Assembly: GCF_024502345.1 (NCBI RefSeq)
Contig: NZ_JALDNN010000001.1
Source of the DNA: Escherichia coli
GTDB lineage: Bacteria > Pseudomonadota > Gammaproteobacteria > Enterobacterales > Enterobacteriaceae
Length of the DNA: 64,000 bases
Strand: one strand, 5' to 3'
Shown here: one piece after another, positions 1 to 64,000 of the stretch
Layout: each line of letters begins with the position of its first letter
Numbering within the stretch: position 1 is the stretch's first letter
Notes under the pieces: model-generated
The model's database searches: none
What the model was told of the DNA's origin: nothing
What the model saw: the letters and a program-made list of their open reading frames with translations, nothing else
Program-made: the position numbers and the translations under genes

Positions 1-215
1 TAAACAAGCGTACAAAATTAGAAAGGGAAGGGTAGTGTCCATAAAACATCCTCTGTAATTGGAGTATCACCATCGAATAACTCCGGATGCTCAGCAACAG
101 AGAGAGCGCTGATTTGTTAACCTGATTCCGGTGAAAAACGCTATCTTCACAACCTTACAAATTTCGTGGAATGCAGCTCGCAATCTGCGCGTTGCGATTA
201 ATTTCTACCCGATGC

Positions 216-243
216 TTGCGTCAGGCTCAGATTTGCGTATAAT
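216..243 (+). promoter_or_regulatory. S10 operon promoter candidate (-35 TTGCGT, 16-bp spacer, -10 TATAAT, GC-rich discriminator)
   Basis: Hexamers read directly at 216-221 and 238-243; about 178 bp upstream of rpsJ ATG, consistent with the known long S10 leader. Confidence 0.5.
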
Positions 244-249
244 GCGCGG

Positions 250-732
<483 letters not shown>

Positions 733-752
733 TCAGGTCATTGAGCGATTGA

Positions 753-3148
<2,396 letters not shown>

Positions 3149-3161
3149 TTTTAGAGGATAA

Positions 3162-3443
<282 letters not shown>

Positions 3444-3448
3444 GGTAG

Positions 3449-5377
<1,929 letters not shown>

Positions 5378-5402
5378 TACAGTACACTCTCTCGATACGA
5401 AT

Positions 5403-5433
5403 AAACGGCTCAGAAATGAGCCGTTTATTTTTT
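5403..5433 (+). terminator. Intrinsic terminator after rpsQ (end of S10 operon)
   Basis: Hairpin AAACGGCTCA-GAAA-TGAGCCGTTT followed by ATTTTTT. Confidence 0.8.
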
Positions 5434-5470
5434 CTACCCATATCCTTGAAGCGGTGTTATAATGCCGCGC
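5431..5470 (+). promoter_or_regulatory. spc operon promoter candidate (-10 TATAAT at 5458-5463, GC-rich discriminator)
   Basis: Clear -10 hexamer about 80 bp upstream of rplN; no convincing -35 identified. Confidence 0.4.
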
Positions 5471-5529
5471 CCTCGATATGGGGATTTTTAACGACCTGAT
5501 TTTCGGGTCTCAGTAGTAGTTGACATTAG

Positions 5530-6792
<1,263 letters not shown>

Positions 6793-6803
6793 GGTAGGGT
6801 TAC

Positions 6804-7112
<309 letters not shown>

Positions 7113-7139
7113 TTGTCACCAATTGAATCACGGGAGTAA

Positions 7140-8447
<1,308 letters not shown>

Positions 8448-8452
8448 GGTAG

Positions 8453-9586
<1,134 letters not shown>

Positions 9587-9593
9587 GTAGCAG

Positions 9594-11073
<1,480 letters not shown>

Positions 11074-11108
11074 TTTTTTCGCATATTTTTCTTGCAAAGT
11101 TGGGTTGA

Positions 11109-11138
11109 GCTGGCTAGATTAGCCAGCCAATCTTTTGT
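11109..11138 (+). terminator. Hairpin plus T-tract between rpmJ and rpsM (partial terminator or attenuator)
   Basis: GCTGGCTA-GAT-TAGCCAGC followed by CAATCTTTTGT. Confidence 0.5.
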
Positions 11139-11210
11139 ATGTCTGTGCGTTTCCATTTGAGTATCCTGAAAACGGGCTTTTCAGCATGGAACGTACATAT
11201 TAAATAGTAG

Positions 11211-11576
<366 letters not shown>

Positions 11577-11589
11577 TCGGGGTGATTGA

Positions 11590-12636
<1,047 letters not shown>

Positions 12637-12661
12637 AGCTTAGTACCAAAGAGAGGACACA

Positions 12662-13651
12662 ATGCAGGGTTCTGTGACAGAGTTTCTAAAACCGCGCCTG
12701 GTTGATATCGAGCAAGTGAGTTCGACGCACGCCAAGGTGACCCTTGAGCCTTTAGAGCGTGGCTTTGGCCATACTCTGGGTAACGCACTGCGCCGTATTC
12801 TGCTCTCATCGATGCCGGGTTGCGCGGTGACCGAGGTTGAGATTGATGGTGTACTACATGAGTACAGCACCAAAGAAGGCGTTCAGGAAGATATCCTGGA
12901 AATCCTGCTCAACCTGAAAGGGCTGGCGGTGAGAGTTCAGGGCAAAGATGAAGTTATTCTTACCTTGAATAAATCTGGCATTGGCCCTGTGACTGCAGCC
13001 GATATCACCCACGACGGTGATGTCGAAATCGTCAAGCCGCAGCACGTGATCTGCCACCTGACCGATGAGAACGCGTCTATTAGCATGCGTATCAAAGTTC
13101 AGCGCGGTCGTGGTTATGTGCCGGCTTCTACCCGAATTCATTCGGAAGAAGATGAGCGCCCAATCGGCCGTCTGCTGGTCGACGCATGCTACAGCCCTGT
13201 GGAGCGTATTGCCTACAATGTTGAAGCAGCGCGTGTAGAACAGCGTACCGACCTGGACAAGCTGGTCATCGAAATGGAAACCAACGGCACAATCGATCCT
13301 GAAGAGGCGATTCGTCGTGCGGCAACCATTCTGGCTGAACAACTGGAAGCTTTCGTTGACTTACGTGATGTACGTCAGCCTGAAGTGAAAGAAGAGAAAC
13401 CAGAGTTCGATCCGATCCTGCTGCGCCCTGTTGACGATCTGGAATTGACTGTCCGCTCTGCTAACTGCCTTAAAGCAGAAGCTATCCACTATATCGGTGA
13501 TCTGGTACAGCGTACCGAGGTTGAGCTCCTTAAAACGCCTAACCTTGGTAAAAAATCTCTTACTGAGATTAAAGACGTGCTGGCTTCCCGTGGACTGTCT
13601 CTGGGCATGCGCCTGGAAAACTGGCCACCGGCAAGCATCGCTGACGAGTAA
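12662..13651 (+). CDS. rpoA: DNA-directed RNA polymerase subunit alpha
   Basis: ORF track 329 aa. Confidence 0.97.
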
Positions 13652-13667
13652 CCGGATCACAGGTTAA

Positions 13668-14075
<408 letters not shown>

Positions 14076-14093
14076 TCTGAAGCAACGTAAAAA

Positions 14094-14117
14094 AACCCGC
14101 CCCGGCGGGTTTTTTTA
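14094..14117 (+). terminator. Intrinsic terminator after rplQ (end of alpha operon)
   Basis: GC-rich hairpin ACCCGCCCCGGCGGGT followed by TTTTTTT. Confidence 0.85.
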
Positions 14118-14181
14118 TACCCGTAGTATCCCCACTTATCTACAATAGCTGTACTCTTTTTGTTCATCCCCTGGAGTATTT

Positions 14182-14550
14182 ATGTGGTTACTTGACCAGT
14201 GGGCAGAGCGTCATATAGCAGAAGCGCAAGCGAAAGGTGAGTTTGATAACCTGACAGGTAGCGGCGAACCATTGATACTGGATGATGATTCTCACGTGCC
14301 ACCGGAATTACGTGCGGGGTATCGCTTGTTGAAGAATGCCGGTTGCTTACCGCCAGAACTTGAGCAACGGAGGGAAGCAATTCAGCTTCTGGATATCCTC
14401 AAAGGTATCCGTCACGATGATCCGCAATATCAAGAGGTTAGCCGTCGATTGTCATTACTGGAATTGAAGCTGCGACAAGCTGGATTGAGTACCGATTTTT
14501 TACGCGGCGATTATGCTGACAAGTTGTTGGACAAAATCAACGATAACTAG
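14182..14550 (+). CDS. yhdN: DUF1992-family protein YhdN
   Basis: ORF track 122 aa; synteny. Confidence 0.85.
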   Translation: MWLLDQWAERHIAEAQAKGEFDNLTGSGEPLILDDDSHVPPELRAGYRLLKNAGCLPPELEQRREAIQLLDILKGIRHDDPQYQEVSRRLSLLELKLRQAGLSTDFLRGDYADKLLDKINDN

Positions 14551-14560
14551 TGGAGTATGT

Positions 14561-14986
14561 ATGTATCGCATTGGTGAGCTGGCAAAAATGGCGGAAGTAA
14601 CACCCGACACGATTCGTTATTACGAAAAGCAGCAGATGATGGAGCATGAAGTGCGTACCGAAGGTGGGTTTCGCCTGTATACCGAAAGCGATCTCCAGCG
14701 ATTGAAATTTATCCGCCATGCCAGACAACTAGGTTTCAGTCTGGAGTCGATCCGCGAGTTGCTGTCGATCCGCATCGATCCTGAACACCATACCTGTCAG
14801 GAGTCAAAAGGCATTGTGCAGGAAAGATTGCAGGAAGTCGAAGCACGGATAGCCGAGTTGCAGAGTATGCAGCGTTCCTTGCAACGCCTTAACGATGCCT
14901 GTTGTGGGACTGCTCATAGCAGTGTTTATTGTTCGATTCTTGAAGCTCTTGAACAAGGGGCGAGTGGCGTTAAGAGTGGCTGTTGA
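14561..14986 (+). CDS. zntR: Zn(II)-responsive MerR-family regulator ZntR
   Basis: ORF begins at internal ATG (MYRIGELAKMAEV...), MerR-type HTH N-terminus, C-terminal Cys residues. Confidence 0.9.
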   Translation: MYRIGELAKMAEVTPDTIRYYEKQQMMEHEVRTEGGFRLYTESDLQRLKFIRHARQLGFSLESIRELLSIRIDPEHHTCQESKGIVQERLQEVEARIAELQSMQRSLQRLNDACCGTAHSSVYCSILEALEQGASGVKSGC

Positions 14987-15041
14987 TTTTTTGCACTGGC
15001 AGGATTACACTCGCGCCGTTAAATAACCAACTGGAGTTTTT

Positions 15042-15260
15042 ATGAGCCGATATCAGCATACTAAAGGGCAGATAAAGGATAATGCGATAGAAGCATTACT
15101 ACATGATCCCTTATTCCGACAGCGCGTAGAGAAAAATAAGAAAGGGAAAGGCAGTTACATGCGAAAAGGAAAACATGGCAATCGGGGGAACTGGGAGGCC
15201 AGTGGCAAGAAAGTAAATCACTTTTTTACCACTGGTCTTCTGCTTTCAGGCGCTTGTTAA
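15042..15260 (+). CDS. arfA: Alternative ribosome-rescue factor A
   Basis: ORF track 72 aa [28 protein letters not shown]...; 4-bp convergent overlap with mscL. Confidence 0.9.
15197..15237 (+). promoter_or_regulatory. arfA intragenic stem-loop (known RNase III processing hairpin)
   Basis: 9-bp stem GGCCAGTGG / CCACTGGTC read in sequence inside the arfA 3' coding region. Confidence 0.5.
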
Positions 15261-15667
15261 GAGCGGTTATTCTGCTCTTTCAGCAAATCACGAATTTCTG
15301 TCAGTAATACTTCTTCTTTAGTTGGTGCAGGTGCGGCTGCTGGTTCTTCTTTTTTCCGATTCAGTTTGTTGATTAGCTTAATCGCCATAAAGATGGCAAA
15401 GGCCACAATCAGAAAATCAAAGACGTTTTGAATGAAGACACCGTAATGCATCACAACAGCAGGGATATCCCCCTGCGCATCGCGTAGCGTGACAGCAAAC
15501 TGTTTAAAATCGATCCCGCCAATTAATAAGCCCAGAGGAGGCATGATGATATCGGCAACCAGTGAAGAGACAATCTTCCCGAATGCCGCACCGATAATGA
15601 CACCCACCGCCAAATCCACCACGTTCCCGCGCATCGCAAATTCGCGAAATTCTTTAATAATGCTCAT
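15257..15667 (-). CDS. mscL: Large-conductance mechanosensitive channel
   Basis: ORF track 136 aa [33 protein letters not shown]... Confidence 0.96.
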
Positions 15668-15796
15668 GTTATTCTCCCTATGAAGCCGACAACCATAAGT
15701 CTAACAAATGTTAAGCCATTTTCCTGCCAGGAATGAATTTAATTAATCCTTGATAATCAAAGGGAAATAATAAGGCGTCATTAGACGCCTTATTAA

Positions 15797-17173
15797 TTAC
15801 AAGAAGAAAGGGCTTGGTTGGAAGAGTCTTTCGACGTCGGTAATAAACTTTTTATCTGTGAGGAACATAATTACGTGATCGCCTTGCTCAATGCGCAGAT
15901 TGTCATTGGCAATCATCACGTCGTTTCCACGTACCACCGCTCCAATAATCGTTCCTGGCGGTAGCTTGATTTCGTCAATGACTCTGCCGACAACGCGTGA
16001 GGTGCTTTCATCACCGTGAGCAACGGCTTCAATAGCTTCTGCTACGCCGCGGCGCAATGAGGAAACACCAACAATATCTGCTTTTCGCACATGGCTAAGC
16101 AACGCAGAAATAGTTGCTTGTTGTGGTGAAATCGCAATATCGATCACACTCCCCTGAACCAGATCCACATAAGCGCGACGCTGGATCAATACCATCACCT
16201 TTTTCGCACCCATACGTTTGGCAAGCATGGCGGACATGATATTGGCCTCGTCATCGTTGGTGACGGCAATAAACAGATCAACTTGATCGATATGTTCTTC
16301 GGCCAGCAGTTCTTGATCCGACGCATCACCAAAAAAGACGATCGTATTCTGCAACTTTTCCGCCAGTTCGGCAGCGCGCTGCTGATTACGTTCGATGAGT
16401 TTAACGCTGTAATCTTTTTCCAGACGACGCGCCAGCCCTGCACCGATATTACCGCCACCAACCAGCATGATCCGCTTATACGGTTTTTCCAGTCGCTGTA
16501 ATTCACTCATCACCGCGCGGATATGCTGTGAAGCGGCAATAAAGAACACTTCATCACCAGCTTCAACAATGGTCGAACCTTGCGGACGAATGGGGCGATC
16601 GTGGCGGAAAATTGCTGCCACACGAGTATCGATATGTGGCATATGTTCGCGCATGGTCGAAAGTGCATTACCAATCAGCGGGCCGCCATAATAGGCTTTA
16701 ACCACAGCCAGGCTGACTTTACCCTCAGCGAAGTTTACCACCTGCAATGCGCCGGGATACTCAATCAGTCGGTAAATATTATCGATAACCAACTGCTCTG
16801 GTGCGATCAGATGATCAATCGGTACAGCATCTGAATGAAATAGCTTATCGGCATCGCGCACGTAGTCTGGTGAGCGGATACGAGCGATGCGATTAGGGGT
16901 GTTGAAAAGTGAGTAGGCTACCTGGCAGGCAACCATATTGGTTTCATCTGAACTGGTTACAGCAACCAGCATATCGGCGTCGTCGGCACCTGCCTCCCGC
17001 AATACGCGTGGATGAGAGCCATGCCCCTGCACGACTCGCAGGTCAAATTTATCCTGCAAGGTCCGCAGACGCTCACCGTTGGTATCGACAACAGTGATAT
17101 CGTTGTTCTCGCCAACCAGGTTTTCCGCCAGTGTGCCGCCAACCTGGCCGGCACCCAGAATGATAATTTTCAT
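15797..17173 (-). CDS. trkA: Trk potassium uptake NAD-binding protein TrkA
   Basis: ORF track 458 aa with Rossmann GAGQVGG motif. Confidence 0.95.
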
Positions 17174-17194
17174 CAGTCGCGACCCGTTATCTCA

Positions 17195-18484
17195 TCACTT
17201 TTTGATTAGCTTAGCGTAAAAGAAGCCGTCGCCCTCTTCGGCACCAGGTAGATTTTGTTTACCCGGTTGCTCTGGTGTTCCTGTTTCACAAAGTTCGGCA
17301 TCAGCGGTACGTTGCAAAAAAGCTTTAATCTGCAGGCTATTTTCTTCCGGTAACACCGAACAGGTGGCATAGACCAGGGTTCCACCGGATTTTAAATGCG
17401 GCCAAATGGCGTCGAGAATTTCAGACTGCAATTGCGCGAGTTCCGGGATATCGCGATCGCGACGTAACCATTTAATATCCGGATGGCGACGAATCACACC
17501 GGTTGCTGAACAAGGCGCATCTAATAAAATGCGATCAAACTGTTGCTCGCCACACCATTGGGAAGGGTAGCGGCCATCACCTTGTTTCACGGTCGCCTTC
17601 ATACCAAGGCGTTTTAAATTGTCGTAAACGCGAGAGAGGCGCTGTTCGTCAATATCAACCGCAACAACCTGCGTTTCTGGTGCCACCTCAAGGATATGCG
17701 TTGTTTTACCGCCGGGGGCGGCACAAAGATCCAAAATGTGTTCACCGTTTTGTGGCGCAAGCCAGGTCATGCAACCTTGTGCTGATGCATCCTGAACGGT
17801 AACCCATCCGTCTTCAAAACCAGGTAGCGCATGAACAGGTGCAGGTGTTTCCAGACGTACAGCATCAGGGTAATCCGCATGCGGGAAACCTTTCATTCCT
17901 GCTTCATCCAGCAATGCAAGCCAGCTGTCGCGGGAATGATGCGTACGATTAACGCGCAGCCACATTGGCGGACGCTGGTTATTGGCTTCGACGATGGATT
18001 GCCACTGCTCTGGATACGCTTTTTGCAGACGCTTCAGCAACCAGGAAGGATGCAGATAACGTGCATCACTGGCATTAAACTCGGCTAATAACTCTTCTTG
18101 CTGACGCTGGAAATGGCGTAATACACCATTTATCAACCCTTTAAGTTGCGGGCGCTTAATTGCGATAGCGCCTTCAACCGTTTCAGCCAGCGCAGCATGA
18201 GGTGGAATGCGGGTATAAAGCAGTTGATACAAACCAACCATAATCAGGTAATGCACGGTCCGCTGTTTGCCGGTCATCGGACGGGCCATTAACTTATTAA
18301 TCAGCCAGTCTAACTGCGAAAGCGTACGCAGTACGCCAAAGCACAACTCTTGAAGAAGTGCTTTGTCTTTATCGGAAACTTTTTGCTGGAGCGGCGGCAG
18401 AATGTTGCTTAATGATTGCCCTTGCTCGACGACTTGTTCAACGGCTTGTGCAGCCATACTACGTAAATTACGTTGTTTTTTCAT
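17195..18484 (-). CDS. rsmB: 16S rRNA m5C967 methyltransferase RsmB
   Basis: ORF track; start set at internal ATG ([13 protein letters not shown]...) giving 429 aa. Confidence 0.9.
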
Positions 18485-18529
18485 AAGTATAAAAATGCCC
18501 GGCAAGACCGGGCTTAGAAGATTGGACTA

Positions 18530-19477
18530 TCAGGCCAGACGGTTGCCCGGAACAAACCATTCCCGACGAGAATTCAGGAGGTCTTGTGCGCTCATCGCTT
18601 TCTTACCCGCAGGTTGTAACGAGAGCAGATTCAGGATGCCATCACCAGTCGCAACCTGAATGCCTTGTTTGTTGGCTTCAAGGATCGTTCCTGGTACAGC
18701 GTTGGTTGCCGTATCAATGACTGACGCTTTCCAGACTTTAACTGGCTGTCCTTCAATTTCCAGCCAGCTCATTGGCCATGGATTGAAAGCGCGAATACAG
18801 CGTTCAAGCTGCGCTGCCGAAAGTGACCAGTCAATACGCGCTTCTTCTTTACTCAACTTTTCGGCGTAAGTAACAAGAGTTTCGTCCTGAACTTCTGGTT
18901 TCGCCGTGCCGTCTGCCAGTTGTTTCAACGTGGTGATAAGCCCTTGTGGGCCAAGCACTGCCAGCTTGTCGTACAGCGTACCACTGGTATCTTCTGCAGT
19001 AATCGGGCAGGAGAGCTTATAGAGCATGTCACCGGTGTCTAAACCAACATCCATTTGCATAATGGTCACACCAGTTTCTGCATCACCCGCCCATAGTGAG
19101 CGTTGGATTGGTGCAGCACCGCGCCAGCGTGGCAGCAGTGAACCATGAACGTTGATACAGCCAAGACGCGGCATCTCCAGCACTGCTTTAGGCAGAATTA
19201 AACCATAGGCGACGACGACCATAACATCAGCCTGCAGATCGGCGACCAGTTGCTGGTTTTCTTGTGGACGCAGGGAAACAGGTTGAAAAACGGGCAGACA
19301 TTTTTCCTCAGCCAGAACTTTAACCGGGCTGGGCATCAGTTTTTTACCGCGTCCTGCCGGTCGGTCTGGCTGGGTGAACACGCCAACGACGTTATGACCA
19401 GAAGACAACAGCGCATCGAGATGACGCGCTGCAAAGTCAGGTGTACCCGCAAAAATAATACGTAGTGATTCTGACAC
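18530..19477 (-). CDS. fmt: Methionyl-tRNA formyltransferase
   Basis: ORF track 315 aa. Confidence 0.95.
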
Positions 19478-19491
19478 GTTAGTTCTTATCC

Positions 19492-20001
19492 TTAAGCCCG
19501 GGCTTTCAGACGATCCAGTTTTTCAACTTTCTGACGAATACGTTGTTGTTTCAGCGGTGACAGGTAATCCATAAACAGTTTGCCGACCAGGTGATCCATC
19601 TCATGCTGAATACAGATGGCTAACAGACCGTCTGCTTCCAGTTCAAATGGTTTACCGTCGCGGTCAAGGGCGCGAATTTTAACTTTCTCTGCGCGCGGCA
19701 CTAAAGCACGTTGTTCAGGGATCGACAGGCAACCTTCTTCAATGCCTGTTTCGCCGCTTTTTTCTAAAAGCTCCGGATTGATTAACACCAGCCGTTCGTC
19801 ACGGTTTTCCGAAACATCAATAACAATGATACGTTGATGGATATCAACCTGGGTTGCCGCCAGGCCAATACCTTCTTCTGCGTACATCGTCTCGAACATA
19901 TCATCGACGATACGCTGAATTTCTGCATTCACTTCTTCTACCGGTTTAGCAACTTTGCGAAGCCGCTCGTCCGGAATATGTAACACTTGCAAAACTGACA
20001 T
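19492..20001 (-). CDS. def: Peptide deformylase
   Basis: ORF track 169 aa with HEMDH metal-binding motif. Confidence 0.96.
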
Positions 20002-20130
20002 AAATCTCCAGAGATGTGTTCAGGAGTTAGAAAGATTATTTCTTCTATTCTAGACAAATCCCCCTCTGATTGACAGCATCACTGACCAATCGCAAAGATT
20101 GCTAAGGCTGCTTATGGCAGGGAGATAAGG

Positions 20131-21255
20131 ATGGTCGATACAGAAATTTGGCTGCGTTTAATGAGCATCAGCAGCTTGTACGGCGATGATATGGTCCGTA
20201 TCGCTCACTGGGTGGCAAAACAGTCGCATATTGATGCGGTTGTATTGCAGCAAACAGGGCTTACATTGCGGCAGGCACAACGCTTTCTTTCATTTCCACG
20301 AAAGAGTATCGAAAGCTCACTTTGTTGGTTGGAGCAACCTAACCATCATTTAATCCCTGCGGACAGCGAATTTTATCCTCCTCAACTTCTGGCGACGACA
20401 GATTACCCCGGCGCACTGTTTGTTGAAGGAGAACTGCACGCGCTGCATTCATTTCAGCTTGCCGTAGTGGGGAGTCGGGCGCATTCATGGTATGGCGAGC
20501 GATGGGGACGATTATTTTGCGAAACTCTGGCGAAGCGTGGAGTGACAATTACGAGTGGACTGGCGCGTGGAATCGATGGTGTGGCGCATAAAGCAGCCTT
20601 ACAGGTAAATGGCGTCAGCATTGCTGTATTGGGGAATGGACTTAATACCATTCATCCGCGTCGCCATGCCCGACTGGCTACCAGTTTGCTTGAACATGGT
20701 GGGGCACTTGTCTCGGAATTTCCCCTCGATGTTCCACCCCTTGCTTACAATTTCCCACGAAGAAATCGCATTATCAGTGGTCTAAGTAAAGGTGTACTGG
20801 TGGTGGAAGCGGCTTTGCGCAGTGGTTCGCTGGTGACAGCACGTTGTGCGCTTGAGCAGGGGCGTGAAGTTTTTGCCTTGCCAGGTCCATTAGGGAATCC
20901 GGGAAGCGAAGGGCCTCACTGGTTAATAAAACAAGGTGCGATTCTTGTGACGGAACCGGAAGAAATTCTGGAAAACTTGCAATTTGGATTGCACTGGTTG
21001 CCAGACGCCCCTGAAAATTCATTTTATTCACCAGATCAGGAAGACGTGGCATTGCCATTTCCTGAGCTCCTGGCTAACGTAGGAGATGAGGTAACACCTG
21101 TTGACGTCGTCGCTGAACGTGCCGGCCAACCTGTGCCAGAGGTAGTTACTCAACTACTCGAACTGGAGTTAGCAGGATGGATCGCAGCTGTACCCGGCGG
21201 CTATGTCCGATTGAGGAGGGCATGCCATGTTCGACGTACTAATGTATTTGTTTGA
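20131..21255 (+). CDS. dprA: DNA-protecting protein DprA (Smf)
   Basis: ORF track 374 aa; divergent from def. Confidence 0.9.
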
Positions 21256-21700
21256 AACCTATATTCACACAGAAGCTGAGTTGCGTGTGGATCAAGACAA
21301 ACTTGAACAGGATCTTACCGACGCAGGATTTGATCGAGAAGATATCTACAATGCCCTGCTTTGGCTGGAAAAGCTTGCGGATTATCAGGAAGGACTGGCA
21401 GAACCGATGCAACTGGCCTCTGATCCACTCTCCATGCGTATTTATACCCCTGAGGAGTGTGAAAGACTGGATGCCAGCTGTCGTGGTTTTCTGCTTTTCC
21501 TTGAGCAAATTCAGGTGCTTAACCTTGAAACCCGTGAAATGGTGATAGAGCGAGTGCTCGCGCTGGATACCGCAGAGTTCGACCTGGAAGACCTGAAATG
21601 GGTAATCCTGATGGTGTTGTTCAATATTCCGGGCTGCGAAAATGCGTACCAGCAAATGGAAGAATTACTCTTTGAAGTGAATGAAGGTATGCTGCATTAA
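21227..21700 (+). CDS. smg: Smg protein (DUF494)
   Basis: ORF track 157 aa; overlaps dprA 3' end. Confidence 0.85.
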
Positions 21701-21728
21701 TCATTTCTTTAATTCAGCATAAGTTGTT

Positions 21729-22271
21729 ATGGCGAAATCAGCACTGTTCACGGTGCGTAATAATGAGTCCTGCCCAAAGTGCGGGGCTGAACTGGTTATT
21801 CGATCCGGGAAACACGGTCCGTTTCTTGGATGCTCACAGTATCCGGCGTGTGACTACGTCCGTCCTCTGAAATCTTCAGCGGATGGACATATTGTCAAAG
21901 TTCTGGAGGGGCAGGTTTGCCCTGCATGTGGCGCAAATCTGGTATTACGCCAGGGACGCTTTGGTATGTTTATTGGTTGCAGTAACTACCCTGAATGCGA
22001 ACATACCGAACTTATCGATAAACCGGACGAAACAGCAATTACATGCCCCCAATGCCGGACGGGCCATCTGGTCCAGCGCCGCTCCCGTTATGGCAAAACA
22101 TTTCACTCCTGTGATCGCTACCCGGAGTGTCAATTTGCCATTAACTTCAAACCCATAGCTGGAGAATGCCCTGAGTGTCATTATCCACTACTCATCGAAA
22201 AGAAAACCGCGCAGGGTGTAAAACACTTTTGTGCCAGTAAACAATGTGGAAAGCCGGTTTCGGCGGAATAA
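21729..22271 (+). CDS. yrdD: Topoisomerase-type C4 zinc-finger DNA-binding protein YrdD
   Basis: ORF track 180 aa with repeated CxxC motifs. Confidence 0.85.
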
Positions 22272-22275
22272 TAAC

Positions 22276-22848
22276 GTGAATAATAACCTGCAAGGAGACG
22301 CTATCGCAGCTGCGATAGATGTCCTCAATGAAGAACGTGTCATCGCCTATCCAACGGAAGCCGTTTTCGGTGTTGGGTGCGATCCTGATAGCGAAACAGC
22401 AGTGATGAGACTGTTGGAGTTAAAACAGCGTCCGGTTGATAAGGGGCTGATTTTAATCGCGGCAAATTACGAGCAGCTTAAACCCTATATTGATGACACC
22501 ATGCTGACTGATGCGCAGCGTGAAACCATTTTTTCCCGCTGGCCAGGTCCTGTCACCTTTGTCTTTCCCGCGCCTGCGACAACACCGCGCTGGTTGACGG
22601 GCCGCTTTGATTCGCTTGCTGTACGAGTCACCGACCATCCGTTGGTGGTTGCTTTGTGCCAGGCTTATGGTAAACCGCTGGTTTCTACCAGTGCCAACTT
22701 GAGTGGATTGCCACCTTGTCGAACAGTAGACGAAGTTCGCGCACAATTTGGCGCGGCGTTCCCGGTTGTGCCTGGTGAAACGGGGGGGCGTTTAAATCCT
22801 TCAGAAATCCGCGATGCCCTGACGGGTGAACTGTTTCGACAGGGGTAA
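22276..22848 (+). CDS. tsaC: Threonylcarbamoyl-AMP synthase TsaC (YrdC)
   Basis: Internal GTG start ([17 protein letters not shown]...) giving 190 aa. Confidence 0.88.
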
Positions 22849-22852
22849 CATA

Positions 22853-23671
22853 ATGGAAACCTATGCTGTTTTTGGTAATCCGATAGCCCACAGCAAATCG
22901 CCATTCATTCATCAGCAATTTGCTCAGCAACTGAATATTGAACATCCCTATGGGCGCGTGTTGGCACCCATCAATGATTTCATCAACACACTGAACGCTT
23001 TCTTTAGTGCTGGTGGTAAAGGTGCGAATGTGACGGTACCTTTTAAAGAAGAGGCTTTTGCCAGAGCGGATGAGCTTACTGAACGGGCAGCGTTAGCTGG
23101 TGCTGTTAATACCCTCAAGCGGTTAGAAGATGGACGCCTGCTGGGTGACAATACCGATGGTGTAGGCTTGTTAAGCGATCTGGAACGTCTGTCTTTTATC
23201 CGTCCTGGTTTACGTATTCTGCTCATCGGCGCTGGTGGAGCTTCTCGCGGCGTACTACTGCCACTTCTTTCCCTGGACTGTGCGGTGACAATCACTAATC
23301 GGACGGTATCCCGCGCGGAAGAGTTGGCTAAATTGTTTGCGCACACTGGCAGTATTCAGGCGTTGGATATGGACGAACTGGAAGGTCATGAGTTTGATCT
23401 CATTATTAATGCAACATCCAGTGGCATCAGTGGTGATATTCCGGCGATCCCGTCATCGCTCATTCATCCAGGCATTTATTGCTATGACATGTTCTATCAG
23501 AAAGGAAAAACTCCTTTTCTGGCATGGTGTGAGCAGCGAGGCTCAAAGCGTAATGCTGATGGTTTAGGAATGCTGGTGGCACAGGCGGCTCATGCCTTTC
23601 TTCTCTGGCACGGTGTTCTGCCTGACGTAGAACCAGTTATAAAGCAATTGCAGGAGGAATTGTCCGCGTGA
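22853..23671 (+). CDS. aroE: Shikimate dehydrogenase
   Basis: Start at ATG 22853 ([17 protein letters not shown]...) giving 272 aa. Confidence 0.93.
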
Positions 23672-23925
23672 ATCAGGCCATCCAGTTTCCGGACAGAGAA
23701 GAGTGGGATGAGAATAAAAAATGTGTATGTTTTCCCGCTCTCGTGAATGGCATGCAACTGACATGTGCGATCTCTGGCGAGAGTCTGGCGTATCGTTTTA
23801 CTGGAGATACGCCAGAACAGTGGTTAGCGAGTTTTCGTCAGCATCGCTGGGATCTGGAAGAAGAAGCGGAAAACTTAATTCAGGAACAAAGTGAAGATGA
23901 TCAAGGCTGGGTCTGGTTACCCTGA
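23668..23925 (+). CDS. yrdB: DUF1488 protein YrdB
   Basis: ORF track 85 aa; synteny. Confidence 0.8.
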
Positions 23926-24455
23926 TCCAGATATTCGTCCTTCCATTTCACGTAATTATTCGCGGAATAGCGTAACCCAGCCTTCTCTTCATCACTTAAC
24001 GGGCGGATCTGTTTGACGGGGCTACCGAGATACAGATATCCGCTCTCCAGCCGTTTATTTTGTGGGACCAGACTACCCGCACCAATCATCACATCATCTT
24101 CTACTATTGCGCCATCAAGTAAAATTGAGCCCATCCCAACCAAAACTCGATTGCCAATGGTGCAGCCGTGGAGCATCACCTTGTGACCAACAGTGACATC
24201 TTCGCCAATGGTTAATGGGTTGCCATCTGGGTTGTACGAGGATTTATGAGTGACATGCAACATACTGCCATCCTGGATATTGGTGCGTGCTCCGATCTGT
24301 ACATAATGTACATCTCCACGAATCACAACGAGCGGCCAGATCCCCACATCATCAGCCAGACGAACGTCACCAATCACGACACTGCTATCGTCGATCATTA
24401 CGCGCTGACCGATTTGTGGAAAAAGATCGCGGTATGGGCGTAAAACATCAGACAT
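23901..24455 (-). CDS. yrdA: Gamma-carbonic-anhydrase-like hexapeptide-repeat protein YrdA
   Basis: Start at ATG (MSDVLRPYRDLFP...) giving 184 aa; upstream ORF-track extension runs into the rrn promoter region. Confidence 0.88.
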   Translation of the reverse strand: MSDVLRPYRDLFPQIGQRVMIDDSSVVIGDVRLADDVGIWPLVVIRGDVHYVQIGARTNIQDGSMLHVTHKSSYNPDGNPLTIGEDVTVGHKVMLHGCTIGNRVLVGMGSILLDGAIVEDDVMIGAGSLVPQNKRLESGYLYLGSPVKQIRPLSDEEKAGLRYSANNYVKWKDEYLDQGNQTQP

Positions 24456-24607
24456 ACTTACCTCAGCAATAAATGATTTACTAATGACTTTGGGGGCATT
24501 ATTGGCCTTGTGCAAGTCTTTTAGTATGCAAAAAAGCACCGTTTTGTGTGCGATTGCAGCAAAAAGGGTGAAAAAACAACAAACAGAAAAAAAGATCAAA
24601 AAAATAC

Positions 24608-24635
24608 TTGTGCAAAATATTGGGATCCCTATAAT
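24608..24635 (+). promoter_or_regulatory. rRNA operon promoter P1 (-35 TTGTGC, 16-bp spacer, -10 TATAAT, GCGCC discriminator)
   Basis: Read directly; A/T-rich UP-element-like tract immediately upstream (24581-24606). Confidence 0.8.
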
Positions 24636-24715
24636 GCGCCTCCGTTGAGACGACAACGTGAAACACTTCACAAGATGGTCGTAACAACGAAGAGAAAAAA
24701 TCCTGAAATTCAGGG

Positions 24716-24743
24716 TTGACTCTGAAAGAGGAAAGCGTAATAT
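24716..24743 (+). promoter_or_regulatory. rRNA operon promoter P2 (-35 TTGACT, 16-bp spacer, -10 TAATAT)
   Basis: Read directly, about 108 bp downstream of P1. Confidence 0.8.
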
Positions 24744-24927
24744 ACGCCACCTCGCGACAGTGAGCTGAAAGCTGCATCGCAACTGCTCTTTAACAATTTA
24801 TCAGACAATCTGTGTGGGCACTCGAAGATACGGATTCTTAACGTCGCAAGACGAAAAATGAATACCAAGTCTCAAGAGTGAACACGTAATTCATTACGAA
24901 GTTTAATTCTTTGAGCATCAAACTTTT

Positions 24928-26469
<1,542 letters not shown>

Positions 26470-26537
26470 CCTTAAAGAAGCGTTCTTTGCAGTGCTCACA
26501 CAGATTGTCTGATGAAAATGAGCAGTAAAACCTCTAC

Positions 26538-26614
<77 letters not shown>

Positions 26615-26656
26615 AATTTGCACGGCAAATTTGAAGAGGTTTTAACTACATGTTAT

Positions 26657-26732
26657 GGGGCTATAGCTCAGCTGGGAGAGCGCCTGCTTTGCACGCAGGA
26701 GGTCTGCGGTTCGATCCCGCATAGCTCCACCA
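26657..26732 (+). tRNA. alaU: tRNA-Ala (TGC anticodon)
   Basis: GGGGCTATAGCTCAGCTGGGAGAGCGCCTGCTTTGCACGCAGGAGG...CTCCACCA, 76 nt. Confidence 0.95.
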
Positions 26733-26915
26733 TCTCTGTAGTGATTAAATAAAAAATACTTCAGAGTGTACCTGAAAAGGTTCACTGCGAAGTTTTGCTC
26801 TTTAAAAATCTGGATCAAGCTGAAAATTGAAACACTGAACAACGAAAGTTGTTCGTGAGTCTCTCAAATTTTCGCAACACGATGATGGATCGCAAGAAAC
26901 ATCTTCGGGTTGTGA

Positions 26916-29818
<2,903 letters not shown>

Positions 29819-29910
29819 ACAACGCCGAAGGTGTTTTGGCGGATGAGAGAAGATTTTCAGCCTGATACAGATTAAATCAGAACGCAGAAGCGGTCTGATA
29901 AAACAGAATT

Positions 29911-30030
29911 TGCCTGGCGGCCTTAGCGCGGTGGTCCCACCTGACCCCATGCCGAACTCAGAAGTGAAACGCCGTAGCGCCGATGGTAGTGTGGGGTCTC
30001 CCCATGCGAGAGTAGGGAACTGCCAGGCAT
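29911..30030 (+). rRNA. rrfD: 5S ribosomal RNA
   Basis: TGCCTGGCGGCCTTAGCGCGGTGG...GGAACTGCCAGGCAT, 120 nt. Confidence 0.96.
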
Positions 30031-30042
30031 CAAATTTAGCGT

Positions 30043-30118
30043 GCTGATATGGCTCAGTTGGTAGAGCGCACCCTTGGTAAGGGTGAGGTCCCCAGTTCGA
30101 CTCTGGGTATCAGCACCA
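30043..30118 (+). tRNA. thrV: tRNA-Thr (GGT anticodon)
   Basis: GCTGATATGGCTCAGTTGGTAGAGCGCACCCTTGGTAAGGGTGAGG...CAGCACCA, 76 nt. Confidence 0.94.
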
Positions 30119-30155
30119 CTTTTTAGGTTAAAGTTCGGCAGATTAGAAAAGAATT

Positions 30156-30275
30156 TGTCTGGCGGCAGTAGCGCGGTGGTCCCACCTGACCCCATGCCGA
30201 ACTCAGAAGTGAAACGCCGTAGCGCCGATGGTAGTGTGGGGTCTCCCCATGCGAGAGTAGGGAACTGCCAGACAT
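30156..30275 (+). rRNA. rrfF: 5S ribosomal RNA, second distal copy
   Basis: TGTCTGGCGGCAGTAGCGCGGTGG...GGAACTGCCAGACAT, 120 nt. Confidence 0.95.
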
Positions 30276-30280
30276 CAAAT

Positions 30281-30324
30281 AAAACATAAGGCTCAGTCGG
30301 AAGACTGGGCCTTATGTTTTATTT
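30281..30324 (+). terminator. rrn terminator T1
   Basis: Hairpin AAAACATAAGGCTCAGTCGGAAGACTGGGCCTTATGTTTT followed by ATTT. Confidence 0.85.
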
Positions 30325-30453
30325 GATGTTTGTCGGTGAACACTCTCCCAACCAGGACAAATCCGCCGGGAACGGATTTGAACGTTGCGAAGCAACGGCC
30401 CGGAGGGTGGCGGGCAGGACGCCCGCCATAAACTGCCAGACATCAAATCAAGC

Positions 30454-30489
30454 AAAAAGGCCATCCGAAAGGATGGCCTTTTTGCTTTT
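30454..30489 (+). terminator. rrn terminator T2
   Basis: Hairpin AAAAAGGCCATCC-GAAA-GGATGGCCTTTTTGC. Confidence 0.85.
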
Positions 30490-30504
30490 CGAACTAACAT
30501 TCAA

Positions 30505-31263
30505 TTAATGGATTACCTGCGATAAAAATGCCCTCGTACGCTCTGATTTAGGATGCGTAAAAAATTCATCAGGTGCAGCTTGCTCCACTATTTCCCCACG
30601 ATCCATAAAAATCACCCGGTCAGCGACGGTTCGCGCAAACCCCATCTCATGCGTTACACACAACATTGTCATACCCGATTGCGCCAGCCCAATCATCGTA
30701 TCCAGCACCTCTTTCACCATCTCCGGATCGAGCGCCGACGTTGGCTCATCAAACAACATAATTTTCGGCTTCATACACAGCGAACGCGCAATGGCAACGC
30801 GTTGCTGCTGACCACCAGAAATTTGTCCGGGAAACTTATGCGCATGTTCGGCAATTCTCACCCGCTCAAGGTAGTGCATCGCCAGAGCTTCAGCCTCTTT
30901 CTTTGGCATCTTGCGTACCCAAATCGGTGCCAGGGTACAGTTCTGTAGAACGGTCAGATGAGGGAAGAGATTGAAATGCTGAAAGACCATTCCCACTTCC
31001 TGCCTGACGCGCTCAATATTGCGGATATCTTCATTAAGCTCGATGCCATCTACTACGATCCGTCCCTGTTGATGTTCTTCCAGATGATTAATACAACGAA
31101 TGGTTGTCGATTTACCGGAACCAGAAGGGCCACACAGAACGATCCGTTCTCCCAGTTGCACGGTTAAATTTATATTTTTCAAAACATGGAATTGTCCATA
31201 CCATTTATTGACGTTTTCCAGCGTAATCATCGCGTTAGCAGGTTGCAATAAAATTTGGCTCAT
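30505..31263 (-). CDS. yhdZ: Amino-acid ABC transporter ATP-binding protein
   Basis: ORF track 252 aa with Walker [10 protein letters not shown] and ABC signature LSGGQQQR. Confidence 0.93.
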
Positions 31264-31270
31264 AGTGTCC

Positions 31271-32377
31271 TCAATGCGGTGTACGCCCGGTGTTAAAACG
31301 TTTTTCCAGATGCTGGCTATAGCGCGACATGCTGAAACAGAAGATCCAGTAGATCAGCGCGGCGAAAACATACCCTTCCGTCGACATACCCAACCAGGCG
31401 GGATCAACGGTTGCCTGCTGAACGCTACTGAAAAGATCGAACAACCCGATAATGATCACCAGGCTGGTATCTTTGAAGAGTGCGATGATGGTATTTACCA
31501 GCCCAGGAATTACCAGCTTCAACGCCTGTGGCAGAATAACCAGCCCCTGAGTTTTCCAGTAACCCAATGCCAGTGACTCTGCCGCTTCATATTGCCCTTT
31601 AGGCAGCGCCTGTAATCCGCCTCGCACGACTTCCGCAACATATGCTGACTGAAACAGGATCACGCCAACCAGCGCGCGGATCAGTTTGTCGATACTGGTG
31701 CCTTCTGCCATAAACAAAGGCAGCATGACCGAAGACATAAACAATACGGTAATCAGCGGTACGCCGCGCCAGAACTCGATAAAAATGACCGATAAGATAC
31801 GCACAATCGGCATATGGGAGCGGCGACCTAACGCCAGTAAGATCCCCCACGGTAGCGCCCCCGCAATCCCAACGGATGCAATAATTAAAGTTAGCGTCAG
31901 CCCGCCCCATTGCCGGGTTTCAACCCGCTCCAGACCAAAAAAACCGCCATACATCAGCCACCAGACAATCAGTGGGTAAATCACCGCCCAGACCGCAATA
32001 TAGCGACCGCGATGCGGGAGTATTTTCCAGAACATTGGTGCGATTGACACAAGGCCAATCAGTAATGCCAGGTTAATTCGCCAGCGTTGGTCGTGTGGGT
32101 AAAGTCCATACATAAACTGACCAAATCGTTCGTGGATGAAGACCCAACAGGCACCGGCTTTTGTGCAGTCGGCACGCGTTGAGCCAACCCAGTTAGCCTG
32201 CAAAAATGCCCAGTTCAGCAACGGTGGGATCAGTTCACACATCAACCATATACAGCCAATAGTCAGTAGGCTATTGCTCCAGCTGGAGAACAGATTTTTT
32301 CGCACCCACACCATAGCGCGGCTTGAGTTATGGCTCGCCGGGCGCGGGGGATGAGACAGCAATACTTTTGTCATCAT
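31271..32377 (-). CDS. yhdY: Amino-acid ABC transporter permease
   Basis: ORF track 368 aa, multi-pass membrane protein. Confidence 0.9.
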
Positions 32378-32383
32378 GACTCC

Positions 32384-33565
32384 TTAGCGTTCCACGATCG
32401 CGATGCGGCGGTTATAGATATTCATCAGCAGCGAGATAGTCAGGCTGATAATCAGATAGACCGACATGGTCATGGCTATCGTCTCGATGGCTTGCCCCGT
32501 CTGGTTCAGCACGGTGCCAGCAAACAGCGAAACCATATCGGGATAGCCAATAGCGGCGGCAAGAGAGGAGTTTTTGACGATGTTGAGATACTGGCTGGTT
32601 AACGGTGGAATAATCACCCGCAGTGCCTGGGGAATAATGACCTGGCGTAGCGTAACCGGGTTGGGTAATCCCAGTGACCGAGCAGCTTCATGTTGACCAT
32701 AAGGCACTGCCTGGATCCCAGCGCGGATAATCTCGGCGATAAATGCAGAGGTATAAACCGAAAGTGCCAGCGTTAAGGCTGCCAGTTCAGGAATTAAAAC
32801 CATCCCGCCGCGGAAGTTAAAGCCTTGTAGGGCTGGGACATCCCAGTGTAGTGCTGCGCCAAAAAGCCATTGCGCCAGTAAAGGCAAACCAATGATCAAC
32901 ACTGCGGCGATGGGCCAGGTGCGGCGCAGTTGTCCGGTCTTTATCTGGTATGTTTTATTAAAGCGGAATAGCCCAACAGAAAGGACTATAGCCATAACAA
33001 CAGCCAGGATAAACGCAATAAATCCGTCTCCCAGCTGCGGTGACGGAATATAAAGCCCACGATTGCTCAAAAAGGCGAGAGCAAACGCGCTCACAGCCTG
33101 GCGTGGTCCGGGCAAATTGCGCAACACGGCAAAGTACCAGAAGAAGATTTGCAGCAGCGGGGGAATATTACGGAAGATCTCAATATAAATTGTGGAAAGC
33201 TTTCGTAGCAGCCAGTTATCCGAAAGTCTCGCCAGACCGATAAAGAAGCCCAAAACAGAAGCGAACACAATACACAATGCAGAAACCAGTAGCGTATTGA
33301 GTAAGCCGACAATAAAAACGCGTCCGTAGGTGTCGCCCTGCTGGTAATCGATCAAATGCTGGACAATACCGAAACCAGCGCCGCGATCCAGAAAGGCAAA
33401 ACCTGAAGTAATGCCACGATTGCTCAGATTCGTTACAGTGTTGTGAAATAACCAACCAACAATGCCGACAACAGCAACAACGGCAAGGATCTGGAATAAC
33501 CAGGCGCGAACCGTAGGGTTGGCAAAAGAGAGTGAGCCTTTAACGGTTGAGCGGCGATGAGACAT
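32384..33565 (-). CDS. yhdX: Amino-acid ABC transporter permease
   Basis: Start at internal ATG (MSHRRSTVKG...) giving 393 aa. Confidence 0.88.
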   Translation of the reverse strand: MSHRRSTVKGSLSFANPTVRAWLFQILAVVAVVGIVGWLFHNTVTNLSNRGITSGFAFLDRGAGFGIVQHLIDYQQGDTYGRVFIVGLLNTLLVSALCIVFASVLGFFIGLARLSDNWLLRKLSTIYIEIFRNIPPLLQIFFWYFAVLRNLPGPRQAVSAFALAFLSNRGLYIPSPQLGDGFIAFILAVVMAIVLSVGLFRFNKTYQIKTGQLRRTWPIAAVLIIGLPLLAQWLFGAALHWDVPALQGFNFRGGMVLIPELAALTLALSVYTSAFIAEIIRAGIQAVPYGQHEAARSLGLPNPVTLRQVIIPQALRVIIPPLTSQYLNIVKNSSLAAAIGYPDMVSLFAGTVLNQTGQAIETIAMTMSVYLIISLTISLLMNIYNRRIAIVER

Positions 33566-33632
33566 AGAAACCTCGGAAAGCATAACGCTGAAGAGAGCGC
33601 CGCCGTAGCGACGCCCGTTACCTCACACCGAC

Positions 33633-34658
33633 TTAACGCACGGGCGGCGCGTACTGAATACCGCCGTTATTCCAGAGATTATTTTGCCCACGTTTAATTT
33701 TCAGCGGGCTTTCTGAACCTACGTTACGCTCGAAAATTTCCGAGTAGTTACCCACCTGTTTGATGATGTTATAGGCCCATTTATTATCCAGCTTCAGATC
33801 CTTGCCGTAATCGCCTTCTTTACCCAGCAGATGTGCCATATCAGGCGTTGCTGGATTAGCCGCTTTTTCATCGACGTTCTGAGAATTGATGCCCATCTCT
33901 TCAGCATTCAGCATGGCGAAAAGCGTCCAGCGTACAATCGAGAACCATTCATCATCGCCACGACGAACTACCGGCCCAAGCGGTTCTTTAGAGATAACCT
34001 CCGGTAAGACAATCCATTCAGCTGGGTTGCTTAATTTGATGCGCAGGGCATACAGTTGCGACTGATCCGAGGCCAGCGTATCGCAGCGACCAGATTCCAG
34101 TGCCTTCGCTGATTCGTCAGAGCGATCGAAAGTCACCGGTGTGTACTTCATATTGTTTGCCTTGAAATAGTCGGCAACGTTGAGTTCGGTATCAGTACCC
34201 GCCTGAATACAGACGGTAGCGCCATCCAGTTCTTTCGCGCTTTTTAGCCCCGCTTTATCGTGCGTCAGGAAGCCAATGCCGTCGTAATAAGTGACGCCAG
34301 TAAATGCCATTCCCATCCCGGCGTCGCGAGATGAAGTCCAGGTCGTATTACGGGAGAGCAAATCCACTTCCCCTGACTGTAAAGCCGTGAAGCGTTCTTT
34401 TGCTGTGAGTGGGGTATATTTCACTTTCGTGTCGTCACCAAATACAGCAGCGGCAACACCACGACAAACATCAACATCAATACCTGAAAACTTACCGTCT
34501 GCATCGGCATAAGAGAACCCAGGTAATCCATCACTGATCCCGCATTGCACAAAACCTTTTTTCTGAACGGCATCAAGCGTCGCGCCAGCATGCGCCTGAT
34601 TTGCAACGGCAAGCAGCACGCTGGCGGCAGCCAGTGTGGCTATCATCATCTTTTTCAT
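33633..34658 (-). CDS. yhdW: Amino-acid ABC transporter periplasmic binding protein (intact)
   Basis: ORF track 341 aa with N-terminal signal peptide MKKMMIATLAAASVLLAVANQAHA. Confidence 0.9.
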   Translation of the reverse strand: MKKMMIATLAAASVLLAVANQAHAGATLDAVQKKGFVQCGISDGLPGFSYADADGKFSGIDVDVCRGVAAAVFGDDTKVKYTPLTAKERFTALQSGEVDLLSRNTTWTSSRDAGMGMAFTGVTYYDGIGFLTHDKAGLKSAKELDGATVCIQAGTDTELNVADYFKANNMKYTPVTFDRSDESAKALESGRCDTLASDQSQLYALRIKLSNPAEWIVLPEVISKEPLGPVVRRGDDEWFSIVRWTLFAMLNAEEMGINSQNVDEKAANPATPDMAHLLGKEGDYGKDLKLDNKWAYNIIKQVGNYSEIFERNVGSESPLKIKRGQNNLWNNGGIQYAPPVR

Positions 34659-35088
34659 AATGCTTCCTGTGAGGCGAAAATTATCGTTATAGGACGTTTG
34701 GGAAACGTCTTTTACCTGTCTGTGGCCATCCTCTTATAAGCAAAAGTAGTGCCAGCTTTTGCGCCCGATTTCGCGTCGCAATAAGCTGAGTGTAGACAGG
34801 AAATAATAAAAACAGCGCCCCGCAATGGTGCGAAAATGAAACATGCGCCACATTTTGGCGCAAAATATTTACGCGTGTTTTACTAAGCAGAATAATGATT
34901 GTTAGCGTGAGTATATTTCTGGTGGGAAGTATGAAAGTTAAATTGATGCGTTATTTCGAAAGCAGCGAAATAACGCGATATAACATGCTAAATCAGCAGA
35001 GAATTAGCCAGCAGAATATAGCAATATTTTATCTTATGTAAAGATACTGTATCGTTAAACAGAGCGCGAAACTCCGCGCCCTGTTCAG

Positions 35089-35310
35089 TTATTTCGACAG
35101 AGCGATGATCCCCATCGTCAGGCCAGCAACAGCTGCTGCCCCGCCAGCAATAGCCCCAGCCGTTTCCCAGTTATCCTGAGTTGTGCCTTTCATACAGGTA
35201 TTGGTGTGAACCAGACGACCCTGATCGTCATAAACCGGAACGCAGGGCGAATCATGAGCACAGCCCGCCAGCAATGCGGTGAGCAATGCCACAGGAATTA
35301 ATCTTTTCAT
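35089..35310 (-). CDS. yhdV: Small lipoprotein YhdV
   Basis: ORF track 73 aa with lipobox LLAGC and Gly/Ala-rich C-terminus. Confidence 0.85.
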   Translation of the reverse strand: MKRLIPVALLTALLAGCAHDSPCVPVYDDQGRLVHTNTCMKGTTQDNWETAGAIAGGAAAVAGLTMGIIALSK

Positions 35311-35520
35311 GGTGTTACCTCAGTAATAAACGCTAACGCTTAATAAGTTAACTCTCTTATTAACGAGCTGAATGCCATTTTATCACCGGAGGTTATAAAT
35401 CTTGCGGAATGAATAATGACAAATTATGTGAATTGTAAAAATAGTGAAGGGAGCGGGAACTATAGAAAGTTTTTAAAGAGTGAGAAGAAGAATATCTTAT
35501 TAATTTTTATGGGTTTCACT

Positions 35521-35551
35521 GAAAATAATAAAGGCGCCCGAAAGCGCCTTT
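35521..35551 (-). terminator. Intrinsic terminator downstream of acrF
   Basis: Hairpin AAAGGCGC-CCGAAA-GCGCCTTT; T-rich tract follows on the minus strand. Confidence 0.7.
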
Positions 35552-35562
35552 ATGTTTCTGAT

Positions 35563-38500
35563 TTATCCTTTAAAGCAACGGCGGATCACCACAAAGAACA
35601 CCGGTACGAAGAAGATTGCCAGCAACGTTGCAGAGACCATTCCTCCCATTACCCCGATACCCACAGCGTTCTGCGCGCCACTGCCGGCACCGTTACTGAT
35701 AGCCAGCGGTAATACGCCGAGAATAAAGGCGAGAGAGGTCATCAGGATAGGACGCAGACGCATACGTACTGCCATTAGTGTCGCTTCAACAACACCTTTA
35801 CCCTCTTTCTCCATGAGATCTTTAGCGAACTCAACAATCAAAATAGCGTTTTTGGCCGACAAGCCAATTGTCGTTAGCAAGCCCACCATAAAGTAGACGT
35901 CATTTTTTTGATTAAAGAGTGTCGCCGCCAGCAGCACGCCGACAATCCCTAACGGCACGACCAACATAACCGAGACAGGAATTGACCAGCTTTCATAGAG
36001 TGCAGCAAGGCACAGGAAAACAACCACAAAGGAAATTGCTACCAGAGCGGGAGCCTGGTTTCCCGATAAGCGTTCCTGATACGACATACCCGTCCAGTCA
36101 TAACCAATGCCCGCAGGTAATTTTGACGCAAGGTTTTCCATCAACGCCATGGCATCGCCGGAACTGGTTCCTGGCGCGGCTTCCCCCTGAATCTCCATTG
36201 ACGGCAGACCGTTGTAGCGTTCCAGTCGCGGAGAGCCATACACCCAATGTGAAGTGGTAAAGGCAGAGAATGGCACCATTTCGCCGTTGGCGCTGCGGAC
36301 ATAAAGTTTATCGACATCTTCTGGCAGCATACGGAATTTGGCATCCGCCTGAACATACACCTTTTTCACGCGACCACGGTCGATGAAGTCGTTAACGTAA
36401 GTCCCACCCAGCGCCGTTGAAATGGTCTGATTGATGTCAGAAAGTGAAACACCTAATGCCTGCGCCTTTTCCTGGTCAACTTCCAGTTTAAACTGCGCGG
36501 TGTCTTCCAGGCCATTAGGACGCACGCTGACTAAGCTGGCAGGATGTTGCGCCGCCATACCAAGCAACTGGTTACGGGCCTGGGTTAGGGCATCGTGACC
36601 CAGCCCAGCCTGATCAATTAACTCAAAGTCGAAACCCGTTGCCGTGCCCAGTTCAACAATGGCTGGCATATTGAATGGAATGACAAAACCGTCGCGGATC
36701 TTGCCCAACTCCATTTTGGCACGATGGATTACCGCTTCCGCACTGTTTTCGTCACCACTACGCTCTTCCCACGGTTTCAGACTGACGAAGGCCATACCGG
36801 CGTTTTGTGCCTGGCCGCTGAAGCTAAAGCCGTTAACCGTAAAGACACTTTCAACGTTTGCTTTCTCGTTCTTCAGATAGTAATCCGTCACTTGATCCAA
36901 CACTTTTTGCGTCCGCTCTTGCGTCGCGCCAGCGGGTAACTGAATCATGGTCAGAAAGACACCCTGATCCTCTTCAGGTAAGAAGGAAGACGGAAGACGT
37001 AAAAACAACACCACCATTCCTGCAACAATCAGCGCATAGATCAGTAAATATCGTCCTGTGGAACCGAGGATTTTGCCGACGCTGTTGGTGTAGTGGTTAA
37101 CGCTATGATCGAAGGTGGTATTAAACCAGCCGAAGAAACCGCCCTTATTTTCGTGATGCTCAGCAGAGACGGGTTTAAGCAGCGTTGCACATAACGCAGG
37201 GGTAAGAATCAATGCCACCAGAACAGAAAGCGCCATTGCCGAAACGATGGTGATAGAGAACTGGCGATAAATTGCCCCAGTAGAACCGCCGAAGAATGCC
37301 ATCGGAATAAATACCGCTGACAGCACCATCGCGATACCCACCAGTGCGCCCTGAATTTGCGACATTGATTTTTCCGTCGCTTCTTTTGGCGGGAGCTTAT
37401 CCTCCATCATCACGCGCTCGACGTTCTCCACCACCACTATCGCATCATCGACGAGCAGCCCGATGGCAAGCACCATCCCGAACATCGTTAGTGTGTTGAT
37501 GGAGTAACCAAAAGCGGCGAGGATGGCAAACGTCCCTAACAACACCACGGGTACCGCAATGGTGGGGATCAGCGTTGCTCGCATATTCTGCAAGAACAGA
37601 TACATCACCAGGAACACCAGCATAATAGCTTCGAACAGTGTTTTTACCACTTCGTGAATAGAAAGCTGGACGAATGGCGTGGTGTCATAAGGGTAGAGAA
37701 CCTTCATTCCCTGCGGGAAGAATGGCTGTAATTCCGCCAGTTTTGCCTTAATGGCTTTCGCGGTATCGAGAGCATTCGCGCCGGTTGCCAGCTTAATCCC
37801 CAGGCCCGCCGCCGGTTTTCCGTTGATACGAGCGATAACGTTATAGTTTTCACCGCCAAGTTCAACCCGTGCGACATCTTTCAGGCGTACCACCGAGCCG
37901 TCACTGTTTACGCGCAGGGTCACTTTGCCGAATTCTTCCGGATTTTTTAACCGCGTTTGAGCAATAATCGAGGCATTCAACTGTTGCCCTGGTAACGCTG
38001 GCGTTCCGCCCAACTGTCCGGCAGCGATCTGATCGTTCTGTACCTTCAACTGGTTAATCACATCAACCGGTGTCAGTTTATATTTGTTTAGCAGATCGGC
38101 GTCCAGCCAGATACGCATCGCATACTGTGCGCCGAAAAGCTGTACGTCACCGACGCCATTCAGACGGCTAAGCGTATCTTTAACGTTAGAGGCCACATAG
38201 TCCGAGATATCGTCCTGTGTGGTGTCTGGGTTATCAGAGACAAAGCCCGCCACCATCAAATAGCTGCTACTGGACTTTTCAACACTGATCCCCTGCTGCT
38301 GAACCTCCTGCGGCAGCAACGGCGTGGCGAGCTGGAGTTTGTTCTGCACCTGCACTTGCGCGATATCAGGATCGGTCCCGGACTGGAAGGTAAGGGTAAT
38401 TGTCACGCTACCGGCGGAATCGCTGGTGGAGGACATATACATCAGGTTATCGATACCATTCATATTCTGTTCGATAACCTGCGTCACCGTATCCTGCACG

Positions 38501-38667
38501 GTCTGCGCATCAGCACCTGGATAGTTTGCCGAAACAGAAACCGCAGGCGGTGCAATGGTTGGATACTGAGCGACGGGCAATTGTAGGATCGCCAGTGCGC
38601 CCGCCATCATCAGAATAATGGCCAGCACCCATGCAAATATCGGTCGTCGAATAAAAAAGTTTGCCAT
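35563..38667 (-). CDS. acrF: RND multidrug efflux transporter AcrF
   Basis: ORF track 1034 aa; AcrB-family. Confidence 0.96.
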
Positions 38668-38678
38668 GTCAGATTACC

Positions 38679-39836
38679 TTACTTCGATGCAGTATCTGCG
38701 GGGGTATCGGTAGTGGCTTTAACCTGCTCTCCCGGACGCGCTTTTTGCAGGCCGCTGACAATGACTTGATCGCCAGATTTCAGACCTTCGCTAATCAACC
38801 ATTTATCGCCAATCGCCTGACTGGCAACGACAGGGCGCGCTTCCACCTGACTTTTATCGTTAACAATCAGCACGGTTGCATCACCACGCGGTGTGCGGCT
38901 AACGCCTTGTTGCGGGATAAGAATGGCGTCAGGTTGGACGCCTTCATCAATCCGTGCACGCACAAACATACCCGGCAAAAGCGTATGTTGCGGGTTAGGG
39001 AAGACAGCACGTAGGGTTATGGAGCCGGTGCTTTCATCAACGGTCACATCAGAGAATTGCAGCGTACCTTTCAGGGGATAGGTTTGACCGTTTTCCATGA
39101 CCAACTCTACGTTGCTGGTGGCGTTTTCCTTATGCAAATTTCCTTGCTCTACGGATTGCTTCAGCCTCATAAAATCGTTGCTGGATTGGGTCACATCAAC
39201 GTAGATAGGATCGAGCTGCTGGACAGTCGCCAGTTCAGTCGTTTGCCCATTAGTGACAAGAGCGCCTTCGGTCACGGTCGATTTGCCGATACGTCCGCTA
39301 ATTGGCGCAGTCACTTTGGTATAAGCGAGATTGATGCGAGCGCTTTCGACTGTGGCTTTTGCGGCAATCACGGCGGCATCGGCCTGGCGAGCATCAGCAA
39401 TGGCCTGGTCGTACTCCTGCTGGCTGATGTATTTCGTACCCACGAGCGGAACGTAACGTTTTACCGTCAAATGCGCGATGGCGGCGGCGGCTTCACTTTT
39501 CGCCAGTTCGCCTTTCGCGCTGTCATAATTTGCCTGATAGGTCGCGGGATCGATCTGGTACAGGGACTGGCCTGCTTGTACATCGCTGCCTTCAGTGAAA
39601 TTACGATTCAGTACGATCCCGCTAACCTGTGGGCGAACTTCGGCTATACGGTAAGCATTGGTGCGGCCTGGTAATTCAGTCTTAACTTCTAACGGGGCCG
39701 TTTTCACAATATGAACGGTAACCTGCGGTTCACCGACGTGAGCTTTCTCTTCTCCCTTATCGTTACAACCGGCGATTAAAGCCGCGGAGATCAGAATAAA
39801 GGAGGGCAGGAGGAAAAACCTGGCATGTTTCGTCAT
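38679..39836 (-). CDS. acrE: Periplasmic adaptor (membrane fusion) protein AcrE
   Basis: ORF track 385 aa with lipobox LIAGC. Confidence 0.96.
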   Translation of the reverse strand: MTKHARFFLLPSFILISAALIAGCNDKGEEKAHVGEPQVTVHIVKTAPLEVKTELPGRTNAYRIAEVRPQVSGIVLNRNFTEGSDVQAGQSLYQIDPATYQANYDSAKGELAKSEAAAAIAHLTVKRYVPLVGTKYISQQEYDQAIADARQADAAVIAAKATVESARINLAYTKVTAPISGRIGKSTVTEGALVTNGQTTELATVQQLDPIYVDVTQSSNDFMRLKQSVEQGNLHKENATSNVELVMENGQTYPLKGTLQFSDVTVDESTGSITLRAVFPNPQHTLLPGMFVRARIDEGVQPDAILIPQQGVSRTPRGDATVLIVNDKSQVEARPVVASQAIGDKWLISEGLKSGDQVIVSGLQKARPGEQVKATTDTPADTASK

Positions 39837-40258
39837 TACTATTCCTCAAAAAACCAAAAGCGCGTTATTTACCCAGAAAGGCAACGCGTTAACTCGCAGA
39901 AAGAAAAATACAGTTCGCTATCCTACAAATTATCATTCGTCGATGTAAGGAATAGTTATGAATACTGGCGTCTCAAGGCACATAAACACAAAAAAAGATT
40001 AATATTCTACTGTTTTATTTTGACGCGGGTTGAAAGAGGCAGAATTAAAACCTCGTAAATTGAAATATATATTCATGTGGCGAATGTATTTTAGGTAAAT
40101 AATATATATTATTTATTTGACGATTTATAGCAACTCAATGTTACCCTCTCGTATAAATACACATTAGATGATAGATTAACCTTCGCTATTTTCTCACCCT
40201 GTGTCGAATATATTTATTTCCTGAATAATTAATCATGGCAAAAAGAACCAAAGCCGAA

Positions 40259-40267
40259 GCTCTGAAG
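40259..40267. repeat. 9-bp target-site duplication GCTCTGAAG (left copy)
   Basis: Identical 9-mer directly flanks both IS ends. Confidence 0.9.
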
Positions 40268-40285
40268 GGCTTTGTTGAATAAATC
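40268..40285. repeat. IS903 left terminal inverted repeat
   Basis: GGCTTTGTTGAATAAATC. Confidence 0.9.
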
Positions 40286-40299
40286 GAACTTTTGCTGAG

Positions 40300-41268
40300 T
40301 TGAAGGATCAGATCACGTATCTTCCCGACAACGCAGACCGTTCCGTGGCAAAGCAAAAGTTCAAAATCACCAACTGGCCCACCTACAATAAAGCCCTCAT
40401 CAACCGTGGCTCCATAACTTTCTGGCTGGATGATGAAGCTATTCAGGCCTGGTATGAGTCAGCAACACCTTCTTCACGAGGCAGACCTCAGCGCTATTCT
40501 GACCTTGCCATCACGACTGTGCTGGTCATTAAACGCGTATTCAGGCTGACCCTGCGCGCTGCGCAGGGCTTTATTGATTCCATTTTTTCTCTGATGAACG
40601 TTCCGCTACGCTGCCCGGATTACAGCTGTGTCAGCAGGCGGGCAAAGTCGGTTAATGTCAGTTTCAAAACGCCCACCCGGGGTGAAATCGCACACCTGGT
40701 AATTGATTCCACCGGGCTGAAGGTCTTCGGTGAAGGCGAGTGGAAAGTCAAAAAGCATGGCCAGGAACGCCGCCGTATCTGGCGTAAGCTGCATCTCGCC
40801 GTTGACAGTAAAACACATGAAATCATCTGCGCTGACCTGTCGCTGAACAACGTTACGGACTCAGAGGCCTTCCCCGGGTTAATCCGGCAAACCCACCGGA
40901 AAATCAGGTCAGCCGCCGCCGATGGCGCTTACGATACCCGGCTATGTCACGATGAACTGCGGCGTAAGAAAATCAGCGCGCTTATCCCTCCCCGAAAAGG
41001 TGCGGGTTACTGGCCCGGTGAATATGCAGACCGTAACCGTGCAGTGGCTAATCAGCGAATGACCGGGAGTAATGCGCGGTGGAAATGGACAACAGATTAC
41101 AACCGTCGCTCGATAGCGGAAACGGCGATGTACCGGGTAAAACAGCTGTTCGGGGGTTCACTGACACTGCGTGACTACGATGGTCAGGTTGCAGAGGCTA
41201 TGGCCCTGGTACGAGCGCTGAACAAAATGACGAAAGCAGGTATGCCTGAAAGCGTGCGTATTGCCTGA
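40300..41268 (+). CDS. IS903-family DDE transposase
   Basis: ORF track 322 aa (MKDQITYLPDNADRSVAKQKFKITNWPTYNK...); the track start is a TTG codon, true initiation codon uncertain. Confidence 0.88.
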   Translation: MKDQITYLPDNADRSVAKQKFKITNWPTYNKALINRGSITFWLDDEAIQAWYESATPSSRGRPQRYSDLAITTVLVIKRVFRLTLRAAQGFIDSIFSLMNVPLRCPDYSCVSRRAKSVNVSFKTPTRGEIAHLVIDSTGLKVFGEGEWKVKKHGQERRRIWRKLHLAVDSKTHEIICADLSLNNVTDSEAFPGLIRQTHRKIRSAAADGAYDTRLCHDELRRKKISALIPPRKGAGYWPGEYADRNRAVANQRMTGSNARWKWTTDYNRRSIAETAMYRVKQLFGGSLTLRDYDGQVAEAMALVRALNKMTKAGMPESVRIA

Positions 41269-41306
41269 AAACACAACCCGCTACGGGGGAGACTTACCCG
41301 AAATCT

Positions 41307-41324
41307 GATTTATTCAACAAAGCC
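41307..41324. repeat. IS903 right terminal inverted repeat
   Basis: GATTTATTCAACAAAGCC, exact reverse complement of the left IR. Confidence 0.9.
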
Positions 41325-41333
41325 GCTCTGAAG
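41325..41333. repeat. 9-bp target-site duplication GCTCTGAAG (right copy)
   Basis: Identical to 40259-40267. Confidence 0.9.
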
Positions 41334-41965
41334 ACCCGGCAAGAACTGATTGAAACTGCCATCGCCCAGTTTGCGCAACATGGCGTAAGCAAGACGACGC
41401 TCAACGACATTGCCGATGCCGCTAACGTTACGCGTGGCGCTATCTACTGGCACTTCGAAAACAAGACTCAACTGTTTAATGAGATGTGGTTGCAACAGCC
41501 TTCATTGCGGGAGTTAATCCAGGAACACTTGACGGCTGGATTAGAGCATGACCCGTTTCAACAATTGCGTGAAAAATTGATTGTCGGCTTGCAATATATT
41601 GCCAAAATTCCCCGCCAGCAGGCGTTGCTGAAAATCTTATATCACAAATGTGAATTTAATGATGAGATGCTGGCCGAGGGAGTGATACGCGAAAAGATGG
41701 GCTTTAATCCGCAGACTCTCCGCGAAGTATTGCAGGCGTGTCAGCAACAAGGTTGTGTAGCAAATAACCTCGATTTAGATGTTGTGATGATTATTATTGA
41801 TGGTGCCTTCAGCGGAATTGTTCAAAACTGGTTAATGAATATGGCGGGTTATGATCTTTATAAACAAACCCCCGCTCTGGTCGATAACGTATTAAGAATG
41901 TTCATGCCAGATGAAAACATAACGAAATTAATTCATCAAACGAATGAATTAAGTGTCATGTAAAT

Positions 41966-42145
41966 TCACATTCTGTCCTGAAAATTCAGTTCGTCACAGT
42001 TAACCAGTTTTAGTGGATTAACTGAGTTCATATTACGGCATTTGTCTGTTTCTGTTGTCAGCAGTTCAATCCACTGCATCAGTAAAGTATCAAACAGAAA
42101 AACGAAGACAGCGAAAACGACGAGCCACCAATACTTGCGAATCAT
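41966..42145 (-). CDS. yhdU: Small membrane protein YhdU (59 aa)
   Basis: Start at internal ATG (MIRKYWWLVVFAVFVFLF...). Confidence 0.75.
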   Translation of the reverse strand: MIRKYWWLVVFAVFVFLFDTLLMQWIELLTTETDKCRNMNSVNPLKLVNCDELNFQDRM

Positions 42146-42228
42146 TACCTGAGCCTGTGCATGTTTAACCAAGTCTGGCAGGAAATATACACGAAATGAA
42201 TAATCTGAAAACCAGGCTTACACTTCCT

Positions 42229-43113
42229 TTACTTTGCAATGAGATCGGGGTCAACTTCGCTTAACCGGCTTCGTTTTGACAGGTTGCCGGTCTTTCTTTT
42301 TTTCACTTTCGCCAGTTCTTCCGCAGAGTAATGCGACGCGACATCCAGCCGTCGAAGCCCCATTTTGATGTACTCGCTGTTGATCTCAATACCAATGAAT
42401 TTTCGCCCGCTGGAGACGGCTACGGCACCGGTAGTAAAGCTACCGGCAAACGGGTCGAGAACGATATCGCCTGGGTTGGAAGAGGCGAGAATAATGCGTT
42501 TCAGTAAGGCTTCCGGTTTTTGCGTCGGGTGGTTTTCATATTCATCCATCAAATAACGCACGCGCGGAAAATCCCAGACGTTACCCGGTACTTTTTGATG
42601 ATTGTAAGGCTGTGGAGGATTTTTGCGATAATCGATCAACGCGCGCTGCGATCCGGTTTTGGCTTCTACCAGAATAGCATCACCGTTGAACGTGTAGTTC
42701 TTTGCGTCTTTCACCATCATCAGGATGGGTTCATACATGGAACCGTAGTGTTTTTTCGCCTGCACTCCAGAACTGTCATATGACCAGACGATGCGACTTT
42801 TGATGGTAAAAAGCTTGCGGCACTGGAGATCGATAAAGGGCATGTTTTCCGTACTGTTCATGATGTACATGCTGCCCTGCTTTTTCAGAACGCGGTGGCA
42901 CTCTGCAATCACTTCAAACAGCCAGTCGATAAACAGATCTTCTTTCCAGGCTTCGATCAGACCATCAAAATTTTTACCGATGTTATACGGTGGGTCGGCA
43001 AAGATCAGATCGACGCTTTCAGTAGGTAGCTTTTTAAGTTCGGCAAGGGCATCACCGTGAATAATGGTCTTAGCTTCATTACCAAACCGGGTCGGTTCAC
43101 ATCCTGTTCTCAT
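42229..43113 (-). CDS. yhdJ: DNA adenine (N6) methyltransferase YhdJ
   Basis: ORF track; DPPY catalytic motif (IFADPPYNIGK); start set at ATG 43111-43113. Confidence 0.92.
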   Translation of the reverse strand: MRTGCEPTRFGNEAKTIIHGDALAELKKLPTESVDLIFADPPYNIGKNFDGLIEAWKEDLFIDWLFEVIAECHRVLKKQGSMYIMNSTENMPFIDLQCRKLFTIKSRIVWSYDSSGVQAKKHYGSMYEPILMMVKDAKNYTFNGDAILVEAKTGSQRALIDYRKNPPQPYNHQKVPGNVWDFPRVRYLMDEYENHPTQKPEALLKRIILASSNPGDIVLDPFAGSFTTGAVAVSSGRKFIGIEINSEYIKMGLRRLDVASHYSAEELAKVKKRKTGNLSKRSRLSEVDPDLIAK

Positions 43114-43132
43114 GGTCACTCCCTTTGTGACA

Positions 43133-43177
43133 CCTATAAAAAAGGCGCTTCCCCATGCCGAGTAGCGCCTTTTTAAT
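43133..43177 (-). terminator. Intrinsic terminator that in K-12-like genomes lies directly after fis; here on the far side of the insertion
   Basis: 8-bp stem AAGGCGCT / AGCGCCTT with 14-nt loop, T-tracts on both sides. Confidence 0.7.
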
Positions 43178-43197
43178 CAAGCATTTAGCTAACCTGA

Positions 43198-43214
43198 ATT
43201 AGTTCATGCCGTAT
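43198..43214. repeat. 17-bp direct repeat TTAGTTCATGCCGTATT, distal att-like copy
   Basis: 17/17 identical to 45069-45085, which is the fis stop codon plus last codons. Confidence 0.85.
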
Positions 43215-43382
43215 TGTAAAATACAGAGTCATTATACGTAATTTATTATCACTCTAGATAATTTGTATTCATCATAAATAATTGATGCGGAAAGAGATAT
43301 TTATTTTTTATTGGCTCGCATTGTATCATCAGTTATCAGTTACTCCCTGCATACAGTTGTCAAAAAGGTTGTCATTAACTCT

Positions 43383-43551
43383 ATGGCCGAAAATAAACTC
43401 TCAGATGTTCAATTGCGTGCGTTAACCCGCAAAGTCATCGAAAAACCTTTTGATGTTGCTGACGGTGGCCAAGTTGGGTGAAAACCTGCTATGCAGCTAC
43501 CGCATAAGGGTAGTGGATTCCGCTGAAATCTTGCCGTTCATCCGATCATAA
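43383..43551 (+). pseudogene. Tyrosine-integrase N-terminal (arm-type DNA-binding domain) fragment, frameshifted and truncated
   Basis: Hand translation: MAENKLSDVQLRALTRKVIEKPFDVADGGQVG-stop, then +1 frame LGENLLCSYRIRVVDSAEILPFIRS; resembles the EKPY..DG(N/G)GLYL...WxxRY pattern of P4-type integrase N-termini. Confidence 0.45.
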
Positions 43552-43575
43552 CATCACAACAGTTGTTGCCCATTA

Positions 43576-43606
43576 CCCTGGCGAATGCCGGGGCTTTTTT
43601 TATTTT
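43576..43606 (+). terminator. Candidate intrinsic terminator downstream of the integrase fragment
   Basis: Imperfect stem CCCTGG..CCGGGG followed by CTTTTTTTATTTT. Confidence 0.3.
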
Positions 43607-43619
43607 CAAAGTGACGCCT

Positions 43620-43923
43620 AGGTGTCATTAATTTATAAGGTGTCATGGTAGGTGTCATTGTTCTCAAGCCATAACCCGCAAGGGTTGCGACATTACTAAT
43701 GACACCTATGACACCTATGACAGCATTTTTAAAGAAAATAACGACCACTGTAATAATGTAACAGTGGTCGTTATACTTTATAGAAATGGGTGTCATGGTG
43801 TCACAGGTGTCATTCATTACAGTATCTTGTTTGTATTTTTCTTTAATAATCAGCGTGTTTCCCGCTATGACACCTAATGACACCTTTCCAACATAACGCC
43901 GTCATGGTGACATTAGGTGTCAT
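43620..43923. repeat. Array of 13 copies of the 9-bp motif AGGTGTCAT in both orientations
   Basis: Forward copies at 43620, 43638, 43650, 43789, 43797 (GGTGTCAC), 43805, 43906 (GGTGACAT), 43915; reverse ATGACACCT at 43699, 43708, 43717 (degenerate), 43867, 43877. Confidence 0.85.
43738..43774. repeat. Perfect palindrome with 14-bp arms and 9-nt AT-rich loop, at the centre of the motif array
   Basis: ATAACGACCACTGT-AATAATGTA-ACAGTGGTCGTTAT. Confidence 0.85.
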
Positions 43924-44274
43924 CGCCATCTGCTGCCAAAAAAGTCAAGGTACTTCCGAGGGGGGTACAGCCTGCGGGGGCATTGGTCCCGCGTAATTCG
44001 CGTTGTGCGTGCCCCTACAAAACTCACTTTATGATTACGTCAAGTAAATCAATCATTTATGTGAATCCTATCAAAGCACTGGCACCATACGTGCGCGATT
44101 GCAAAATAAAGCGAACACGTTTTACACACGCTGAATTGTAAAGATGTGTAAATATCGATTACGCCGGATTATGCCGGGTTATTTGCAAGTATTCAGGGTT
44201 ATAAGTTACTGATTTTACATTAAAAAGCTCACATTGTGGCTATTGTGTTCGGTCTGGTTACTGTATATCTTTAA

Positions 44275-44991
44275 GTCATTCCAGGCGATTTAGCTGGCCT
44301 GGCGCTGGCAGGTTATCAGATTTACCGCCATTGGGCTGGTGTGAAGGCTTTCTTTGGCGGAGTGGGTGAAGGCATCAAATCCGGGCTGGAACCGCTTAGC
44401 GACGCTCTGAGCCGCCTTTATGAACGCATGGGGCCGCTGAAACCTGTCATTGATGGTGTGGGTGCTGCGGTTAAGACGGTTTTCAACTGGTTCACGTCAT
44501 TGACCGAGCCGGTCAAGTACAGTGGCGAGGAACTGGATAAGGCCGGTAAAATGGGGATGACGTTCGGTAAGACCCTGGCGGCTGGCATCGAGCTTGTGAC
44601 CGCACCGATCACGTTCCTGATTGATAAGATTCTGTGGGTGTCTGACAACATCGGCAACCTGACCAACAAGGCACTGGAGTTTAAAAACGCCGTGTCTGAT
44701 GTTGCTGGTGGTGCGTGGCAGAAAACCAAAGATTTCTTTACCGCACCATTCCGCGACGATGTACAGCAGCCAGCAGCAACCACTGCCTCTGGTGCTGCCC
44801 TGCCGTCACCTGCACTGGCCAACCGCTCTGGTGGCACTACGGTGCATAGCAACGACCAGTACCACATCAGCGTGAAGGCAGAACCTGGTATGAATGAAGA
44901 TGCATTAGCCCGGAAGGTGATACAGCAACTACGACAGCAACAAGCAGTAAGGCAGCGAAGCATGATGATAGATGGCGCGCAAACACCATAA
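44275..44991 (+). pseudogene. 5'-truncated ORF, possibly a phage tail tape-measure-like protein C-terminal region
   Basis: Frame is open from 44275 (stop at 44272-44274) with no good start or RBS; Gly/Ala-rich and hydrophobic segments (GVGAAVKTVFNWF, ITFLIDKILWV); product guessed from composition only. Confidence 0.35.
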
Positions 44992-45068
44992 GGGTTGTCA
45001 GTACGGTTGCAACAAAAAGTAAAGGGACTGAAATAGCCCCTTTAATTTCATGCCGTTACAGCTTGACT

Positions 45069-45085
45069 TTAGTTCATGCCGTATT
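45069..45085. repeat. 17-bp direct repeat TTAGTTCATGCCGTATT, fis-proximal att-like copy overlapping the fis stop codon
   Basis: Reverse complement encodes ..K-Y-G-M-N-stop of Fis. Confidence 0.85.
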
Positions 45086-45365
45086 TTTTCAATTTTTTAC
45101 GCAGCGTACCACGGTTGATGCCCATCATCAGCGCAGCACGGGTCTGGTTACCACGGGTGTATTGCATCACCATGTCCAACAGGGGCTGTTCTACTTCAGC
45201 CAGTACCAGCTCATAGAGGTCATTCACATCCTGACCATTCAGTTGAGCAAAATAGTTCTTCAGTGCCTGTTTAACCGAGTCACGCAGGGGTTTTTGGGTT
45301 ACCTGATCCTGAGAGTTAACGGTAGAAACGGTCAGTACGTCAGAATTTACGCGTTGTTCGAACAT
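45069..45365 (-). CDS. fis: DNA-binding nucleoid protein Fis
   Basis: ORF track 98 aa [51 protein letters not shown]... Confidence 0.97.
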
Positions 45366-45390
45366 AGTTCTGTCAGCTCTTTATTTCTGT

Positions 45391-46356
45391 TTACGCAAAA
45401 TTTTCGAAGTATGCCTCCAACGCCTCCAGCTGTTCGCTGGCATCCTCAATGGCGTTGAATGTGCGCCGAAACTGGTCATTGGGAGCGTGTTCCTGGAGAT
45501 ACCAGGAAACGTGTTTACGTGCAATTCGGTACCCTTTTGCCGGACCATAAAAGTCATGCAGTTCCCGAACGTGCGCGCAAAGCAAGCGCTTAACCTCTGC
45601 CAAAGGCAGCGGGGGCAGCAACTCCCCAGTGTCCAGATAATGCTGGATTTCCCGAAAGATCCAGGGTCTTCCCTGAGCTGCGCGGCCTATCATCAGGGCA
45701 TCCGCCCCTGTATAGTCGAGCACAGCTCTGGCTTTAAGCGGGTCAGTAATGTCGCCATTCGCGATAACCGGAATGGAAACTTTCTGCTTAACTGCCTGAA
45801 TACTGTCGTACTCAGCTTCTCCATTGAACAAACAGGCGCGTGTACGGCCATGAATGGTCAGAGCCTGAATGCCACAGTCTTCAGCCAGTTGGGCAATCTC
45901 TTCGCAGTTACGGTGTTCCGGCGCCCAGCCAGTGCGAATCTTCAGGGTAACAGGAACGTCCACTGCATTGACGACCTCGGTAAGGATCGATTTAACGACT
46001 TCCGGGTACTGCAAGAGGGCTGAACCTGCGAGCTTGCGATTCACTTTTTTAGCCGGGCAACCCATATTGATATCAATAATCTGGGCACCGCTTTCCACGT
46101 TAATACGTGCTGCATCTGCCATTTCTTTCGGATCGCTACCGGCAATTTGCACGGTGCGAATACCGGGTTCATCAATGTGCACCATCCGTAAACGAGATTT
46201 ATCGCTTTCCCAAACTTGTGGGTTAGAAGACATCATCTCGGATACTGTCAATCCGGCTCCCATCTCGTAGCACAACGTCCGAAAAGGTCTGTCTGTAATG
46301 CCAGCCATGGGCGCTGCGATCAGGCGATTTCTGAGCTGATATTGTCCGATGCGCAT
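45391..46356 (-). CDS. dusB: tRNA-dihydrouridine synthase B
   Basis: ORF track 321 aa; upstream gene of the dusB-fis operon. Confidence 0.95.
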
Positions 46357-46395
46357 GTGTTAAGAAATGACCATACTGTGACTGCAAGGCGGCGT

Positions 46396-46423
46396 ATATT
46401 ACGCATTTTTCGCACGAGATGAA
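46396..46423 (-). promoter_or_regulatory. dusB-fis operon promoter candidate (-35 TTCATC, 16-bp spacer, -10 TAATAT, GC-rich discriminator)
   Basis: Read on the minus strand about 40 bp upstream of the dusB start. Confidence 0.5.
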
Positions 46424-46684
46424 AGGCCAAACTTTGACCAATCCTCTGAGATGGATCAAAGAATTGCATTTAAAATGAGCGTAGCGCGATAATTACTCAT
46501 AAAAATCATCATATTAGAAAATAGTGACTAAAATTCACACTCAAAGAAATTTGAGTAAGTTCTCAATTTTTCTTTATGAATGAAAATTTTGGCACGCAAA
46601 TTTGCGTAAATAATCAGCAAGTTTGCGTGCCTTTTGTGACGTCGCTCGCATTTTGTTGGCTGATGCGAACTTACCTGAAGATGA

Positions 46685-47566
46685 TTAATTCTTACGACCA
46701 GTAATGCGGCACCACTCTTCTTTTTCCACGACCGGGTCCAGAGCGAAGCTGTCGGCATAGGCTTCGCAAACGCTCTCCGCCTGGCTTGCCAGAATACCAG
46801 AAAGGCCCAGTAAGCCGCCTGAAACTGGCAGGACGCTAATTAACGGTGCCAGTTCACGTAACGGGCCTGCGAGGATGTTAGCGACCACCACGTCGGCTTT
46901 CATCGCTTCTGGCTGATCTTTCGGTAAGTAGAGTTCCAGACGCTCAGAAACACCATTACGTTCGGCGTTGTCGCGGCTGGCCTGAATCGCCTGCGGATCG
47001 ATATCAATACCAATGGCTTTTGCTGCACCAAGCTTCAGCGCTGCGATAGCCAGAATGCCGGAACCGCAGCCAAAGTCGATCACCGTTTTACCGGTTAAAT
47101 CGAGGCTGTCGAGCCATTGCAGGCACAAAGATGTGGTTGGATGGGTACCCGTACCAAACGCCAGCCCTGGGTCTAACATCACGTTGACGGCGTTTTCGTC
47201 CGGCACATCACGCCAGCTTGGGCAGATCCACAGTCGTTCACCAAAGCGCATCGGGTGGAAATTATCCATCCATTCGCGCTCCCAGTCTTTATCTTCCAGT
47301 TGTTCGATTTTATGCGCGAAGCCCGCACCGAGCAGCGGATGGTTTTCCAGAATCGCCACCACGTCGTTCATGTCGGTTTCAGCGTCGAACAGACCAATCA
47401 CATCGGTGTCGCCCCACAGGCGCGTTTCGCCCGGCAGCGGCTCAAATACTGGCGTATCGTGGGTATCCTGAAAAGTGATAGAAACGGCACCCGCTTCCAT
47501 CAGCGCATCGCTAAGATCTTCCGCGTTCGCGCCGGTGGTGTTCAGTTTCAGTTGGATCCAAGGCAT
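46685..47566 (-). CDS. prmA: Ribosomal protein L11 methyltransferase
   Basis: ORF track 293 aa. Confidence 0.95.
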
Positions 47567-47577
47567 GGCAAAACTCT

Positions 47578-49029
47578 TTATTTATCAGTAGTCAAAACGG
47601 TAGCTTGCGGGACGGATGTACCGAAACGGTTTCCGACCAGGAAAGCCAGCAAACTTAGTAGTAACGAGGGCACGATAGGGTGGAAGCCCAGGTACTGAAT
47701 ATTCAGCGTCGCGAGTACGGCATACAGCACGCCGCCAACGATCATCGCACTTAGCGCGCCTTTGGCGTTGGCGCGTTCCCAGTAAAGACCCAGCACCAGC
47801 GGCCACAGGAAAACGGCTTCCAGCCCACCGAAGGCCAGCAAATTCAGCCAGATGATCATTTCTGGCGGCTTCCAGGCGGCAAGCAGCAGCAACGCGCCGA
47901 GAACTAACGTAATTACCGCCGACATCCGCTTCAGACGCGTCTCGTTTTGCATTTGATCCGGACGGATATTCAGATAGAGATCTTTAATGATCGTAGCGGA
48001 ACTTTGTAGCAATTGGGCGTTAATTGTCGACATGATCGCAGCCATAGGTGCAGCCAGAAAGATCCCGGCAGCAAACGGTGGCAGCACTTTTACCATTAAC
48101 GTCGGGATCACCAGATCCGGTACGGTGAGATCGGGGATCACTGCACGACCTAAGGCTCCGGCCAGGTGCATACCGAACATCAGGATTGCGACTACAATCG
48201 TACCGATGATGATCCCCCGGTGTACTGCTTTGCTGTCTTTATAAGAGATACAGCGCACCGCAGTATGCGGCAGGCCTATAACGCCAAAGCACACCAGTAC
48301 CCAGAACGACGTCATAAAGGCAGGCGACAGAATATCGTCAGCGCCTTGTGGCGTAACCAGTTGCGGATCGATGGTTTGCAAGGTCTGTACTGCGTTGCTT
48401 AAGCCGCCAGCGGCATGTACCACGCCAATAAGCAGCACAACGGTGCCAATCAGCATCACAAGCCCTTGCATGGTGTCGTTCAGCACGCTGGCGCGAAAGC
48501 CACCAAAGGCGGTATACAACGCAATGCTGATACCGAAAATCAGCAGCCCGGTTTCATAAGGAATACCCGCCGCGGTTTCCAGCAGGCGCGCGCCGCCGAT
48601 AAACTGCACGGTCATCGCGCCAATAAACGCGACCAGCAAACTCAAACTCGCCAGCCACACCAAAAGACGACTCTGATAGCGGGCAAACAGCATATCGTTC
48701 AGCGTCACTGCATTGTAGCGGCGCGCAAGAATCGCAAACTTCTTGCCGAGAATACCGAGTGAAAGCCAGACTGCAGGAAGCTGAATCATCGCCAGCAATA
48801 CCCAGCCAAGGCCGTATTTGTAAGCAGCTCCAGGCCCGCCGATAAACGAACTGGCACTGATATAAGTCGCGGTGAGCGTCATCGCCAGCACAATACCGCC
48901 CATAGAGCGGCTGCCGAGGAAATACTCATTAAGGAAGGTGCCGGTGCTCCGTTTACGCATCGCATAAACAGAGATACCGAACACCACCACCAGATAGGCG
49001 ACCAGCGGTAGAATTACTTCAAGCTGCAT
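47578..49029 (-). CDS. panF: Sodium/pantothenate symporter
   Basis: Start at internal ATG ([15 protein letters not shown]...) giving 483 aa. Confidence 0.93.
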
Positions 49030-49261
49030 CGTCATCCTCCAGTGGGATATCGCGATAGATAAATTTCACCATCGCCCAGCACAGTCCAATAAACAGCAGC
49101 GGCGTCAGGATGCAGGCCATCTCAAACCAGCGCGGAAAGCCGGTAAAACCGGGGGCAACGCCAGGTAAGTAAGCGGCTACTAACCATACCGCCAGATACA
49201 AAAGGGTCAGCCCCAGCGCCCAGCGCGCCTCTTTATGGGCCTGAACAAAACGAGTGTCCAT
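49019..49261 (-). CDS. yhdT: Small membrane protein YhdT (DUF997)
   Basis: ORF track 80 aa; overlaps the panF start. Confidence 0.85.
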   Translation of the reverse strand: MDTRFVQAHKEARWALGLTLLYLAVWLVAAYLPGVAPGFTGFPRWFEMACILTPLLFIGLCWAMVKFIYRDIPLEDDDAA

Positions 49262-49369
49262 TTTTTGTCCCTGATGGGTGAAGAAAGCGAGGATTGTACC
49301 TTATGGGGGTTGTCGATCCCCAGTAATAAAAAAGGCCGGAAAATCCGGCCTTTTGACGCTTTTGCAGTC

Positions 49370-50719
49370 TTATTTTTCCTGAAGACCGAGTTTTTTCTCC
49401 AGATAGTGGATGTTAGTGCCACCATGCTGGAAGTTCTCGTCATTCATGATGCGGATCTGCAGATCAACGTTGGTTTTGATACCGTCGATGATCAGCTCCT
49501 GCAGCGCATTCTTCATGCGGGCAATCGCCACGTCACGGTTTTCACCGTAGCAAATCAGCTTACCGATCATTGAGTCATAGTACGGCGGCACGGTGTAGCC
49601 CGCGTAGATATGAGACTCCCAACGCACGCCAAAACCGCCAGGTGCGTGGAAACGGGTGATTTTGCCCGGGCTTGGCAGGAAGGTGTTCGGATCTTCGGCG
49701 TTGATACGACATTCCACCGCATGGCCGCGAACGTGAACTTCTTCTTGCTTGATCGACAGCGGTTGACCGGCAGCGATACGCAGCTGTTCTTTGATCAGGT
49801 CAACGCCGGTGATCATTTCTGTAACCGGGTGTTCTACCTGAATACGGGTGTTCATTTCGATGAAATAGAACTCGCCGTTTTCGAACAGGAACTCGAAAGT
49901 ACCTGCACCGCGATAGCCGATATCAACACACGCTTTAGCGCAACGTTCGCCGATGTAGCGACGCAGTTCCGGGGTAATGCCCGGTGCTGGTGCTTCTTCG
50001 ACCACTTTCTGGTGGCGGCGCTGCATGGAGCAGTCACGTTCCGCCAGATAGATAGCGTTGCCCTGACCGTCAGCCAGTACCTGAATCTCGACGTGGCGAG
50101 GATTTTCCAGGTATTTCTCCATGTAAACCATATCGTTGCTGAAAGCAGCTTTCGCTTCCGCACGGGTCATGGAGATGGATTGTGCCAGTTCAGCGTCGCC
50201 GCGCACTACGCGCATACCGCGACCACCGCCGCCGCCGGAGGCTTTGATAATCACCGGATAACCAATGCGTTTAGCAATGGCACGGTTTTTATCCATATCG
50301 TCGCCCAGCGGGCCGTCAGAACCCGGTACGCAAGGGACGCCCGCTTTTTTCATCGCCGCGATTGCGGATACTTTGTCGCCCATCAGGCGAATGGTTTCTG
50401 CTTTCGGGCCAATGAAGATAAAGCCGGAGCGTTCAACCTGCTCGGCAAAGTTGGCGTTCTCGGAGAGGAAGCCGTAACCCGGATGGATTGCTACTGCGCC
50501 GGTGATTTCAGCGGCGCTGATGATTGCCGGGATGTTCAGATAACTTTTTACTGACGGAGCAGGGCCAATACAGACCGTTTCATCTGCCAGTAATACGTGT
50601 TTTAGATCGCGATCCGCGCTGGAGTGCACAGCGACAGTCTTGATGCCCAGTTCTTTACAGGCACGAAGAATACGCAATGCAATCTCGCCGCGGTTGGCAA
50701 TAACAATTTTATCCAGCAT
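49370..50719 (-). CDS. accC: Biotin carboxylase
   Basis: Start at internal ATG ([16 protein letters not shown]...) giving 449 aa. Confidence 0.96.
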
Positions 50720-50729
50720 GTTCGCCTCG

Positions 50730-51200
50730 TTACTCGATGACGACCAGCGGCTCGTCAAATTCTACCGGTTGTCCACTTTCGACCAGAATTGCTTTCACGG
50801 TACCGGATTTGTCCGCTTCGATCTGGTTCATCATTTTCATGGCTTCAACGATGCACAGGGTATCGCCCACGTTGACTTTCTGACCCACTTCGATGAACGC
50901 TTTTGCGTCCGGGCTTGGGGTGCGGTAGAAAGTACCAACCATCGGGGAACGTACGATGTGACCACTGATTTCCGCTGCTGCTGGCGCTTCCATGGAAGGA
51001 ACGGTCGCCGGAGCGGCTGCGTTAGATTGAGCTGGCTGCTGCATCATTGGTGCAGCGTAAGCTTGTTGCATCACAGGGAAACTTGCGGCAGGAGCTGCAC
51101 GGCTAATGCGTACTGACTCTTCGCCTTCGGAGATTTCCAGTTCGGAGATGCCTGATTCTTCAACCAGCTCGATCAGTTTTTTAATCTTACGAATATCCAT
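50730..51200 (-). CDS. accB: Biotin carboxyl carrier protein of acetyl-CoA carboxylase
   Basis: ORF track 156 aa with biotinylation motif [10 protein letters not shown]. Confidence 0.96.
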
Positions 51201-51439
51201 GAGTGGGTTCCGTACTCTTTGTTTAGTGTGATTGTGACAGGCGTTTCACCGCCGTCTGTAAAGCGTATGCCCCGACAGCTGTATGCATAGCGATAAATTC
51301 CAGCAGGCCGGGACGCCGGTCTATTTTGCCCCAGAGTGTCAATGTTAGACTTGACGGACATTGTGCAGCGATCTGCTGCTATCCTCCGGCAAAAAACAAA
51401 ATATACCTTCGTTGCGCCAATGTCACCTTTTCCGCAGCG

Positions 51440-51480
51440 CAAAAACTGCGTCAGGGAGGACGAGGTCGCACATTATAACG
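51440..51480 (-). promoter_or_regulatory. accBC promoter candidate (-10 TATAAT on minus strand at 51472-51477), giving a leader of roughly 275 nt
   Basis: Only the -10 hexamer is read directly; position fits the known long accB leader. Confidence 0.3.
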
Positions 51481-52177
51481 ATTTCGTAGCAATTGGCAGC
51501 TAAATACTGGTCTTATCAGGGAAGATAATCAACAGCTAACATGTAAATAACCTTCAACACCGTGTAATTTGCAACAAGCCGCACAATTCACGAAATTAGC
51601 GCCATCATCGACGGAACTTCTTATAACGTAAGGTGAAAAGCTGTAAAGCCAGCCCTGCGAAGATGAGGGGCTGCAATGAGATAATCTTCACAGACCACAA
51701 ATAATGTAGGGATGCCAGGATCGCGACAAGATAGACGACATTACGCAGCGGTTGCTGGGGATTACCCAATTTTCACTGCATCGTCTGGATAGATGTGAAT
51801 GCTAAAGCACGCAAAATTAACCGACTGACAATGCACAGCATTAAATACGTCCGAGTGATTAATTTGTAGTCAAATAAAATCAGATTATTCACCTCATGGT
51901 ACCAGAAATAAGTAAGGGGTTAAGCGTAGCGTCGCCCAGGCAAAGCACCATAAACCTAACAGGCGACGGAGGCGTATCAATAATAGCTGTTTAGTGGAGT
52001 ATCAATGCGCATCAATTTATGGTCAGTCGAAATCATGACTTTCCAGTTTGGATTATGTTGTACAACTTCCTGACCAAGGTGTTCGACGAAAGCTGTCCGG
52101 CTAACCGCTTTTCCCGTTAACCGATTGAATAATGATTTCAAAATGAGTTCCCTCTCTTATTATTCCTTGCTAAATGG

Positions 52178-53152
52178 TTAGTTAACCTTCACCAGCGTGC
52201 GACCCTGGGTCTGGTTATTAATGATGGCCTCGGCAAAGTTCGGTGCCTCTGACAGAGATATCTCTTTTGCCGCCTGGGTATAGAATGATTCCGGTAAATC
52301 GGCGACCAGTCGCTGCCAGGCTTGTGCGCGGCGTTCTGGTGGCGTCATTACTGAATCCACCCCTTGCAAACGGACATTACGCAGAATAAATGGCATGACC
52401 GTGGTTGGCAGAGTAAAACCACCCGCCAGACCACAGGCCGCCACGCAGCCGCCGTAATTCATTTGCGCCAGCACTTTTGCCAGCACTTTGTCGCCAACAG
52501 TGTCAATTGCCCCAGCCCAGACTTGTTTTTCCAGAGGACGGGATTCGGCAAACTCATCACGAGGGAGAATACGGCTGGCACCTAAACTTTTCAGATATTC
52601 ATGGGTACTTTCGCGACCGGAAACGGCAACGACCTGATAACCCAACTTATGCAGCAGCGCCACGGCGGTACTGCCGACGCCACCACTGGCACCCGTCACG
52701 ACAATCTCCCCGTCCTGCGGGCGAACACCGGCATCTTCCAGCGCCATTACACACAGCATGGCGGTAAAACCGGCAGTACCGATAATCATTGCTTTACGCG
52801 CGTCCAGCCCTTGCGGCATGGCAACCAGCCAGTCACCTTTCACTCGCGCCTGCTCCGCCAGCCCACCCCAGTGGTTTTCACCAACGCCCCAGCCAGTGAG
52901 TAACACCTCCTGACCGGCATGAAAACGCGGATCTTCGCTGGTGCGTACAGTTCCGGCAAAATCGATCCCAGGAATCATCGGAAAATTACGGATGATTTTT
53001 CCCTTACCGGTAATCGCCAGCGCATCTTTATAGTTCAGGCTCGACCAGTGAACATCGACCGTGACATCGCCCTCCGGCAGGCGACTTTCGTCCAGAGTCT
53101 GTACTGATGCGAGAGTTTTGCCGTCCTGCTGTTCTAAAAGTAACGCCTGCAT
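52178..53152 (-). CDS. acuI: Acrylyl-CoA reductase AcuI (YhdH), NADPH-dependent
   Basis: ORF track 324 aa, MDR-family. Confidence 0.92.
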   Translation of the reverse strand: MQALLLEQQDGKTLASVQTLDESRLPEGDVTVDVHWSSLNYKDALAITGKGKIIRNFPMIPGIDFAGTVRTSEDPRFHAGQEVLLTGWGVGENHWGGLAEQARVKGDWLVAMPQGLDARKAMIIGTAGFTAMLCVMALEDAGVRPQDGEIVVTGASGGVGSTAVALLHKLGYQVVAVSGRESTHEYLKSLGASRILPRDEFAESRPLEKQVWAGAIDTVGDKVLAKVLAQMNYGGCVAACGLAGGFTLPTTVMPFILRNVRLQGVDSVMTPPERRAQAWQRLVADLPESFYTQAAKEISLSEAPNFAEAIINNQTQGRTLVKVN

Positions 53153-53303
53153 AAGTGGTCCTCATGTGCATGATGGATTGGAAAATAATTTCTGAAGACT
53201 ATACTCGCTAATGGAAAAGCAAAGCCGATGAAGCGCAATAAATTGCGAGATAAATCTGATTTGCTAGTATGCCCGCTTCCTCACTATCGGAGTTAACACA
53301 AGG

Positions 53304-55244
53304 ATGAGATTAACGACGAAATTTTCGGCCTTTGTTACGCTGCTCACCGGGTTAACAATTTTTGTGACTTTGCTGGGCTGTTCGCTAAGTTTCTACAACG
53401 CCATTCAGTATAAGTTTAGTCATCGCGTTCAGGCGGTGGCGACGGCGATTGATACCCACCTTGTGTCGAATGACTTCAGCGCATTAAGGCCACAAATTAC
53501 CGAATTAATGATGTCGGCAGATATCGTTCGTGTAGACCTGCTCCATGGTGATAAGCAGGTTTATACCCTGGCCAGAAATGGTAGTTATCGTCCGGTTGGC
53601 ACCAGCGATCTGTTTCGTGAACTGAGCGTTCCGTTGATAAAGCATCCGGGGATGTCGTTGCGTCTGGTTTATCAGGATCCGATGGGCAACTATTTCCATT
53701 CGTTGATGACCACCGCGCCGCTCACAGGGGCGATTGGCTTTATCATTCTTATGCTCTTTCTGGCGGTACGCTGGTTACAACGGCAACTTGCCGGGCAAGA
53801 ATTGCTGGAAACCCGGGCTACTCGTATCTTAAACGGTGAGCGTGGCTCTAATGTGTTGGGAACCATCTATGAATGGCCGCCCAGAACCAGCAGTGCGCTG
53901 GATACGCTGCTTCGTGAAATTCAGAACGCACGCGAACAACACAGCCGTCTTGATACGCTGATCCGCTCTTATGCCGCACAGGACGTGAAAACCGGCCTCA
54001 ATAACCGACTCTTTTTCGATAATCAGTTAGCAACGTTACTGGAAGATCAGGAGAAAGTAGGTACCCACGGGATCGTGATGATGATTCGTCTGCCGGATTT
54101 CAATATGTTGAGCGATACCTGGGGGCACAGCCAGGTTGAAGAACAGTTCTTCACTCTGACGAACCTGCTGTCGACATTTATGATGCGCTACCCTGGCGCA
54201 CTGCTGGCGCGTTACCACCGCAGTGATTTTGCTGCGCTGTTACCGCACCGGACGTTAAAAGAGGCAGAGAGCATCGCCGATCAGTTAATCAAAGCCGTCG
54301 ATACCTTGCCGAACAATAAAATGCTCGATCGCGACGATATGATCCACATTGGTATCTGCGCCTGGCGTAGTGGTCAGGATACCGAGCAGGTAATGGAACA
54401 TGCAGAGTCTGCCACGCGTAATGCGGGATTGCAGGGCGGCAATAGCTGGGCTATTTACGATGACTCGTTGCCTGAAAAAGGACGCGGTAATGTTCGCTGG
54501 CGTACGCTTATCGAGCAAATGCTCAGTCGCGGCGGCCCGCGCCTTTATCAAAAACCGGCGGTTACTCGCGAAGGTCAGGTTCATCATCGCGAACTCATGT
54601 GCCGCATCTTCGATGGTAATGAAGAGGTTAGCTCGGCGGAGTATATGCCGATGGTCTTGCAGTTTGGCTTATCGGAAGAGTATGACCGTCTGCAAATCAG
54701 CCGTCTTATTCCACTATTGCGTTACTGGCCAGAGGAAAATCTGGCGATTCAGGTTACCGTTGAGTCGCTGATTCGCCCGCGTTTTCAGCGTTGGCTGCGC
54801 GATACGTTAATGCAATGTGAAAAATCACAACGAAAACGCATAATTATTGAACTTGCAGAGGCCGATGTAGGTCAACATATCAGTCGTTTACAACCTGTTA
54901 TTCGTTTAGTGAATGCTTTAGGGGTACGGGTAGCCGTCAACCAGGCTGGTTTGACGCTGGTAAGCACCAGTTGGATCAAAGAACTTAATGTTGAGTTACT
55001 CAAGCTCCATCCGGGGCTGGTCAGAAACATTGAGAAGCGAACGGAGAACCAGCTGCTGGTTCAAAGCCTGGTGGAAGCCTGCTCCGGGACCAGCACCCAA
55101 GTTTACGCCACCGGTGTGCGTTCGCGAAGCGAGTGGCAGACCCTGATTCAGCGCGGTGTTACAGGCGGGCAAGGGGATTTTTTCGCGTCCTCACAGCCAC
55201 TTGATACTAACGTGAAAAAATATTCACAAAGATACTCGGTTTAA
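53304..55244 (+). CDS. csrD: GGDEF/EAL-domain RNase E specificity factor CsrD
   Basis: ORF track 646 aa with N-terminal transmembrane segments. Confidence 0.92.
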   Translation: MRLTTKFSAFVTLLTGLTIFVTLLGCSLSFYNAIQYKFSHRVQAVATAIDTHLVSNDFSALRPQITELMMSADIVRVDLLHGDKQVYTLARNGSYRPVGTSDLFRELSVPLIKHPGMSLRLVYQDPMGNYFHSLMTTAPLTGAIGFIILMLFLAVRWLQRQLAGQELLETRATRILNGERGSNVLGTIYEWPPRTSSALDTLLREIQNAREQHSRLDTLIRSYAAQDVKTGLNNRLFFDNQLATLLEDQEKVGTHGIVMMIRLPDFNMLSDTWGHSQVEEQFFTLTNLLSTFMMRYPGALLARYHRSDFAALLPHRTLKEAESIADQLIKAVDTLPNNKMLDRDDMIHIGICAWRSGQDTEQVMEHAESATRNAGLQGGNSWAIYDDSLPEKGRGNVRWRTLIEQMLSRGGPRLYQKPAVTREGQVHHRELMCRIFDGNEEVSSAEYMPMVLQFGLSEEYDRLQISRLIPLLRYWPEENLAIQVTVESLIRPRFQRWLRDTLMQCEKSQRKRIIIELAEADVGQHISRLQPVIRLVNALGVRVAVNQAGLTLVSTSWIKELNVELLKLHPGLVRNIEKRTENQLLVQSLVEACSGTSTQVYATGVRSRSEWQTLIQRGVTGGQGDFFASSQPLDTNVKKYSQRYSV

Positions 55245-55422
55245 CCTGCCGTTTAATCCGTTTTCACGTAGAATAACGCGCGCTGCGTCTCATGGGAGTG
55301 TGCTTGTCTGCTCGCCAGATTGTTGCAGCACATATGCAGATGAATGACCTTACGCGGTTGCAAACAGGCGAGGAATGCTGCTGATGCATTAAGCCTTTCT
55401 GGACTCAGGCAGAGATTTGTAA

Positions 55423-56592
<1,170 letters not shown>

Positions 56593-56657
56593 TCGGATGC
56601 AGGCAGGGGAAGCGTCTGTTTACCCTGCCTGGTCTGATACGAGAATACGCATAACTT

Positions 56658-58249
<1,592 letters not shown>

Positions 58250-58257
58250 AGGTTTCT

Positions 58258-58851
58258 ATGACTTCTCTGTATTTAGCTTCCGGTTCTCCGCGTCGTCAGG
58301 AGTTACTTGCGCAACTTGGCGTGACCTTTGAACGTATTGTTACGGGCATTGAGGAGCAGCGTCAGCCGCAGGAGAGCGCGCAGCAGTATGTTGTGCGTCT
58401 GGCGCGCGAGAAAGCACGGGCAGGTGTCGCGCAAACGGCGAAGGATCTCCCGGTGCTGGGTGCGGATACTATCGTTATCCTGAATGGAGAAGTGCTGGAG
58501 AAACCGCGCGACGCAGAGCATGCGGCGCAGATGTTGCGCAAATTATCGGGTCAGACCCATCAGGTGATGACGGCAGTGGCGTTGGCCGACAGCCAGCACA
58601 TTCTCGATTGCCTGGTGGTCACCGATGTGACTTTCAGAACGTTAACAGACGAAGACATCGCGGGCTATGTCGCCAGCGGTGAACCGTTAGATAAAGCAGG
58701 TGCATACGGTATTCAGGGGCTGGGTGGCTGTTTTGTCAGGAAGATAAATGGCAGCTATCACGCCGTAGTCGGCTTACCGCTGGTTGAAACGTATGAATTA
58801 TTAAGTAATTTTAACGCACTGCGTGAGAAAAGGGATAAACATGACGGCTGA
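58258..58851 (+). CDS. yhdE: Maf-family nucleoside triphosphate pyrophosphatase YhdE
   Basis: ORF track 197 aa. Confidence 0.92.
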
Positions 58852-60310
58852 ATTGTTAGTAAACGTAACGCCTTCGGAAACGCGAGTGGCGTATATTGAT
58901 GGCGGTATTCTGCAGGAAATTCATATTGAACGTGAGGCGCGACGCGGAATAGTAGGCAATATCTACAAGGGTCGTGTAAGTCGTGTACTTCCGGGTATGC
59001 AGGCGGCTTTTGTAGATATTGGGCTGGATAAAGCCGCGTTTCTTCATGCATCTGACATCATGCCGCACACCGAATGTGTGGCGGGTGAAGAACAAAAGCA
59101 ATTCACGGTGCGCGACATCTCGGAACTGGTTCGTCAGGGGCAAGATCTGATGGTGCAGGTGGTGAAAGATCCGCTTGGCACTAAGGGGGCGCGCCTGACC
59201 ACCGATATCACGCTGCCTTCTCGCTATCTGGTCTTTATGCCAGGGGCTTCTCACGTTGGTGTTTCCCAACGTATTGAAAGCGAATCAGAACGTGAACGCC
59301 TGAAAAAAGTGGTCGCAGAGTATTGCGACGAGCAGGGCGGGTTTATCATCCGTACCGCAGCGGAAGGGGTTGGCGAGGCTGAACTGGCCTCCGATGCCGC
59401 TTATCTGAAACGCGTCTGGACCAAAGTTATGGAGCGTAAAAAACGCCCGCAGACCCGTTATCAGCTGTACGGCGAACTGGCGCTGGCGCAGCGTGTTCTG
59501 CGTGATTTCGCCGACGCCGAACTGGACCGCATTCGCGTTGACTCACGCCTGACTTACGAAGCATTGCTGGAGTTTACCTCGGAGTACATTCCCGAGATGA
59601 CCAGCAAGCTGGAGCATTACACCGGACGCCAGCCGATTTTCGATCTCTTTGATGTCGAAAACGAAATCCAGCGAGCGCTGGAACGCAAAGTAGAACTGAA
59701 ATCCGGTGGTTATCTGATTATCGACCAGACCGAAGCGATGACCACCGTGGACATCAATACCGGAGCGTTTGTCGGTCATCGCAATCTGGACGACACCATT
59801 TTCAATACCAATATTGAAGCGACGCAGGCTATCGCTCGCCAGTTACGGTTGCGTAATCTGGGTGGGATTATCATTATTGATTTCATCGATATGAATAATG
59901 AAGATCACCGCCGCCGCGTGCTGCACTCGCTGGAGCAGGCGTTGAGCAAAGACCGGGTGAAAACCAGCGTTAATGGTTTTTCGGCGCTGGGGCTGGTGGA
60001 GATGACGCGTAAACGCACCCGCGAAAGCATTGAGCACGTACTGTGTAACGAATGCCCAACCTGCCACGGTCGCGGAACGGTGAAAACCGTGGAAACGGTA
60101 TGCTATGAAATCATGCGCGAGATTGTTCGTGTCCACCATGCTTACGACTCCGACCGTTTCCTGGTCTATGCTTCTCCGGCAGTAGCTGAAGCCTTGAAAG
60201 GCGAAGAGTCACACTCGCTGGCGGAAGTGGAAATTTTCGTTGGCAAACAGGTTAAAGTACAAATTGAACCGCTCTATAACCAGGAGCAGTTTGACGTCGT
60301 AATGATGTAA
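58841..60310 (+). CDS. rng: Ribonuclease G
   Basis: Start at ATG 58841 ([17 protein letters not shown]...) giving 489 aa. Confidence 0.94.
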
Positions 60311-60377
60311 ACAGATGCTGGGCCGCCATCCGGCAAAGGGTTTTTGAGTCACATTTTTAGCAGACAAGGAGTGACGG

Positions 60378-63300
60378 GTGAGGCGATTGCCGGGGATTTT
60401 ACTGCTTACTGGAGCCGCGCTCGTTGTGATCGCTGCCCTGCTGGTTAGCGGCCTGCGTATTGCTTTACCGCATCTTGACGCCTGGCGTCCGGAAATCCTC
60501 AACAAAATAGAATCCGCGACTGGCATGCCGGTAGAAGCCAGTCAGCTCTCAGCCAGCTGGCAGAATTTTGGCCCGACGCTTGAAGCACACGACATCCGTG
60601 CAGAACTAAAAGATGGCGGCGAATTTTCGGTTAAACGCGTTACTCTGGCGCTGGATGTCTGGCAGAGCCTGTTACATATGCGCTGGCAGTTTCGCGACCT
60701 CACTTTCTGGCAGCTGCGCTTTCGCACCAACACTCCTATCACCAGCGGTGGTGGTAATGACAGTCTGGAAGCCAGTCACATCAGCGATCTGTTTCTTCGT
60801 CAATTTGACCATTTCGATCTCCGCGACAGTGAAGTCAGTTTTCTGACGCCATCCGGTCAGCGCGCCGAGCTGGCGATCCCACAACTCACCTGGCTGAACG
60901 ATCCACGTCGACACCGTGCGGAAGGCCTGGTAAGCCTCTCCAGCCTTACCGGACAGCACGGCGTGATGCAGGTGCGCATGGATTTGCGCGATGATGAGGG
61001 GTTGTTAAGCAATGGTCGCGTCTGGCTACAGGCGGATGACATCGACCTGAAGCCGTGGCTCGGTAAATGGATGCAGGACAATATTGCTCTGGAAACGGCA
61101 CAGTTCTCCCTTGAAGGCTGGATGACGATCGACAAAGGCGATGTAACCGGCGGTGACGTCTGGCTGAAACAGGGCGGTGCCAGCTGGTTGGGCGAGAAGC
61201 AAACGCATACGCTGTCGGTGGATAATCTGACCGCGCATATTACGCGTGAAAATCCGGGCTGGCAGTTCTCTATTCCCGATACACGGATCACGATGGACGG
61301 CAAACCCTGGCCGAGCGGAGCATTGACGCTGGCCTGGATACCGGAACAGGACGTTGGCGGCAAAGACAATAAACGCAGTGACGAACTCCGGATTCGCGCC
61401 AGTAATCTGGAGCTGGCAGGCCTGGAGGGCATACGCCCGCTGGCCGCGAAACTTTCACCTGCACTGGGTGATGTTTGGCGCTCCACACAACCGAGCGGCA
61501 AGATTAACACTCTGGCGCTGGATATCCCGCTTCAGGCGGCAGACAAGACCCGTTTTCAGGCATCGTGGAGCGATCTGGCCTGGAAGCAATGGAAATTATT
61601 ACCGGGTGCGGAACACTTCTCCGGGACGCTTTCCGGCAGCGTTGAAAATGGTTTGCTTACCGCGTCGATGAAGCAGGCAAAGATGCCTTACGAAACGGTA
61701 TTCCGTGCGCCACTGGAAATCGCCGACGGCCAGGCAACTATAAGCTGGCTGAACAATGACAAAGGTTTCCAGCTGGATGGGCGTAATATTGACGTTAAAG
61801 CCAAAGCCGTCCATGCGCGCGGCGGTTTTCGTTACCTGCAACCTGCTAATGATGAACCCTGGCTGGGTATTCTGGCTGGCATCAGTACCGATGATGGTTC
61901 ACAAGCCTGGCGCTATTTCCCGGAAAACTTGATGGGTAAAGACCTGGTTGATTACTTAAGTGGCGCGATTCAGGGCGGTGAAGCGGATAACGCGACGCTG
62001 GTTTATGGTGGCAATCCGCAACTCTTCCCCTATAAACACAACGAAGGTCAGTTTGAAGTGCTGGTGCCGCTGCGCAACGCGAAGTTTGCCTTCCAGCCGG
62101 ACTGGCCTGCATTAACTAACCTTGATATTGAACTGGACTTTATTAACGACGGTTTATGGATGAAAACCGATGGCGTTAATCTGGGCGGCGTGCGCGCGAG
62201 TAATCTCACCGCAGTGATCCCTGACTACTCAAAAGAAAAACTGCTGATTGACGCTGACATTAAAGGTCCGGGTAAAGCCGTTGGCCCTTACTTTGATGAG
62301 ACACCGCTGAAAGATTCTCTGGGTGCGACCCTGCAAGAACTCCAGCTCGACGGCGATGTGAATGCTCGCTTACATCTTGATATCCCGCTGAACGGCGAAC
62401 TGGTAACCGCGAAAGGTGAAGTGACGCTGCGTAATAACAGTCTGTTTATCAAACCACTCGACAGCACCCTGAAAAATTTGAGCGGTAAATTCAGCTTTAT
62501 CAATGGCGATCTGCAAAGTGAACCACTGACAGCAAGCTGGTTTAATCAGCCGTTGAACGTGGATTTTTCCACCAAAGAAGGGGCAAAAGCCTACCAGGTT
62601 GCGGTGAATCTCAACGGTAACTGGCAACCGGCGAAAACCGGCGTTCTGCCTGAAGCGGTGAACGAAGCATTGAGTGGCAGCGTGGCGTGGGATGGTAAAG
62701 TGGGCATTGAGCTGCCTTATCATGCTGGCGCGACCTATAACGTAGAGCTGAACGGCGATCTGAAGAATGTGAGCAGTCACTTACCTTCACCGTTAGCCAA
62801 ACCTGCGGGTGAACCACTAGCGGTAAACGTTAAGGTTGATGGCAATCTCAACAGCTTTGAATTAACCGGACAGGCTGGTGCGGATAATCATTTCAATAGC
62901 CGATGGTTGCTCGGTCAAAAGCTGACGCTCGATCGTGCTATTTGGGCGGCAGACAGTAAAACGCTCCCGCCGTTGCCGGAACAAAGTGGCGTTGAACTCA
63001 ATATGCCGCCGATGAATGGTGCCGAGTGGCTGGCCCTGTTTCAGAAAGGTGCGGCGGAGAGTGTCGGTGGTGCAGCGAGTTTCCCACAACACATAACGTT
63101 ACGTACGCCTATGTTGTCGCTGGGAAATCAGCAATGGAATAACCTGAGTATTGTTTCGCAACCGACTGCAAATGGCACCCAGGTTGAGGCGCAAGGGCGT
63201 GAAATCAACGCCACGCTGGCGATGCGTAATAACGCGCCGTGGCTGGCGAATATCAAATATCTTTATTACAACCCGAGCGTGGCGAAAACTCGTGGTGATT

Positions 63301-64000
63301 CAACGCCGTCATCACCTTTCCCGACAACGGAGCGCATTAACTTCCGTGGCTGGCCGGACGCACAAATACGATGCGCAGAGTGCTGGTTCTGGGGGCAAAA
63401 ATTCGGTCGTATTGACAGTGATCTCACCATTTCTGGCGATACATTAACGCTGACCAATGGACTGATTGATACCGGTTTCTCGCGGCTTACTGCCGATGGT
63501 GAATGGGTTAATAATCCGGGGAATGAACGTACCTCGCTGAAAGGAAAACTGCGCGGGCAGAAAATTGATGCCGCCGCAGAATTTTTTGGTGTCACGACGC
63601 CCATACGGCAGTCATCATTTAATGTGGATTACGATTTACACTGGCGTAAAGCACCGTGGCAGCCAAATGAGGCGACGTTGAATGGCATCATTCATACTCA
63701 ACTGGGTAAAGGCGAAATTACCGAAATCAATACCGGACATGCCGGGCAATTGCTGCGCTTATTGAGCGTAGATGCCCTGATGCGTAAGCTGCGTTTTGAT
63801 TTCAGAGACACTTTTGGCGAAGGGTTCTATTTTGACTCCATTCGCAGCACCGCGTGGATTAAAGACGGCGTTATGCACACCGACGACACGCTGGTGGATG
63901 GCCTGGAGGCGGATATCGCCATGAAAGGGTCGGTAAATCTGGTACGTCGCGACCTGAATATGGAAGCGGTTGTCGCACCAGAGATTTCTGCGACGGTGGG
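60378..64000 (+). CDS. yhdP: AsmA-family envelope protein YhdP, 5' portion (runs off the window end)
   Basis: GTG start, MRRLPGILLLTGAALVVIAALLVSG...; open frame to the window end, hence not in the ORF track; minus-strand ORFs here are shadows. Confidence 0.85.
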   Translation, partial: MRRLPGILLLTGAALVVIAALLVSGLRIALPHLDAWRPEILNKIESATGMPVEASQLSASWQNFGPTLEAHDIRAELKDGGEFSVKRVTLALDVWQSLLHMRWQFRDLTFWQLRFRTNTPITSGGGNDSLEASHISDLFLRQFDHFDLRDSEVSFLTPSGQRAELAIPQLTWLNDPRRHRAEGLVSLSSLTGQHGVMQVRMDLRDDEGLLSNGRVWLQADDIDLKPWLGKWMQDNIALETAQFSLEGWMTIDKGDVTGGDVWLKQGGASWLGEKQTHTLSVDNLTAHITRENPGWQFSIPDTRITMDGKPWPSGALTLAWIPEQDVGGKDNKRSDELRIRASNLELAGLEGIRPLAAKLSPALGDVWRSTQPSGKINTLALDIPLQAADKTRFQASWSDLAWKQWKLLPGAEHFSGTLSGSVENGLLTASMKQAKMPYETVFRAPLEIADGQATISWLNNDKGFQLDGRNIDVKAKAVHARGGFRYLQPANDEPWLGILAGISTDDGSQAWRYFPENLMGKDLVDYLSGAIQGGEADNATLVYGGNPQLFPYKHNEGQFEVLVPLRNAKFAFQPDWPALTNLDIELDFINDGLWMKTDGVNLGGVRASNLTAVIPDYSKEKLLIDADIKGPGKAVGPYFDETPLKDSLGATLQELQLDGDVNARLHLDIPLNGELVTAKGEVTLRNNSLFIKPLDSTLKNLSGKFSFINGDLQSEPLTASWFNQPLNVDFSTKEGAKAYQVAVNLNGNWQPAKTGVLPEAVNEALSGSVAWDGKVGIELPYHAGATYNVELNGDLKNVSSHLPSPLAKPAGEPLAVNVKVDGNLNSFELTGQAGADNHFNSRWLLGQKLTLDRAIWAADSKTLPPLPEQSGVELNMPPMNGAEWLALFQKGAAESVGGAASFPQHITLRTPMLSLGNQQWNNLSIVSQPTANGTQVEAQGREINATLAMRNNAPWLANIKYLYYNPSVAKTRGDSTPSSPFPTTERINFRGWPDAQIRCAECWFWGQKFGRIDSDLTISGDTLTLTNGLIDTGFSRLTADGEWVNNPGNERTSLKGKLRGQKIDAAAEFFGVTTPIRQSSFNVDYDLHWRKAPWQPNEATLNGIIHTQLGKGEITEINTGHAGQLLRLLSVDALMRKLRFDFRDTFGEGFYFDSIRSTAWIKDGVMHTDDTLVDGLEADIAMKGSVNLVRRDLNMEAVVAPEISATV

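Follow-up and report, generated by a model that had tools for sequence, protein, structure and literature searches.

The closest described system to the one studied here is the stem-loop of arfA (yhdL, b4550) in Escherichia coli K-12, with its RNase III site (Garza-Sanchez et al. 2011; Chadani et al. 2011). Morra et al. 2023 (PMC10070815), who summarise earlier mapping, place this stem-loop at nt 146-206 of the gene, and describe two RNase III sites that release a 54-nt RNA, which is split into pieces of about 24 nt (nt 166-189) and about 30 nt (nt 190-219, including the stop codon). The same work documents the overlap of the arfA and mscL transcripts and reports that the arfA 3' fragment lowers mscL mRNA, being antisense to its 3' UTR (PMC10070815). 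Truncated ArfA of 53-55 residues, without the last 17-18, is fully functional (PMC3989591). According to Abo and Chadani, the site was placed in the stem by ligation-mediated RT-PCR, the protein C-termini agree by mass spectrometry, and arfA mRNA rises dramatically upon disruption of rnc or upon synonymous mutations that destabilise the stem; RNase III is not strictly required, as the truncated arfA message is still found in rnc mutants. The in vivo rnc-dependent arfA cuts were re-detected transcriptome-wide, with 2-nt dangling ends; some sites differ between studies (Altuvia 2018).

We analysed this locus in a stretch of 64,000 nucleotides of E. coli DNA (RefSeq assembly GCF_024502345.1, contig NZ_JALDNN010000001.1; hereafter the window), where a hairpin in arfA had been proposed from the sequence letters alone (hereafter the original prediction). 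The identities of arfA and mscL can be regarded as secure given their matches to known families. First, the 72-codon ORF matches the ArfA profile of Pfam (PF03889, E = 9e-26, 89.5 bits against a cut-off of 25.5) over residues 4-45, a span that includes the KGKGSY region and ends upstream of the hairpin. Second, its translation is that of the ArfA chains in the PDB over 72 aa, including 5h5u (ribosome cryo-EM entries). Third, the convergent neighbour matches the MscL profile (PF01741, E = 2e-47). The convergent overlap of the two genes, also part of the original prediction, is borne out: the TAA of arfA lies at 15258-15260 (+) and the stop codon of mscL at 15257-15259 (-), and the 4 nt shared by the two reading frames are likewise shared in the RefSeq annotation of E. 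coli 720632 and of K-12 MG1655. Morra et al. (PMC10070815) put E. coli in the "proximal, non-overlapping" class of arfA-mscL arrangements, in contrast to the 4-nt CDS overlap of the window and of RefSeq K-12, which is probably a difference of annotation or definition. The gene order at around 13.7-17.2 kb of the window, rplQ - yhdN - zntR - arfA (+) / mscL (-) - trkA (-), is identical from rplQ to trkA in the annotated genomes of E. coli 720632 and K-12 MG1655.

A 901-bp query spanning the locus (window 14900-15800) has matches in 5,425 of 5,426 complete E. coli genomes, with RefSeq calling the same genes, and an identical copy of the entire stretch is present in none of the complete E. coli genomes searched (best match 99.7%). 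When arfA is taken alone, it is matched at 100% in E. coli FDAARGOS_943. The 14900-15800 region is plasmid-borne in one E. coli record, occupies two places in at least one genome, and is interrupted in strain ET5 by an IS1A inserted within the matching stretch. Relative to K-12, the arfA of the window has only two substitutions, both synonymous (CDS nt 6 T>C and nt 102 G>A) and both upstream of the hairpin, and there is no difference over nt 146-219 and the 20 nt past the stop codon. Because nt 146-219 have the K-12 sequence, the published K-12 coordinates apply base for base, with the window position being 15041 + arfA CDS nt (Table 1).

Table 1. Features of the arfA-mscL locus, in window coordinates.
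Feature	Position	Strand	Basis
arfA CDS, alternative ribosome-rescue factor A, 72 codons + TAA	15042-15260	+	ORF list, Pfam, PDB, RefSeq
Codons 1-55, left on the non-stop mRNA, encoding active ArfA	15042-15206	+	Cut from PMC10070815, function from PMC3989591
Whole regulatory stem-loop, CDS nt 146-206 of 219	15187-15247	+	RNAfold; limits equal to the published ones
5' arm of the conserved covarying helix, encoding W51-V58	15192-15214	+	RNAalifold, 113 sequences
mscL 3' UTR, +1 to +64, complementary to the arfA hairpin and tail	15193-15256	-	PMC10070815, Fig 2A legend
5' arm of the 9-bp stem, GGCCAGUGG	15197-15205	+	Direct reading, inverted repeat I1
RNase III cut 1, nt 165/166; message end at the Gly55 codon, 5' end of the sRNA	15206/15207	+	Published, transferred by identity
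arfA-derived 54-nt sRNA yrdG (b4846 in K-12), antisense to the mscL 3' UTR	15207-15260	+	K-12 ncRNA feature
Apical loop AAAUC, 5 nt	15215-15219	+	RNAfold
3' arm of the conserved helix, encoding the hydrophobic tail region H60-L67	15220-15242	+	RNAalifold, 113 sequences
3' arm of the 9-bp stem, CCACUGGUC	15229-15237	+	Direct reading, repeat finder
RNase III cut 2, nt 189/190, in the 3' arm	15230/15231	+	PMC10070815; geometry from the predicted fold
CDS overlap TTAA, 4 nt, both stop codons within	15257-15260	both	Same in RefSeq K-12
mscL CDS, 136 codons + stop	15257-15667	-	ORF list, Pfam PF01741, RefSeq

The element had been described as a hairpin with a 9-bp stem in the 3' coding region of arfA. 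The stem and its location are right, since it sits past the functional domain (which ends at codon 45) and before the stop codon, but its size was understated, the 9 bp being the middle of a helix of 26 bp. The arms GGCCAGUGG and CCACUGGUC form eight Watson-Crick pairs and one G.U pair (G15198/U15236); a repeat finder extends them to 15196-15214 and 15220-15238 (19 nt, 84% complementary), and the helix given by RNAfold consists of 4 + 14 + 8 bp separated by the 1x1 mismatches C15191/C15243 and C15206/A15228. The range once assigned to the hairpin, 15197-15260, begins at the start of the short stem and extends too far on the right, because 15260 belongs to the arfA stop codon and the hairpin ends at 15247. 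All of it is outside the mscL CDS and inside the published mscL 3' UTR. The minimum free energy of the fold is -31.3 kcal/mol, with z = -5.97 in a 65-nt context and -4.1 in a 76-nt one. This stability was not reached in any of 200 dinucleotide shuffles, and 0.09% of the 25,576 segments of 65 nt taken from both strands of the window fold equally well. RNase III substrates require about 20 bp or more, and the interrupted duplex exceeds this length. A search of Rfam gave no match at 15187-15260, either at E <= 1 or at the gathering thresholds, and the database appears to have no model for the arfA hairpin.

The cut positions were taken from Morra 2023 and from the K-12 ncRNA feature by sequence identity. 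When converted to window coordinates, the published limits of the stem-loop are exactly those of the RNAfold helix, and this is the outcome of the check that the original prediction had proposed, i.e., a comparison of the hairpin with the published processing sites: the coordinates coincide, both for the element (nt 146-206) and for the cuts (after nt 165 and 189). On the predicted fold, the transferred cuts lie at the upper end of the 9-bp stem, the first beside the C.A mismatch (at C15206), the second a single pair inside the 3' arm, with a stagger of two pairs plus the C.A mismatch. Because this stagger differs from the 2-nt ends of Altuvia and sites vary between studies, the transferred positions should be taken as accurate to about 1-2 nt. 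Codons 53-55, the last ones of the functional truncated proteins, end at 15200-15206. That RNase III cuts turn arfA into a non-stop message, as had been suggested, is published for a K-12 sequence identical over the element (PMC10070815), and reviews state that ArfA accumulates when rescue by tmRNA is limiting (PMC3989591, PMC3989581, PMC8012679). Two aspects had been omitted from the original prediction: transcription can also end prematurely at the hairpin independently of RNase III, and the 3' fragment is reported to act on mscL as an antisense RNA.

The hairpin is conserved far beyond E. coli. We scanned one genome per species with the coding pattern FRQRVExxxKGKGSY, which is upstream of the hairpin and independent of it, and obtained at least 120 loci from Enterobacterales, Pasteurellaceae and one Shewanella, with a complete arfA ORF in 117 of the loci listed. 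Among these matches, all 117 complete orthologs have a long hairpin, which usually lies some 30-90 nt downstream of the KGKGSY codons. The 107 distinct hairpins among the matches listed have a median of 23 pairs, and 90 of them have at least 20. Two loci that the automatic caller had scored as exceptions (L031 and L075) were rejected as such, because their helices are long and carry a branched insertion at the apex, which the caller had mis-scored. To the 113 distinct 91-nt arfA tails from the matches listed, aligned with MAFFT, RNAalifold fitted a consensus of 21 pairs, 17 of which show compensatory changes, in which both sides differ and the pair is kept. In this alignment 97.0% of the cells are paired, against 40-61% when the 3' partners are slid by 1-3 columns, and 315 cells are changed on both sides, against 55-93 in the slid controls; the observed values were reached by none of 500 shuffles on any of the five measures. 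The replacement of entire arms can be followed between clades, from GGCCAGUGG/CCACUGGCC in Enterobacteriaceae to GGCCAAUGAU/AUCAUUGGCC in Xenorhabdus and AGCCCGAUGAU/AUCAUCGGGU in Haemophilus. The hairpin had been called conserved biology at the outset, and its presence in all complete orthologs listed, with compensation in most pairs, supports this description. The cross-species data independently reproduce a strong covariation for an element that is apparently without an Rfam model.

This conservation bears on whether the arms could be a chance inverted repeat within a coding sequence, devoid of function. Such a reading has in its favour that a stem of 9 bp with a loop of 23 nt is frequent by chance in 64 kb, and the short stem is indeed unremarkable when considered alone. 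What is remarkable is the full helix (z = -6) and its covariation across two bacterial orders, to which the published genetics can be added; a chance origin, to which we assign a negligible probability, is excluded.

The two arms seem to be constrained in different ways. The 5' arm is coding sequence for the conserved WEASGK segment, and we infer that the 3' arm would be constrained by complementarity, which may explain why the hydrophobic tails are variable and the ends of the ORFs range widely. Among the loci L003-L122 the end of the arfA ORF is highly variable, with some tails reading through up to 175 nt into the convergent mscL and some ORFs stopping within the 3' arm of the hairpin or before they reach it (L048, L041, L061, and L107). 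Such variable ends would be consistent with a tail that is rarely translated. In Prodigiosinella confusarubida (L100, NZ_CP025085.1, about 4246-4336) the 3' arm is tandemly duplicated, with UUUACCACUGGCCUUCUG present twice, so that the single 5' arm could pair in either of two ways. A 383-bp contig labelled Arthrobacter sp. 18067 (L062, NZ_CACSJJ010000125.1) encodes an ArfA that is nearly the one of Raoultella terrigena (L060), from which it is two tail residues apart; its occurrence in an actinobacterial assembly is almost certainly a contamination.

Since the hairpin of arfA is complementary to the mscL 3' UTR, one may ask which strand owns the structure. It could be a terminator or stabiliser hairpin of the mscL 3' UTR on the minus strand, merely overlapped by arfA. 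The complement does fold (-21.6 kcal/mol, z = -4.1), and the mscL 3' UTR (+1 to +63) is reported as an RNase III substrate in vitro from which a small RNA has been detected (PMC10070815). Yet in the window the fold of the arfA sense strand is stronger by 10 kcal/mol, and this strand is also the more stable one in 87 of the 107 distinct ortholog hairpins listed, by a mean of 6.2 kcal/mol. The hairpins have about 3.5 G.U pairs per ortholog, several consensus pairs being predominantly G.U, and the fold of the mscL strand is weaker because these conserved pairs turn into C.A mismatches there. The distance from the hairpin to the KGKGSY codons is roughly constant in most orthologs, while the spacing between the ends of the arfA and mscL CDSs varies from -175 to +125 nt among the loci listed; the window shares its spacing of -4 with Franconibacter pulveris (L085) and with the loci of Escherichia and Citrobacter. 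Among the matches listed, mscL is convergent and downstream of arfA in 86 of 118 loci, and the hairpin is retained in the 32 listed loci for which no mscL was found in the surrounding DNA stretch (Pasteurellaceae, Xenorhabdus, and others). A U-tract is absent after the hairpin on the minus strand (CCCCCGAUUGCC). An ownership by mscL is therefore very improbable: the strand asymmetry, the variable spacing, and the presence at loci lacking a detected mscL argue that the hairpin belongs to arfA.

In the RefSeq annotation of K-12 the ncRNA at NC_000913.3 3438431-3438484 ("arfA-derived small regulatory RNA") corresponds to arfA nt 166-219. By sequence comparison, the yrdG described by Morra et al. 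2023 and the corresponding segment of the window are the same base for base, and the convergent arrangement with mscL is shared, with no difference detected. One could speculate that a yrdG-like fragment might act on other convergent or trans targets where mscL was not found, or that duplicated arms like those of L100 might tune the frequency of stop-codon removal, but we regard these extensions as quite improbable.

A second alternative concerns the way in which the non-stop message is made. If the arfA ORF contained an intrinsic terminator, the truncated mRNA might arise mainly without RNase III, cleavage being secondary. Some orthologs look the part: in Pasteurellaceae the base of the stem is G+C-rich and stands between an A-run and a U-run, in the shape of a terminator (GAAAAGCCCGAU...AUCGGGUUUUUC). 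The 3' arm of the window hairpin continues into CUUCUGCUUUC, but this U-tract past the stem is interrupted by C and G, a scan for consensus terminators did not call the arfA hairpin, and a G+C-rich stem directly followed by a U-tract, as in Rho-independent terminators, was not found at 15187-15247. With its length of about 26 bp and its internal mismatches, the helix looks like a typical RNase III substrate and exceeds the usual size of a terminator stem. Some premature termination at the arfA hairpin has been reported in the literature, in rnc mutants, while rnc or stem mutations strongly raise arfA mRNA and the C-termini of ArfA fit the RNase III site. A mainly terminator-made message is thus unlikely in E. 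coli, where termination is a real but secondary contributor that complements the RNase III route. The scan did make other calls, including a weak 5-bp stem at 15251-15265, which we judged to be unrelated to the arfA hairpin. In the same area, an 8-bp hairpin at 15259-15279 (+), AAGAGCGG UUAUU CUGCUCUU, is located within the last codons of mscL (KEQNNRS), its start being at the stop codon of arfA, and a similar stem is found in many Enterobacteriaceae tails. Full-length arfA transcripts may end here, or the stem may simply be conserved coding sequence of mscL.

The structure and its statistical strength, the strand specificity, the conservation and covariation, and the match in coordinates are established here. 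On this basis we are highly confident that the hairpin at 15187-15247 is a cis-regulatory element of E. coli arfA and that it acts, as a whole, through the following steps, for which cleavage, tmRNA tagging, and the effect on mscL would carry over from the literature on the identical K-12 element: 1) the arfA mRNA would fold into an interrupted duplex of about 26 bp; 2) RNase III would cleave both arms, at about 15206/15207 and 15230/15231 according to the literature; 3) the 5' product would stop at codon 55 without a stop codon, and translating ribosomes would stall at its 3' end, as published; 4) when tmRNA is active, ArfA would be SsrA-tagged and degraded, as described; 5) with tmRNA absent or saturated, ArfA(1-55) would be released without a tag, recruit RF2, and rescue stalled ribosomes, also following the literature; 6) two published back-ups would act against full-length ArfA, namely premature transcription termination at the hairpin and the unstable hydrophobic tail encoded by the 3' arm; and 7) the 54-nt product (yrdG), complementary to the mscL 3' UTR, is reported to reduce mscL mRNA and may do so here. 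Nothing in the sequence of the window contradicts this explanation. The back-up rescue factor is in this way self-limiting, its own mRNA being a non-stop substrate of the primary rescue system, and the antisense fragment would couple translation stress to the expression of MscL.

Elsewhere in the window there are other structured RNAs. An rRNA operon spans 24928-30330 (16S, two tRNAs, 23S, 5S, a tRNA, and a second 5S), a layout that we take to be that of rrnD in K-12. The most stable 65-nt hairpin of the window on both strands (30266-30330, -43.4 / -37.7 kcal/mol) comes after this operon and is presumably its terminator. Rfam identifies the Alpha_RBS (RF00140, 102.7 bits) at 11141-11252 (+), i.e., the S4-binding leader of the alpha operon, upstream of rpsD-rpoA-rplQ.

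Our study places the element of the window within already-known biology, with nothing new and no departure from K-12 over its length. The arfA stem-loop and RNase III site described in K-12 have the same sequence at nt 146-219, the same helix limits, and the same gene order, and the recognition of this known regulatory RNA structure from raw sequence provides a positive control. The hairpins described in proteobacterial arfA genes (Schaub et al. 2012) share with it the position after KGKGSY and the long helix. Across the Enterobacterales the hairpins have a conserved GGGAGGCCAGUGG / CCACUGGCCUUCU core, common to the window, whereas those of Pasteurellaceae and Xenorhabdus have other arm sequences in which pairing is kept (GAAAAGCCCGAU..., GGGAGGCCAAUGAUAAU...), some of them being more terminator-like. 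The arfA of N. gonorrhoeae is reported to use termination. The canonical substrates of RNase III, such as the stems of rRNA precursors and the rnc leader, resemble the arfA hairpin in having a duplex of about two turns with internal mismatches, and in arfA, too, the published cuts on the two arms would be staggered. The arfA site differs from them in lying inside a CDS and in its purpose, which is the removal of a stop codon and not RNA maturation or destabilisation.

What the first reader, a model, noticed from the sequence alone, without database searches (positions are those of the whole stretch)
33633..34658. yhdW is an intact 341-aa ORF here
I recall yhdW being annotated as an interrupted pseudogene in K-12 MG1655, but I am not certain. 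Here it is one uninterrupted ORF with a signal peptide, so the yhdWXYZ transporter may be fully functional in this strain.
Basis: partly seen in the sequence, partly recalled or inferred. Interest (0 to 1): 0.25.

Follow-up and report, generated by a model that had tools for sequence, protein, structure and literature searches.

The report
Intact yhdW amino-acid binding-protein gene
This strain carries the normal, unbroken copy of yhdW, the periplasmic binding protein of an amino-acid ABC transporter; the lab strain K-12 is the exception because it lost one base, and this is already published, so the finding is correct but ordinary.

Summary
Window 33633..34658, on the minus strand, is one uninterrupted ATG-to-TAA ORF of 341 aa with a Sec-type signal peptide (MKKMMIATLAAASVLLAVANQAHA|G) and an SBP_bac_3 domain.

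In MG1655 (NC_000913.3) yhdW/b3268 is annotated as a 1025-bp pseudogene. The lesion is the loss of a single A at gene nucleotide 68 (His23 codon CAT; window position 34591). This gives a 78-aa out-of-frame product. It is the only indel across the 4.8-kb yhdV-yhdZ stretch.

The intact state is the species norm, not a peculiarity of this strain:
- 5394 of 5426 complete E. coli genomes carry the gene.
- Only 355 carry the exact K-12 deletion allele, and the 60 listed are almost all named K-12 laboratory derivatives.
- The exact 341-aa protein is on record on at least 1000 contigs.

yhdX, yhdY and yhdZ, the sigma54 promoter and the operon terminator are also intact, so a complete nitrogen-regulated polar-amino-acid importer is plausible here.

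All of this, including the nucleotide-68 deletion, is already reported in a 2026 bioRxiv preprint. That preprint also shows that Citrobacter rodentium YhdW binds asparagine (Kd 0.37 uM).

Verdict: real, correctly interpreted, already known, low interest.

The parts
33633..34658 (-). yhdW CDS, 341 aa: periplasmic substrate-binding protein of the YhdWXYZ amino-acid ABC transporter (intact allele)
   Evidence: ORF listing and sequence; PF00497 SBP_bac_3; 96.8-99.9% nucleotide identity to the gene annotated 'amino acid ABC transporter substrate-binding protein' in the 39 full-length sampled hits, and >=95% in all 5418 matching complete E. coli genomes; exact protein on >=1000 contigs; 58% identity over residues 22-341 to PDB 4z9n
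34587..34658 (-). Signal-peptide coding part (residues 1-24, MKKMMIATLAAASVLLAVANQAHA, predicted cleavage after A24)
   Evidence: Sequence inspection and hydrophobicity; homology to the solved mature protein starts at residue 22
34591..34591 (-). The A (gene nucleotide 68, second base of His23 codon CAT) that is deleted in E. coli K-12 and makes yhdW a pseudogene there
   Evidence: Alignments to NC_000913.3 and MG1655p; same lesion reported in bioRxiv 10.64898/2026.05.04.722672
34665..34668 (-). Shine-Dalgarno AGGA, 6 nt before the ATG
   Evidence: Read directly from the sequence
34739..34754 (-). sigma54 -24/-12 promoter element TGGCACTACTTTTGCT (yhdWp), starting 96 nt upstream of the ATG
   Evidence: Only exact match to TGGCAC-N5-TTGCW in the window, 0.16 expected by chance; identical to the sigma54 ChIP-seq site OS34 upstream of b3268 in K-12 (PMC4591121); yhdWp listed as a perfect-consensus sigma54 promoter (PMC7045595)
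34844..34862 (-). Inverted repeat TGCGCCAAAATGTGGCGCA about 90-108 nt upstream of the -24 element; candidate enhancer-binding-protein (NtrC or ZraR) site. This is an inference.
   Evidence: its position is typical of a sigma54 upstream activator site; NtrC ChIP peak assigned to yhdWXYZ in K-12 (PMC4066584). Binding to this repeat was not tested.
32384..33565 (-). yhdX, 393 aa, permease subunit (intact)
   Evidence: exact protein on 748 contigs
31271..32374 (-). yhdY, 367 aa, permease subunit (intact)
   Evidence: exact protein on 36 contigs
30505..31263 (-). yhdZ, 252 aa, ATP-binding subunit (intact: Walker [10 protein letters not shown], signature ISGGQQQR, Walker B IMLFDE, H-loop VTHEM)
   Evidence: exact protein on 99 contigs
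30450..30487 (-). Intrinsic-terminator-like hairpin (17 pairs) 18 nt after the yhdZ stop codon; probable end of the operon

Best explanation
Window 33633..34658 (minus strand) is the wild-type, uninterrupted allele of yhdW. It is the first gene of the yhdWXYZ operon, which encodes an AapJQMP/BztABCD-type polar-amino-acid ABC importer.

Shown here:
- The ORF, its signal peptide and its SBP_bac_3 domain are intact.
- The two permease genes, the ATPase gene, the sigma54 promoter and the terminator are intact.
- K-12 differs by loss of one A at nucleotide 68. That deletion uncouples the signal peptide from the mature domain and yields a 78-aa product.

Inferred mechanism:
1. Under nitrogen limitation, NtrC (ZraR has also been reported) activates sigma54-RNA polymerase at yhdWp.
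2. Pre-YhdW is exported by Sec and cleaved after Ala24.
3. The mature two-lobed protein captures a polar L-amino acid. Asparagine is the best candidate, by analogy with the C. rodentium orthologue.
4. It docks on the YhdX/YhdY heterodimer, and YhdZ hydrolyses ATP to drive import.

The intact state is the norm in E. coli. The K-12 lineage is a recent loss-of-function exception.
For: ORF and signal peptide. Domains: SBP_bac_3, BPD_transp_1 in YhdX and YhdY, ABC_tran in YhdZ with all ATPase motifs.

K-12 pseudogene annotation. Single-A deletion at nucleotide 68 as the only indel in 4.8 kb. The K-12 out-of-frame product is 78 aa.

Apart from the deletion, K-12 yhdW differs from the window by 18 substitutions, of which only one is non-synonymous (I64V), and the mature-domain frame is still open in K-12. 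The lesion is therefore young.

Population:
- The gene is present at >=80% coverage in 5394/5426 complete genomes.
- The exact K-12 deletion 70-mer is in 355 genomes, and the 60 listed are almost all named K-12 lab derivatives.
- The exact intact 71-mer is in 3609 genomes.
- 37 of 40 evenly sampled genomes match over the full 1026 nt.
- The exact protein is on >=1000 contigs.

Regulation: exact sigma54 element, identical to the ChIP-seq-mapped site in K-12 (PMC4591121); NtrC ChIP peak at yhdWXYZ (PMC4066584).

Function: closest solved structure is 4z9n, E=5e-122 and 58% identity. The preprint 10.64898/2026.05.04.722672 reports the same deletion, Asn binding by C. rodentium YhdW (Kd 0.37 uM) and a colonisation defect of mutants.
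Against: No experiment on this allele exists in what I could read. Ligand specificity is transferred from C. rodentium YhdW, and I did not measure its identity to this protein. In C. rodentium the system was not the primary Asn importer in vitro, so the physiological substrate remains uncertain. The window's YhdX, YhdY and YhdZ differ from K-12 by 3, 4 and 4 residues, including YhdZ P37L eight residues before Walker A, and the effect of these changes is untested. The signal peptide was judged by inspection only.
Confidence: 0.9

Rival explanations
1. The ORF is intact, but the transporter is still non-functional or cryptic in this strain because of missense changes in the partner subunits or because it is not expressed.
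For: Relative to K-12, YhdX has 3, YhdY 4 and YhdZ 4 amino-acid differences, including YhdZ P37L close to Walker A and YhdY W46C. The YhdY allele is seen on only 36 contigs. yhdWp was among the weakest sigma54 promoters in a reporter study (PMC7045595).
Against: All four ORFs are full-length, with domains and ATPase motifs intact. Each exact protein recurs in independent public assemblies, on 36-748 contigs, which argues against private deleterious mutations. The promoter, Shine-Dalgarno and terminator are unchanged from K-12.
Confidence: 0.07
2. With or without YhdW, the YhdXYZ core mainly serves antibiotic homeostasis or efflux, as proposed for K-12, so the intact binding protein changes little.
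For: In K-12, deleting yhdWXYZ raises lomefloxacin accumulation and susceptibility to lomefloxacin and mecillinam (preprint).
Against: In C. rodentium, which has the complete system, deletion does not alter antibiotic susceptibility, and the phenotype is instead in host colonisation. The architecture is that of a type I binding-protein-dependent importer.
Confidence: 0.1
3. The K-12 'pseudogene' is a sequencing or annotation artefact, so there is no real difference between this strain and K-12.
For: None found. Single-base indels are a classic error type in old reference sequences.
Against: The identical deletion allele is present in 355 independently assembled complete genomes. These include many separate K-12 sublines: MG1655, C600, J53, DH1, DH5alpha, NCM3722, RR1 and HST04. 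It is also reported independently in the preprint.
Confidence: 0.01

Closest known systems
E. coli K-12 MG1655 yhdW (b3268), annotated pseudogene
   Same: Same locus and synteny (acrEF-yhdV-yhdW-yhdXYZ-rrnD). About 98% nucleotide identity, with an identical sigma54 promoter and Shine-Dalgarno.
   Different: K-12 lacks the A at nucleotide 68, so translation leaves the frame at codon 23 and stops after 78 aa. The window has the A and encodes the full 341 aa. Otherwise there is one amino-acid difference (I64V).
Intact YhdW of other E. coli (e.g. WP_000738579.1 in strain AMSCJX02)
   Same: 341 aa, same locus, 99.9% nucleotide identity. The window's exact protein is on record on >=1000 contigs.
   Different: Nothing of substance. 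No complete genome in the collection matched the window's 1026-nt gene at 100% (best 99.9%), but the protein itself is a common allele.
Citrobacter rodentium YhdW/YhdWXYZ (bioRxiv 10.64898/2026.05.04.722672)
   Same: Orthologous complete four-gene system. The preprint gives 85-92% identity between C. rodentium and E. coli for YhdX, YhdY and YhdZ. The SBP has 4z9n as closest structure in both cases.
   Different: Different species. Asn binding (Kd 0.37 uM) and the mouse-colonisation phenotype were measured only for the C. rodentium proteins. I did not measure YhdW identity to the window protein.
BztA/BztABCD (Brucella ovis structure 4z9n; Rhodobacter capsulatus Glu/Gln/Asp/Asn transporter) and AapJQMP of Rhizobium leguminosarum
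   Same: Same family and architecture: an SBP of about 340 aa, two long permeases and one ATPase. There is 58% identity to 4z9n over residues 22-341. Nitrogen-limitation control is reported for Aap, as cited in the preprint.
   Different: These are alphaproteobacterial paralogue/orthologue systems with broader reported specificity. I did not compare sequences with AapJ or R. capsulatus BztA directly.

Membership tests
E. coli yhdW orthologue (b3268 locus) | Conserved position between yhdV/acrEF and yhdXYZ/rrnD | tested here: met
   Window order: rrn operon 24928..30273 (+), yhdZYXW 30505..34658 (-), yhdV, acrF, acrE. This is the same as in MG1655 and AMSCJX02.
E. coli yhdW orthologue (b3268 locus) | Near-identity to annotated yhdW genes and proteins | tested here: met
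   96.8-99.9% nucleotide identity in the 39 full-length sampled hits, and >=95% in all 5418 matching complete genomes. The exact protein is in the public collection, named YhdW.
Binding-protein-dependent polar-amino-acid ABC importers, AapJ/BztA type (TC 3.A.1.3; the TC number is from memory) | Periplasmic SBP with family-3 solute-binding domain | tested here: met
   PF00497, 59.7 bits against a cut-off of 26.4.
Binding-protein-dependent polar-amino-acid ABC importers, AapJ/BztA type (TC 3.A.1.3; the TC number is from memory) | N-terminal Sec signal peptide on the SBP | tested here: met
   n/h/c regions and an AHA|G cleavage motif, by inspection. No dedicated predictor was available, so this is a weaker test.
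Binding-protein-dependent polar-amino-acid ABC importers, AapJ/BztA type (TC 3.A.1.3; the TC number is from memory) | Full-length homology to a BztA-type SBP (about 340 aa, longer than the ~250-aa LAO/HisJ type) | tested here: met
   4z9n E=5e-122, residues 22-341 against 6-328, 58% identity.
Binding-protein-dependent polar-amino-acid ABC importers, AapJ/BztA type (TC 3.A.1.3; the TC number is from memory) | Adjacent genes for two permeases and one ATPase | tested here: met
   YhdX and YhdY have BPD_transp_1. YhdZ has ABC_tran with Walker A, signature, Walker B and H-loop.
Binding-protein-dependent polar-amino-acid ABC importers, AapJ/BztA type (TC 3.A.1.3; the TC number is from memory) | Binds and imports a polar L-amino acid | not testable with these tools
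   Only literature on the C. rodentium orthologue is available (Asn, Kd 0.37 uM).
Lysine/arginine/ornithine SBP subfamily (TIGR01096) | Score at or above the curated cut-off | tested here: not met
   198.8 bits against a cut-off of 256.35. It is related to the LAO subfamily but not a member.
sigma54/NtrC (nitrogen-regulated) regulon | -24 GG / -12 GC promoter element upstream of the first gene | tested here: met
   TGGCACTACTTTTGCT at 34739..34754 (-), exact match, 0.16 expected by chance. It is identical to the ChIP-mapped K-12 site.
sigma54/NtrC (nitrogen-regulated) regulon | Activator (NtrC) binding site upstream | tested here: inconclusive
   An inverted repeat at 34844..34862 and a GCACCA half-site lie in the right place. 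The NtrC ChIP peak is reported for K-12 only.

The most novel reading that the evidence does not exclude
Because this strain keeps the binding protein, its YhdWXYZ would act as a nitrogen-starvation-induced, high-affinity asparagine/polar-amino-acid scavenger that aids gut or urinary-tract colonisation. The SBP-less K-12 version has drifted to a different role in drug homeostasis. On this reading, re-inserting one A at nucleotide 68 in K-12 should switch the phenotype. The idea is already proposed in the 2026 preprint for C. rodentium versus K-12. Only its direct test within E. coli would be new.
Probability: 0.3. Interest if true: 0.3.

Novelty: already known. Interest (0 to 1): 0.08.

Why it matters
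It matters little for discovery. It is a reminder that K-12 is not representative of the species at this locus. Work on YhdWXYZ in K-12, including knockout-library phenotypes and antibiotic-susceptibility screens, studies a transporter that lacks its binding protein. Most natural E. coli, including this strain, carry the complete system. For annotating this window, the gene should simply be called yhdW (amino-acid ABC transporter substrate-binding protein), intact.

Tried and rejected
1. Reading NC_000913.3 (L002) in the Python sandbox failed because the file was not exported. I worked around this by making alignments that include it, which also showed that MG1655p and NC_000913.3 are identical over the 4.8 kb.

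2. I considered whether K-12 could still make a periplasmic YhdW by re-initiation. The mature-domain frame is open in K-12, but its first start-like codon is a GTG at nucleotide 108, downstream of the signal peptide. Any such product would lack an export signal, so I rejected this.

3. I considered a sequencing error in the K-12 reference and rejected it: 355 assemblies carry the deletion.

4. The sigma70-type promoter scan around the operon gave no more hits than shuffled sequence (5 found against 6.6 expected), so nothing was drawn from it.

5. I did not run the large homology searches, structure prediction or fold search. The identity of the gene was already settled by exact matches and a solved homologue at E=5e-122, so the cost was not justified.

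6. I could not enumerate all 355 carriers of the K-12 allele to prove that each is a K-12 derivative. Only the 60 best were listed.

Full report
OBSERVATION

The window contains an ORF at 33633..34658 on the minus strand, running ATG to TAA, of 341 codons with no internal stop.

The N-terminus MKKMMIATLAAASVLLAVANQAHA|GATLD has a basic n-region, a 16-residue hydrophobic core (mean Kyte-Doolittle 2.34) and an Ala-His-Ala motif at -3/-1. That is a standard Sec signal peptide. I judged it by inspection, since no dedicated predictor was available. A Shine-Dalgarno AGGA lies 6 nt before the ATG.

The protein matches Pfam SBP_bac_3 (PF00497). Among NCBIfam models it is nearest to, but below the cut-off of, the lysine/arginine/ornithine binding-protein subfamily.

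COMPARISON WITH K-12

- In NC_000913.3, yhdW (b3268) is annotated as a pseudogene at 3419042-3420066, which is 1025 bp.
- In the RefSeq annotation of an MG1655 derivative, the same CDS is flagged 'frameshifted'.
- Alignment shows that K-12 lacks a single A at gene nucleotide 68, the middle base of the His23 codon CAT. On the window this base is position 34591.
- Across the whole yhdV-yhdZ stretch (4.8 kb) this is the only indel between the window and NC_000913.3.
- The deletion sits two residues before the predicted signal-peptidase site. In K-12 the signal peptide therefore runs into an out-of-frame tail and stops after 78 aa. The mature domain stays open in another frame, but it has no start codon before nucleotide 108 and no export signal.
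- If the missing A is restored in silico, K-12 and the window differ by 18 substitutions, only one of them non-synonymous (I64V). The K-12 lesion is therefore recent, and the gene had been under purifying selection until then.

HOW UNUSUAL IS THE INTACT STATE?

It is not unusual.
- 5394 of 5426 complete E. coli genomes hold at least 80% of the gene, at 95-99.9% identity.
- In an evenly spaced sample of 40 genomes, 37 match over the full 1026 nt. Two match over 1025 nt (an MG1655 derivative and a 4.68-Mb strain). One has lost most of the gene.
- A 70-mer of the K-12 allele centred on the deletion is matched exactly in 355 genomes. The 60 listed are almost all named K-12 laboratory strains: MG1655 sublines, C600, J53, DH1, DH5alpha, NCM3722, RR1, HST04 and others.
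- The corresponding intact 71-mer of the window is matched exactly in 3609 genomes.
- The window's exact 341-aa protein is in the public protein collection on at least 1000 contigs, named YhdW or 'general L-amino acid transport system substrate-binding protein'. Its 90%-identity cluster also includes Citrobacter koseri and Siccibacter proteins.

THE REST OF THE SYSTEM

- Downstream on the same strand lie yhdX (32384..33565, 393 aa), yhdY (31271..32374, 367 aa) and yhdZ (30505..31263, 252 aa). All are full-length.
- YhdX and YhdY carry the BPD_transp_1 permease domain. YhdZ carries ABC_tran with Walker A (GPSGSGKST), signature (ISGGQQQR), Walker B (IMLFDE) and the H-loop.
- They differ from the K-12 proteins by 3, 4 and 4 residues respectively. 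Each exact sequence recurs in public assemblies, on 748, 36 and 99 contigs, so these are circulating alleles rather than private lesions.
- A 17-pair terminator-like hairpin follows yhdZ at 30450..30487.

REGULATION

- Starting 96 nt upstream of the ATG is TGGCACTACTTTTGCT (34739..34754, minus strand). It is the only exact match to the sigma54 -24/-12 consensus in the 64-kb window, with 0.16 expected by chance.
- It is identical to the K-12 sequence and to the site OS34 that sigma54 ChIP-seq maps upstream of b3268 (PMC4591121).
- yhdWp is listed among sigma54 promoters with a perfect consensus (PMC7045595).
- NtrC ChIP-seq reports a peak assigned to yhdWXYZ, 'polar amino acid transport' (PMC4066584).
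- The 2026 preprint cites earlier work placing the operon under ZraSR as well.
- An inverted repeat TGCGCCAAAATGTGGCGCA at 34844..34862 lies where an upstream activator site would be expected. Whether NtrC or ZraR binds it was not tested here.

FUNCTION

- The closest solved structure by sequence is 4z9n (E=5e-122, 58% identity over residues 22-341).
- The preprint by Borde et al. (bioRxiv 10.64898/2026.05.04.722672) identifies 4z9n as BztA of Brucella ovis and relates YhdW to BztA and AapJ.
- The same preprint reports exactly the lesion found here: deletion at nucleotide 68 in K-12, frameshift from residue 23, 78-aa product. It also reports conservation of the intact system in E. coli and Citrobacter, and degeneration in Shigella.
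- It shows high-affinity asparagine binding by C. rodentium YhdW (Kd 0.37 uM), no major role in Asn uptake in vitro, and reduced early colonisation by mutants in mice.
- In K-12, deleting the SBP-less operon raises lomefloxacin accumulation and susceptibility.
- My mechanistic reading is therefore a conventional type I binding-protein-dependent importer for a polar amino acid, induced by nitrogen limitation. Sequence integrity is shown. Export, ligand and transport are inferred.

VERDICT

However, the intact allele is the species norm, the K-12 frameshift is long annotated, and the exact comparison has been published. The finding is already known and of low interest. The only practical message is that K-12 is atypical at this locus.

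SIDE OBSERVATIONS

These are listed separately. The main one is a roughly 1.9-kb decayed remnant of an integrase/VapE/tape-measure island between yhdJ and fis.

Noticed in passing
window 43120..45068 (between yhdJ 42229..43119 and fis 45069..45365, both minus strand): About 1.9 kb of extra DNA at the yhdJ|fis junction. At that junction, strain APEC37 and others carry a 9.5-kb integrase/VapE/'phage tail tape measure' island. The window keeps only fragments: an internal piece at 43466..44292 (99.5-99.8% identical), a 216-aa ORF at 44341..44991 that looks like the C-terminal end of the tape-measure gene, and a 56-aa ORF at 43311..43481 that may be a fragment of the integrase. None of the 5426 complete E. 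coli genomes has >=80% of this stretch in one place. It appears to be a deleted, decayed form of the island.
   Followed up: partly
window 33633..34658: No complete E. coli genome in the collection matches the window's yhdW DNA at 100% (best is 99.9%, strain AMSCJX02), although the encoded protein is a very common exact allele. The 24-kb neighbourhood also matches the best genomes at only about 99%. The source strain is probably not among the 5426 complete RefSeq genomes.
   Followed up: no
window 35563..38667 (minus strand): acrF is an intact 1034-aa ORF here, whereas it is annotated as frameshifted in the otherwise best-matching strain APEC37.
   Followed up: no
window 34844..34862 (minus strand): A perfect 7-bp-arm inverted repeat TGCGCCA-AAATG-TGGCGCA lies about 90-108 nt upstream of the yhdW sigma54 -24 element, followed by a GCACCA half-site at 34826..34831 (173 nt upstream of the ATG). 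It is a candidate activator binding site.
   Followed up: partly
window 31153..31155 (codon 37 of yhdZ, minus strand): YhdZ carries Leu instead of the K-12 Pro at residue 37, eight residues before the Walker A motif ([21 protein letters not shown]). The exact protein is on 99 contigs, so it is a circulating allele. Its effect on activity is unknown.
   Followed up: partly
window 24928..30273 (plus strand): A complete rRNA operon with the rrnD-type arrangement: 16S, tRNA-Ile and tRNA-Ala (as annotated at the corresponding positions in APEC37), 23S, 5S, a tRNA annotated tRNA-Thr in K-12 and APEC37, and a second 5S. It converges on the yhdZ terminator region. An Rfam StyR-44 hit lies just before the 23S gene, and an Alpha_RBS leader lies at 11141..11252. 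All of this looks ordinary.
   Followed up: no

What the first reader, a model, noticed from the sequence alone, without database searches (positions are those of the whole stretch)
40259..41333. IS903-family insertion inactivating acrS (envR), the TetR repressor next to the acrEF efflux operon
A 1057-bp element with exact IS903-type 18-bp inverted repeats and a 9-bp duplication (GCTCTGAAG) splits acrS after codon 11, before the TetR HTH region (..TRQELIETAIAQFAQHGVSKTTLNDIA.. lies downstream of the IS). That gives a likely null acrS allele. AcrS represses acrAB, and IS insertions in the acrS-acrE region are known to activate the otherwise silent acrEF operon. Here the IS left end is about 430 bp upstream of acrE, with the transposase reading away from acrE.
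Basis: partly seen in the sequence, partly recalled or inferred. Interest (0 to 1): 0.6.

Follow-up and report, generated by a model that had tools for sequence, protein, structure and literature searches.

The report
IS903B insertion knocks out acrS
A common jumping gene (IS903B) has recently landed in the first few codons of acrS, an E. coli repressor of drug-efflux pumps; this is a real but ordinary gene knockout, and nothing in the sequence suggests it switches on the neighbouring acrEF pump.

Summary
Window 40268-41324 is an intact 1057-bp IS903B-type element with exact 18-bp inverted repeats and a DDE transposase. It is flanked by a perfect 9-bp duplication (GCTCTGAAG) and sits after codon 11 of acrS. 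Removing the IS and one repeat restores a 220-aa AcrS that is 219/220 identical to K-12. A near-identical relative (GCA_050022275.1, 2 SNPs in 12.7 kb) has the empty site with a single copy of the 9-mer, so the insertion is recent. None of 5,426 complete E. coli genomes carries either junction, and 5,217 carry the uninterrupted site. The allele is a null for DNA binding. The product stops at 15 aa inside the left repeat. The first in-frame start downstream of the IS is M62, after the TetR_N domain (residues 16-62).

The functional hint is weaker. Published acrEF-activating insertions lie 86-187 bp upstream of acrE. This one lies 432 bp upstream, leaves the 398-bp intergenic region native, and shows no outward or hybrid promoter. 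The literature describes AcrS mainly as an acrAB repressor whose deletion has little effect, because the locus is H-NS-silenced.

Verdict: a real, new allele of a well-known kind, of low interest.

The parts
40259..40267 (.). Left copy of the 9-bp target-site duplication GCTCTGAAG (acrS codons 9-11)
   Evidence: Relatives have only one copy.
40268..41324 (+). Intact IS903B-type insertion sequence (IS5 family, IS903 group), 1057 bp
   Evidence: It is 100% identical over its full length to copies annotated as IS5-like element IS903B in E. coli, Salmonella, Citrobacter and Klebsiella chromosomes and plasmids. It is 92.6% identical to IS102 of pSC101.
40268..40285 (+). Left 18-bp terminal inverted repeat GGCTTTGTTGAATAAATC. 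It contains the TAA (40280-40282) that terminates the truncated acrS reading frame.
40300..41268 (+). Transposase ORF. It is 322 codons from TTG 40300, the form annotated on equivalent copies. The 307-aa form starts at GTG 40345.
   Evidence: NCBIfam NF033579 IS5 family transposase, 357.6 bits against a cutoff of 140. Pfam DDE_Tnp_1_5 and DDE_Tnp_1. The equivalent CDS is annotated in pSC101 at 6948-7916.
41307..41324 (-). Right 18-bp terminal inverted repeat, exact complement of the left one
41325..41333 (.). Right copy of the 9-bp target-site duplication GCTCTGAAG
40235..40267 (+). acrS 5' fragment, codons 1-11
41334..41963 (+). acrS 3' fragment, codons 12-220 plus stop. It has no in-frame ATG, GTG or TTG before M62 (41484), so any product lacks the TetR_N DNA-binding domain.
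   Evidence: A gene caller's 159-aa remnant carries only TetR_C domains.
39837..40234 (.). Native AT-rich (31.9% GC) acrS-acrE intergenic region, undisturbed
   Evidence: 386 of 398 nt identical to BW25113, with no indels. GC profile.
35563..39836 (-). Intact acrE (385 aa) and acrF (1034 aa)
   Evidence: Both are RND adaptor and permease family hits. The same genes are annotated as acrE and acrF in colinear genomes.

Best explanation
One intact copy of IS903B transposed recently into acrS, between codons 11 and 12, and made the usual 9-bp target duplication.

Shown:
- The element is complete and identical to widely circulating copies.
- The target gene is otherwise wild type.
- The closest relatives have the empty site.
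- The only possible acrS products are a 15-aa peptide, or a fragment from M62 that lacks the TetR_N DNA-binding domain and has no good ribosome-binding site.
The allele is therefore a null for AcrS repressor function.

Inferred from the literature:
- AcrS is chiefly a strong repressor of acrAB, co-expressed with acrEF.
- The acrS/acrEF locus is normally H-NS-silenced.
- Loss of AcrS should therefore change little under ordinary conditions. It only removes the brake on acrAB in conditions where the locus is derepressed.

Inferred from the sequence:
- The insertion does not itself activate acrEF. It lies 432 bp from acrE, the whole native intergenic regulatory region is intact, and no outward or hybrid promoter faces acrE.

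The event is most simply a neutral or nearly neutral IS hit in a poorly expressed regulator gene.
For: - Anatomy.
- IS identity: 100% over 1057 bp to many IS903B-annotated copies on chromosomes and plasmids of four genera. DDE transposase confirmed.
- Target gene: the restored ORF matches AcrS model NF007430 at 431.8 bits against a cutoff of 274. It is 219/220 aa identical to K-12 AcrS. TetR_N covers residues 16-62.
- Empty site: present in 5,217 of 5,426 complete genomes. The junctions are present in 0.
- Recency: L007 (GCA_050022275.1) has 0 mismatches in 2,993 nt on the left and 2 in 9,667 nt on the right, with an intact 220-aa AcrS and one copy of the 9-mer. L013 and L008 are likewise intact.
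- Target site: it matches the published IS903 preferred motif WTTYA-N9-TRAAW (PMC2577343) at only 1 of 10 specified positions, so this is not a hotspot.
- No cis-activation signal: the intergenic region is native, and no promoter-like site lies in or across either IS end.
- Literature: EnvR/AcrS is predominantly an acrAB repressor rather than an acrEF repressor, and its deletion gave little or no effect, attributed to H-NS silencing (PMC9780535). Activating IS positions are -86 to -187 (PMC9783932).
- Precedent: an independent IS1 disruption of acrS at codon 25/26 exists in another strain. acrS is therefore hit by IS elements in nature.
Against: - No expression or MIC data exist for this strain, so neutrality is an inference.
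- The promoter scans are simple consensus matches and cannot exclude weak or non-sigma-70 outward transcription.
- Placing 1 kb of 52.7% GC DNA at the edge of a 32% GC H-NS-type tract could in principle alter silencing.
- The state of acrAB, acrR, marR and the rest of the genome is unknown because they lie outside the window. A background in which acrS loss is selected cannot be ruled out.
- The loss-of-function data cited are from Salmonella, not from this E. coli lineage.
Confidence: 0.85

Rival explanations
1. The knockout is adaptive in trans. Loss of AcrS removes a strong repressor of acrAB, raising AcrAB-TolC efflux, and it was selected by antibiotics, bile or biocides.
For: - AcrS/EnvR binds the acrAB promoter more tightly than AcrR and can override activators (PMC9780535; PMC4462101).
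- IS disruption of the analogous repressor acrR is a recurrent resistance route (PMC7771234; PMC3662882).
- The site is not an IS903 preferred target, so chance targeting is not favoured.
- acrS is also hit independently by IS1 in another strain.
Against: - Deletion of envR gave little or no phenotype, because the gene is H-NS-silenced.
- About 96% of complete E. coli genomes keep the site intact and none share this allele. There is no sign of recurrent selection at population scale.
- The allele is private relative to near-identical relatives.
Confidence: 0.12
2. The IS activates acrEF in cis. It would do so either through outward transcription from its left end or by disturbing H-NS silencing of the AT-rich acrS-acrE region, as IS1, IS2, IS5 and IS10 insertions do.
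For: - IS insertions in the acrS/acrE intergenic region raise acrEF expression (PMC4462101; PMC9783932; PMC6599122).
- acrEF is H-NS-repressed.
- The IS abuts a 32% GC tract.
- acrE and acrF are intact.
Against: - All documented activating insertions checked lie 86-187 bp from the acrE start, including those loosely reported as being in acrS. This one is at 432 bp.
- The full 398-bp intergenic region is native.
- No promoter-like hexamer pair lies in the left end or spans the junction on the acrE-directed strand, even at 8 of 12 matches.
- The transposase reads away from acrE.
- The known cases arose in acrB-defective backgrounds, which cannot be assessed here.
Confidence: 0.05
3. It is an assembly artefact: a repeat wrongly placed into acrS.
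For: IS903B is a multicopy repeat in many genomes, and repeats are a common source of misassembly.
Against: - A perfect 9-bp duplication of target sequence immediately flanks exact IS termini.
- The flanks rejoin seamlessly to the empty site of relatives, with an overlap of exactly 9 bases.
- A misjoin would not create a target-site duplication of the length typical of IS903.
Confidence: 0.02

Closest known systems
IS1/IS2/IS5 (E. coli) and IS1/IS10 (Salmonella) insertions upstream of acrEF that activate the operon in acrB mutants (Kobayashi 2001; Jellen-Ritter & Kern 2001; Olliver 2005; PMC9783932; PMC7771234)
   Same: Same locus (the acrS-acrE divergent region), and an IS element as the mutagen.
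   Different: Those insertions lie 86-187 bp upstream of acrE, in the intergenic region. They supply outward or fusion promoters and were selected in acrB-defective strains. This one is inside the acrS ORF at -432. It is an IS903B with no detectable outward promoter, and it leaves the intergenic region intact.
IS disruption of acrR (IS1, IS5, IS2, IS3-IS629), which derepresses acrAB
   Same: An IS inserted in a TetR-family repressor of acrAB, giving a loss-of-function regulator allele.
   Different: acrR is expressed and its loss has a measurable resistance phenotype. acrS is normally silenced and its deletion has little effect.
acrS::IS1 in Logan assembly SRR27314641 (L003)
   Same: An independent natural IS disruption of the 5' part of acrS, at codon 25/26 inside TetR_N.
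   Different: A different IS (IS1), a different site 43 nt further into the gene, and a different strain background that lacks the island remnant between yhdJ and fis.
IS903B and IS102 reference copies (for example downstream of blaCTX-M-14; IS102 of pSC101)
   Same: Same length (1057 bp), the same 18-bp termini and a DDE transposase. The element is 100% identical to many IS903B-annotated copies.
   Different: It is only 92.6% identical to IS102, and the divergence is mosaic: 76 mismatches in positions 1-720 and 2 in positions 721-1057. The CTX-M-14-associated copies differ by about 5% at the left end.
IS903B insertion in mgrB of Klebsiella pneumoniae (colistin resistance). This is from my own knowledge and was not tested here.
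   Same: The same IS inactivates a small negative regulator gene in an Enterobacteriaceae chromosome.
   Different: mgrB loss has a strong selected phenotype. No such phenotype is established for acrS loss.

Membership tests
IS903 group of the IS5 family | Element of about 1057 bp | tested here: met
   1057 bp between the duplicated 9-mers. The length is the same as IS102 in pSC101, with no gaps in the alignment.
IS903 group of the IS5 family | Perfect 18-bp terminal inverted repeats GGCTTTGTTGAATAAATC | tested here: met
   Exact at both ends, and the only two occurrences in the window. The termini are the same in IS102.
IS903 group of the IS5 family | 9-bp target-site duplication | tested here: met
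   GCTCTGAAG on both sides, and a single copy in empty-site relatives. A 9-bp TSD is listed for IS903 in PMC2577343.
IS903 group of the IS5 family | Single DDE transposase of the IS5 family | tested here: met
   NF033579 at 357.6 bits against a cutoff of 140. Pfam PF13737 and PF01609.
IS903 group of the IS5 family | Near-identity to the curated IS903B reference, to settle the isoform name | tested here: inconclusive
   The element is 100% identical to many copies that PGAP labels IS903B and 92.6% identical to IS102.
AcrS/EnvR (TetR-family repressor) | Full-length match above the curated cutoff to the AcrS/EnvR equivalog model | tested here: met
   The restored ORF scores 431.8 bits against NF007430, cutoff 274, covering 1-220 of 220. 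It is 219/220 identical to K-12 AcrS.
AcrS/EnvR (TetR-family repressor) | TetR_N HTH domain plus a MAATS-type C-terminal domain | tested here: met
   In the restored protein, PF00440 covers residues 16-62 and PF08361 covers 84-202. In the actual interrupted sequence no single ORF contains both.
AcrS/EnvR (TetR-family repressor) | Encoded divergently from acrEF | tested here: met
   acrE and acrF lie on the minus strand at 35563-39836, and acrS on the plus strand from 40235. The arrangement is the same as that annotated in FDAARGOS_943 and BW25113.
IS-mediated activation of acrEF | IS inserted within about 200 bp upstream of acrE (documented range -86 to -187) | tested here: not met
   The IS left end is 432 bp from the acrE ATG.
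IS-mediated activation of acrEF | Outward or hybrid promoter directed at acrE | tested here: not met
   No -35/-10 pair at 8 of 12 or better lies in the IS left end or across the junction on the minus strand. This is a consensus scan only.
IS-mediated activation of acrEF | Raised acrEF transcript or protein, and efflux-dependent resistance | not testable with these tools
   This needs RT-qPCR or RNA-seq and MICs on the strain.
IS-mediated activation of acrEF | Selection in a background with impaired AcrAB | not testable with these tools
   acrAB and acrR lie outside the 64-kb window.

The most novel reading that the evidence does not exclude
The insertion might be adaptive through a mechanism not yet described for this locus. 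One possibility is that an IS903B 432 bp from acrE, with no promoter of its own, relieves H-NS silencing of acrEF by separating the AT-rich intergenic tract from the acrS body. Another is that simultaneous loss of the AcrS brake lets both acrAB and acrEF be expressed together. Either would be a long-range, promoter-independent mode of IS activation at an efflux locus in a natural isolate.
Probability: 0.06. Interest if true: 0.4.

Novelty: new member of a known kind. Interest (0 to 1): 0.12.

Why it matters
For annotation, acrS in this strain should be called a pseudogene interrupted by IS903B. Resistome tools that simply report AcrS as present would be wrong. Biologically it adds one more natural example of IS-mediated loss of an efflux regulator. 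The expected phenotype is small, and the allele is private to this strain, so it does not bear on any open question. It would matter only if expression data showed an unexpected effect on acrAB or acrEF.

Tried and rejected
- **Same allele in complete genomes.** I searched both junctions against 5,426 complete E. coli genomes and found none.
- **Same allele by exact protein look-up.** Looking up the 159-aa acrS remnant returned only one contig, which turned out to be an IS1 insertion rather than IS903B.
- **Outward or hybrid promoters at the IS ends.** None was found at 9 of 12 or 8 of 12.
- **In-frame restart that would preserve the HTH.** There is none. The first start codon after the stop at 41247-41249 is M62, and it has a poor Shine-Dalgarno context.
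- **Target hotspot.** The site matches the published IS903 motif WTTYA-N9-TRAAW at 1 of 10 specified positions, so I rejected this.
- **IS102 identity.** Rejected, at 92.6%.
- **Langevin et al. as precedent for an IS inside acrS.** Rejected after mapping their coordinates. The insertions are intergenic, at -97 and -90 from acrE.
- **Primary papers.** Hirakawa 2008, Kobayashi 2001 and Jellen-Ritter & Kern 2001 are not held in the library. Their content is cited only through papers that summarise them.
- **Not run.** I did not scan metagenome contigs or genome contigs for the junction. The expected yield was low and the cost high.

Full report
**1. The observation**

- A 1057-bp segment (40268-41324) is bounded by exact 18-bp inverted repeats, GGCTTTGTTGAATAAATC.
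- With up to 3 mismatches allowed, these are the only two matches to that 18-mer in the 64-kb window. The chance expectation is 0.07, and none of 100 shuffles gave two or more.
- Immediately outside the repeats lies a perfect 9-bp direct repeat, GCTCTGAAG, at 40259-40267 and 41325-41333.
- The acrS start codon is at 40235. Eleven codons (MAKRTKAEALK) precede the element. The frame then runs into the left repeat and stops at TAA 40280-40282, giving a 15-aa peptide.
- Deleting the element and one 9-mer restores a 663-nt ORF.
- acrE (38679-39836, minus strand; 385 aa) and acrF (35563-38667; 1034 aa) are intact.
- The IS left end is 432 bp from the acrE ATG, and the transposase ORF (40300-41268, plus strand) points away from acrE.

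**2. What the element is**

- The ORF product matches the NCBIfam IS5-family transposase model NF033579 at 357.6 bits against a cutoff of 140.
- It carries Pfam DDE_Tnp_1_5 and DDE_Tnp_1.
- The whole 1057 bp is 100% identical to many copies annotated as IS5-like element IS903B. These occur on E. coli chromosomes and plasmids and on Salmonella, Citrobacter and Klebsiella plasmids. It is therefore the currently circulating, presumably active form.
- Against IS102 of pSC101 it aligns without gaps at 979/1057 (92.6%). The divergence is mosaic, with 76 mismatches in positions 1-720 and only 2 in 721-1057.
- Length, termini and the 9-bp duplication all fit the IS903 group. PMC2577343 lists 9 bp as the IS903 duplication length.
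- I could not compare it with the ISfinder references, so the isoform name rests on the PGAP annotation of identical copies.

**3. What the target is**

- The restored protein matches the AcrS/EnvR equivalog NF007430 over its full length, at 431.8 bits against a cutoff of 274.
- It differs from K-12 AcrS by one residue, A190T.
- It has TetR_N at residues 16-62 and TetR_C_2 at 84-202.
- The break after codon 11 therefore lies upstream of the DNA-binding domain.
- Downstream of the IS, the acrS frame is open from 41250, but it has no ATG, GTG or TTG before M62 at 41484. That codon has a poor ribosome-binding context.
- A gene caller's 159-aa product from M62 carries only TetR_C domains.
- The allele is a null for repressor function.

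**4. Empty site and age**

- The reconstructed empty site (200 nt on each side) is present uninterrupted in 5,217 of 5,426 complete E. coli genomes.
- Neither junction is present in any of them.
- The window is colinear with FDAARGOS_943 at about 99.1% identity. Besides the IS, it differs by a 1.85-kb segment at 43216-45068, which FDAARGOS_943 lacks. FDAARGOS_943 also carries a frameshifted IS5-family copy between dprA and smg that the window lacks.
- I used a lineage-specific neighbour, a 216-aa tape-measure-like ORF at 44341-44991, as an exact-sequence handle and recovered very close relatives.
- L007 (NCBI GCA_050022275.1) has 0 mismatches in 2,993 nt to the left of the IS and 2 in 9,667 nt to the right.
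- L007 also has an intact 220-aa AcrS. The two alignment blocks overlap by exactly the 9-mer.
- L013 (an ENA metagenome contig) and L008 (GCA_054852445.1) behave the same way.
- The insertion is therefore recent and, as far as these data go, private to the source strain. This also rules out misassembly.

**5. Target choice**

- The published IS903 preferred target is WTTYA-N9-TRAAW (PMC2577343 Table 1).
- Here the flanks are CCGAA and ACCCG, which match 1 of 10 specified positions. This is not a preferred site.
- acrS is nonetheless hit by other IS elements in nature. A Logan contig (SRR27314641) begins with 28 nt of an IS1 terminus fused to acrS at codon 25/26. The terminus was confirmed as IS1 by its annotated matches.

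**6. Likely consequence**

From the literature:
- AcrS/EnvR binds the acrAB promoter, more strongly than AcrR.
- It is described as predominantly a repressor of acrAB, not acrEF.
- It is proposed to act as a switch, being co-expressed with acrEF (PMC9780535; PMC4462101).
- In Salmonella, overexpression has strong effects. Deletion gave little or in some cases no effect, and this was attributed to H-NS silencing of the gene under laboratory conditions.
- acrEF is H-NS-repressed and very weakly expressed.

On that basis, the expected effect of this null allele is small in ordinary conditions. It removes the AcrS brake on acrAB only when the locus is derepressed.

**7. Does it activate acrEF in cis?**

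The documented activating insertions I could check are all close to acrE:
- IS1 at -138 or -187, IS2 at -86 or -90, and IS5 at -94 or -163 (PMC9783932).
- Langevin et al. say their ΔacrB isolates had an IS 'located in acrS'. Their coordinates, 3,407,126 and 3,407,133 in BW25113, fall 97 and 90 bp upstream of acrE in the intergenic region. They are not in the acrS ORF, which spans 3,406,162-3,406,824.

In the window:
- Those published positions correspond to 39922-40023, and all of that region is undisturbed.
- The 398-bp intergenic region is 386/398 identical to K-12, with no indels.
- No sigma-70-like hexamer pair lies in the IS left end or spans the junction on the acrE-directed strand. This holds at 9 of 12 and at 8 of 12.
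- The only matches are in native DNA at 40236-40168.
- The IS (52.7% GC) does abut a 32% GC tract, so an effect on H-NS silencing cannot be formally excluded. Nothing in the sequence supports one.

I rate cis-activation as unlikely, at about 0.05.

**8. Comparison and novelty**

This is a standard IS knockout of a regulator gene. The closest analogues are:
- IS insertions in acrR;
- the acrE-proximal activating insertions, which share the locus but differ in position and mechanism;
- the acrS::IS1 allele found here.

The specific allele, acrS::IS903B after codon 11, is absent from all complete E. coli genomes searched. It is a new member of a known kind and of low interest (0.12). Its practical value is for correct annotation, with acrS marked as a pseudogene.

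The most novel reading still open is a long-range, promoter-independent derepression of acrEF, or selection for loss of the acrAB brake. I give that about a 6% probability and moderate interest if true.

**9. Limits**

- No expression or phenotype data are available.
- acrAB, acrR and marR, and the donor IS copy, lie outside the window.
- The primary papers (Hirakawa 2008; Kobayashi 2001; Jellen-Ritter & Kern 2001) were not available and are cited only second-hand.
- The promoter scans are consensus-based.

Noticed in passing
window 43216-45068 (between yhdJ and fis): This 1.85-kb segment is absent from FDAARGOS_943. It contains a 216-aa ORF (44341-44991) with weak matches to phage tail tape-measure families. 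In relatives the same spot holds a longer island with an integrase, AlpA-like regulator and VapE-like protein (L009, L012, L015). The window therefore seems to carry a decayed remnant of an integrative element.
   Followed up: partly
L003 1-60 (Logan SRR27314641 contig_62): The contig starts with 28 nt of an IS1 terminus joined to acrS at codon 25/26, inside the TetR_N domain. This is an independent natural IS1 disruption of acrS in a different strain.
   Followed up: partly
window 40268-41324 compared with L004 6916-7972 (IS102 of pSC101): The similarity is mosaic: 76 mismatches in IS positions 1-720 (about 89% identity) but only 2 in 721-1057 (about 99.4%). This suggests past recombination between IS903-group isoforms.
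   Followed up: partly
window 40246-40267; L006 about 150-175 (pEC81-mcr10): The DNA just left of the IS contains CAAAGCCGAAGC. The same 12-mer lies just left of an unrelated IS903B copy in plasmid pEC81-mcr10. CAAAGCC is the reverse complement of the IS terminus GGCTTTG. This may be chance after searching thousands of flanks, or a hint of end-like target preference. The site does not fit the published WTTYA-N9-TRAAW motif.
   Followed up: partly
L002 (BW25113 3,407,126 and 3,407,133): The IS5 and IS2 insertions that Langevin et al. 2020 reported as 'located in acrS' map 97 and 90 bp upstream of acrE, in the intergenic region and not in the acrS ORF. They coincide with the -86 to -94 hotspot reported in PMC9783932.
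   Followed up: yes
L001 259-1172 (FDAARGOS_943), corresponding to window about 21239-21241: FDAARGOS_943 has a frameshifted IS5-family element between dprA and smg that the window lacks. The two genomes thus have different IS insertion histories in the same 40 kb.
   Followed up: no

Follow-up and report, generated by a model that had tools for sequence, protein, structure and literature searches.

A decayed phage satellite at the 3' end of Escherichia coli fis carries a predicted replacement terminator

The fis locus and its displaced terminator

The DNA analysed in this study, referred to below as the window, is a stretch of 64,000 nucleotides of an Escherichia coli contig (NZ_JALDNN010000001.1, assembly GCF_024502345.1), and it includes the genes dusB, fis and yhdJ (Table 1). 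The fis gene is intact, and its product is identical to the annotated Fis protein of E. coli 13P484A. An inverted repeat with the features of an intrinsic terminator is located near yhdJ: its 14-nt arms (43136-43149 and 43164-43177) are 93% complementary, a UUUUUU tract comes after them on the minus strand, and the predicted fold has an energy of -19.7 kcal/mol (z = -4.2). Between the fis stop codon and this repeat there is an insert of 1,870 bp. Because Fis acts as a global regulator that is sensitive to dosage and controlled by growth phase, an insertion placed directly past its stop codon looks alarming.

The empty site was rebuilt in silico by joining positions 43050-43215 to 45086-45235. 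With fis and yhdJ as the flanks, 5,309 of the 5,426 complete E. coli genomes had a match covering 80% or more of the resulting sequence; the matches among those listed were full-length and showed 97.5-100% identity. The hairpin starts 21 nt past the fis stop codon in the genomes with an empty site, and because it is adjacent to fis there we regard it as the native fis terminator. A natural rho-independent terminator after fis is also mentioned in published accounts. The fis 3' end is not listed, even for K-12, in the Term-seq supplements that were searched, so that the native terminator is recognized from its conservation and from the published statements. A previous reading, made from the sequence alone, had claimed that fis is parted from this terminator, and this is indeed the case, the distance from the stop codon being 1,892 nt in the window.

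At each end of the insert stands one copy of an exact 17-bp direct repeat, TTAGTTCATGCCGTATT, which contains the identity block TACGGCATGAACTAA published for fis PICIs. Since the repeat includes the stop codon and the last codons of fis, the coding sequence has been reconstituted at the fis-proximal end, and all 98 amino acids are retained, in agreement with the earlier proposal that a duplicated core preserves the Fis coding sequence.

Table 1. Features of the fis region, in window coordinates
Feature	Position	Strand	Remarks
yhdJ	42229..43119	-	same strand as fis
Native (K-12-type) fis intrinsic terminator	43136..43177	-	inverted repeat; just upstream of yhdJ
att identity block, yhdJ/integrase side	43199..43215		relic copy of last fis codons and stop
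5' fragment of PICI tyrosine integrase gene	43383..43469	+	29 codons
Deletion junction 1	43466..43469		microhomology TGGC (4 nt); lost: L001 11477-15209
Iteron-like array, GGTGTCAT / ATGACACC	43617..43926		10 copies, both orientations
Intergenic region before first late-zone gene of intact PICI	43927..44290	+	
Deletion junction 2	44291..44292		microhomology TA (2 nt); lost: L001 16037-20000
C-terminal ~233 codons of tail tape-measure gene	44291..44991	+	convergent with fis
Element-borne terminator hairpin (predicted)	45013..45044	-	terminator scan, fold, conservation
att identity block, fis-proximal	45069..45085		gives last five codons and stop of functional fis
fis stop codon	45069-45071	-	
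fis	45069..45365	-	intact, 98 aa
dusB	45391..46356		upstream of fis

A doubly deleted fis PICI

The junction found on the fis side of the insert is also present in 63 complete E. coli genomes, where it forms part of an element of about 9.6 kb lying between yhdJ and fis. This intact element encodes, in order, a tyrosine integrase that has an arm-binding domain (DUF4102), a regulator/excisionase of the AlpA type, a protein of 93 aa and a VapE-type primase/helicase, followed by iterons, several small ORFs and a 762-aa tape-measure protein, whose gene converges on fis. The 762-aa protein matches phrog_28 (tail length tape measure, E = 2.7e-103) and also Pfam PF10145.

When compared with the intact element of E. 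coli 13P484A (locus L001), the window aligns as three collinear blocks with 98.7-99.5% identity: window 42001-43469 corresponds to L001 10008-11476, window 43466-44292 to L001 15210-16036, and window 44291 onward to L001 20001 onward. By the first of the two deletions separating these blocks, most of int was lost together with alpA, a hypothetical gene and the VapE-type primase/helicase gene; the second took away the late-zone genes together with the first two-thirds of the tape-measure gene. The insert is thus what two deletions have left of a ~9.6-kb phage satellite, now dead, that belonged to the published class of fis PICIs, and the sequence-only reading was right to see a decayed mobile element in it.

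Several parts of the satellite can still be recognized. The reading frame of the integrase fragment continues to a stop codon at 43481, and its translation agrees with the integrase N-terminus as far as the deletion junction; the end of a 74-aa gene is also retained. The iteron-like motif occurs 10 times in the array and four times elsewhere in the window (62 kb). In intact relatives, L001 included, the array lies downstream of the replication (VapE) gene, and it may represent the PICI replication origin. This array is what the earlier reading had described as a motif array. A GC-rich patch (GC content 0.53-0.56) is found at ~43950-44020, in the intergenic region that precedes the late zone.

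With regard to the features of the fis PICI class, the identity block TACGGCATGAACTAA is present at both ends of the insert at the fis 3' terminus, and descent from a catalogued member is evident from nucleotide identity. The integrase and AlpA are both encoded by the intact parent-type element, but the window copy has only the 29 int codons and has lost alpA; in place of a primase/helicase with an adjacent origin, only the iteron-like array is kept. With int mostly gone and alpA deleted, the window copy is a remnant and not a functional member of the class. It can no longer move by itself, because the integrase, alpA, the primase/helicase and all complete late genes are missing.

We know of no helper phage for the fis PICIs of the tape-measure type. 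The class itself is well catalogued: 3,565 fis genomic islands, which carry the identity block TACGGCATGAACTAA, have been recognized as PICIs (Tommasini, Mageeney & Williams 2023, NAR Genom Bioinform 5:lqad036; PMC10111431), and the intact form of the element studied here is listed as Eco5953.10.fis of E. coli strain 127 (CP023377.1:515660-525232; PMC10111431). Positions 44291-45400 of the window are 100% identical to CP023377.1. The remnant and Eco5953.10.fis share the integration site, the identity block, the fis-proximal hairpin and the orientation (integrase end to yhdJ, late end to fis), with 98.7-100% nucleotide identity over the retained blocks; the difference between them is the loss from the remnant of ~7.7 kb by two microhomology-mediated deletions (TGGC and TA). 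The element in the window is therefore of a kind already known, a decayed member of its class. Its double deletion was found in none of the 5,426 complete E. coli genomes. A 2.4-kb remnant from a metagenome (L063) carries a single, independent deletion different from those of the window, and fis islands under 4 kb that lack alpA have been published (PMC10111431). Excision and replication after mitomycin C treatment have been shown experimentally for only one other fis PICI, Kpn47.16.fis (cited in PMC10111431).

The same architecture was found beside fis in Cronobacter (integrase identity of 88%), Salmonella (78%), two Logan contigs (60%), Klebsiella michiganensis (59%), a Logan contig with a tandem array (57%) and several metagenome and viral contigs, so that integrase identity ranges from 57 to 100% across the relatives examined. 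The empty site is absent from 117 of the 5,426 complete E. coli genomes, and elements at the fis site occupy about 2% of the E. coli genomes in this set. A scan of genome contigs from species-representative genomes with the intact integrase yielded no confirmed relative, and these genomes are evidently without this element. In a contig scan for AATACGGCATGAACTAAA, most of the hits were to gammaproteobacteria of marine origin (Vibrio, Photobacterium, Alteromonas, Shewanella), with a few to unrelated taxa; they seemed unlike element junctions, and the scan was uninformative.

The element-borne hairpin downstream of fis

The noncoding end of the element adjacent to fis contains a second terminator-like structure. 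On the fis-sense strand (45044..45020) it reads UAAAGGGGCU-AUUUC-AGUCCCUUUA followed by CUUUUUGUUG, which has the form of an intrinsic terminator, with a GGGGCU/AGUCCC stem, an AAA/UUU extension and a loop of 5 nt, after which UUUACUUUUUG follows. The hairpin begins 24 nt past the fis stop codon and its GC core lies 28 nt past it, the latter distance, as counted from the sequence, being identical for the native terminator. In a consensus scan of positions 42900-45500, this was the sole minus-strand terminator-like site in 2.6 kb, against an expectation of 2.4 sites per 5.2 kb of strand; by our own arithmetic, the chance that such a site starts no more than 40 nt after a given stop codon and on the right strand is ~2%. 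The hairpin folds on the fis strand with -13.7 kcal/mol (z = -4.15). The 56-nt fold of the opposite strand is unremarkable (z = -0.6), because a G·U pair of the stem becomes an A·C mismatch there.

The GGGGC/GCCCC stem and the T-run occur at the same offset in all ten fis-adjacent loci of the tape-measure-type element (nine distinct sequences; E. coli, Cronobacter, Salmonella, Klebsiella and metagenomes), which differ from each other in their apical pairs, in the loop (3-7 nt) and in the 24-nt spacer. A covariance model built on six element hairpins recovered the structure in each of these ten loci, and it weakly detected native fis terminators of the Klebsiella type (E about 0.01). It missed the tandem-internal junction of L009, which has the same stem and a weaker T-run; the T-tract of another relative (L008) is poor. 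The hairpins were aligned by the covariance model, since MAFFT misplaced the 3' arm in sequences with shorter loops. Pair counting showed 95.6% of cells to be paired and seven of ten pairs to be invariant, with one compensatory change (U-A to C-G) and one single-sided change (G-C to G·U, the window allele). None of the covariation measures applied to the hairpin exceeded the shuffle control. Covariation being weak, the support for the hairpin comes from its conservation, its position and the strand asymmetry of its U-tract. The similarity between the element-borne and native flanks is marginal (19-72 of 2,000 shuffles reach it) and is only suggestive of homology.

An Rfam scan of positions 42900-45500 gave sub-threshold hits only, all of which were rejected: the miRNA families fell on the iteron palindrome, and STnc40 and GibS were aligned only via a generic AAAGGCGC...GCGCCUUUUUU terminator.

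It is quite probable, in our judgement, that the fis PICI remnant carries a replacement terminator, and that fis transcripts end near their normal site with no run-on of 1.9 kb. The fis PICIs integrate by tyrosine-integrase recombination within the last fis codons, and their attachment site brings with it a substitute for all that lies downstream of the crossover: the final codons of fis with the stop, a spacer of about 25 nt, and a hairpin of the intrinsic-terminator kind with a U-tract in the fis sense. As the attachment site carries this replacement hairpin, dusB-fis transcripts are expected to end at the element-borne structure, at about position 45015. That the hairpin terminates fis transcription, and with what efficiency, we infer from its sequence features. 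The predicted fis 3' UTR, as counted from the sequence, would be ~53 nt long, compared with ~62 nt for the native one.

The sequence-only reading had concluded that fis transcripts must either end at cryptic sites or run through the element, and that the length of the 3' UTR is changed. The hairpin and U-tract that the element places 24 nt past the stop codon, and the similar predicted lengths of the two 3' UTRs, speak against both statements. A new terminator just inside the element, which that reading had itself named as the finding that would contradict it, is what we see at this position, as far as can be judged from DNA. The sequence gives no support to a loss of terminator function by fis or to the gain of a long 3' UTR.

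What could still speak for read-through is the predicted strength of the window hairpin. The window carries a minority G·U (T) allele. Among 47 complete E. coli genomes matching the 77-nt element end, eight have the window sequence and 39 do not; in one of the latter that was inspected, the sole change was T-to-C, which turns the G·U pair into G-C. The intact element of E. coli 13P484A has the T allele, for example, and that of FDAARGOS_433 the C allele. For the core hairpin, energies of -7.3, -10.0 and -14.0 kcal/mol were obtained with the window allele, the common allele and the native terminator, respectively, and the U-tract of the window allele is interrupted (UUUACUUUUU). The three scored -10.6, +4.7 and +18.5, respectively, on a scale of the d'Aubenton-Carafa type combined with modern energy parameters; these uncalibrated values serve for ranking only, with no threshold applied. 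The G·U allele is therefore predicted to be a weaker terminator than the native one. In addition, the scan found no further minus-strand terminator-like site between 45013 and 43177. The insertion might thus leave fis without an effective terminator, and transcripts would then be read through, antisense to the tape-measure fragment, until they meet Rho or the old terminator, with a longer 3' UTR and an altered mRNA stability or Fis level. We consider this unlikely, taking into account that a hairpin with a U-tract stands exactly at the native-equivalent place and is conserved throughout the family. Moreover, the G·U allele is found in the intact elements of the eight complete E. coli genomes (39 have the stronger allele), and the site is occupied in ~2% of E. 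coli genomes and by the 3,565 catalogued islands. Since elements at the fis site are so frequent, gross misregulation of the global regulator is improbable.

A replacement terminator of reduced efficiency would be a milder variant, and it is possible that the weaker G·U hairpin allows partial read-through. If the allele is leaky, a growth-phase-dependent share of the abundant dusB-fis transcripts of the early exponential phase would read antisense into the late region, a proposal that we regard as doubtful and even a little less likely than the general failure of termination. If true, the remnant would give rise to fis mRNAs that have a long 3' UTR and differ in stability, while in intact elements the silencing of late genes would be coupled to the Fis expression cycle of the host. 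At ~44300-44650 the minus strand is C-rich (plus-strand GC skew of +0.1 to +0.32), and any read-through RNA, untranslated and crossing this segment, might suit Rho.

Other fis-site elements and comparable integration systems

A second lineage of fis PICIs (loci L064-L067) shares this fis attachment site and likewise has a terminator right after the rebuilt fis stop codon, which in this lineage becomes TGA. Its integrase is ~54% identical, and it differs in its gene content: a capsid-protease fusion, a replication protein with an AAA_25 or DUF927 domain, and Abi_C cargo, the Abi_C gene being the neighbour of fis and co-oriented with it. The fis-proximal end of these elements holds a near-copy of a native-type fis terminator (AAAAGGCGCUCUUCGGCAUGGGGAAGCGCCUUUUUUAUU). 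This terminator is Klebsiella-like with a 26-nt stem-loop, in contrast to the short GGGGC/GCCCC hairpin of the tape-measure-type elements, and in the E. coli hosts it differs from the host's own terminator, which is kept at the integrase end. The presence of this copy is the strongest independent support for the proposed role of the element ends as surrogate terminators. The hairpin motif aaaggcgc appears 167 times in the published alignment file of fis-proximal att sites (PMC10111431). A 42-kb Salmonella fis PICI has yet another hairpin with a T-run; all lineages keep a predicted terminator directly after fis.

These data bear on two further readings of the hairpin. It lies 29 nt past the stop codon of the tape-measure gene (44991), between convergent genes, flanked by an A-tract and, on the opposite side, a U-tract, as in bidirectional terminators, and the stem energies of the common allele are about equal on both strands. 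The structure could therefore mainly end the late operon of the satellite itself, its place after fis being incidental. The two terminator functions are not mutually exclusive. As the principal role, however, this is very unlikely: each of the six fis-adjacent lineages compared has its better U-tract score on the fis-sense strand, the opposite-strand hairpin of the window allele contains the A·C mismatch and reaches only -4.2 kcal/mol, and in the second lineage a fis-type terminator is still found between fis and Abi_C, despite their common orientation.

The conserved palindrome might also be a protein-binding part of the attachment site (for the integrase, AlpA or IHF) and not a transcription signal, considering that it is situated within ~50 bp of the crossover region and that its stem is almost invariant rather than covarying. 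Such a role is the least credible of those considered here, and we give it hardly any weight. The T-run following the palindrome is also conserved, and asymmetrically with respect to strand, whereas the hairpin of the second lineage has a different sequence that copies a host terminator, and that of the 42-kb Salmonella element is different again. Because hairpin sequences differ by lineage, it is the structure and the U-tract that have been kept, and no single binding sequence.

Under the preferred explanation, that of a replacement terminator, the insertion after fis is probably harmless: the host gene would keep a near-normal transcript end because the attachment site of the satellites includes a surrogate for its 3' UTR and terminator. 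The locus would thus be a clear example of how an important gene can be occupied at its 3' end by integrative elements without much cost. For genome annotation, it indicates that a displaced native terminator alone does not imply read-through.

The element-borne structure can be compared with the native K-12 dusB-fis terminator. Both consist of a hairpin and a U-tract with the GC stem at the same distance from the stop codon, and they have the flanking motif AAAGG-GC ... GC-CCUUU in common. The native stem-loop comprises 26 nt and precedes an uninterrupted UUUUUU, whereas that of the window comprises 17 nt, contains a G·U pair and is followed by UUUACUUUUU.

Similar arrangements are known from other target genes. 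Phage 21 and e14 integrate at icd. Elements that cross over inside the 3' end of a gene supply a surrogate end, and icd and many tRNA genes have been cited in this respect (PMC10111431). The principle is the same at fis, where the target gene stays functional through the end supplied by the element. Unlike in the icd and tRNA cases, only five codons are replaced here, and the contribution of the element would consist mainly of the 3' UTR and terminator of a protein-coding gene, one that encodes a global regulator.

Genes carried by the fis satellites

The last gene of the intact tape-measure-type fis PICI subtype, represented by locus L001 of E. coli 13P484A, encodes a full-length tail tape-measure protein of 762 aa, which matches phrog_28 (E = 2.7e-103) and PF10145. 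No capsid, terminase or packaging genes were recognisable in this element, and among its late-zone proteins compared with PHROG, five of those tested gave no match. The term 'tape measure' does not occur in the main text of the fis-PICI catalogue paper (PMC10111431). Possible roles for a tape-measure gene standing alone in a 9.6-kb satellite are a change in tail length or interference with the helper.

In the second fis-PICI lineage (loci L065 and L066), the cargo adjoining fis encodes an Abi_C-domain protein and is likely to be an abortive-infection or defence gene. It lies approximately 175 nt downstream of fis, just past the surrogate terminator, i.e. the element-borne hairpin and U-tract that directly follows fis; if this terminator were leaky in the second lineage, the Abi_C gene would come under fis read-through.

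Positions of the features discussed
Feature	Sequence	Position	Remark
Intact relative	L001	11390-20701	
Surviving part of tape-measure gene	window	44291-44991	only this part survives
Abi_C-domain protein gene	L065	19548-20309	fis strand
Abi_C-domain protein gene	L066	16977-17741	fis strand
Imperfect palindrome	window	43698-43814	inside iteron array
Degenerate second att-core copy	window	45042-45056	
IS5-family insertion sequence	window	40268-41324	1,057 bp
Transposase ORF of this insertion sequence	window	40300..41268	322 aa
Tandem array at fis	L009	13872-15757	

Repeats within the remnant

The iteron array of the window contains a large imperfect palindrome, whose arms (AATGACACCTATGACACC and GGTGTCACAGGTGTCATT) enclose a 28-nt inverted repeat. 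Sub-threshold Rfam matches to plant miRNAs in this region are spurious and come from the palindrome. Other genomes have a 109-aa minus-strand ORF annotated across it, which is unlikely to be a real gene. The surrogate hairpin shares part of its 5' arm with a second, degenerate att-core copy (TTAATTTCATGCCGT vs TTAGTTCATGCCGT), which is located 26 nt into the element and was seen only in the E. coli variant. This copy could be a relic, or it could serve the integrase as a core-type site.

Insertion sequence in acrS

The gene acrS (envR) encodes the protein that represses the acrEF efflux operon. The 5' end of this gene is interrupted by an IS5-family insertion sequence flanked by a 9-bp target duplication, which we take, from its size and the duplication, to be IS903-like. 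Counted as an IS5-family transposase within acrS in complete E. coli genomes matching at least 80% of window 39300-42300, such an interruption was found in 2 of 5,426, both 95-97% identical to this region in three to four pieces.

Tandem arrays at fis

One Logan (SRA-derived) contig, L009, carries a tandem array at fis, in which a second integrase gene comes after the tape-measure-type PICI; the internal hybrid att site has its own, weaker hairpin. In the published alignment entry fis.Eco9562.16.fis, the sequence immediately after a 16-kb PICI is that of a tape-measure-type element at its fis-proximal end (PMC10111431), and we read this entry as a putative tandem.

Follow-up and report, generated by a model that had tools for sequence, protein, structure and literature searches.

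A 1.87-kb insertion at the 3' end of fis in Escherichia coli: very probably the decayed remnant of a fis-PICI-group island

What is 1.87 kb of foreign DNA doing at the very end of fis, the gene of a global regulator, and what was it before it reached its present state? The question is raised by a stretch of 64,000 nucleotides from Escherichia coli (contig NZ_JALDNN010000001.1 of assembly GCF_024502345.1; we call this whole 64-kb stretch the window), in which an exact 17-mer, TTAGTTCATGCCGTATT, is present twice, at 43199-43215 and at 45069-45085. Our answer, which we hold with high confidence, is that positions 43199-45085 represent the non-autonomous remnant of a phage-inducible chromosomal island (PICI) of the published fis-PICI group, derived from a 9573-bp parent through two deletions.

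The repeat, the boundaries and the empty site

The features that define the edges of the insertion are these:

43114-43198, minus strand: native fis-yhdJ spacer with the original fis terminator hairpin, 85 bp, joined directly to the 3' end of fis in 5361 of 5426 complete E. coli genomes
43199-43215: yhdJ-side att copy, adjoining the integrase remnant; the exact 17-mer, duplicating the last fis codons and stop and corresponding to the fis-PICI block aatacggcatgaactaa
45042-45056: third, incomplete copy of the core, TTAATTTCATGCCGT, lying 26 bp within the element
45069-45085: fis-side att copy, made of the actual fis stop codon and last codons
45069-45365, minus strand: fis, intact at 98 aa, the target gene, outside the element

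The 17-mer has a chance expectation of 0.01, two or more matches were seen in none of 100 shuffles, and the window holds no third copy at up to two mismatches; identity between the two copies stops at both edges and extends not one base further. The initial annotation had already drawn attention to this repeat, and its right-hand copy stands exactly as described: its reverse complement reads AA-TAC-GGC-ATG-AAC-TAA, that is, the (K)YGMN-stop that ends the intact fis ORF. The left-hand copy, however, had been placed one base too early, at 43198-43214, and two neighbouring values shift a little with respect to what had been claimed, namely the native fis-yhdJ sequence to its left, which is indeed there but measures 85 bp rather than about 84 bp (it had been drawn at 43114-43197, and yhdJ starts at 43113), and the insert, which is about 1.87 kb as proposed but 1870 bp rather than some 1871 bp. 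This start-to-start spacing of 1870 bp comprises 1853 bp of foreign DNA and one copy of the repeat.

How precise is the insertion? When 43116-43215 was joined to 45086-45185, the resulting 200-bp synthetic empty site had a contiguous match, for the most part at 100%, in 5361 of the 5426 complete E. coli genomes (98.8%). In genomes with an empty site, K-12 W3110 among them, the match to the window breaks off precisely where the left 17-mer ends. The boundary against the uninterrupted attB of reference genomes is the end of the 17-mer itself, and the empty-site count bears out the idea that the DNA entered by recombination within a 17-bp core that rebuilds the 3' end of fis. The native terminator hairpin now lies 1.87 kb away from the gene that it once followed, and the element-borne hairpin at 45020-45044 probably replaces it and terminates fis transcripts. 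The partial core copy may be an additional binding site for the integrase. As a side observation, the native 3' region of fis gives a weak, sub-threshold match to STnc40 in Rfam.

Both the kind of element and the use of the fis terminus as attB by Gram-negative PICIs are already known, having been catalogued in 2023. Tommasini, Mageeney and Williams (2023, NAR Genom Bioinform, PMC10111431) record 3565 fis PICIs with the consensus block TACGGCATGAACTAA, and their supplementary table includes many E. coli fis GIs of 9-10 kb with the block aatacggcatgaactaa, several of them 9573 bp long; our 17-mer is the exact reverse complement of this latter block. That an att site should lie where the gene of a global regulator ends had been regarded as not commonly described, a view that does not survive the 3565 fis GIs given in that paper (PMC10111431).

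Residual parts, intact parent and intermediates

Within these boundaries we recognise the following, with coordinates of the intact relative in NZ_CP019280.1 (L001) where they help:

43383-43469, plus strand: 5' remnant of the integrase gene, its first 29 codons, followed by three out-of-frame codons and a stop at 43479-43481
43466-43469: deletion junction 1, 4-bp microhomology TGGC, 3737 bp lost
43470-43551, plus strand: 3' end of the gene after vapE (74 aa), without a start codon (CDS in L001 at 15071-15295)
43576-43602, plus strand: terminator-like hairpin with a T-run, ending the replication module
43619-43926: iteron array in which (A/T)AGGTGTCAT recurs in both orientations, 10 times perfectly and about 3 times in degenerate form
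43939-44011: cos-like packaging site, 97-99% identical to the Jilinvirus phages ep3, ECO1230-10 and HeidiAbel_Bas97
43977-43989: putative 13-nt cohesive end, GGGGCATTGGTCC; the linear record of ECOO78 has this 13-mer at both ends
44012-44290, plus strand: non-coding leader of the late operon, collinear with L001 15756-16036 and upstream of the 294-aa late gene; the operon itself is deleted
44291-44292: deletion junction 2, 2-bp microhomology TA, 3966 bp lost
44293-44991, plus strand: 3' fragment of a tail tape-measure gene, codons 531-762 (232) and the stop, 100% identical to L001 20003-20701
45020-45044: element-borne hairpin with T-runs on both strands, ending the tape-measure gene; a terminator-like site of 10 base pairs on the minus strand

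The 1870-bp insert is made up of three pieces that are collinear with the intact element of L001, at 100%, 99.4% and 100% identity. Window positions 43000-43469 correspond to L001 11007-11476 and positions 43466-44292 to L001 15210-16036, the tape-measure fragment being the third piece, and both junctions were placed by BLAST breakpoints together with the junction sequences, which are spanned by the strings GCTGACGGTGGCCAAGTTGGGTGAAAAC (junction 1) and CCAGGCGATTTAGCTGGCCTGGCGCTGG (junction 2). The first deletion took alpA, hyp93 and vapE whole, together with the remainder of int and the greater part of hyp74, and the second removed six small late genes together with the first 530 codons of the tape-measure gene; the arithmetic closes exactly, as 9573 - 3737 - 3966 = 1870. 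What is left is attL, 29 int codons, the iterons of the putative origin, the cos-like block, 232 tape-measure codons, a terminator and attR. The integrase remnant, motif array and truncated ORF that had been noticed at the outset are all present, and the broader suggestion of a decayed integrative element holds up, given that all three blocks are collinear with an intact 9573-bp element at fis. Of the integrase gene, destroyed in the window, the 29 surviving codons sit in the right place and orientation and are 100% identical to those of the 411-aa gene in L001, and alpA (PF05930) is absent from the window, having been lost in the first deletion. The mechanical ORF in the tape-measure fragment spans 44341-44991 (216 aa, GTG start). 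The 109-aa ORF at 43554-43883 on the minus strand, whose counterpart in the intact relative (L001 15298-15627) RefSeq annotates as a CDS, is probably spurious.

The parent, with att copies at L001 11206 and 20779, carries in order int, AlpA, a VapE primase/helicase, the predicted iteron origin, the cos-like site, the six small late genes and the tape-measure gene. Its integrase (L001 11390-12625, 411 aa) matches the PHROG integrase family (PHROG_1) as well as PF00589 and PF13356, its AlpA is PF05930, its VapE matches PF05272 and a PHROG primase (1e-82), and its full tape-measure protein matches PHROG_28 at E=3e-103. The 93-aa protein between alpA and vapE is without a family match, and the six small late proteins gave no informative match in PHROGs, NCBIfam, Pfam or PADLOC. 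Because these late proteins lack a family match, the designation of the parent as a putative satellite leans on its architecture, its AlpA, its size and the published catalogue.

Longer elements had been expected at this site, and they exist: the intact element is found there at 95% identity or more in about 48 complete E. coli genomes, and a diverged variant occupies the same fis site in 17 complete genomes. In addition, there are intermediates. The exact 216-aa truncated tape-measure ORF sits beside an intact int-alpA-vapE block in four loci (L007, L010, L013 and L014) that bear the second deletion only and in which PF05930 alpA was found, and another locus (L006) combines the same truncated ORF with a different int truncation. 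The exact configuration of the window, at 100% over 2401 bp, recurs in L005, L008, L009, L011 and L012, and is found in none of the 5426 complete E. coli genomes, so that its distribution is known from draft and metagenome contigs only.

Candidate origin, packaging site, helper and history

The iterons surround an AT-rich palindrome at 43724-43788, and the motif GGTGTCAT has 10 of its 14 window copies within the array, where chance would give 1.65 copies in all 64 kb. In the intact element the Rep gene (the VapE primase/helicase) is followed closely by the array; in the L002 variant, with a Rep of 46% identity, the same position is taken by another iteron, ACTCGCCACC. It is this position and the co-variation with Rep that lead us to read the array as a likely replication origin. 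The satellite iteron GGTGTCAT, sought in the genome of HeidiAbel to see if a helper of this kind might activate the origin of the remnant, is absent there; the phage has a repeat cluster of its own, GGTGAC(C/A)A, at 38461-38766. An Rfam search of window positions 42900-45500 and of the parent returned only sub-threshold miRNA-like matches, at the origin palindrome, and the weak STnc40 match.

Which phage might have mobilised such an island? In Jilinvirus phages the block that matches 43939-44011 sits in the spacer between the lysis genes and terS, and a cos function for it seems likely from this resemblance. The helper would be a Jilinvirus-like temperate myophage, since the 97-99% identity of the cos block is joined by homology between VapE and the phage primase and by homology of the tape-measure and TerS proteins. 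Indeed, the C-terminal 400 aa of VapE are 65% identical to the primase of HeidiAbel_Bas97 (locus tags Bas97_), for which a deposited genome record exists, the tape-measure protein is 43% identical to that of this phage in the parent and 61% in the L002 variant, and the TerS of L002 is 53% identical in the same comparison. The parent subgroup has its own full-length, diverged tape-measure protein, and it is a testable possibility that such a satellite protein might enter helper tails, for example altering the requirements for DNA entry or escaping exclusion. Our searches for literature on a PICI with a tape-measure gene, or on a satellite of Jilinvirus, retrieved nothing relevant, and an E. coli PICI subgroup linked to Jilinvirus-type myophages by cos, primase domain, TerS and tape-measure is not discussed in the literature searched. 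In the main text of PMC10111431, 'tape measure' has zero matches, and the sections examined do not take up the Jilinvirus-type cos of the subgroup.

On the reading that we favour, a 9573-bp satellite would have used its own tyrosine recombinase to integrate at an attB that the final 17 bp of fis provide, the presence of the same 17 bp in attP ensuring that fis was rebuilt, with the native terminator displaced and an element-borne hairpin put behind fis in its place. Illegitimate deletion at the TA microhomology would then have removed 3966 bp of late genes, and another at TGGC the 3737 bp of int-alpA-rep, presumably in that order, so that nothing but three gene stubs and the cis sites would have survived, namely attL, attR and the presumed ori and cos. 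As it is without integrase, excisionase and replicase, the remnant would be immobile on its own and inherited as chromosomal DNA.

Might it nevertheless move with the assistance of others? One can imagine a working mini-satellite that takes Int/AlpA and Rep from a related fis PICI, for example one next to it in tandem, and terminase from a helper, and so exploits a satellite that in its turn exploits a phage. All four cis sites (the att copies, ori and cos) are intact, tandem fis PICIs exist (L010 is an example, and PMC10111431 reports others), and the remnant is 100% identical across loci whose flanks differ by about 1.3%, which is compatible with recent horizontal spread. Perfect identity, however, begins at 42863 and ends only at 45480, overshooting the att copies by 336 bp on one side and 395 bp on the other. 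A tract of this extent is in keeping with import through homologous recombination rather than with a site-specific event, and as identity stays perfect for more than 330 bp past both copies we reject site-specific spread between lineages as the main route. In addition, the window houses no intact sibling, 1.87 kb is far below the headful of a phage of about 41 kb, so that concatemers of around 20 units would be needed, and the different iterons of the variants argue for a narrow Rep specificity. We consider such a life very improbable; if it were real, the remnant would move only in a cell that contained both a Jilinvirus-type helper and an intact fis PICI as its sibling.

We give still less credence to the idea that the DNA descends from a Jilinvirus-like prophage with its attB in fis rather than from a satellite. 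Both the tape-measure fragment and the cos block have homologues in Jilinvirus phages, but the intact relatives are just 9.6 kb long, with AlpA and an inward-pointing int, and are without capsid, portal, large terminase, baseplate or lysis genes: the parent has the tape-measure gene alone, and the L002 variant adds TerS. The HeidiAbel integrase, moreover, is only about 25% identical to that of the element and lies close to a tRNA-Arg gene in the phage genome, and the published survey found every fis GI free of prophage signature genes (PMC10111431). Nor is this an ancestral segment that K-12 and most strains have lost, or a transposon with a 17-bp target duplication, readings to which we attach next to no probability. 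A flanking repeat exists, and this is all that speaks for them; the precise empty site in 98.8% of complete genomes disposes of a universally present segment lacking a duplication, an outcome for which the initial annotation had advised a check, and the repeat is a conserved att block common to thousands of elements in several bacterial families. The element has neither a transposase ORF nor terminal inverted repeats, and empty-site count and published att block together refute both proposals.

The origin that we prefer, decay of a fis-PICI-group island, makes the window copy a dead member of a satellite family that is already catalogued, at a site that is catalogued too; fis is intact, and the copy as such would matter little. 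The locus nonetheless offers a decay series, 9.6 kb to about 5.6 kb to 1.87 kb, with base-exact junctions, and this series would illustrate how PICIs erode to scars of cis sites only, annotated as 'hypothetical protein' or 'tape measure protein'.

Comparison with known systems

The EcCICFT073-type cos PICIs of Gram-negative bacteria, reportedly the subject of work by Fillol-Salom and colleagues in 2018 and 2019, are alike in their int-alpA-primase/rep-ori-cos order, in being without a large terminase and in their presumed packaging by the cos machinery of a helper. They differ in their attB and in their presumed helpers, which are lambdoid siphophages as against the Jilinvirus-like myophages proposed for the fis parent; the latter also has a full tape-measure gene and no recognised Rpp-type redirecting protein. 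P4 shares with the parent a size of about 10 kb, a tyrosine integrase, an AlpA-like regulator, a primase-helicase, a cos of helper type and the rebuilding of the 3' end of its target gene. The cos of the fis parent, however, is not P2-like and its target is a protein gene, whereas P4 uses tRNA-Leu; with no PHROG match to Psu, Sid or Delta in the parent, and no P4-type immunity RNA (C4, isrK) found by Rfam in the window or in L001, we do not place it among P4-like satellites. Islands and prophages at the 3' ends of tRNA and tmRNA genes follow the same logic, with an attP that brings a replacement 3' end, a target that survives and a direct repeat left behind, but here the target consists of the last five codons and stop of a protein-coding global regulator, and a terminator is displaced.

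The closest known relatives are the fis PICIs themselves (for example 'EcoNNNN.10.fis' and Kpn47.16.fis), whose attB and block aatacggcatgaactaa are the same as in the window (PMC10111431). According to that paper, excision of Kpn47.16.fis at the block was demonstrated experimentally by Schoeniger et al. 2016, AlpA beside int is the signature by which its authors divide PICIs from prophages, and both tandem arrays and alpA-less fis GIs of less than 4 kb are reported; the exact 1.87-kb remnant is not among the fis GI table entries examined. Of the four zones in the published layout (Integration, Bro, Replication and Late), the parent has Integration, Replication and Late, no Bro-network gene having been identified between its alpA and vapE, and its 9573 bp equal the length of several listed E. 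coli entries (PMC10111431). The window copy departs from these relatives in its 1.87-kb length and in the loss of int, alpA and rep, and from its sequence we would file it as a deletion derivative of a member of the fis PICIs and not as a functional PICI, since alpA, absent from it, is yet present in the collinear parent and in the intermediates.

An insertion at the end of fis

The 17-mer TTAGTTCATGCCGTATT occurs as two exact copies in the window, at 43199-43215 (one base higher than the initial annotation had placed the left copy) and at 45069-45085, and no further copy with up to two mismatches is present there (chance expectation 0.01; none of 100 shuffles gave two). The identity is confined to these 17 bp and extends on neither side. 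As had been proposed, the right copy supplies the stop and last codons of fis, which is intact as a 98-aa ORF on the minus strand, and the native fis-yhdJ spacer with the fis terminator hairpin precedes the left copy (85 bp, 43114-43198). A weak, sub-threshold match to STnc40, a Salmonella sRNA family (43138-43205, minus strand; 25.6 bits, gathering score 45), sits on this native 3' spacer and terminator, a region that the insert parts from fis here.

A synthetic empty site, made by joining 43116-43215 to 45086-45185, was searched in 5426 complete E. coli genomes and is contiguous in 5361 of them, mostly at 100% identity. With the occupied locus as the query, empty-site genomes (including a K-12 W3110 record) align over query positions 1-116, and the match stops exactly where the left 17-mer ends. 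This makes the segment a 1870-bp insertion, comprising 1853 bp of foreign DNA and one repeat copy. The insertion suggested initially thus stands, at 1870 rather than about 1871 bp. The fis site is occupied in at least 64 of the complete genomes, a minimum, since a fis element that duplicates the entire spacer, as some do, would leave over 80% of the probe covered.

The parent element and its double deletion

The window's version of the element is absent from all 5426 complete E. coli genomes searched, and parts of it lie at the same locus in 65. The longer intact element that the initial annotation had suggested seeking at this site is found in strain 13P484A (NZ_CP019280.1, here L001), in which TTAGTTCATGCCGTATT at 11206 and 20779 flanks 9573 bp between yhdJ and fis; the reading of the insert as an integrative element is correct. 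It encodes, in order, a tyrosine integrase (411 aa), an AlpA-type HTH protein (59 aa), a 93-aa protein, a VapE-domain primase/helicase (562 aa) and a 74-aa protein. Non-coding DNA comes next, then six small genes (294, 104, 54, 149, 69 and 68 aa), whose products have no family match in PHROGs, NCBIfam, Pfam or PADLOC, and lastly a tail tape-measure protein of 762 aa, ending 77 bp short of fis.

Collinear blocks shared by the window and L001
Block 1: window 43000-43469, L001 11007-11476, 100% identity
Block 2: window 43466-44292, L001 15210-16036, 99.4% identity
Block 3: window 44291-45400, L001 20001-21110, 100% identity

Adjacent blocks share 4 bp (TGGC) and 2 bp (TA), the microhomologies at the junctions left by two deletions. 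The losses amount to 3737 and 3966 bp, and 9573 - 3737 - 3966 = 1870, the observed size; this sum and the collinearity together identify the window element as a double-deletion derivative of the 9.6-kb element.

Features of the 1870-bp remnant
43199-43215: distal att copy
43383-43469: integrase codons 1-29, in an out-of-frame fusion with a stop after three codons
43470-43551: last 82 bp of the 74-aa gene
43576-43602: terminator-like hairpin
43619-43926: iteron array, perfect and degenerate copies in both orientations around an AT-rich palindrome (43724-43788)
43939-44011: cos-like block
up to 44290: leader of the lost late operon
44293-44991: tape-measure codons 531-762
45020-45044: hairpin with T-runs on both strands
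45042-45056: partial third core copy
45069-45085: att copy completing fis

Ten of the window's 14 perfect copies of GGTGTCAT fall inside the iteron array (chance expectation for the whole window, 1.65). We infer that the array is a replication origin, because it directly follows the replicase module and because L002 (NZ_CP158323.1), a diverged variant at the same fis site with a 46% identical Rep, has a different iteron, ACTCGCCACC, in the same position; the flanking late genes of L002 and the parent are 86-98% identical, though the iterons differ. A 109-aa ORF (43554-43883, minus strand) runs over the iterons, and its L001 counterpart (15298-15627) is a RefSeq CDS, 'hypothetical protein'. Because its MTP repeats are translated iterons, it is probably a repeat artefact and no real gene. 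The hairpin at 45020-45044 lies directly behind fis, replacing the native terminator, and fis transcription would be expected to terminate there.

Spread of the remnant and its likely helper

The exact 216-aa truncated tape-measure ORF (44341-44991) occurs in at least 23 public contigs. In L007, L010, L013 and L014 it stands downstream of an intact int-alpA-hyp-vapE-hyp74 block, with late-gene deletion only; in L006 it accompanies a differently truncated integrase; and L005, L008, L009, L011 and L012 have the window configuration, 100% identical over 43000-45400. Since contigs exist with late-gene deletion alone, late-gene deletion would have come first and int-rep deletion later. In L010 (a Logan SRR21969523 contig), a second, different island, int-DUF6387-AlpA-AAA_25, follows the late-gene-deleted element at 5845-11361, a tandem arrangement at fis such as PMC10111431 describes.

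The chromosomal flanks of L008 and L009 differ from the window by about 1.3%, and the remnant is identical. Against L008, L009 and L012, a mismatch-free tract spans 42863-45480, running about 350 bp into each flank, in surrounding chromosome that differs by 0.5-1.3%. Because perfect identity runs beyond both att copies, this suggests that homologous recombination, rather than site-specific transfer, carried the scar from one E. coli lineage to another.

Elsewhere in the window, an IS5-family element of the IS903 group (40268-41324, 1057 bp; region 40259-41333) interrupts acrS/envR, which encodes the repressor of the acrEF efflux operon. Its terminal inverted repeats GGCTTTGTTGAATAAATC are 18 bp long and its target duplication GCTCTGAAG 9 bp; the transposase ORF lies at 40300-41268 (NF033579, E=6e-107). 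The element is absent from the related loci spanning the position (L005, L006, L008, L009, L011 and L012). A complete rRNA operon (24928-30273), whose spacer carries tRNA-Ile and tRNA-Ala and which ends with tRNA-Thr and a second 5S gene, is the usual rrnD-type arrangement and nothing unusual.

Escherichia phages ep3, ECO1230-10 and HeidiAbel_Bas97 match the 73-bp block at 43939-44011 with 97-99% identity and have it within the spacer that separates the lysis genes from the small terminase gene. The linear ECOO78 record has GGGGCATTGGTCC at both ends, and the same 13-mer, likely a cohesive end, lies at window 43977-43989. HeidiAbel, of Jilinvirus type, carries an integrase and a CI-like repressor and is temperate. 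Its primase is 65% identical to the C-terminal 400 aa of the parent VapE, its tape-measure protein is 43% identical over the full length to the parent's and 61% to that of L002, and its TerS is 53% identical to that of L002; the satellite iteron GGTGTCAT was not found in its genome. These likenesses point to Jilinvirus-like temperate myophages as probable helpers of this subgroup of fis PICIs (phage-inducible chromosomal islands at the fis 3' end). The parent (L001 11206-20795), which has their cos as well, brings its own full-length, 762-aa tape-measure gene, and in our literature search no paper turned up on a satellite of Jilinvirus or on a PICI with its own tape-measure gene.

The fis PICI among known elements

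An ancestral segment or a transposon is excluded, both by the empty-site frequency (5361/5426) and by the conservation of the att block in thousands of unrelated elements. The insert is unlikely to be what is left of a prophage: its intact relatives measure only 9.6 kb, with AlpA and an inward-pointing int and without capsid, portal, large terminase, baseplate or lysis genes, and the integrase of HeidiAbel, the candidate helper, is only about 25% identical to the element's. All cis sites are intact in the remnant, which would suit a still-mobilisable mini-satellite, and we nevertheless regard that reading as highly improbable. Membership of the P4 group fails, with no Psu, Sid or Delta homologue in the parent by PHROG search and no CI RNA in the window or L001 by Rfam.

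A degraded fis PICI, by comparison, is a familiar object. The initial annotation took the att arrangement to be unusual, a view not borne out by Tommasini, Mageeney and Williams (NAR Genom Bioinform 2023; PMC10111431), who mapped 3565 fis-integrated genomic islands (GIs), with the fis terminus as attB, and named them fis PICIs. Their consensus identity block at the fis terminus is TACGGCATGAACTAA, within which Kpn47.16.fis excises, an earlier experiment of Schoeniger et al. 2016 as cited there. The same article reports AlpA in nearly all fis PICIs and no prophage tail signature, as well as tandem arrays and fis GIs below 4 kb that lack alpA; its PICI Late zone, which captures helper late genes, covers a tape-measure gene in general terms, and the term 'tape measure' has zero matches in the main text. 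In its supplementary table, many fis GIs of 9-10 kb from E. coli and E. albertii carry the block aatacggcatgaactaa, which is our 17-mer in exact reverse complement, and several measure exactly 9573 bp (for example, Eco10649.10.fis, Eco14137.10.fis and Eco269.10.fis). Site, mechanism and parent element were thus on record before, and the window holds one more eroded copy: a degraded fis PICI, real, ordinary and of an already-described kind.

What the first reader, a model, noticed from the sequence alone, without database searches (positions are those of the whole stretch)
43383..43551. Frameshifted N-terminal fragment of a tyrosine integrase next to the distal att copy
Hand translation gives MAENKLSDVQLRALTRKVIEKPFDVADGGQVG then a stop; the +1 frame continues LGENLLCSYRIRVVDSAEILPFIRS. 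Together these resemble the arm-type DNA-binding N-terminus of P4-type integrases (the EKPY-x-L-x-DG-x-G-LYL ... W-x-L-RY pattern) with one frameshift and loss of the catalytic domain. It lies about 170 bp inside the left att-like repeat and reads inward. This supports the integrative-element interpretation and dates it as old and inactivated.
Basis: partly seen in the sequence, partly recalled or inferred. Interest (0 to 1): 0.55.

Follow-up and report, generated by a model that had tools for sequence, protein, structure and literature searches.

The report
Deletion-truncated integrase stub of fis satellite
The 169-bp stretch holds the first 29 codons of a phage-satellite integrase, joined by a 3.7-kb deletion (not a frameshift) to the tail of an unrelated small gene; it is part of a dead 1.9-kb remnant of a known kind of satellite that inserts at the end of the fis gene, which is ordinary genome decay.

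Summary
The ATG at 43383 is the true start of a 411-aa tyrosine integrase (Arm-DNA-bind_3 plus Phage_integrase domains). This integrase is intact in about 47 of 5,426 complete E. coli genomes, within a 9.5-kb element between yhdJ and fis. Only codons 1-29 (43383-43469) survive in the window.

There is no frameshift. At 43466-43469 (TGGC microhomology) a 3.73-kb deletion joins int to the last 27 codons of a 74-aa hypothetical gene that normally lies downstream of the element's VapE-type primase.

A second 3.91-kb deletion (44291/44292) removed the late genes and left the C-terminal 232 codons (233 with the stop) of a tape-measure gene. What remains is attL (43199-43215), the int stub, an orphan iteron-rich origin, the tape-measure fragment and attR (45069-85, the fis 3' end).

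The element is a "fis PICI", a family catalogued by Tommasini et al. 2023. Public assemblies show decay intermediates.

The remnant differs from an intact copy at 4 of about 1,850 positions, fewer than the flanking genes do. It is therefore dead but not old. This is ordinary and already known.

The parts
43199..43215 (.). att copy on the yhdJ side (distal to fis): TTAGTTCATGCCGTATT, a duplicate of the last 5 codons plus stop of fis, read on the complementary strand
   Evidence: Exact 17/17 direct repeat with 45069-45085. The same pair flanks the intact 9.5-kb element in L001. A single copy is present at the empty site in L002. It contains the published fis-PICI identity block TACGGCATGAACTAA.
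43216..43382 (+). Left end of the element: region upstream of int (presumed int promoter and attP arm)
   Evidence: 0 mismatches to L001. It is absent from the empty site. One weak sigma-70-like match lies at 43255-43282, no more than chance would give.
43383..43469 (+). Codons 1-29 of the tyrosine integrase (MAENKLSDVQLRALTRKVIEKPFDVADGG); the residual ORF then reads QVG and a stop at 43479-43481
   Evidence: Identical to the first 87 nt of the annotated 411-aa integrase of JML285. The intact protein has Arm-DNA-bind_3 at 6-104 and Phage_integrase at 223-385.
43466..43469 (.). Deletion junction J1 (TGGC microhomology); 3,733 bp lost (rest of int, alpA, a 93-aa ORF, the VapE primase/helicase and the 5' part of the 74-aa ORF)
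   Evidence: BLAST segments 43000-43469 = L001 7798-8267 and 43466-44292 = L001 12001-12827. Junction display. The identical junction is in L003, L005, L007, L008, L011, L012, L015, L016, L018 and L019.
43468..43551 (+).
   Evidence: Translation of L001 11862-12086 ends with the same 27 residues. No PHROG hit. No similarity to the integrase.
43576..43603 (+). Terminator-like hairpin plus T-run after the 74-aa gene
43613..43930 (.). Iteron array: 10 exact GGTGTCAT octamers in both orientations plus near-copies, around an AT-rich imperfect palindrome (43691-43821). This is the presumed satellite replication origin, now without its initiator gene
   Evidence: 10 of the window's 14 octamers lie in 303 bp (43621-43923), against 1.65 expected for the whole window. 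Inverted and direct repeat families. In intact copies it lies directly downstream of the VapE primase gene. Origin function is inferred.
44291..44292 (.). Deletion junction J2 (TA microhomology); 3,910 bp lost (six small late-zone ORFs and the first 529 codons of the tape-measure gene)
   Evidence: The junction is shared by all 18 fetched loci that encode the 216-aa fragment (for L003-L010; for L011-L020).
44293..44991 (+). C-terminal 232 codons plus stop of a 762-aa phage tail tape-measure gene (captured late gene); an internal GTG ORF of 216 aa at 44341-44991 is annotated elsewhere as 'hypothetical protein'
   Evidence: = L001 16740-17438, within the annotated tape-measure CDS. phrog_28 tape measure, E = 3.7e-103, for the intact protein. 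WP_249440348.1.
45020..45056 (-). Right end of the element: terminator-like hairpin (45044-45020) that now follows fis, next to a degenerate third copy of the fis end (TTAATTTCATGCCGT, 45042-45056)
   Evidence: (family D3).
45069..45085 (.). att copy at the real 3' end of fis (fis is 45069-45365 on the minus strand, intact, 98 aa)

Best explanation
Window 43199-45085 is a 1.9-kb dead remnant of a roughly 9.5-kb phage satellite of the 'fis PICI' kind. The ancestor's order was int, alpA-type excisionase/regulator, VapE-type primase-helicase, iteron origin, small late ORFs and a captured tail tape-measure gene. It integrated by site-specific recombination into the last 17 bp of fis and duplicated them. 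Two later illegitimate (microhomology) deletions removed its interior. The first (J2, TA) took the late genes. The second (J1, TGGC) took everything from codon 30 of int to near the end of a 74-aa gene. The flagged 169 bp is the J1 fusion: 29 codons of int followed, out of frame, by the last 27 codons of that other gene. The stub cannot bind arm sites or catalyse recombination, so the remnant is fixed in place. The sequence relationships and the order of events are shown. The satellite life cycle, the origin function of the iterons and the deletion mechanism are inferred.
For: The collinear three-segment match to the intact element in E. coli JML285, with exact junctions, is. The annotation of that element is int, HTH, hypothetical, VapE, hypothetical, six small ORFs, tape measure. 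It is supported by PHROG hits to integrase, excisionase, primase/helicase and tape measure and by Pfam Arm-DNA-bind_3 plus Phage_integrase. The empty site in a K-12-like genome has 85 bp between yhdJ and fis and one att copy. An exact 17-bp direct repeat bounds both the intact element and the remnant. The att block and the gene order match the published fis PICIs: consensus TACGGCATGAACTAA, int aiming inward, AlpA, a replication zone and a late zone with captured helper genes. The exact 17-mer is listed 282 times in that paper's supplement. Intermediates exist in public assemblies. L014, L017 and L020 have J2 only, with intact int, AlpA and VapE. L011, L012, L015, L016, L018 and L019 have J1+J2 identical to the window. 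L013 has J2 plus a different int-truncating deletion. No J1-only form was seen.
Against: No experiment shows that the intact element behaves as a satellite (induction, packaging). The family assignment rests on att site, gene order and one published survey. The intact relative has no recognisable Bro-zone gene; its 93-aa ORF has no PHROG hit. The tape-measure gene has no close DNA match among 50,697 phage records, so no helper is identified. J1 before J2 in an unsampled lineage cannot be strictly excluded.
Confidence: 0.95

Rival explanations
1. One reading: one integrase gene whose arm-binding N-terminal domain carries a single frameshift and continues in the +1 frame, with the catalytic domain lost separately; an ancient relic.
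For: The first peptide resembles P4-type integrase N-termini. It is indeed the start of an Arm-DNA-bind_3 integrase.
Against: The sequence after 43469 maps 3.7 kb downstream in the intact element and encodes the C-terminus of a different 74-aa protein. That protein shows no similarity to the integrase. The concatenated peptide has no Pfam hit at E<=10. The remnant is about 99.8% identical to an intact copy while the flanks are 97-99% identical.
Confidence: 0.02
2. Assembly or sequencing artefact: the junctions are mis-joins in this one assembly.
For: None of 5,426 complete RefSeq E. coli genomes carries the same remnant.
Against: The identical J1 and J2 junctions occur in independent NCBI, ENA and Logan contigs. 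These include L012 (GCA_001484235.1), whose flanks are 100% identical to the window.
Confidence: 0.01
3. The remnant is a non-autonomous mini-satellite (attL, origin, attR) that is still excised, replicated and moved in trans by a related fis PICI.
For: Both att cores and the iteron array are intact. Tandem occupation of fis by a second PICI next to a J2 derivative occurs in L017. The remnant is 100% identical in chromosomes whose flanks differ by 1-2%.
Against: In those other backgrounds the identical tract is not bounded by att. It extends 336 bp into yhdJ and 395 bp past attR and carries window-specific yhdJ alleles. That pattern is what homologous recombination gives, not site-specific transfer. 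No second PICI or matching integrase is at this locus in the window.
Confidence: 0.03

Closest known systems
fis PICIs (phage-inducible chromosomal islands integrated at the 3' end of fis; Tommasini, Mageeney & Williams 2023, PMC10111431)
   Same: The att identity block is the same: AATACGGCATGAACTAA contains their consensus TACGGCATGAACTAA. The position between fis and yhdJ is the same. In the intact relative, int is terminal and aims inward and is followed by an AlpA-type gene, a primase and a late zone with a captured phage late gene.
   Different: The window copy has lost int (except 29 codons), alpA, the primase and most of the late zone. It would fail their AlpA signature test. It resembles the handful of alpA-less fis islands under 4 kb that they list. 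No Bro-network gene was recognised in the intact relative.
P4-type tyrosine integrases with an Arm-DNA-bind_3 (PF13356) N-terminal domain
   Same: The intact gene has Arm-DNA-bind_3 (E = 1.9e-13) and Phage_integrase (E = 1.6e-14). The paper places PICI integrases in a clade with satellite P4.
   Different: The target is a protein-gene terminus (fis), not a tRNA gene. The window keeps only 29 of 411 residues. The best match in the phage collection is 53% identical.
Cryptic-prophage and island remnants with truncated int genes in E. coli
   Same: Internal microhomology deletions leave att sites and gene stubs behind. That such remnants are common in E. coli is general knowledge, not tested here.
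   Different: Here the intact parent, an intermediate and two alternative end-states are all available in public genomes.

Membership tests
Tyrosine integrase (P4-like, Arm-DNA-bind_3 + Phage_integrase) | N-terminal arm-type DNA-binding domain (PF13356) | tested here: not met
   The intact homologue has it at residues 6-104. The window keeps residues 1-29 only. The window peptide gives no Pfam hit. Descent from such a gene is shown by DNA identity, with 0/87 mismatches.
Tyrosine integrase (P4-like, Arm-DNA-bind_3 + Phage_integrase) | C-terminal catalytic domain with the catalytic tyrosine | tested here: not met
   Phage_integrase lies at 223-385 in the intact protein. That entire region falls within the 3,733 bp deleted at J1.
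fis PICI (Tommasini et al. 2023) | Flanking direct repeats that match the fis terminus identity block TACGGCATGAACTAA | tested here: met
   Exact 17-bp copies at 43199-43215 and 45069-45085 contain the block. A single copy is present at the empty site.
fis PICI (Tommasini et al. 2023) | Integration zone: terminal inward-facing int plus an AlpA/HTH_17 gene | tested here: not met
   Met in the intact and J2-only relatives. In the window only a 29-codon int stub remains and alpA is deleted.
fis PICI (Tommasini et al. 2023) | Replication zone: primase gene with adjacent origin | tested here: inconclusive
   The VapE/primase-helicase gene is present in relatives and deleted in the window. The iteron array is retained at 43613-43930, but origin activity was not tested.
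fis PICI (Tommasini et al. 2023) | Late zone with captured phage late genes and no full phage structural set | tested here: met
   A tape-measure gene is the only recognisable structural gene in the intact element. Its C-terminal 232 codons (233 with the stop) remain in the window.
fis PICI (Tommasini et al. 2023) | Helper-phage-dependent induction, replication and packaging | not testable with these tools
   This needs induction experiments. The paper cites excision and replication for one Klebsiella fis PICI only.
Frameshifted pseudogene | A small indel that, once corrected, restores one continuous reading frame colinear with the intact gene | tested here: not met
   The two frames derive from loci 3.7 kb apart in the intact element.

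The most novel reading that the evidence does not exclude
The attL-origin-attR remnant persists because it still does something. It might be mobilised in trans as a 'mini-PICI' by incoming fis PICIs. Its orphan iterons might titrate the primase/initiator of incoming satellites. Or its terminal hairpin might now serve as the fis terminator.
Probability: 0.04. Interest if true: 0.45.

Novelty: already known. Interest (0 to 1): 0.1.

Why it matters
The main value is for annotation. The stub at 43383-43469 should be labelled as a deletion-truncated integrase pseudogene of a fis-integrated satellite. The 216-aa ORF called 'hypothetical protein' (WP_249440348.1) should be labelled as a tape-measure gene fragment.

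The locus also gives a small, clean example of stepwise satellite decay. The parent, an intermediate and two alternative end-states are all present in public E. coli assemblies. It also shows that resemblance in a second reading frame can mislead a reader into calling a frameshift. It opens no new biological question.

Tried and rejected
This is uninformative for the 29-aa part because it is so short, so DNA identity to the intact gene was used instead.
- An exact-match scan of GTDB species-representative genomes for the J1 junction gave 0 hits. This was expected, since the remnant is confined to particular E. coli strains.
- Megablast of the intact tape-measure gene against 50,697 phage records gave no match. 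No helper or donor phage could be named.
- An Rfam scan of 43000-45200 found nothing near any gathering score. The sub-threshold plant and animal miRNA 'hits' only reflect the long palindrome in the iteron region.
- The promoter scan gave counts no higher than shuffled sequence.
- I first guessed a Shigella origin because of the IS in acrS. I dropped this guess: the 216-aa fragment is recorded under E. coli, and L012 (GCA_001484235.1) matches the window's flanks exactly.
- I considered att-bounded, in-trans transfer of the remnant between lineages and rejected it. The shared identical tract runs several hundred bp beyond both att copies.
- Loci L003-L010 never appeared as files for scripting. 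Pattern searches over the loci and a re-fetch with wider flanks were used instead.

Full report
**Context.** The finding lies between yhdJ (42229-43119, minus strand) and fis (45069-45365, minus strand), with dusB beyond. In nearly all of 5,426 complete E. coli genomes these two genes are adjacent. Only window 43100-43215 and the fis side match. A K-12-like genome has 85 bp between them. The window therefore carries about 1.85 kb of extra DNA.

**The observation.** E. coli JML285 carries a 9.5-kb insertion at the same place. Its annotation reads: tyrosine integrase (411 aa), HTH regulator (59 aa), hypothetical (93 aa), VapE-domain protein (562 aa), hypothetical (74 aa), a 0.77-kb gap, six small hypotheticals and a 762-aa tail tape-measure protein. 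PHROG profiles agree on integrase, excisionase/regulator, primase/helicase and tape measure. Pfam finds Arm-DNA-bind_3 (residues 6-104, E = 1.9e-13) and Phage_integrase (223-385, E = 1.6e-14) in the integrase.

The window aligns with this element in three collinear pieces:
- 43000-43469 = L001 7798-8267
- 43466-44292 = L001 12001-12827
- 44291-45500 = L001 16738-17947

The ATG at 43383 is the annotated integrase start, and codons 1-29 are identical at the DNA level.

**What the "frameshift" really is.** At 43466-43469 the integrase sequence ...GACGGTGGC meets ...CTGGCCAAGTTGGG from the 74-aa gene. The four bases TGGC are shared by both parents. The intervening 3,733 bp are gone: the rest of int, alpA, the 93-aa ORF, the primase and the 5' part of the 74-aa gene.

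This protein has no similarity to the integrase and no PHROG family. The true integrase continuation is SLSVRVTPSRRKILDGEKRPANNIQWLFRY..., which does carry the expected W-x-x-RY motif.

A second junction at 44291/44292 (TA microhomology) removes 3,910 bp. It leaves the last 232 codons (233 with the stop) of the tape-measure gene.

**The element and its att site.** An exact 17-bp direct repeat, TTAGTTCATGCCGTATT, bounds the intact element and the remnant (43199-43215 and 45069-45085). The empty site has one copy. On the other strand it reads AATACGGCATGAACTAA, which is the last five codons and the stop of fis.

Tommasini, Mageeney and Williams (2023, PMC10111431) mapped 3,565 islands at exactly this site and called them fis PICIs. 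Their identity-block consensus is TACGGCATGAACTAA. They describe an inward-facing int plus AlpA, a replication zone and a late zone that captures helper-phage late genes. They note a few alpA-less fis islands under 4 kb. The exact 17-mer occurs 282 times in their supplementary table. The remnant is therefore a decayed member of a described family.

The element's right end is a terminator-like hairpin at 45044-45020 next to a degenerate third copy of the fis end at 45042-56. It appears verbatim as flanking sequence of one of their E. coli islands (Eco9562.16.fis). That fits the tandem arrangement I saw in L017.

**History.** The intact integrase is present, once and on the chromosome, in 47 of 5,426 complete E. 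coli genomes. None of them has either deletion. Other public assemblies that encode the 216-aa tape-measure fragment (recorded as an E. coli 'hypothetical protein', WP_249440348.1) fall into three forms:
- J2 only, with int, AlpA, VapE and the 74-aa gene intact: L014, L017, L020.
- J1+J2, 100% identical to the window over 43199-45085: L011, L012, L015, L016, L018, L019.
- J2 plus a different left deletion that cuts int after codon 210: L013.

J2 therefore came first, and int was then lost at least twice independently. L012, L013 and L014 share the window's flanking haplotype, with 0-1 mismatch in 7.9 kb. So all three states exist within one close lineage.

Against the JML285 element the remnant has 0/254, 2/827 and 2/778 mismatches. 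By comparison, yhdJ has 28/891 and the dusB region 8/991.

The same remnant also sits in chromosomes whose flanks differ by 1-2%. There the identical tract runs 336 bp into yhdJ and 395 bp past attR and carries window-specific alleles. This points to homologous recombination rather than site-specific mobilisation.

**What is left and what it can do.** The 32-codon residual ORF covers only about a quarter of the arm-binding domain and none of the catalytic domain, so it cannot be a functional recombinase (inference). fis itself is intact.

The retained 0.3-kb array holds ten exact GGTGTCAT octamers in both orientations around an AT-rich palindrome. That is 10 of the window's 14 copies, against 1.65 expected for the whole window. 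In intact copies it sits immediately after the primase gene and is most likely the satellite's origin (inferred). One 9-nt unit varies in copy number between relatives. Rfam and the promoter scan add nothing.

**Verdict.** The integrative-element reading is right. The frameshift, the +1 continuation and the "old" dating are wrong. The feature is a deletion-truncated integrase stub inside a remnant of a known satellite family. It is ordinary, it is useful for annotation, and it gives a tidy example of stepwise decay.

Noticed in passing
window 43613-43930: A dense array of GGTGTCAT iterons (10 exact copies in both orientations) surrounds an AT-rich imperfect palindrome of about 130 nt. It is probably the satellite's replication origin, orphaned from its VapE-type primase. 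The 9-nt unit ATGACACCT at 43699-43707 is missing in L014 and L017, so iteron copy number varies.
   Followed up: partly
window 40268-41324: A 1,057-bp IS903B copy is inserted in acrS (envR) with a 9-bp target duplication GCTCTGAAG (40259-40267 and 41325-41333). It splits the 220-aa repressor gene of the acrEF efflux operon, leaving a 159-aa ORF downstream of the IS (41484-41963). Otherwise identical genomes (L012) lack it.
   Followed up: partly
window 45020-45056: The element's right end carries a terminator-like hairpin that now follows fis. Next to it is a degenerate third copy of the fis terminus (TTAATTTCATGCCGT), 26 nt before the real att copy. It may be a relic of an older att, or a built-in replacement for the native fis terminator, which is stranded at 43136-43177.
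   Followed up: no
L017 5845-15180 (Logan SRR21969523): A second, different PICI sits in tandem after the J2-deleted element. It encodes a 407-aa integrase, DUF6387, AlpA, AAA_25, Pox_D5, a Phage_cap_E major capsid protein and an HDPD decoration protein, so it looks capsid-forming. The published attR flank of Eco9562.16.fis carries the same neighbouring sequence.
   Followed up: partly
L013 8680-9952 (GCA_054852445.1): An independent decay product in the same chromosomal background: int is cut after codon 210 and joined to L001 position 12184 in the origin region. This gives a 285-aa called gene that still scores Arm-DNA-bind_3.
   Followed up: partly
L001 12853-15128 (JML285 element; deleted from the window): Six late-zone ORFs of the intact satellite (294, 104, 54, 105, 69 and 68 aa). 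The four scanned (294, 104, 105 and 69 aa) have no PHROG family. A satellite whose only recognisable structural gene is a full-length tape-measure gene, with no close DNA match in the phage collection, could merit its own study.
   Followed up: no
L011 2296-5393 (GCA_050022275.1): In this relative acrF is called as two genes (461 and 569 aa) instead of one of 1,034 aa. This suggests an acrF pseudogene in that strain.
   Followed up: no

What the first reader, a model, noticed from the sequence alone, without database searches (positions are those of the whole stretch)
43620..43923. Array of 13 copies of AGGTGTCAT arranged around a perfect 14-bp-arm palindrome: candidate replication origin or multi-site protein-binding region
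Within 304 bp the motif AGGTGTCAT (or reverse ATGACACCT) occurs 13 times, in the order 3 forward, 3 reverse tandem, palindrome (43738-43774, arms ATAACGACCACTGT, AT-rich loop), 3 forward tandem, 2 reverse, 2 forward, with an AT-rich tract at 43821-43860. No protein-coding ORF explains it; the 109-aa minus-strand ORF across it is a repeat artefact encoding MTPTMTP. Iterons flanking an AT-rich, palindrome-containing core are the classic layout of iteron-type origins in plasmids, lambdoid and satellite phages, and PICIs. Alternatives are integrase arm-type sites or a repressor operator cluster. The cognate initiator gene is missing, so it would be an orphan, possibly trans-activatable, origin.
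Basis: seen in the sequence. Interest (0 to 1): 0.8.

Follow-up and report, generated by a model that had tools for sequence, protein, structure and literature searches.

The report
Orphan replication origin of a decayed phage satellite

Summary
All 9 exact AGGTGTCAT copies in the 64-kb window lie in 43620-43923 (0.45 expected). With one mismatch to the core GGTGTCAT there are 13 sites in the stated order.

The array belongs to a 1.85-kb remnant of a 9.5-kb island in the 3' end of fis. This is a "fis PICI", a catalogued satellite family.

Intact copies run int, alpA, hyp93, VapE-type Rep, hyp74, this array, a cos site, late genes, tape measure gene. Two deletions removed int-to-Rep and most late genes, so the origin is orphaned.

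Relatives carry arrays of the same layout but with different repeats (GGTGTCAT, TGGACCCT, TCTGCACT, GGTGACCA). Repeat type tracks only the C-terminal winged-helix domain of the Rep. Two Reps 96-97% identical elsewhere but 43% there have different repeats.

The Rep model best matches SaPI1 Rep (7PDS). This is the PICI/SaPI origin design: iterons in opposite orientation flanking an AT-rich stretch.

Beside the array, 43939-44011 is 98.6% identical to the genome-end (cos) region of Jilinvirus myophages, the likely helpers.

No replication experiment was possible. Verdict: interpretation supported, new member of a known kind, modest interest.

The parts
43199..43215 (.). attL core TTAGTTCATGCCGTATT, the left copy of the 17-bp direct repeat that bounds the island
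   Evidence: The same 17-mer flanks the intact island in L001 at 10998 and 20517. It is the reverse complement of the published fis-PICI identity block TACGGCATGAACTAA (PMC10111431).
43383..43469 (+). Remnant of the integrase gene (first 29 codons), ending at deletion junction 1 (43466-43469)
   Evidence: blastn to L001; tblastn int aa 1-31.
43465..43551 (+). 3' remnant (aa 47-74 plus stop) of the 74-codon ORF that follows rep in intact islands
   Evidence: tblastn; annotation of L001 14862-15086.
43576..43603 (+). Terminator-like hairpin plus T run that closes the early (alpA-rep) operon
   Evidence: Conserved position and T run in relatives (alignment A1).
43620..43658 (+). Iteron group 1: three forward GGTGTCAT sites (43621, 43639, 43651)
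43699..43724 (-). Iteron group 2: three reverse sites at 9-bp spacing (43699, 43708, 43717 degenerate)
43725..43788 (.). Central AT-rich spacer (GC 0.27), the presumed melting region. It contains the perfect 14-nt-arm palindrome 43738-43751 / 43761-43774.
   Evidence: An AT-rich gap of 72-91 nt (start-to-start of the flanking sites) is conserved in all relatives. The palindrome is not conserved.
43789..43813 (+). Iteron group 3: three forward sites at 8-9-bp spacing (43789, 43797 degenerate, 43806)
43814..43866 (.). Second AT-rich spacer (GC 0.32)
43867..43923 (.). Iteron groups 4 and 5: two reverse sites (43867, 43877) and two forward sites (43906 degenerate, 43916), forming a 21-nt inverted repeat
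   Evidence: (I2).
43939..44011 (+). cos site shared with Jilinvirus helper-type phages. The putative 13-nt cohesive end GGGGCATTGGTCC lies at 43977-43989.
   Evidence: 98.6% identity over 73 bp to ep3 15601-15673, upstream of terS. The ECOO78 record carries the 13-mer at both ends, and the Arya record starts at the equivalent of 43973.
44040..44060 (+). Block conserved in all island variants, with an IHF-consensus match at 44047-44059
   Evidence: Alignment A1; pattern scan. Function is inferred only.
44291..44292 (.). Deletion junction 2. It joins the region upstream of the late operon to the 3' third of the tape measure gene.
   Evidence: blastn to L001.
44314..44991 (+). C-terminal fragment (aa 538-762) of the island's tail tape measure gene
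   Evidence: tblastn at 99.6%; PHROG 28 and TIGR01760 on the intact protein.
45069..45085 (.). attR core TTAGTTCATGCCGTATT, overlapping the fis stop codon

Best explanation
The array is the replication origin (ori) of a phage satellite of the PICI type that integrates into the 3' end of fis.

Proposed mechanism in the intact 9.5-kb island (inferred by homology to SaPI Rep, PMC9371898):
1. The island's Rep is a VapE-family SF3 helicase.
2. Its C-terminal winged-helix domain binds the 8-9-bp iterons taGGTGTCAT.
3. Rep hexamers assemble on the oppositely oriented iteron groups on either side of the AT-rich spacer 43725-43788.
4. They melt the spacer and load themselves as the replicative helicase.
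5. The amplified island DNA is then cut and packaged at the adjacent cos site by the terminase of a Jilinvirus-type helper phage.

In this window two deletions removed int, alpA, hyp93, rep and most late genes. The iterons and cos are intact, but the origin is orphaned. It can only fire if a Rep of the same specificity is supplied in trans.

What is shown: anatomy, synteny, covariation, and the fold of Rep. What is inferred: binding, melting and origin firing.
For: 1. Enrichment. All 9 exact 9-mers in 64 kb lie in 304 bp, against 0.45 expected. In the intact island 11 of 12 exact GGTGTCA lie in the array.

2. Context. The window locus is a deletion derivative of a 9.5-kb island bounded by 17-bp repeats at the fis stop codon. 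The intact gene order is int, alpA, hyp93, VapE, hyp74, array, late genes, tape measure gene. The same order is seen in Pantoea, Klebsiella and metagenome copies.

3. Conserved layout with changing sequence. The layout is 2-3 sites, about 46-49 nt, 2-3 inverted sites at 8-10-nt spacing, a 72-91-nt AT-rich gap, 1-3 sites, 46-70 nt, 2 inverted sites, then 1-2 sites. It recurs with GGTGTCAT/C, GGTGTCAG, TGGACCCT, TCTGCACT and TTGGTCAC.

4. Covariation.
- Only the last 85 aa of VapE separate same-iteron pairs (54-91% identity) from different-iteron pairs (20-47%).
- The L005 and L009 Reps are 96% identical in the N-terminal part and 97% in the middle, but 43% in the C-terminal part. Their iterons differ.
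- AlpA is 98% identical between L007 and L009, which have different iterons.
- Int is 91% identical between L005 and L009, which have different iterons.
- hyp93 is 85% identical between L001 and L009 (different iterons) but about 20% between L001 and L004 (same iteron).

5. Rep fold. The AF2 model has pLDDT 86.9. Its C-terminus is strand-helix-helix-wing. The best PDB match is SaPI1 Rep1 (7PDS): Foldseek E 1e-19, TM 0.66 over almost the whole target. The sequence profile hit has E 7e-26.

6. Literature.
- SaPI Reps bind iterons through a C-terminal winged helix. There are 6-12 iterons just downstream of rep, an AT-rich centre, and at least 2 iterons on each side in opposite directions (PMC9371898).
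- Gram-negative PICIs have the same ori layout, and the pri-rep-ori of EcCICFT073 drives plasmid replication (PMC6092414).
- fis PICIs are catalogued, and one excises and replicates after mitomycin C (PMC10111431).

7. Wider recurrence. 11 of 65 distant VapE loci have at least 5 copies of an 8-mer; in 10 of the 11 the cluster starts 27-85 nt after the stop codon. The helper-type phages ep3, ECOO78 and Arya have their own GGTGACNA arrays. Satellite L011, whose C-terminal domain is closest to the phage one, uses GGTGACCA.
Against: - There is no experimental test of binding or origin activity for this family here.
- The covariation rests on 7 island loci plus 3 phages.
- In the type-A islands a 74-codon ORF lies between rep and the array. 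It occurs only with this iteron type, so it cannot be excluded by covariation as a co-factor.
- Rep binding to the array could also serve autoregulation or copy control rather than, or besides, initiation.
- In the window itself the defining neighbour (rep) is absent, so any function there is conditional.
Confidence: 0.85

Rival explanations
1. The array is mainly a transcriptional control region for the downstream late operon, or a Rep autoregulation / copy-control ('handcuffing') site. It would be bound by Rep or another factor without being where replication starts.
For: It lies between the early-operon terminator (43576-43603) and the late genes. Weak promoter-like matches overlap it. Iteron arrays in plasmids often double as control sites (general knowledge).
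Against: The promoter-like count is no higher than in shuffles (5 against 3.8). The array is separated from the late genes by cos and about 370 nt. The layout (opposed iteron groups around an AT-rich core, next to a self-loading helicase gene) is that of SaPI/PICI origins. The regulators AlpA, hyp93 and the RHH-like hyp54 do not covary with iteron type.
Confidence: 0.07
2. The repeats are terminase small-subunit binding sites (cosB-like) that belong to the adjacent cos packaging site.
For: The array ends 16 nt before the 73-bp block shared with Jilinvirus cos regions. Lambda cosB contains repeated Nu1 sites (general knowledge).
Against: Similarity to helper phages stops at 43939, and the array itself has no phage match. 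ep3 has no GGTGTCA cluster anywhere, and none near its cos. The repeats change with the island's own Rep domain while cos stays conserved.
Confidence: 0.03
3. The repeats are arm-type binding sites of the island integrase (part of attP/attL).
For: In the window the array is only about 400 bp from attL. Arm-type sites are short repeats in both orientations (general knowledge).
Against: The proximity is created by the deletion. In intact islands the array is about 4.1 kb from attL and about 5.1 kb from attR. Integrases 91% identical go with different repeats (L005/L009), and integrases 58% identical go with the same repeats (L001/L007).
Confidence: 0.01
4. The region encodes the 109-aa minus-strand protein annotated by PGAP, and the DNA repeats reflect a peptide repeat.
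For: An ORF at 43554-43883 (-) exists and is annotated as WP_000052065.1 in many genomes.
Against: The frame is closed in L007 (same iterons, nearly the same DNA) and in all other variants. Half of the repeats are in the opposite orientation. Gene callers call no gene spanning the array in any relative; in L004, L005, L007 and L009 they call none there at all.
Confidence: 0.01

Closest known systems
PICI / SaPI Rep-ori replicons (SaPI1, SaPIbov1, SaPI5; Gram-negative EcCICFT073)
   Same: Short iterons just downstream of rep. At least 2 iterons on each side of an AT-rich centre, in opposite orientation. 13 sites here, against 6-12 in SaPIs. The initiator is a self-loading SF3 helicase with a C-terminal winged helix, and the best structural match is SaPI1 Rep1 (7PDS). 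The early operon int-alpA-rep is unidirectional, and a helper cos is carried as in EcCICFT073.
   Different: The iterons are 8-9 nt rather than 5-6 nt and lie in five groups rather than two. The Rep has a family-specific 150-aa N-terminal domain in place of a primase domain. A 74-codon ORF lies between rep and ori in this subtype. In this window rep is deleted.
fis PICIs (Gram-negative PICIs integrated in fis; PMC10111431)
   Same: The same attachment site and identity block at the fis stop codon, the same int-alpA-replication-late zone order, and yhdJ as the neighbouring gene.
   Different: That survey did not describe the origin repeats or a helper for this subtype. This subtype is small (9.5 kb) and carries a tape measure gene and a Jilinvirus cos. 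The window holds only a 1.85-kb remnant.
Satellite phage P4 ori/crr with the alpha protein
   Same: 8-bp iterons (TGTTCACC in P4, from my own knowledge) in both orientations, bound by the C-terminal winged-helix domain of a primase-helicase. The element is a cos satellite of a myovirus. A distant VapE locus (L065) even has CGTTCACC x9.
   Different: There is no second cis site like crr: 11 of 12 exact GGTGTCA in the island lie in the one array. The Rep lacks an active-looking primase domain, and the helper family differs.
Iteron plasmid and lambda-type origins (pSC101, R6K, P1, F; lambda ori/O)
   Same: Multiple initiator-binding repeats next to an AT-rich unwinding region.
   Different: Those use 17-22-bp repeats bound by RepA-type or O proteins, usually with DnaA boxes, and lambda ori lies inside the O gene. 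Here the repeats are 8-9 bp, there are no DnaA boxes or GATC in the array, the region is non-coding, and the initiator is itself the helicase.

Membership tests
PICI/SaPI-type Rep-ori replicon | Multiple short iterons, at least two on each side of an AT-rich region and in opposite orientation | tested here: met
   13 sites in 5 groups of alternating orientation. The spacers have GC 0.27 and 0.32.
PICI/SaPI-type Rep-ori replicon | The array lies immediately 3' of the rep gene | tested here: met
   Met in intact relatives. The array starts 303 nt after the VapE stop in L001 (with a 74-codon ORF between), 48 nt in L005 and 42 nt in L009. Not met in the window itself, where rep is deleted.
PICI/SaPI-type Rep-ori replicon | The initiator is an SF3 self-loading helicase with a C-terminal winged-helix domain | tested here: met
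   Pfam VapE-like domain. PDB profile hit to 7PDS at E 7e-26. AF2 pLDDT 86.9 with a C-terminal winged helix. Foldseek top hits are SaPI1 Rep1 at TM 0.66.
PICI/SaPI-type Rep-ori replicon | Rep and ori are specificity-matched | tested here: met
   Iteron class tracks only the Rep C-terminal 85 aa across 7 islands and 3 phages. This is comparative evidence, not biochemical.
PICI/SaPI-type Rep-ori replicon | Rep plus ori supports autonomous replication | not testable with these tools
   Needs the conditional-vector assay used for EcCICFT073 (PMC6092414).
fis PICI | Integrated at the fis 3' end, with the identity block TACGGCATGAACTAA in attL and attR | tested here: met
   TTAGTTCATGCCGTATT at 43199 and 45069; the latter overlaps the fis stop codon.
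fis PICI | Co-oriented int, alpA and replication genes | tested here: not met
   They are present in intact relatives. In the window only the first 29 int codons remain, and there is no alpA or rep. The window therefore holds a remnant, not a functional member.
fis PICI | Helper-phage-dependent induction and transfer | not testable with these tools
   Only indirect support: cos 98.6% identical to Jilinvirus phages.
P4-type ori/crr | A second cis-acting iteron cluster (crr) several kb from ori | tested here: not met
   11 of 12 exact GGTGTCA in the 9.5-kb island are in the single array. There are 0 exact 8-mers outside it in L007.
Iteron plasmid origin (RepA type) | 17-22-bp tandem direct repeats with DnaA boxes and a RepA-family initiator | tested here: not met
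   The repeats are 8-9 bp in inverted groups, there is no DnaA box in the array, and the initiator is a helicase.
Integrase arm-type sites | Sites lie within the att arms and covary with the integrase | tested here: not met
   The array is about 4-5 kb from both att sites in intact islands. There is no covariation with Int.
cosB / terminase binding repeats | The repeats are shared with the helper's cos region | tested here: not met
   Phage similarity is confined to 43939-44011. ep3 has no GGTGTCA cluster.

The most novel reading that the evidence does not exclude
The 9.5-kb fis-PICI subtype is an unrecognised satellite of Jilinvirus myophages. Its Rep and ori descend from the helper's own primase-helicase and iteron origin (GGTGACNA) and have diverged in specificity by coupled changes in the winged-helix domain and the iterons.

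The remnant in this window keeps an intact ori next to an intact cos. A Rep of matching specificity, supplied by an incoming intact island together with a helper infection, could then amplify and package the flanking chromosome (the fis and acrEF region). Alternatively the remnant could act as a decoy that titrates Rep or terminase.
Probability: 0.15. Interest if true: 0.6.

Novelty: new member of a known kind. Interest (0 to 1): 0.35.

Why it matters
For annotation:
- The "hypothetical protein" WP_000052065.1 is a non-coding origin.
- The yhdJ-fis spacer in this lineage is a decayed satellite.

For the field:
- The family offers a natural series of Rep C-terminal-domain swaps paired with different 8-nt iterons. 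That makes the recognition code of these self-loading helicases directly testable.
- It also predicts a helper (Jilinvirus, whose lifestyle is described as enigmatic) for a satellite subtype that carries its own tape measure gene.

The origin itself adds an example rather than a new principle.

Tried and rejected
- **blastn of the array against 50,697 phage records:** no match. Only the adjacent cos block matches.
- **Rfam at a permissive threshold:** only sub-threshold plant and animal miRNA-hairpin hits. These are caused by the 117-nt imperfect palindrome 43698-43814. No known RNA family is present.
- **Contigs of 9.4-9.5 kb as a sign of free circular island DNA:** rejected. L100-L102 carry chromosomal flanks on both sides, so they are assembly breaks in mixed populations. 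The 29-bp terminal overlap of L007 equals the att identity block and is ambiguous.
- **DnaA boxes and GATC in the array:** none.
- **The perfect palindrome as a conserved origin element:** rejected. It is 14 nt only in the E. coli variant, 8 nt in L007, 6 nt in Pantoea, and absent elsewhere apart from a 6-nt TATATA self-match in L011.
- **The repeat TATGCCGGGTTAT (44160-44202) as a helper-shared operator:** it is not present in clusters in ep3, ECOO78 or Arya.
- **hyp54 (ribbon-helix-helix-like) as the iteron binder:** rejected. Its N-terminal strand is nearly the same in islands with different iterons.
- **PHROGs and NCBIfam:** nothing for hyp93, hyp74, hyp294 or hyp104. NCBIfam also found nothing for VapE.
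- **The hyp294 model:** low confidence (pLDDT 45), so its capsid-like matches are only a lead.
- **The genome-contig scan:** it returned only distant VapE loci outside Enterobacterales. It was usable for a general recurrence test but not for more fis-island variants.

Full report
**1. The observation**

The region 43620-43923 contains all 9 exact copies of AGGTGTCAT/ATGACACCT found in the 64-kb window. Shuffles give 0.45 +/- 0.69, and none of 100 reaches 9.

The order is as described:
- three forward sites (43621, 43639, 43651)
- three reverse sites (43699, 43708, 43717)
- an AT-rich spacer with a perfect 14-nt-arm palindrome (43738-43751 / 43761-43774)
- three forward sites (43789, 43797, 43806)
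- a second AT-rich spacer
- two reverse sites (43867, 43877)
- two forward sites (43906, 43916)

The oriented consensus is taGGTGTCAT.

**2. Where it sits**

The window is an E. coli-type chromosome: acrF, acrE, an IS5-interrupted acrS, yhdU, yhdJ, then fis, dusB, prmA, panF.

In most E. coli genomes yhdJ and fis are neighbours; 5,423 of 5,426 complete genomes match the yhdJ-side flank, and the spread sample of hits all lie at the fis 3' end. Here 1.85 kb lies between them.

The array is present in 47 of 5,426 complete E. coli genomes. The three copies examined (JML285, TUM9757, EF7-18-51) sit in a 9.5-kb island between yhdJ and fis.

The island is bounded by the 17-bp direct repeat TTAGTTCATGCCGTATT, which overlaps the fis stop codon. 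Its genes are co-oriented, in this order:
- integrase
- AlpA-like HTH protein
- a 93-aa protein (hyp93)
- a 562-aa VapE-domain protein
- a 74-aa protein (hyp74)
- a 766-bp non-coding stretch (L001 15087-15852) that holds the array
- a 294-aa protein (hyp294)
- several small proteins
- a 762-aa tail tape measure protein

The window copy is a double-deletion derivative:
- Window 42001-43469 equals L001 up to codon 29 of int.
- 43466-44292 equals L001 15001-15827, with 2 mismatches and none in an iteron core.
- 44291 onward equals L001 19738 onward, the last third of the tape measure gene.

tblastn finds no Rep, AlpA or complete integrase anywhere in the window.

The same remnant, 100% identical over 1,951 bp, occurs in four other public contigs. 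An intermediate form that still has alpA, hyp93, rep, hyp74 and the array also exists. No complete E. coli RefSeq genome has the remnant.

**3. Comparative evidence that it is a protein-binding array tied to Rep**

Related islands at fis were recovered from Pantoea stewartii, Klebsiella michiganensis and metagenome assemblies.

Each has a repeat array at the same place, but the repeat differs:

| Locus | Repeat |
|---|---|
| E. coli, L007 | GGTGTCAT |
| Pantoea (L004) | GGTGTCAC |
| L010 | GGTGTCAG |
| L005 | TGGACCCT |
| L009 | TCTGCACT |
| L011 | TTGGTCAC |

Each array has 9-13 sites, and each exact 8-mer is absent or nearly so elsewhere in its locus. The layout is conserved:
- 2-3 sites
- about 46-49 nt
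- 2-3 inverted sites at 8-10-nt spacing
- a 72-91-nt AT-rich gap (GC 0.27-0.43, against 0.50-0.52 for the loci)
- 1-3 sites
- 46-70 nt
- 2 inverted sites
- 1-2 sites

The perfect palindrome is not conserved.

I compared every island protein family between loci. Only the last 85 residues of the VapE protein separate same-repeat pairs (54-91% identity) from different-repeat pairs (20-47%).

The sharpest case is L005 against L009. Their Reps are 96% identical over residues 1-150, 97% over 151-470, and 43% from 471 to the end. Their repeats are unrelated.

The other candidates fail:
- AlpA is 98% identical between L007 and L009, which have different repeats.
- Integrase is 91% identical between L005 and L009, which have different repeats.
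- hyp93 is 85% identical between L001 and L009 (different repeats) and about 20% between L001 and L004 (same repeat).
- The RHH-like 54-aa protein has almost the same N-terminal strand in islands with different repeats.

They exclude integrase arm sites and an AlpA or small-regulator operator cluster.

The 74-aa ORF between rep and the array occurs only with the GGTGTCA class. It cannot be excluded as an accessory factor, but arrays of the same design exist without it.

**4. What the Rep is**

The protein carries a Pfam VapE-like domain. A profile of the family hits one relevant solved structure, 7PDS, at E 7e-26. 7PDS is the SaPI1 Rep1-DNA complex (PMC9371898).

An AlphaFold2 model built on 120 sequences has mean pLDDT 86.9. 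It ends in a strand (495-498), a helix (499-505), a helix (513-527) and a two-strand wing (532-542), which is a winged helix.

The helix 513-527 (KSQATQCGNILRKLT) is where the specificity classes differ.

Foldseek against the PDB ranks the six chains of 7PDS first (E about 1e-19, target-normalised TM 0.63-0.67 over 455-466 columns). Other primase-helicases follow: NrS-1, the ASFV PrimPol, SaPI5 PriRep5 and poxvirus D5/E5.

The literature states three relevant points:
- SaPI Reps are self-loading helicases and initiators. Their C-terminal winged helix recognises iterons.
- There are 6-12 iterons immediately downstream of rep. An AT-rich region lies at the centre, with at least two iterons on each side pointing in opposite directions (PMC9371898).
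[quoted passage not shown] The EcCICFT073 pri-rep-ori segment drives plasmid replication (PMC6092414).

The array here fits that description point for point.

**5. Wider recurrence**

Among 65 distant VapE loci from a scan of representative genomes, 11 have at least 5 exact copies of one 8-mer. In 10 of the 11 the cluster starts 27-85 nt after the stop codon. Examples are AGGGACCA x9, CGTTCACC x9, GCACTACC x8 and ATCGTTGC x8. Control tiles mostly have 2-4 copies.

The phages whose primase is most similar to this Rep (65% over residues 159-556) are ep3, ECOO78 and Arya. Each has 10-14 GGTGACNA sites in one non-coding gap.

The satellite L011 has the C-terminal domain closest to the phage one (62%), and it uses GGTGACCA. 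This adds another matched pair of domain and iteron.

**6. The neighbour: a cos site and a likely helper**

Directly right of the array, 43939-44011 is 98.6% identical over 73 bp to phage vB_EcoM-ep3 15601-15673, upstream of its small terminase gene. It also matches ten further Jilinvirus records, eleven in all.

The deposited linear genome of ECOO78 carries GGGGCATTGGTCC at both ends (equal to window 43977-43989). The Arya record begins at the equivalent of 43973. Both ends lie next to terS. This is therefore the helper-type cos site.

The island's tape measure protein is 42% identical over its full length to that of ep3.

No paper in the library links Jilinvirus to a satellite. The lifestyle of these phages is described as enigmatic (bioRxiv 10.1101/2024.09.12.612763).

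The array is not part of cos. Phage similarity stops at 43939, and ep3 has no GGTGTCA cluster.

**7. Not coding, not an RNA**

The 109-aa minus-strand ORF is open only in the E. coli variant. Rfam gives only sub-threshold hairpin hits, which are due to the long imperfect palindrome.

**8. Known or new**

PICIs integrated in fis are already catalogued: 2,642 plus 923 elements, the att block TACGGCATGAACTAA, and one member that excises and replicates after mitomycin C (PMC10111431).

The ori design is established for SaPIs and Gram-negative PICIs. In the searches I made of the library, I found no description of three things:
- this iteron and its variants
- their pairing with the Rep winged-helix domain in this subfamily
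- the Jilinvirus cos link

The finding is therefore a new member of a known kind. In this window it is a decayed, orphaned copy.

**9. Verdict**

The missing piece is an experiment.
- Interest is modest (0.35). The value lies in correcting annotation, in a testable Rep-iteron recognition series, and in a predicted satellite-helper pair.

Noticed in passing
window 43939-44011: A 73-bp block 98.6% identical to the region upstream of terS in Jilinvirus phages. The 13-nt GGGGCATTGGTCC (43977-43989) is present at both ends of the ECOO78 genome record. It is a helper-type cos site carried by the island and predicts Jilinvirus myophages as helpers.
   Followed up: yes
window 44314-44991; L001 18150-20438: The island encodes its own 762-aa tail tape measure protein, 42% identical over its full length to that of phage ep3. 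The window keeps only the last 225 aa. My literature searches found no report of a tape measure gene in such a small satellite. Its role (tail-length change or interference) is unknown.
   Followed up: partly
L001 15853-16737 (deleted in the window): The first late gene (294 aa) has no Pfam, PHROG or NCBIfam hit. A low-confidence model (pLDDT 45) matches only HK97-fold capsid and encapsulin structures among the top 50 PDB hits. It is possibly a PICI capsid-like protein. This is a weak lead.
   Followed up: partly
L008 13190-13448; L012 2332-2653; L013 39404-39700: The helper-type phages ep3, ECOO78 and Arya each have 10-14 GGTGACNA repeats in one non-coding gap about 2.3-2.7 kb from their primase gene. 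This is probably their own origin. Satellite L011 uses the same repeat.
   Followed up: partly
L001 13164-13620 (Rep residues 1-150): The N-terminal 150 aa of this Rep are family-specific. Nearly all relatives found in 1.8 billion representatives align only from about residue 105-170 onwards, most from about 145. MAFFT places this part under the Toprim domain of longer relatives with the acidic motif residues replaced. It is possibly a dead primase domain. The evidence is weak.
   Followed up: no
L015 and L017 (public contigs): An intermediate decay form exists with alpA, hyp93, rep, hyp74, the array and the truncated tape measure gene. The late-gene deletion therefore came first. In L017 a second PICI (int, DUF6387, AlpA) follows in tandem.
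   Followed up: partly
L010 (10.6-kb metagenome contig): An arrangement without an integrase: late genes, tape measure, Rep (692 aa), a GGTGTCAG array, cos, then a Nu1-like terS. Cos-region sequence is also at the contig start. It is either a chimera of satellite and helper through the shared cos, or a plasmid-like relative.
   Followed up: no
window 44160-44202: Three direct copies of TATGCCGGGTTAT-like sequence upstream of where the late operon starts. They are partly conserved in Pantoea (TTATGCCGGA x2) and are not clustered in the helper phages. This is a possible late-promoter control site.
   Followed up: partly
window about 40200-41480: An IS5-type transposase ORF (40300-41268) interrupts acrS/envR. 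Only the C-terminal part of AcrS remains as an ORF (41484-41963).
   Followed up: no
window 45043-45058: An imperfect extra copy of the att core (TTTCATGCCGTTACAG) and a replacement terminator lie just inside attR, so fis keeps a terminator after integration.
   Followed up: no
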